Shown: piece by piece, positions 1 to 5,710 of the stretch | How the letters are laid out: each line of letters starts with the position of its first letter | Position numbering within the stretch: position 1 is the first letter of the stretch | Virus record (IMG/VR): IMGVR_UViG_3300045988_007535 | Span: 1-5,710 of that record | Source: a virus | Length of the DNA: 5,710 nucleotides | Reading direction: 5' to 3' (one strand) | Notes under the pieces: model-generated | Databases searched by the model: none | What the model saw: only the letters and a program-made list of their open reading frames with translations | What the model was told of the DNA's origin: nothing | Position numbers and translations under genes: made by a program

Positions 1-55
1 AAATCTGACCCTGTGGAAATCAGCCTAGTAGGCGATGCACCGGTATTTGGGTATA
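1..55. repeat. Terminal direct repeat, copy 1. Assembly overlap that marks a circular genome.
   Basis: AAATCTGACCCTGTGGAAATCAGCCTAGTAGGCGATGCACCGGTATTTGGGTATA at 1..55 is identical to 5656..5710. The offset of 5655 is divisible by 3, and the capsid reading frame continues across it. Confidence 0.95.
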
Positions 56-1002
56 GCACCATCCAAGATACCGCCAAAATAACAGATAAAATAATCCTGA
101 ACCAACCGTGGCCAGCAAACAGCACAACGGATTTTCTAAACACGGAAAAAGGGGGAAAACTGACAGGAAAAGGCGTACAGGATGGAGGCAACTACACTGC
201 AGAAGCATTCCTAAAAGCAGACCTCAGCAATGTTACAGGAATCAGCATTGCAGACCTACGCATGAGCATCGCACTGCAGCACATTTTCGAAGCCGATGCA
301 CGCAACGGCACGCGATACCGCGAGTTCCTTTCCGGCACATGGGGCGTGACAAGCCCGGACAGCCGTCTGCAGATTCCTGAGTACATCGGCGGACAGCGCA
401 TCCCAATCAACGTAAATCAGGTTGTACAGACAAGCCAAACGGACCCGACGACCGGACAGGCACTAGGCAATACGGCAGCATACAGCCTGACCACATGCAG
501 CAAGCAGATGGTGGACTATGCAGCAACTGAGTACGGCTTCATCATTGGTTTGGCGGTGGTACGAGTAGAACACAGCTACCAGCAGGGACTTGCGACCAAG
601 TGGACACGCGGCGGGCGGTTCACATACTACGACCCACGTCTGGCAGCACTGGGCGAACAGCCGGTGTACAACCGTGAAATCTATGCACAGGGCACAGCCG
701 AAGATAACGAAATCTTTGGCTACCAAGAGGCCTGGGCGGACTACCGCTACAAGCCTTCTTACGTAACCGGTGAAATGAGGTCTAACTACCAGACAAGCCT
801 TGACGCATGGCACTATGCAGACGATTATGACGCACTTCCGCGTCTCTCGGCAGAGTGGATTCAGGAAGGAACACAGAACATTGACAGAACAATTGCAGTA
901 ACAAGCGCAAAAAGCCATCAATTCTTGTGTGACTTCTACTTCACAGAAGATTGGTACCGCGAAATGCCTATTTACAGCATTCCCGGCATCGAAAGAATCT
1001 AA
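1..1002 (+). CDS. VP1: Major capsid protein VP1 (phiX174 F homologue), C-terminal part. Continues from 5014..5710 across the circular junction; stop TAA at 1000..1002.
   Basis: Frame 1 is open from base 1 (KSDPVEISLVGDAPVFGY...). The same peptide is encoded at 5656..5710, in frame with ATG 5014. The joined ORF is 1644 nt (547 aa), typical for Microviridae capsid proteins. The ORF-track start at 13 (GTG) is internal. Confidence 0.93.
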   Translation, partial: KSDPVEISLVGDAPVFGYSTIQDTAKITDKIILNQPWPANSTTDFLNTEKGGKLTGKGVQDGGNYTAEAFLKADLSNVTGISIADLRMSIALQHIFEADARNGTRYREFLSGTWGVTSPDSRLQIPEYIGGQRIPINVNQVVQTSQTDPTTGQALGNTAAYSLTTCSKQMVDYAATEYGFIIGLAVVRVEHSYQQGLATKWTRGGRFTYYDPRLAALGEQPVYNREIYAQGTAEDNEIFGYQEAWADYRYKPSYVTGEMRSNYQTSLDAWHYADDYDALPRLSAEWIQEGTQNIDRTIAVTSAKSHQFLCDFYFTEDWYREMPIYSIPGIERI

Positions 1003-1012
1003 GAAAGGAGGA

Positions 1013-1038
1013 AGCCCCGCAAAAGCGGGGCTATTTTT
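1013..1038 (+). terminator. Factor-independent terminator/attenuator between VP1 and VP2
   Basis: Perfect 8-bp GC-rich stem AGCCCCGC (1013..1020) / GCGGGGCT (1025..1032) with an AAAA loop, followed by ATTTTT (1033..1038). It starts 11 nt after the VP1 stop. Confidence 0.75.
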
Positions 1039-1040
1039 GA

Positions 1041-1898
1041 ATGGAGACATTATTAAAACTTTTGCCATCACTCATGCAAGGACTGAGCATGCTAACAGGC
1101 ATCATAACAAGCAGTAACCAGAGCGGCGCCAAGAACAGCCAAGGAGCCGGCAGCGAGAGCAGCACAGGCAGCGAGACCACAACCGGCAGCATAACAGGAC
1201 CACAACAGATAGGCGCAACACAAATCAGCACACCAACAGGCGTCACAACATTCGGCAACCAAAGCAGCGTAAACACCGCAAACGCACTGCAAATGATGAG
1301 CGGACTGCTGAGCAACCTCGCAAATGCTGGAAGCCAAGCAAGCGCCAAGAAGTACAACAGTGCAGAAGCGGCAGCAGAACGAGCGTTTCAAAAGGAAATG
1401 CGCGGGACAGCCTATCAGGACACCGTAAAGGACATGATCGCAGCGGGCATCAATCCTATCCTAGCAGCGACCAACGGCGCAACAAGCGCACCATCGGGAG
1501 CATCTGCAAGCATTGGAAGCCAACGTTATAACCAGCAGAGCGCACAGGCTGCAAGCGTATCCGCAATGTACGAATATGGCAACAACACGGCAGAGCTGGC
1601 AGACAAATACTTACAGCTGGCAAAACAGGCCACCAGCGCAAAACAATTTAAAAATGCGAAAAGCTGGGAACAGGCAGCGAGCGAGCTGGCAACCTCAAGC
1701 GCAAAACAGGCGCAACAGTACACCTATGCAGCTAGCAAATTAGGTGCAGGCCTTGCGGGAGCCGGCAAAGCAGCCAAAAAAGCAGCAGAAAAGGCTGGCA
1801 AAGCAGCCAAAGACACAGCTGGAAACTTCAAAAAATACAACCAAAGAGTACCAATCATGCCAAACATGGACGCATTCAACGCATACAGAGGAGACTAA
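1041..1898 (+). CDS. VP2: VP2 minor capsid / DNA pilot protein (phiX174 H analogue)
   Basis: 285-aa ORF directly downstream of the capsid gene. It has a hydrophobic N-terminus (METLLKLLPSLMQGLSMLTGII) and a long Ser/Thr/Gly/Gln-rich low-complexity segment. The block EMRGTAYQDTVKDMIAAGINPILAA matches the conserved (S/G)TAYQ...AG(L/I)NP.LA motif I recall from gokushovirus-type VP2 proteins. The tail is Lys/Ala-rich. Confidence 0.82.
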   Translation: METLLKLLPSLMQGLSMLTGIITSSNQSGAKNSQGAGSESSTGSETTTGSITGPQQIGATQISTPTGVTTFGNQSSVNTANALQMMSGLLSNLANAGSQASAKKYNSAEAAAERAFQKEMRGTAYQDTVKDMIAAGINPILAATNGATSAPSGASASIGSQRYNQQSAQAASVSAMYEYGNNTAELADKYLQLAKQATSAKQFKNAKSWEQAASELATSSAKQAQQYTYAASKLGAGLAGAGKAAKKAAEKAGKAAKDTAGNFKKYNQRVPIMPNMDAFNAYRGD

Positions 1899-1904
1899 GA
1901 AAAG

Positions 1905-1934
1905 GAGGGGGATGGCAAAACATCCCCCTTTTTT
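1905..1934 (+). terminator. Factor-independent terminator after VP2
   Basis: Stem GGGGGATG (1907..1914) / CATCCCCC (1921..1928), extendable by A1906-T1929, with loop GCAAAA. A run of six T follows (1929..1934). It begins 7 nt after the VP2 stop. Confidence 0.8.
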
Positions 1935-1961
1935 AGTAACAATAATCCAAAAAATAAAGAA

Positions 1962-2133
1962 TGTGGAAAACTTGAGTTTTCAACACTTTCAACAGGTTTT
2001 CAACAACAAGTTGCACAAAGAAATTCGTCAAAATGACGAACATTCAACAATTCAACAAGTTTTCAACAAAGTTTTCTACAGGCAAAAAGGCAATAAATAA
2101 ACGTAGTAACGTAAAAAAAACAAGTTTTCAACA
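1962..2133 (+). repeat. Iteron-like array of TTCAACA / GTTTTCAACA units in the VP2-rep intergenic region
   Basis: TTCAACA starts at 1979, 1988, 1999, 2043, 2051, 2062 and 2127. The extended form GTTTTCAACA starts at 1976, 1996, 2059 and 2124. The 14-mer ACAAGTTTTCAACA occurs at 2055..2068 and 2120..2133. The first unit has an inverted partner: TGTGGAAAAC(1962..1971)-TTGA-GTTTTCAACA(1976..1985), 9 of 10 positions complementary. Confidence 0.85.
2024..2040. promoter_or_regulatory. Perfect inverted repeat / hairpin between the two TTCAACA triplets
   Basis: TTCGTCA (2024..2030) - AAA - TGACGAA (2034..2040): 7-bp perfect stem with a 3-nt loop. It lies between the repeat cluster at 1979..2005 and the cluster at 2043..2068. 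Confidence 0.6.
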
Positions 2134-2194
2134 GTTTCCACGCTACTACTACTACGACTACAACAAGTTAATATAAAAAGAAAGCGAGGTGTCA

Positions 2195-2229
2195 ACCGGC
2201 ACAAGATAGACAAGGAGGCTTGTGCCGGT
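2195..2229 (+). promoter_or_regulatory. 11-bp perfect hairpin carrying the rep Shine-Dalgarno sequence in its loop
   Basis: ACCGGCACAAG (2195..2205) is the exact reverse complement of CTTGTGCCGGT (2219..2229). The 13-nt loop ATAGACAAGGAGG contains AAGGAGG (2212..2218). The 3' arm covers the GTG at 2222, and ATG 2237 lies 8 nt after the stem. Confidence 0.65.
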
Positions 2230-2236
2230 AACAAAA

Positions 2237-3226
2237 ATGCCATGTACAAAACCATTAGTATTTCAGATGGATACGAAAAAACCGAAACTGTGGGGAAGTC
2301 TGGAAAACCTATCAAAGCAAGAACTGCAAGCGAACATCATGGACGGAGTCAAAAAAGGAAAATACGCATTGTTACCATGCGGTAAATGCGAGTACTGCCG
2401 CAAACAGATGGCAGACCAATGGGCAACAAGAATAGAGCTGGAGGCCAAAGAGTGGGACGATGTGATTTTTCTGACGCTAACTTACGATGATGAGCACATA
2501 CCTTACGGCGAAATTATCAAAGGATACCAGAGCATCCAAAGCCAAACTGTAAGCAAACGAGACGTGCAGCTATTTATGAAACGTCTACGGAAAGCATACA
2601 AGAAGCCGATAAAATACTTTTTAGCGGCAGAATATGGCGACAGAACAAAAAGACCACACTATCATGCTATAGTATTCGGATTAAAGCCACCGGATGCACA
2701 ATGGTATAAAAACCAAAAAGGCAACAGCTATTTCAAAAGCGAGTGGCTACAAAAAATCTGGGGCAAAGGCATGATAGACTTTTCACCAGCACAGCCGGGT
2801 AGCTTTGCATACGTGGCACAATACGTCAACAAAAAAGCCATAGGTGCAGAGCAAGCGGCAAAATACTGGATGGAAGGCAGAGAGCCAGAGTTCCGAATCA
2901 TGTCGAAAGGCATCGGCGAAAAGTATCTGAACGAACACAAAGATGAAATCTTGAAAACAGATAGCATCATATGCGCAGGAGGGCGCGAGAAAAGGCCTCC
3001 ACGCTATTTTGATAAGATTCTAGATAAGGATACCAGCCAAGACACAGAAAACTATTTTAAGGCACATTCTGACGAGCTGAGAGAGGTTAGAGCCAGACGC
3101 AGACGCAGTGCGATACAAAGTTTAGTAAATCTCGAACAGTCTACAAGCGTGGATTATGAAACCTATCTAAACATTCAGAGGGAAAAGGACAAGCTAAAGC
3201 AAAAATGGCGTGAACCGAAAGCATGA
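2237..3226 (+). CDS. VP4: Replication initiation protein VP4 (HUH rolling-circle endonuclease, phiX174 A-like)
   Basis: All three RCR motifs are present: FLTLTYDD (motif 1, from about 2468), RPHYHAIVFG (HUH motif, His146 codon at 2657) and FAYVAQYVNKK (paired tyrosines YxxxY, codons at 2810 and 2822). The last is almost identical to YVAKYVNK, as I recall the phiX174 A sequence. A Cys cluster PCGKCEYCR is typical of microvirus VP4. The ORF is open from GTG 2222. I prefer ATG 2237 because it gives the MPCxxP N-terminus common in VP4 proteins, but the start is ambiguous. Confidence 0.93.
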   Translation: MPCTKPLVFQMDTKKPKLWGSLENLSKQELQANIMDGVKKGKYALLPCGKCEYCRKQMADQWATRIELEAKEWDDVIFLTLTYDDEHIPYGEIIKGYQSIQSQTVSKRDVQLFMKRLRKAYKKPIKYFLAAEYGDRTKRPHYHAIVFGLKPPDAQWYKNQKGNSYFKSEWLQKIWGKGMIDFSPAQPGSFAYVAQYVNKKAIGAEQAAKYWMEGREPEFRIMSKGIGEKYLNEHKDEILKTDSIICAGGREKRPPRYFDKILDKDTSQDTENYFKAHSDELREVRARRRRSAIQSLVNLEQSTSVDYETYLNIQREKDKLKQKWREPKA

Positions 3227-3233
3227 CGCGCAC

Positions 3234-3303
3234 AGCGCTTATAATGAATGGATTAGCCGCATTCCGCTTTAGCTCCATGCGGCAGAGCGCTAAAGCGCTT
3301 TTC
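3234..3303 (+). other. Structured non-coding segment after rep, with nested palindromes. Possibly a weak terminator and/or an ssDNA structural element.
   Basis: Three copies of the self-complementary hexamer AGCGCT (3234..3239, 3286..3291, 3294..3299). A 7-bp hairpin GCCGCAT (3256..3262) / ATGCGGC (3277..3283) has a 14-nt loop. A short hairpin AGCGC-TAAA-GCGCT (3286..3299) is followed by TTTC. Confidence 0.4.
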
Positions 3304-3358
3304 AAACCAAAGGAGCAAAACCAGCAACTAATATATCAATCTATTTTCTTAAAAAACC

Positions 3359-3387
3359 TTGACTTTTTCCCAAAAAAATGGTAGAAT
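3359..3387 (+). promoter_or_regulatory. Strong sigma70/sigmaA-type promoter with extended -10
   Basis: -35 TTGACT (3359..3364), a 17-nt spacer, TG at 3379..3380, and -10 TAGAAT (3382..3387). This gives TGgTAGAAT, an extended -10. An A/T-rich UP-like tract (TATTTTCTTAAAAAA) lies just upstream. The predicted start near 3394 is immediately before AGAAAGGAGG (3396..3405). Confidence 0.75.
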
Positions 3388-3413
3388 ATAATCACAGAAA
3401 GGAGGCCACAAAA

Positions 3414-3596
3414 ATGGCTGAACAAAAAAAATACAAGTTCTTAGTAGTGGTAAACCACGACGACTGCACCAACACAAAAGAGCTGCAAAGCATGACGACA
3501 AAAGAAGCAAGAAATTACGCAAGTAAACTTGCACAATTACGCGGGATTGATTCTGTTGAACTTTACCGTATTGACAAAACAGAGATTTTTGCATAA
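3414..3596 (+). CDS. Hypothetical 60-aa protein, first gene after the strong promoter
   Basis: ATG 3414 lies 8 nt after AGAAAGGAGG (3396..3405), so the ORF-track start at 3378 would be upstream of the predicted transcript start. Sequence: MAEQKKYKFLVVVNHDDCTNTKELQSMTTKEARNYASKLAQLRGIDSVELYRIDKTEIFA. I recognise no family motif. A terminator follows immediately. Confidence 0.7.
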   Translation: MAEQKKYKFLVVVNHDDCTNTKELQSMTTKEARNYASKLAQLRGIDSVELYRIDKTEIFA

Positions 3597-3600
3597 AATA

Positions 3601-3640
3601 AAGACAGACGACCAATATTGGTTGTCTGTCTTTTATATTT
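3601..3640 (+). terminator. Factor-independent terminator after the 60-aa ORF
   Basis: 14-bp stem AAGACAGACGACCA (3601..3614) / TGGTTGTCTGTCTT (3619..3632) with one G-U pair and loop ATAT, followed by a T-rich tract TTTTATATTT overlapping the 3' arm. Confidence 0.8.
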
Positions 3641-3660
3641 AAAAGAAAGGAGATAACACA

Positions 3661-3777
3661 ATGGCACACAGAAGCGGAGCGGGTCGAGGAGACCAGAAAC
3701 GTTTTACCCAGACTGCAAAGCGGGTAAAAAACATCAACGTCCGGCCAAAGGTCAGCCGGGGCGGCATCAGGCTGTAG
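3661..3777 (+). CDS. Small basic DNA-binding/packaging protein candidate (phiX174 J / gokushovirus ORF8-VP8 analogue), 38 aa. Absent from the ORF track because it is shorter than 60 aa.
   Basis: ATG 3661 lies 8 nt after AGAAAGGAG (3644..3652); stop TAG at 3775..3777. Translation: MAHRSGAGRGDQKRFTQTAKRVKNINVRPKVSRGGIRL, with 10 Arg/Lys in 38 residues. From memory, the C-terminal RGGIRL resembles the RGG(I/R)RF ending of the ORF8 proteins of Chlamydia phages and SpV4. Confidence 0.6.
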   Translation: MAHRSGAGRGDQKRFTQTAKRVKNINVRPKVSRGGIRL

Positions 3778-3812
3778 CTGGACAAAGGCCAAAAAAGAAA
3801 GGAGGTGGTTTA

Positions 3813-3923
3813 ATGGCACTGATTAAGGTCAAGGACGTCAAAGAAGCGATTGAACTGATGATGAGCATTCTGGAAAAGCTTGACGAGATTTACCACGCAC
3901 TGAAGAACGCGGGGAAGGAGTAA
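3813..3923 (+). CDS. Hypothetical 36-aa helical peptide, translationally coupled to the peptidase gene. Absent from the ORF track.
   Basis: ATG 3813 lies 7 nt after GGAGG within AGAAAGGAGGTG (3796..3807), the longest SD in the window. Stop TAA is at 3921..3923, 2 nt before the next ATG. Translation: MALIKVKDVKEAIELMMSILEKLDEIYHALKNAGKE. There is no transmembrane stretch, and the residue periodicity suggests an amphipathic helix. Confidence 0.5.
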   Translation: MALIKVKDVKEAIELMMSILEKLDEIYHALKNAGKE

Positions 3924-3925
3924 AG

Positions 3926-4318
3926 ATGCTGCATGAATACAGCTTATTCAATCAGGGCACCCACCAAGTAAGCGAACACTTCAAAGTGAAAGAATTTGCA
4001 CAAAAAGACTACCGGTGTGATAAAATTCTCATTGAATCAGAACTAGTAAAAGTGCTGGAAGATGTAAGAACACACTTCAATATGCCGGTGATCATCACCA
4101 GCGGATACAGAACACCAGAATATAACAAGAAAATCGGCGGTGTAAAAAACTCACAACACACAAAGGGCACAGCAGCCGACATCAAAGTGAAAACGGTGCT
4201 AGCAAGCGAAGTGCAAAGATACCTAAACCGCAAATATCCAGACAAATACGGAATAGGCAGATACAAAAACTTTACGCACATAGACGTAAGGGAAAAGAAA
4301 GCTCGATGGAGGGGCTAA
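3926..4318 (+). CDS. Zinc peptidase of the M15 / LAS superfamily (D-Ala-D-Ala carboxypeptidase-like cell-wall peptidase; endolysin candidate)
   Basis: 130 aa. Contains SGYRTPEYNKKIGGVKNSQHTKGTAADI and NFTHIDVR. These follow the SGYR....N...S.H..G.A.D and .H.D pattern of peptidase M15A/M15_3-type enzymes. Predicted Zn ligands are His78 (codon 4157..4159), Asp85 and His118. SD AAGGAG (3915..3920) lies 5 nt before the ATG. No signal peptide or transmembrane segment is evident. Confidence 0.85.
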   Translation: MLHEYSLFNQGTHQVSEHFKVKEFAQKDYRCDKILIESELVKVLEDVRTHFNMPVIITSGYRTPEYNKKIGGVKNSQHTKGTAADIKVKTVLASEVQRYLNRKYPDKYGIGRYKNFTHIDVREKKARWRG

Positions 4319-4321
4319 AAC

Positions 4322-4576
4322 ATGAAAATGACGTTCTATTGCTTCAAAGACAGCGTAACCAACGGATACAGCAATCCATTCTTACAGCTCAACAGAGCAC
4401 AGGCAATCCGAACGGCAAAATGGAAAGCCAACGAAAGCAAGGTAAACGAAATCGAAGACATCAGCCTAGTTGAACTGGGCGAATTCGACACCGAAACGGG
4501 CGAAATGTACGGCGCAGACCCGAAACAGCTGTGCAGCCTGACAGACCTCAAGGAGAAATTTGATGCTAAATCCTGA
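4322..4576 (+). CDS. Small non-structural protein, VP5-like (gokushovirus ORF5 family candidate)
   Basis: 84 aa, with GGAGG (4308..4312) 9 nt upstream. The N-terminal F.CFKDSVTNGYSNPF and central LVELGEFDTETGEMY resemble the F..D......PF ... L..(L/I)G.FD..TG pattern I recall for microvirus VP5 proteins. Size and position (before VP3 and VP1) fit. This is a memory-based assignment, not a search result. Confidence 0.55.
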   Translation: MKMTFYCFKDSVTNGYSNPFLQLNRAQAIRTAKWKANESKVNEIEDISLVELGEFDTETGEMYGADPKQLCSLTDLKEKFDAKS

Positions 4577-4988
4577 CGTAATGGTACGCTACTACGGGAT
4601 GCCAACTGAAAGAGTAGCAAACAATCCGGGCAGCAAGACTGCACCAACGTGGAAAGCAGTAAAGCGACCGAACGGCACAACCGACTACATTCAGCAGCCG
4701 GATGAGAACACATACGAGAAAATCCAGCGAGCCGGCGAGGGCTACGACCTTGCAAGCGCAATCGCAAGACTGGAAGCTGGGGACACATCCATCAAGGCAA
4801 AGAGCATGGTATACACCGAAGGAACGGACCTTGAAAATCTGCCGAAGGATATCATGACGATGCACGAAAAGGCCGAGGCAGCAGCCGAAACAATGGAACA
4901 GCTGAAACAGGTGCAACAGACCGAACAGCCGAAGCCGAAAGAGGAAGAAAAAAAGGAGGAGGTGAAGGAAAACGAACCGAAACAGTGA
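4563..4988 (+). CDS. Internal scaffolding protein candidate (VP3-like) with a Lys/Glu-rich C-terminal tail
   Basis: ATG 4563 lies 7 nt after AAGGAG (4550..4555) and overlaps the upstream gene by 14 nt. The TTG at 4560 is the ORF-track start. The ORF is 141 aa and sits immediately upstream of VP1. The segment MVYTEGTDLENLPKDIMTMHEKAEAAAETMEQL loosely parallels the VYGDFS..P.....A......A...F..LP region of gokushovirus VP3. The tail is QPKPKEEEKKEEVKENEPKQ. Confidence 0.5.
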   Translation: MLNPDVMVRYYGMPTERVANNPGSKTAPTWKAVKRPNGTTDYIQQPDENTYEKIQRAGEGYDLASAIARLEAGDTSIKAKSMVYTEGTDLENLPKDIMTMHEKAEAAAETMEQLKQVQQTEQPKPKEEEKKEEVKENEPKQ

Positions 4989-5013
4989 GAACCATTTCGC
5001 GCAAGTGCCACGA

Positions 5014-5710
5014 ATGGAACGACCGCGAAGCAAATTTGACAGAAGTCACCAACTGTTGACGACCATCAACGAAGGTGACCTAGTGCCCATCTACTGCGAT
5101 GAAGTAATTCCGGGCGATACAGCAAAAGTACGCCTGAACGGGCTTATTCGTATGAGCACACCCATCTATCCTATCATGGATAACTGCTACATGGATACCT
5201 ATTTCTTCTTTGTTCCGTGCCGTCTGTTGTGGGAACACTGGGAGAACATGTTCGGCGAAAACGATACGGACTACTGGGCAGAAAAGACCGAATACAGCAC
5301 GCCGACTTGCACAATCGGCGGCACATCCGGTCTGAATAATGGCACCATCGGAGACTACTTCGGATTGCCGACCGGAGTCGAAAAAGCAATCAAAGTCAAC
5401 GCACTTCCGGCACGCGCATACGCCATGATTTACAACGAGTGGTTCCGTGACGAAAACCTCGAAGCACCGCTAATGCTGGGATACAAAAAAACAGACGAAG
5501 GGGGAACGCAAAAAGACCCAAAAAGCATCGGGGGAATATACGCAAACGACCCGAATCACACAACTGAAACGGTTGAAGCCTCATTTTACGGCTTAAAACC
5601 GGCAAAAGCGGGCAAGTTCCACGACTACTTCACCAGCTGCTTACCGAGTCCGTTGAAATCTGACCCTGTGGAAATCAGCCTAGTAGGCGATGCACCGGTA
5701 TTTGGGTATA
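5014..5710 (+). CDS. VP1: Major capsid protein VP1 (F homologue), N-terminal part. Runs off the window end and continues at base 56 (bases 5656..5710 equal 1..55).
   Basis: My translation from ATG 5014 has no stop up to the window end: MERPRSKFDRSHQLLTTINEGDLVPIYCDEVIPGDTAKVRLNGLIRMSTPIYPIMDNCYMDTYFFFVPCRLLWEHWENMFGEN...NALPARAYAMIYNEWFRDENL...KFHDYFTSCLPSPLKSDPVEISLVG. The blocks F(D/N)(L/R)SH, G.L.P....EV.PGD, LP.RAY..I.NE..RD.NL and DYFT..LP are hallmark Microviridae capsid motifs. The ORF track misses it because no stop lies inside the window. Confidence 0.93.
   Translation, partial: MERPRSKFDRSHQLLTTINEGDLVPIYCDEVIPGDTAKVRLNGLIRMSTPIYPIMDNCYMDTYFFFVPCRLLWEHWENMFGENDTDYWAEKTEYSTPTCTIGGTSGLNNGTIGDYFGLPTGVEKAIKVNALPARAYAMIYNEWFRDENLEAPLMLGYKKTDEGGTQKDPKSIGGIYANDPNHTTETVEASFYGLKPAKAGKFHDYFTSCLPSPLKSDPVEISLVGDAPVFGY
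5656..5710. repeat. Terminal direct repeat, copy 2 (identical to 1..55)
   Basis: Exact 55-nt identity with the window start. Confidence 0.95.

Follow-up and report, generated by a model that had tools for sequence, protein, structure and literature searches.

The segment at 1962-2186 of the window, by which we mean the whole stretch of 5,710 nucleotides analysed, is best explained, with a probability that we put at roughly 0.6, as the unwinding half of an Oscillospirales dnaA-dnaN oriC in a copy captured by the phage, which would bind host DnaA and open the DNA. The identity of the element, as host-type DnaA boxes and a basal unwinding system (BUS) homologous to host oriC, is very probable; that DnaA-dependent unwinding and helicase loading would be used for phage replication has about even odds. 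The window is a circular gokushovirus genome of about 5655 nt (bases 1-56 are repeated at 5655-5710), in which the oriC-like module is flanked by VP2 and rep of a 5.65-kb microvirus; because it does not lie between dnaA and dnaN, it would be a mimic or copy and not itself a chromosomal origin. The predicted features of the module and its flanks are as follows.

1901-1934, plus strand: terminator-like G+C-rich hairpin with a following T run, located after VP2; the left bound of the module
1962-1970, minus strand: inverted DnaA box TTTTCCACA (plus-strand reading TGTGGAAAA), a perfect match to TTWTNCACA
1977-2005, plus strand: box block A, with TTTTCAACA at 1977-1985, CTTTCAACA at 1986-1994 and TTTTCAACA at 1997-2005; column conservation 0.86-0.96
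2024-2040, no strand assigned: inverted repeat TTCGTCA-AAA-TGACGAA in spacer 1; phage-specific
2041-2080, plus strand: box block B, with CATTCAACA at 2041-2049, AATTCAACA at 2049-2057, TTTTCAACA at 2060-2068 and TTTTCTACA at 2072-2080
2081-2124, no strand assigned: AT-rich spacer 2 with ACGTAGTAACGT at 2101-2112; aligned to host oriC L142
2125-2142, plus strand: tandem boxes adjoining the trios, TTTTCAACA at 2125-2133 and GTTTCCACG at 2134-2142; counterpart of DnaA-box 6/7 of the BUS
2143-2160, plus strand: DnaA-trio/DRE tract CTA CTA CTA CTA CGA CTA; conservation 0.87
2161-2167, plus strand: CAACAAG, a phage-specific extension of the trio tract; near-invariant, column conservation 0.98
2168-2186, no strand assigned: AT-rich tract TTAATATAAAAAGAAAGCG, 19 nt, 79% A+T, at the position of a DNA-unwinding element
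2195-2229, plus strand: perfect hairpin, 11 bp, loop ATAGACAAGGAGG; 8 nt upstream of the rep start codon (ATG, 2237)

The first-pass annotation had described the region as a non-coding, origin-like, protein-binding platform that might involve a host factor, and the comparisons reported here support that general direction. The repeats on which it was built are present: seven plus-strand TTCAACA units lie at 1979, 1988, 1999, 2043, 2051, 2062 and 2127, with one further copy on the minus strand at 3554, against an expectation for the whole window of 1.02 (sd 1.02), and none of 200 dinucleotide shuffles reached eight. The extended unit GTTTTCAACA occurs at 1976, 1996, 2059 and 2124, ACAAGTTTTCAACA twice (2055 and 2120) and CAACAAGTT at 2004, 2053 and 2161, the repeat at 2024-2040 is a perfect 7+7 inverted repeat, and the shorter core ACAAGTT recurs as described, with further copies at 2006, 2055 and 2163 and, outside the region, at 3433. 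The palindrome reported at 1962-1985 exists but is imperfect, its arms (1962-1972 and 1975-1985) being complementary at 10 of 11 positions. Two degenerate units, those at 2072-2080 and 2134-2142, and the inverted box at 1962-1970 had not been reported. DNA folding found no significant single-strand structure for the array (z -0.5).

The TTCAACA units are predicted DnaA boxes of the Oscillospirales (gut Clostridia) type, and the module holds one inverted and nine direct boxes of this host type (TTTTCAACA and variants). Homologous box slots in related phages are occupied by TTTTCAACA, TTTTCCACA or the canonical TTATCCACA, and across 120 related elements box variation is limited to positions 1, 3 and 6. 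The block A boxes lie head to tail with spacings of 9 and 11 bp, and their slots in relatives hold TTTTCCACA or CTTTCCACA; slot A4 is TTTTCCACA in 42 of the 120 elements, slot B3 the canonical TTATCCACA in 25, and slot B4 GTATCAACA or TTATCAACA in 23. Response-regulator direct repeats of the OmpR/PhoP/WalR type, a candidate prompted by the phasing of about 10 bp, were dropped because of the canonical DnaA boxes at homologous slots. The inverted box forms the left edge of the module, pairs imperfectly with box A1 and is aligned with an inverted TGTGGAAAAG at the same place in host oriC L142; among phages it is clade-specific, with a column conservation of 0.46. In spacer 2, ACGTAGTAACGT is aligned with ACGCAGTTACGT at the same position in L142, and the remainder of this spacer has a low conservation of 0.65.

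By the published definition of a BUS (PMC8287927), a DnaA box that differs from TTATCCACA or from a species-specific box at no more than two positions stands 0-16 bp from the trios, and a second, weaker tandem box, with up to four mismatches, is placed between the two. The DnaA-trios (3'-NAN-5', preferably 3'-GAT-5') number at least three in a row, and the boxes and the 5'-CTA-3' repeats share one strand and are directed to an AT-rich unwinding element. In the window, the box at 2125-2133 deviates from TTATCCACA by two mismatches and is 9 bp upstream of the first trio, and its tandem partner at 2134-2142 has three mismatches and is CTTTCAACA or TTTTCCACA in relatives; host origins carry TTTTCAACAgtttcaaca or TTTTCCACAgtttcaaca at the tandem-box place. 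Four CTA repeats at 2143-2154 are followed by CGA and CTA (complement 3'-GAT-5' four times, then GCT and GAT), and relatives have three to six consecutive CTA. Trio tracts of host origins read CTACTACTACTACTA (L142, L148) and CTACTACTACGACT (L181), and those of C. difficile and B. subtilis read 5'-CACCTACTACTATTACTACTATGA-3' (PMC7561715) and 5'-CTACTATTACTTCTACTA-3' (PMC10201434), respectively. The strand layout is that of host origins L142, L148, L166, L203, L167 and L211. With the E. coli standard box, a BUS was called in 76 of 121 phage genomes and in 3 of 2420 shuffles, and with the host-type standard in 108 of 121 genomes and none of 2420 shuffles; all 76 former calls were on the box strand, and trios and boxes were never on opposite strands. 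The AT-rich tract that follows is longer, about 25-30 nt, in distant phage clades, and in the hosts dnaN comes next.

At least 120 loci were retrieved when genomes were scanned for three TTTCAACA units. Among the matches listed, at least ten are placed between dnaA and dnaN, an eleventh locus (L231) has dnaA only, and no microvirus genes were found; the 11 dnaA-linked loci belong to MAGs of Oscillospiraceae, Ruminococcus, Ruminococcaceae, Eubacteriales or Clostridia, and their main box is TTTTCAACA. Four of these loci were scanned with Pfam, which confirmed DnaA in each and DnaN in two. Window positions 1962-2175 are colinear, end to end, with the dnaA-dnaN intergenic origins of five Oscillospirales MAGs (by title, four Oscillospiraceae and one Ruminococcus), at 60-67% identity over 224-253 columns and with scores of 89-136, where shuffled host sequence reached no more than 58. 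The origin of L142 is 67% identical over 231 columns (score 136; shuffles of the host sequence no higher than 51), and those of L166, L148, L181 and L203 are 60-65% identical; a profile of the phage elements likewise aligned with host origins across most of its length (E 1e-10 to 5e-14). Since the host set was drawn with a TTTCAACA-based pattern, among the at least 120 loci listed, the host assignment goes no deeper than the order.

The module is present in at least 157 gokushovirus genomes: 121 were selected with a 19-mer, and an independent BUS-tail pattern added 9 in the same orientation and 27 inverted. In the set of 121, it lies in plus orientation upstream of rep in 41 genomes, in plus orientation downstream in 4 and inverted downstream in 76, and coding-strand base skews are equal in all three placement classes. 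Such a spread of placement and orientation argues for a role on the double-stranded replicative form rather than for Rep iterons or a strand-specific rolling-circle origin, and a double-stranded-DNA function would fit an orientation-free module with equal coding-strand skews. Conservation of the repeats in relatives, on which the first-pass annotation had made its reading depend, is strong: the units are kept across phages whose Reps are 32-100% identical to that of the window, down to only 32-42%, and conservation is 0.86-0.96 in boxes and 0.87 in trios against 0.59-0.72 in spacers. Boxes and trios, and not spacers, thus appear to be under purifying selection. Neither box clusters nor a BUS were found in the classical gokushoviruses phiMH2K, SpV4 and Chp2, so the module is not a general feature of the subfamily. 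Matches to the 19-mer in four non-microvirus contigs (L029, L044, L089, L104) and to the BUS-tail in 16 non-microvirus loci had no arrays and were set aside as chance. One contig, L097 (10.9 kb), resembles two different microvirus genomes joined and not a prophage.

Of known systems, the closest is the chromosomal dnaA-dnaN origin (B. subtilis incC, C. difficile oriC2) with the BUS of Richardson, Pelliciari and Murray, with which the module shares head-to-tail boxes, a tandem pair immediately upstream of at least three trios (3'-GAT-5'), an AT tract and the strand relation (PMC8287927, PMC7561715, PMC10201434). Unlike such an origin, the phage module has no neighbouring dnaA or dnaN and sits on a 5.65-kb single-stranded-DNA genome, comprises the unwinding half only, without the rpmH-dnaA box cluster, adds CAACAAG and a central inverted repeat, and occurs in either orientation at two genomic positions. 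Box clusters followed by trios are also found in larger viral contigs, two of them within a RecT or DnaD-like replisome-organiser module (L264 and L260 carry RecT, and L264 also a DnaD-like replisome organiser). These contigs, which we infer to be double-stranded-DNA phages, resemble the module in having several TTATCCACA boxes, a tandem pair, at least four CTA repeats and an AT tract without dnaA or dnaN, and differ in their size (8-45 kb), in boxes of canonical rather than TTTTCAACA type and in not being microviruses; a GC spacer separates their tandem pair from the CTA repeats.

The theta origins of pSC101, P1 oriR, F and RK2 use auxiliary DnaA boxes, and the module may likewise let a mobile replicon recruit host DnaA through boxes. 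In those origins one to few boxes stand beside iterons for the replicon's own initiator, whereas the module has ten boxes and trios, and we know of no trio tract described in origins of this type; the phage also has no evident theta initiator, its own initiator being an HUH rolling-circle Rep. The ABC-primosome A site (R6K; Masai and Arai), an E. coli system, is a single-strand hairpin with a DnaA box, and in the clade of the window 1962-1985 can similarly fold on single-stranded DNA with a DnaA box in the duplex stem; unlike the A site, this hairpin is imperfect and clade-specific (conservation 0.46).

In the mechanism that we favour, host DnaA-ATP would fill the boxes on the double-stranded replicative form, oligomerise along the trio strand, starting at the tandem boxes, and melt the AT-rich tract, upon which helicase-loading proteins (DnaD, DnaB and DnaI in Firmicutes) would load the host replicative helicase. 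The replicative form would thereby be opened or replicated in dependence on the host initiator, beside VP4-driven rolling circle, and DnaA would inevitably be titrated as a side effect. Several points stand against unwinding. The AT tract at 2168-2186 is short and is surpassed in A+T content elsewhere in the region, the boxes TTTTCTACA and GTTTCCACG are degenerate compared with those of relatives, and microviruses already encode a rolling-circle initiator, such that a second route lacks explanation. For B. subtilis and C. difficile, it has been reported that the dnaA-dnaN half by itself does not suffice for autonomous replication or in vitro unwinding (PMC7561715, and in part general knowledge), and the half-origin of about 225 bp may therefore not fire by itself.

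This last point is shared by the main rival, which we consider unlikely but by some way the strongest: that boxes on the multicopy replicative form act as a sponge that soaks up DnaA, with no productive unwinding for the phage, such that host initiation is blocked or delayed or the phage senses DnaA status. Plasmid-borne inc DnaA-box regions in B. subtilis and datA in E. coli are known to block or delay chromosome initiation, and the module resembles such titration loci (E. coli datA, B. subtilis DnaA-box clusters or inc) in its dense boxes outside the chromosomal origin. Each genome would offer ten boxes, which are the best-conserved parts of the module, orientation and position are as free as for a pure binding sink, and some titration is inevitable if DnaA binds. 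A sponge needs boxes only, however, and here the trios (0.87), the box-trio geometry and the strand are kept as well (108 of 121 genomes against none of 2420 shuffles), which is the mark of an unwinding module. A titration locus would have clustered boxes and no unwinding elements, whereas here both the trios and the AT tract are found and conserved, and to our knowledge titration loci do not have the tandem-box, trio and AT-rich unwinding arrangement.

A transcriptional operator, at which DnaA or another regulator (Spo0A at the TGACGAA repeat) would control rep or the late operon, is improbable. DnaA is a known transcription factor, and no sigma-70-like rep promoter was predicted in 1900-2240, so that rep expression may depend on local events. 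Promoter geometry varies between clades, though, with the module upstream of rep in one and downstream, in either orientation, in others; given that it is downstream of rep in most genomes, the rep operator proposed in the first-pass annotation cannot be a general role, and it would leave the trios without explanation. The same annotation had raised a Spo0A sporulation switch, for which support is confined to the motif level: TGNCGAA, the 0A-box consensus, is fitted by TGACGAA in both arms at 2024-2040, some subclades keep TGNCGAA boxes, and TGACGAA is found in 4 of 10 host dnaA-dnaN regions. Host origins nevertheless show no enrichment of TGNCGAA (0.78/kb, with 0.95/kb in flanks) and an enrichment of TGACGAA of only about 3-fold on 4 counts, which is unconvincing, and the inverted repeat is replaced by unrelated ones or absent in relatives. 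Of 78 unique spacers, 22 hold a perfect inverted repeat of at least 7 bp, as do about 2% of shuffles; these repeats belong to three unrelated sequence families, with none in the L003 subclade; host oriC L142 has no counterpart of the repeat at 2024-2040.

Slightly less probable still is the proposal that the TTCAACA units are VP4 iterons marking a rolling-circle plus-strand origin, with a nick in or near CAACAAG/TTAATAT. The module does adjoin rep in the genome of the window, as do the short direct repeats of rolling-circle plasmids and CRESS-DNA viruses, and CAACAAG with the AT-rich tract is near-invariant in phages (0.98, for CAACAAG the top value outside the 19-mer that selected the set) and absent from host origins, where no CAACAAG follows the trios. 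The phiX174 origin is a 30-nt site inside gene A; the resemblance of CAACAAG and the AT tract to what we take to be its CAACTTG/ATATTAAT core, pointed out earlier, is weak (CAAC..G, then an AT-rich run), and the unusual conservation of CAACAAG itself is the part of that observation that holds. In contrast to the phiX174 site, the region lies outside rep, is not strand-fixed and is embedded in a DnaA-trio tract. Iterons co-vary with Rep and keep a fixed strand, neither of which is true of the module, and they flank a nick-site hairpin, which it appears to lack: its units are unchanged across Reps only 32-42% identical and are present in bacterial origins, folding gave no hairpin or single-strand structure in the array, the strong hairpin at 2195-2229 is confined to the clade of the window, and the module is found on either side of rep. 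It is inverted relative to the genes in 76 plus 27 genomes with coding-strand skew unchanged, whereas a nick site within an inverted module would switch the packaged strand. Chp2, phiMH2K and SpV4 do not carry such arrays.

A homology arm, by which an oriC-like segment would serve recombination or integration at host oriC, is highly improbable. The identity of 60-67% to host origins over about 230 bp is what could suggest it, but this is too low for efficient homologous recombination, no microvirus genes were found among the at least 120 genome matches listed, all contigs with the exact Rep or endolysin of this phage are genome-sized (5.7-5.85 kb), and insertion at oriC would probably be harmful. 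An attachment site of the XerCD/dif type was also considered; no dif-like motif was seen in the region, and no integrated copies were found. Coding constraint, in which the repeats would reflect a small protein (ORF 1912-2100 or 2033-2176), is effectively refuted by a frame-conservation test, for although gene callers annotate a 62-aa ORF in some near-identical contigs, no frame is conserved, even the best being kept intact by 46% of the clade of the window and by 21% of the inverted class, in which it would run antisense to all genes, the ORF is uncalled in L267, and the array region has no PHROG match.

With regard to the flanks, the hairpin at 1901-1934 was predicted as a minus-strand site only, and its plus-strand terminator reading comes from the T run in the sequence. 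The hairpin at 2195-2229 is outside the oriC-like module; it folds as DNA at -13.6 kcal/mol (z -6.2) and has compensatory stem changes and a conserved loop ATAGACAAG in the clade of the window. Hairpins of this type were absent upstream of rep in distant clades, and a shared rep-upstream hairpin was rejected as an alternative plus origin, being present in the clade of the window only. No Rfam family was found for the region, a search of the whole window at E<=1 giving two sub-threshold chance matches.

In the textbook view, microviruses replicate by rolling circle and need nothing beyond their own Rep and host elongation enzymes, and we found no link of Microviridae or gokushoviruses with DnaA boxes or oriC in the papers searched. 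CAACAAG and the clade-variable central inverted repeat, which are not host-origin features, hint at an additional phage-specific activity for which the captured-origin model gives no account. It is possible, though we propose this only tentatively, that these phages have two replication modes, VP4 rolling circle and firing of the double-stranded form as a DnaA-dependent mini-chromosome, or, as a variant, that DnaA melting licenses VP4 nicking at CAACAAG. Either would make a single-stranded-DNA phage dependent on the master initiator of its host, and under the two-mode reading the phages could persist in Oscillospirales much as plasmids do, coupled to the cell cycle, in a non-integrative carrier state.

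If the captured-origin reading is correct, at least 157 gut gokushovirus genomes would engage DnaA, the host replication initiator. The module would then be a compact natural substrate of about 225 bp for the basal-unwinding model outside the chromosome, and box type could allow an Oscillospirales host to be predicted from sequence for phages that lack a cultured one. The presence of the module in lineages of about 35% Rep identity, at differing positions and orientations, suggests that DnaA-trio/BUS modules are open to capture and to transfer between phage genomes. Engagement of DnaA would also raise questions of replicative-form maintenance, persistence and shut-off of host replication in an abundant, uncultured part of the human gut virome.

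Seven + strand copies of TTCAACA lie within 1979-2133, where chance predicts about one for the window as a whole (0/200 shuffles), and the array described in the first-pass annotation is therefore real. Both the longer shared words and the inverted repeat at 2024-2040, which is perfect, are present as claimed; the palindrome at 1962-1985 exists, but is not perfect (10/11), and three degenerate units of the array had been overlooked. Judged by their sequence, the TTCAACA units are DnaA boxes. Homologous slots in related elements alternate among TTTTCAACA, TTTTCCACA, TTATCAACA and the canonical TTATCCACA, with TTATCCACA at slot B3 (block B, 2041-2080) in 25/120 related elements and TTTTCCACA at slot A4 in 42/120, and variation of the 9-mer across these 120 elements is limited to positions 1, 3 and 6. 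At the end of the module, a tandem box pair is followed in most relatives by a short C-rich spacer, then by CTACTACTACTA... and an AT-rich run. The layout matches that published for the basal unwinding system (BUS) of bacterial oriC, in which a box with at most two mismatches lies 0-16 bp from at least three DnaA-trios (3'-NAN-5', preferably 3'-GAT-5'), often with a tandem second box (PMC8287927). The corresponding trio strands are 5'-CACCTACTACTATTACTACTATGA-3' in C. difficile (PMC7561715) and 5'-CTACTATTACTTCTACTA-3' in B. subtilis (PMC10201434).

BUS elements at the module end in the window
2125-2133, main BUS box
2134-2142, second tandem box
2143-2160, trios
2168-2186, AT tract

The element-bearing set (n = 121) comprises GenBank records and the 115 microvirus genomes among the at least 119 IMG/VR contigs that contain one exact 19-mer of block B. 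The BUS test was passed by 76/121 of these phage genomes with the E. coli standard box (3/2420 shuffles), and by 108/121 with a host-type standard box (0/2420 shuffles). Boxes (column conservation 0.86-0.96) and trios (0.87) are conserved over spacers (0.59-0.72). Immediately 3' of the trios, CAACAAG (2161-2167) reaches 0.98, the highest value in the module outside the selecting 19-mer; it is phage-specific and absent in host origins, and could be a weak extra box or a site for VP4, the phage Rep. CAACAAGTT also lies 3' of two boxes (2004, 2053).

When approximately 186,000 species genomes were scanned for three TTTCAACA units, at least 120 loci matched. Among the 120 listed, none had microvirus genes, and in 10 the match lay between dnaA and dnaN; an eleventh (L231) had dnaA only. 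All 11 dnaA loci among the matches listed are from Oscillospiraceae, Ruminococcus, Ruminococcaceae, Eubacteriales or Clostridia MAGs, and Pfam identified DnaA in all four loci to which it was applied, two of which also gave the beta clamp. The main box of these host origins is TTTTCAACA, and one example ends TTTTCAACAgtttcaacaCCCC-CTACTACTACTACTA-aacatatatac, followed by dnaN. Window 1962-2175 is colinear with five host origins at 60-67% identity, in an alignment that takes in the left-edge inverted box and a spacer motif (ACGTAGTAACGT vs ACGCAGTTACGT).

Bacterial dnaA/dnaN loci aligned with window 1962-2175
L142, 67% identity over 231 columns, score 136 (shuffled host, 51 or lower)
L166, 65% identity
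L148, 64% identity
L181, 64% identity
L203, 60% identity

A profile of the phage elements also matched host origins over most of its length (E 1e-10 to 5e-14). The colinear alignment and the profile matches together indicate, at the sequence level, that the module is homologous to host oriC rather than just alike in motif. It is likely that the host is an Oscillospirales bacterium, and the strong Shine-Dalgarno sequences seen in the window, extended -10 promoter (3359-3387) and M15 endolysin fit a Firmicute host. In a non-Clostridia Mesoaciditoga MAG (L189, 2629-2793), a TTTTCAACA array likewise ends in CCTACTACTACTA and an AT-rich run, and the phage profile aligns to it at E 4e-13.

Among GenBank phages, megablast recovered close relatives and two otherwise unmatched microviruses sharing only the module region, one with the module downstream of rep and the other with it downstream and inverted. 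The module is likewise independent of orientation in the element-bearing set. In the window's clade (41/121; Rep 79-100% identical) it is in + orientation in the VP2-rep spacer, in 4/121 it is in + orientation downstream of rep, and in 76/121, with Rep 32-40% and VP1 about 40-50% identical, it is inverted downstream of rep. An independent pattern from the opposite end of the module, CTACTACNACTACAACAAGT, found 36 more microvirus genomes without the 19-mer that keep the three-block layout (27 inverted, nine in the same orientation). The module is not a general gokushovirus trait, as neither a box cluster nor a BUS is present in the three classical gokushoviruses checked (phiMH2K, SpV4 and Chp2). 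There was no sign of integration, all contigs with the window's exact Rep or endolysin being 5.7-5.85 kb. A 10.9 kb IMG/VR contig (L097) appears to hold two distinct microvirus genomes head to tail, with only junction repeats of approximately 65-95 nt in common, and is probably an assembly artefact.

The window genome is that of a gokushovirus, circular and of approximately 5655 nt (5655-5710 repeats bases 1-56), and all its genes are on the + strand.

Genes of the window
VP1, +, across the window ends
VP2, +, 1041-1898
Rep/VP4, +, ATG 2237, stop 3226
60-aa ORF, +
M15 endolysin, +
VP5, +
VP3, +

The module is in the VP2-rep spacer, downstream of a G+C-rich hairpin and its T run (1901-1934), which we read as the VP2 terminator. 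The sole strong sigma-70-like promoter in 1850-3450 (TTGACT-17-TAGAAT with a TG extension, 3359-3387) is upstream of a small ORF at 3414, and the scan found no promoter-like site for rep in 1900-2240. Together with the terminator-like hairpin, this suggests one long late transcript, with rep under separate control. Between module and rep, 2195-2229 forms a perfect 11-bp hairpin (loop ATAGACAAGGAGG; DNA fold z -6.2), 8 nt 5' of the rep ATG. It is kept in the window's clade with compensatory stem changes (GGCACAAG/CTTGTGCC to GGCGCAAG/CTTGCGCC) and a conserved loop ATAGACAAG, has no counterpart upstream of rep in distant clades, and could be a translational control element for rep or a nick-site hairpin. 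The start that gene callers assign to rep is GTG 2222, within the hairpin stem, and two related viral contigs (L003, L050) favour ATG 2237 (MPCTKP...). If ATG 2237 is the start, the loop AAGGAGG is 18 nt 5' of it (2219-2236); in most relatives this loop sequence is AAGGAAG or AAGTAAG.

Immediately 3' of rep, a conserved element of approximately 75 nt (3227-3300; CGCGCACAGCGCT...GAATGGATTAGCCG...GGCAGAGCGCTAAAGCGC) occurs in 20/121 related genomes. Unlike the DnaA module it is gene-sense in every carrier; it adjoins the module in two viral contigs (L004, L005), its predicted single-strand structure is modest (z -1.8), and it may be a strand-specific element such as a complementary-strand origin. 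G+C-rich alternating purine-pyrimidine palindromes (CGCGCGTGCGCGCG...) lie by the rep 3' end in L004 (1120-1170) and L005 (3700-3745) and upstream of rep in L003 (2980-3020). Genomes of the inverted class often have them immediately next to the AT-rich end of the module, and none was seen by eye in the window.

In the proposed mechanism, DnaA of the host would bind the boxes on the double-stranded replicative form, oligomerise onto the trio strand and open the AT-rich tract, after which helicase could be loaded. The module strand with 5'-CTACTAC-3' has overlapping 5'-TnnT-3' motifs, as recognised by DnaD in B. subtilis (PMC10201434). The module could thus allow the replicative form to be amplified or maintained independently of Rep (theta-type), or leave a melted region available to other steps. 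The main rival is titration of DnaA by the module, which would also be an unavoidable side effect of its boxes; conservation of the trios and of the geometry speaks for genuine unwinding rather than a DnaA sink alone. The AT tract in the window is short, and the unwinding model does not account for the near-invariant, phage-specific CAACAAG or the clade-variable central inverted repeat. B. subtilis half-origins alone have been reported to be insufficient. A C. difficile half-origin alone was also reported to be insufficient (PMC7561715).

Of the interpretation in the first-pass annotation, an origin-like platform for a host factor is supported; iterons for Rep, an origin like that of phiX, a general operator and a Spo0A switch are not. 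Rep-specific iterons are countered by units that do not covary with Rep and are found in bacteria, and by a module that flips with coding-strand composition unchanged across the three configurations (A about 0.36, T about 0.17-0.18, and likewise equal VP1 third-position skews). This coding-strand asymmetry is very strong in the window and 120 related genomes, with A>T and C>G at VP1 third positions, identically for either module direction. Single-strand structure is dismissed, the fold of 2041-2190 being no more stable than those of shuffles (z -0.5), as is a coding region, with no conserved frame or PHROG match; the module matches no Rfam RNA family.

The oriC BUS is a known kind of element, but its capture as a mobile module in single-stranded-DNA microviruses appears undescribed, and our literature search found no published link of this sort between Microviridae or gokushoviruses and DnaA boxes or oriC. 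Eighteen larger viral contigs from IMG/VR (L248-L265, 8-45 kb) carry clusters of canonical TTATCCACA boxes with trios, their module tail running from tandem box through GC spacer and four or more CTA to an AT-rich run; neither dnaA nor dnaN is present in the sequence retrieved. Two of the 18 modules are beside RecT (L264, L260), and the one in L264 also neighbours a DnaD-like replisome organiser. The use of BUS-type origins by phages may therefore extend past the gokushoviruses, and is possibly common in double-stranded-DNA phages.

Follow-up and report, generated by a model that had tools for sequence, protein, structure and literature searches.

A putative M15 endolysin gene and a conserved 36-aa gene in a human-gut-type gokushovirus genome without a holin-like ORF

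M15_3 peptidase genes were reported by Roux et al. in 2012 in 11 human-associated Microviridae, 5 of which were gokushoviruses (PMC3394797). At least two horizontal acquisitions of these genes were described, and homologues were located beside holins in prophages (PMC3394797). The dissolution of the wall at the end of infection was proposed as their role, and the contrast with phiX174 and with holin–endolysin systems was noted (PMC3394797). The peptidases were later treated as lysis-associated accessory genes of microviruses that are exchanged between distant families (Kirchberger et al., 2022; PMC9239249), and the same lysis role was proposed in PMC11499846. M15 peptidases are also known from microvirus isolates, among them phages of Bacteroides and Roseobacter. 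In 2025, the peptidoglycan hydrolase activity of a microvirus protein, Gp7 of Ebor, was verified by zymogram (PMC11980548). Ebor (proposed 'Tainavirinae') resembles the genome considered here in that a wall-degrading enzyme is encoded by a microvirus, whereas Gp7 is apparently another type of enzyme, which was called a lysozyme in the methods and had 6SSC as its best HHpred match, and a 45-aa membrane protein is a feature of Ebor itself (PMC11980548). Lysis with no holin–endolysin pair is also a trait of phiX174, another small ssDNA phage. Its lysis protein E is a membrane-bound MraY inhibitor with an overprinted gene, whereas the present genome has no transmembrane ORF of that kind and encodes what would be a true muralytic enzyme.

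Against this background, the M15 peptidase of a gut gokushovirus is already known, and the present case is a rediscovery. The novelty implied by an earlier note on this DNA was not sustained, because the occurrence of M15_3 peptidases in human gut gokushoviruses and the endolysin proposal had been published (PMC3394797), the nearest GenBank genomes annotate the gene, and M15 genes occur in isolated microviruses. The Pfam family and the habitat are shared with the M15_3 genes of human-associated Gokushovirinae and Alpavirinae, and nothing substantive differs (PMC3394797). The statement in the earlier note that no function had been shown for M15-like ORFs of microviruses is partly outdated by the verified activity of Ebor Gp7, which is apparently of another enzyme type (PMC11980548). 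The comparison of related genomes added two modest points, namely non-orthologous M15 alleles that occupy mutually exclusive slots in otherwise near-identical genomes, and a conserved family of 36-aa genes that is almost always unannotated in public records. The lack of a conserved membrane protein throughout the clade was a further by-product. The slot alternation and the 36-aa gene family may be useful for the design of lysis experiments with gokushoviruses.

The whole stretch of DNA that was analysed (hereafter the window) was 5710 nt long and had an identical 55 nt at both ends. This terminal repeat indicates a complete circular genome of 5655 nt, in which all genes are on the plus strand (Table 1). 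By its gene content, the window is a gokushovirus of the human-gut type. VP1, VP2, VP3, VP4 and VP5, the gene set of the Gokushovirinae, all lay on the same strand, and the circular genome falls in the ~4.5–6 kb class, with matches to Phage_F, the pilot protein, Chlamy_scaf (weak), Rep and Phage_ORF5. The gokushoviruses in GenBank were 77–88% identical to the window at the nucleotide level, and the nearest record was Human gut gokushovirus KX513876, with 88% identity across 83% of the window. A VP1 scan of 185,579 genomes for the host recovered only a free 5.7-kb contig binned in the MAG 'Bacteroides sp. CAG:545', and no integrated copy was found among these genomes.

Table 1. Coordinates of the genes and sequence elements in the window.
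Feature	Position	Strand	Remarks
VP1 major capsid protein	5014 across junction to 1002	+	Phage_F, E = 4e-88
VP2 pilot protein	1041..1898	+	phrog_18604
VP4 replication initiator	2222-3226	+	
72-aa ORF, no assigned function	3378..3596	+	in region of sister genomes' alternative M15 allele (slot B)
Promoter-like site TTGACA-17-TAAAAT, then 15-bp hairpin and T-rich tail	3571..3633	+	consensus scan only
38-aa basic protein, ORF8-like	3661..3777	+	phrog_10695, E = 4e-6
Shine–Dalgarno (SD) of 36-aa gene, AAAGGAGGTGG	3798..3808	+	read from sequence; conserved in relatives
36-aa gene	3813..3923	+	conserved gokushovirus backbone gene
Shine–Dalgarno of peptidase gene, GGAAGGAG	3913..3920	+	inside last codons of 36-aa gene
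Inserted peptidase cassette, approximate limits	3924..4319	+	sister genomes: only 13-nt spacer
Peptidase gene, 130 aa	3926..4318	+	putative endolysin, Peptidase_M15_3
VP5	4322..4576	+	Phage_ORF5, Pfam PF20577, E = 8e-15
VP3 scaffold	4560-4988	+	

The 130-aa ORF had been read in the earlier note as a zinc peptidase of the LAS/M15 type, and this assignment was borne out by Pfam, PHROG, the invariant metal residues and a model with the LAS fold. The profile-HMM search proposed there was run and gave PF08291 (Peptidase_M15_3, clan MD) with 99 bits and E = 2e-28, against a curated cut-off of 23.2 bits, and the match covered profile positions 2–108 of 108. A secondary Pfam match was PF05951 (29.5 vs a cut-off of 27), and PHROG 894, 'endolysin', matched with E = 5e-45. 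The motifs named in that note were present as S59-G-Y-R62, S76-Q-H78-x6-D85 and T117-H118-I-D120. The residues R62, S76, H78, D85, H118 and D120 were invariant in an alignment of 24 homologues with a lowest identity of 53%, and H78, D85 and H118 are the predicted metal ligands. The only match in a sequence search of the PDB was a weak one to 1LBU (E = 0.008), and a comparison of folds was therefore needed. In this match, H78 and D85 were aligned with chain residues 154 and 161 of 1LBU, which are presumably zinc ligands.

A structure prediction, which had also been proposed, was carried out with AlphaFold2 and yielded a confident model of the LAS fold (pLDDT 93.5, pTM 0.87), which was compared with known structures by Foldseek. 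The top matches to the model were 1LBU, VanY, ChiX, hedgehog N-domains and LdcB. For 1LBU, VanY and ChiX, the Foldseek probability was at least 0.99 apart from a single VanY chain (0.91); over all of these matches it was mostly 0.96–1.0, with LdcB lower at 0.75. The E-values were modest (~1e-3 at best), and the TM-scores were 0.41–0.56. According to this confident model, the peptidase is predicted to adopt the LAS/hedgehog-N fold. The fold and the H-x6-D...H arrangement are shared with the Zn D-Ala-D-Ala carboxypeptidase of Streptomyces albus (1LBU), VanY and the L-Ala-D-Glu endopeptidase ChiX of Serratia (5OPZ), whereas the identity to these enzymes was only 16–20%, with TM-scores of 0.46–0.56. 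Hence, the bond specificity of the peptidase is not deducible from them. Nor is it assignable from NCBIfam, since the matches there were all below threshold (MepK, 39.8 bits vs a cut-off of 185; a weak VanXY match, E = 0.012). The protein is a single bare catalytic domain with no extension, and its dN/dS of 0.12 denotes purifying selection. More than 100 clusters in the protein database were 73–98% identical to it, and their longer contigs were mostly ~5.5–5.9 kb.

Hydrophobicity was scanned in plus-strand ORFs of at least 20 aa, in three frames of the circularised genome, and a Kyte–Doolittle 19-residue mean of 1.6, the usual cut-off, was taken as the criterion for a transmembrane segment. 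The highest mean in the peptidase was 0.68, in agreement with the earlier claim that it has neither a signal peptide nor a transmembrane helix; its N-terminus, MLHEYSLFNQGTHQVSEHFK, was polar, and no signal-peptide or SAR segment was found there. The claim that the genome has no holin-like ORF also held, as none of the ORFs scanned on the plus strand reached 1.6, and the holin of a canonical holin–endolysin cassette was not found among these ORFs of the window. An overprinted transmembrane ORF of the phiX174 E type was likewise not found in the three plus-strand frames of the circularised genome. The most hydrophobic plus-strand segment was the N-terminus of VP2 (residues 4–22), with a mean of 1.44. 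Furthermore, no conserved transmembrane ORF was found among 111 M15-bearing gokushovirus genomes, in which the 5 ORFs that passed the threshold were sporadic and non-syntenic. The lack of a holin thus characterises the clade and is no accident of the window genome. In a clade without a conserved transmembrane ORF, a cytoplasmic endolysin with no export route would amount to an incomplete lysis mechanism, which counts against a lytic role of the peptidase.

The best non-microviral matches of the peptidase were endolysins of SP6-like and related podophages of Proteus, Salmonella, Klebsiella and E. coli (50–56% identity). The closest homologue with a cellular context, 61% identical, was in an Oscillibacter MAG, on a prophage that includes an integrase; there, a Phage_r1t_holin gene lies upstream and overlaps that of the homologue. 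These divided affinities, Oscillibacter prophage on one side and enterobacterial podophages on the other, are therefore uninformative on the host. In 29 tailed-phage contigs, the M15 homologues were regularly flanked by small transmembrane-rich ORFs. The holin–endolysin cassettes of tailed phages and prophages resemble the microviral gene in aa identity (50–61%), catalytic residues and single-domain size; they differ from it in having an adjacent, often overlapping holin gene and frequently spanin-like genes, of which the microvirus has none. The microviral peptidase has no distinguishing extension or substitution relative to the tailed-phage and prophage endolysins, and the simplest reading of these comparisons is that it would be an endolysin captured without its holin.

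For the peptidase gene, lysis is the role that fits best. The nearest non-microviral relatives are endolysins beside holins, and one copy, under purifying selection, is carried by every close relative. The captured M15 gene thus probably encodes a murein-degrading lysis enzyme, with the 36-aa gene as part of the viral backbone and its proximity a result of the landing site. An M15 gene of the kind found in tailed-phage or prophage lysis cassettes was inserted between the 36-aa gene and VP5, and its product would degrade murein and release the progeny. Export would most likely occur by leakage, once the membrane is damaged either by some other product of the virus, e.g., the hydrophobic N-terminus of VP2, or by the collapse of the infected cell. 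If the peptidase is the lysis effector, gut gokushoviruses borrowed an endolysin without its holin, and the crossing of the inner membrane is a mechanistic gap known since 2012. The window, a further genome from a lineage that has been well sampled, adds nothing on this gap.

The position of the gene was compared in 75 close relatives collected via VP5, 35 more genomes collected via the small ORF and 8 GenBank records; a VP4 at least 65% identical to that of the window defined a close relative. A single M15 gene was present in every close relative, at either of two sites, called slots A and B. Slot A, the interval between the small ORF and VP5, held the allele of the window in 25 genomes, and slot B, the interval between VP4 and the ORF8-like gene, held another allele, 40–44% identical to that of the window, in 50 genomes. 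KX513876 and KX513864, both annotated 'peptidase M15' in GenBank, represent the two arrangements: the peptidase of KX513864 is 80% identical to that of the window and in the same slot (A), whereas KX513876 has a 40%-identical allele in slot B. An HMM scan of 126 related genomes found exactly one M15 ORF in 111 and none with both slots filled; two apparent doubles were split ORFs at neighbouring coordinates. In one genome (L005), VP4 and VP5 were 97% identical to those of the window, yet the allele was that of slot B. That the slots are never both filled and one copy is kept argues that the alleles are interchangeable in function and that the virus needs one of them.

The junctions were aligned for three genomes with the insertion (the window, L006 and L032) and four without it (L005, L001, L075 and L046). 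The peptidase gene of the window was a clean insertion of ~395 nt in a 13-nt spacer (...GAGTAAAGGAGAAAAAACATG...) between the small ORF and VP5. The flanking gaps were 2 nt upstream and 3 nt downstream, and this tight spacing arose because the cassette landed in a 13-nt spacer of a compact genome.

The description of the 36-aa gene in the earlier note was accurate in its details. The stop codon ends at 3923 and the ATG of the peptidase gene is at 3926, which leaves the 2-nt gap. Of nine gene starts that were inspected, this one had the strongest Shine–Dalgarno sequence, AAAGGAGGTGG, with the longest match to the anti-SD; the sequence lies 4 nt upstream of the ATG, with the AGGAGGTG core 5 nt from the ATG. 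The gene was present in 74 of the 75 close genomes tabulated (window included), with the SD kept. The dN/dS was ~0.08 (dS ~1.1, dN 0.09), and the entropy over 82 distinct nucleotide versions was 0.99 at the third codon position vs 0.35 at the first and 0.15 at the second. On these substitution patterns, the 36-aa ORF is a real and strongly constrained gene. Nothing significant was found for the peptide in Pfam, PHROG or NCBIfam. A phmmer search of 1.84 billion representative proteins returned 22 related clusters of 30–79 aa, all stand-alone, and no fusions of the family. The peptide was amphipathic, as had been noted, with a hydrophobic moment of 0.57 and a net charge of −1. Its model was a single helix over residues 2–34 (pLDDT 87), and the family had hydrophobic moments of 0.52–0.64, a perfect a/d heptad pattern and net charges of −1 to −6. 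Hence, the product is predicted to be an acidic helix of the coiled-coil type rather than a cationic peptide that lyses membranes or a protein that spans them.

A two-part lysis module, in which the 36-aa peptide would be the translationally coupled partner of the peptidase (export helper, membrane-active factor or timing regulator), had been offered in the earlier note and is unlikely. The arrangement in the window invites it, as the gap is only 2 nt, the SD of the peptidase gene lies inside the 36-aa gene, the strong SD of the latter is conserved, and genomes of the window's clade carry the 36-aa gene together with a peptidase. Between clades, the peptide has also diverged less than VP1 or VP4 (60–75% identity where VP1 is at 40–49%). 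However, a helper of an endolysin would be co-inherited with it, and this was not the pattern, because the 36-aa gene keeps its position when the peptidase is elsewhere, occurs in genomes without M15 and has no counterpart in the M15 cassettes of tailed phages. In 50 of the 75 genomes of the window's clade, those with slot B filled, ORF8 lies between the peptidase gene and the 36-aa gene, which directly precedes VP5. A third clade includes complete circular genomes of gokushoviruses that have a 59–75% identical homologue adjoining ORF8, and an M15 gene was found in them neither by HMM nor by tblastn. Among them, at least five complete genomes of 5.2–5.5 kb have the 36-aa gene and no M15 (KT264799, MG945157, MG945423, MG945391 and MG945135); the 36-aa gene was recorded without any M15 gene in L146 and L149–L153. 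On the other side, the M15-less genomes belong to a different clade, with VP4 33–35% identical to that of the window. Moreover, in two genomes with a truncated M15b (L125 and L129), the adjacent 36-aa gene is intact.

The evidence from tailed phages and from the peptide itself also stands against such a module. No homologue of the 36-aa gene lies beside the M15 genes of tailed phages and prophages, which have real holins, and the family HMM matched nothing in tailed-phage or prophage M15 loci, with a best E-value of 1.8 among 5819 ORFs. A two-gene cassette shared with tailed phages was considered from tblastn matches upstream of M15 in four contigs; it was rejected, as these matches were weak (E = 0.06–0.5), the best HMM match was not at the tblastn positions, and the upstream ORFs were ordinary transmembrane holin-like proteins. 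With its anionic charge, perfect heptads and lack of a transmembrane segment, the peptide is more like a protein-binding coiled coil than a peptide that lyses membranes. The dS of ~1.1 and dN of 0.09 denote old purifying selection rather than a recent co-transfer with the peptidase gene.

The simple reading that the 36-aa gene is unlinked to the peptidase is challenged by a distant clade (VP4 36–39% identical), in which the gene starts 2–5 nt after the M15b stop codon in 30 of 33 genomes, and this adjacency speaks for the module. The M15-less genomes with the 36-aa gene resolve the challenge, with a residual doubt, as the two genes may still be functionally linked in the clades that bear a peptidase. 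Furthermore, the small-gene block holds only two to four genes, so adjacency to a peptidase gene is expected by chance. The 36-aa gene is read, from its distribution, as a backbone gene of gokushoviruses in the block that receives peptidase cassettes and not as a dedicated partner. Its constant neighbour, the 38-aa ORF8-like protein, is 89–100% identical in all close relatives and is probably a DNA-binding protein of the ORF8/VP8 type. Exactly one M15 gene and no conserved membrane protein in 111 genomes make holin-independent lysis possible for the clade, through an attack on precursors or a lesion made by VP2; this is doubtful, and so, as a separate matter, is a part of the 36-aa peptide, which over three clades has diverged less than the capsid protein, as a key factor in the timing of lysis or as a partner of ORF8.

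The peptidase could instead act at entry, as an enzyme packaged in or associated with the virion that opens the wall locally when the DNA is delivered. Virion-associated murein hydrolases occur in some phages, and an enzyme working from outside the cell would need no holin. Ebor virions contained Gp7, although only in trace amounts (PMC11980548). An entry role is nevertheless quite improbable for the window, because all close homologues of known context are in lysis cassettes beside holins and are neither fused to structural genes nor beside them. The bare catalytic domain has no capsid-binding extension, and gokushoviruses without a peptidase live in the same habitat. The weakest alternative is that the peptidase lyses the cell from the cytoplasm by cleaving soluble or lipid-linked murein precursors or by blocking wall synthesis, like the 'protein antibiotics' of other small phages and with no need for export, which would accord with precursor-cleaving cytoplasmic members of the M15 family such as VanX, the faint VanXY match, the missing signal or SAR segment and the 111 peptidase-bearing genomes with no conserved transmembrane ORF, but is most improbable for a protein that retains, with no microvirus-specific change, the conserved residues of holin-dependent endolysins 50–61% identical to it, which are evidently not lytic from inside, as holins would otherwise be dispensable. 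The preferred reading is thus still that of a captured endolysin that probably degrades murein at lysis.

Two minor elements were recorded around the small-gene block. A 156-aa antisense ORF (3349–3819) was rejected as spurious, because relatives have versions of anything between 42 and 235 aa. This ORF resembles the complementary-strand ORF mentioned by Roux et al. The promoter-like site and the hairpin listed in Table 1 lie just upstream of the small-gene block.

The LAS/M15 zinc peptidase gene (M15), a putative endolysin gene, occupied one of two slots in the window and its close gokushovirus relatives. Slot A was located between the 36-aa gene and VP5, and slot B was located between VP4, the replication initiator gene, and the ORF8-like gene, which encodes a 38-aa basic protein. 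Slot B was used in 50 genomes and slot A in 25, and both slots were filled in none of the 111 genomes. The M15 alleles of the two slots were non-orthologous and 40–44% identical, and the genomes carrying them were near-identical (L001, L005 and others). The alternative alleles in two slots look like a required function that was captured or replaced repeatedly. The positions of both slots and of the other features are listed in the table.

Coordinates of the features in the window and in relatives
Feature	Genome	Position	Strand	Description
VP1	window	5014 across junction to 1002		547 aa
72-aa ORF	window	3378-3596		family members in L001 (1168-1374), L113 and L146
Slot B region	window	3378-3660
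Slot A region	window	3924-4319
Antisense ORF	window	3349-3819	minus	156 aa, hydrophobic; spans 72-aa ORF and ORF8-like gene
Promoter-like site, hairpin and T-rich tail	window	3571-3633		sigma-70-like, near-consensus; between 72-aa ORF and ORF8-like gene
36-aa gene	window	3813-3923
33-aa ORF	L152	2289-2390 relative to VP4 start		between ORF8 and VP5; clear transmembrane-like core MIEMASAITVICCGVAIIMMAVRMMMDKNKEDK

The 36-aa gene was always located within the small-gene block around the ORF8-like gene. Its family had a dN/dS of 0.08 and was 60–75% identical between clades, compared with 40–49% for the major capsid protein VP1 of the same clades. None of the 32 GenBank microvirus records containing the gene annotated it separately; no feature lay under the match in 28 of these records, and the remaining four had an overlapping feature only (peptidase M15, VP5, similar to VP5 and similar to hypothetical protein).

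In two IMG/VR relatives of 5.2–5.4 kb (L125 and L129), M15b, one of the two alleles, was reduced to its C-terminal 40–64 residues; hence, the first predicted zinc ligand was gone. The 36-aa gene was intact beside the remnant in both. Natural loss of the peptidase or faulty assembly may account for these genomes. The M15 gene was absent from the gokushovirus genome L152 (MG945382.1), the 33-aa ORF of which is a candidate for a single-gene lysis or holin-like protein. Furthermore, L068 (IMGVR_UViG_3300045988_015275) belonged to the clade of the window, and the order of its cassette (M15b, 36-aa gene, 75-aa helical ORF and ORF8, at about 1903-2805) was typical of a distant clade, whose VP4 was about 37% identical. 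L068 is an apparent inter-clade recombinant, which is consistent with the exchange reported previously (Kirchberger et al., 2022; PMC9239249).

The 72-aa ORF was a member of a loosely conserved small-protein family located between VP4 and the small-gene block in genomes both with and without M15. The C-terminal motif common to this family takes the form ...A(K/R)xYAxxxxG(I/L)xSxxLY(R/K)I(D/E).... A consensus scan gave 11 of 12 matches for the promoter-like site (TTGACA-17-TAAAAT), and a perfect 15-bp hairpin and then the T-rich tail followed directly on its 3' side. This element may act in transcription termination, in RNA stability or, as a hairpin, in replication. The antisense ORF recalls the 153-codon complementary-strand ORF described beside a peptidase (Roux et al., 2012; PMC3394797). 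It was rejected as a gene and is probably non-genic, because its open length ranged from 42 to 235 aa across 75 relatives.

A 5739-nt gokushovirus contig (L154, CAVKUS010000079.1), whose VP1 was 82% identical to that of the window, was binned into the MAG 'Bacteroides sp. CAG:545'. An integrated prophage was ruled out, as the contig was a whole, free viral genome, and the bin was therefore uninformative on the host. In the window, positions 1-55 were identical to 5656-5710, and this 55-nt repeat at both ends indicated a circular assembly of 5655 nt.
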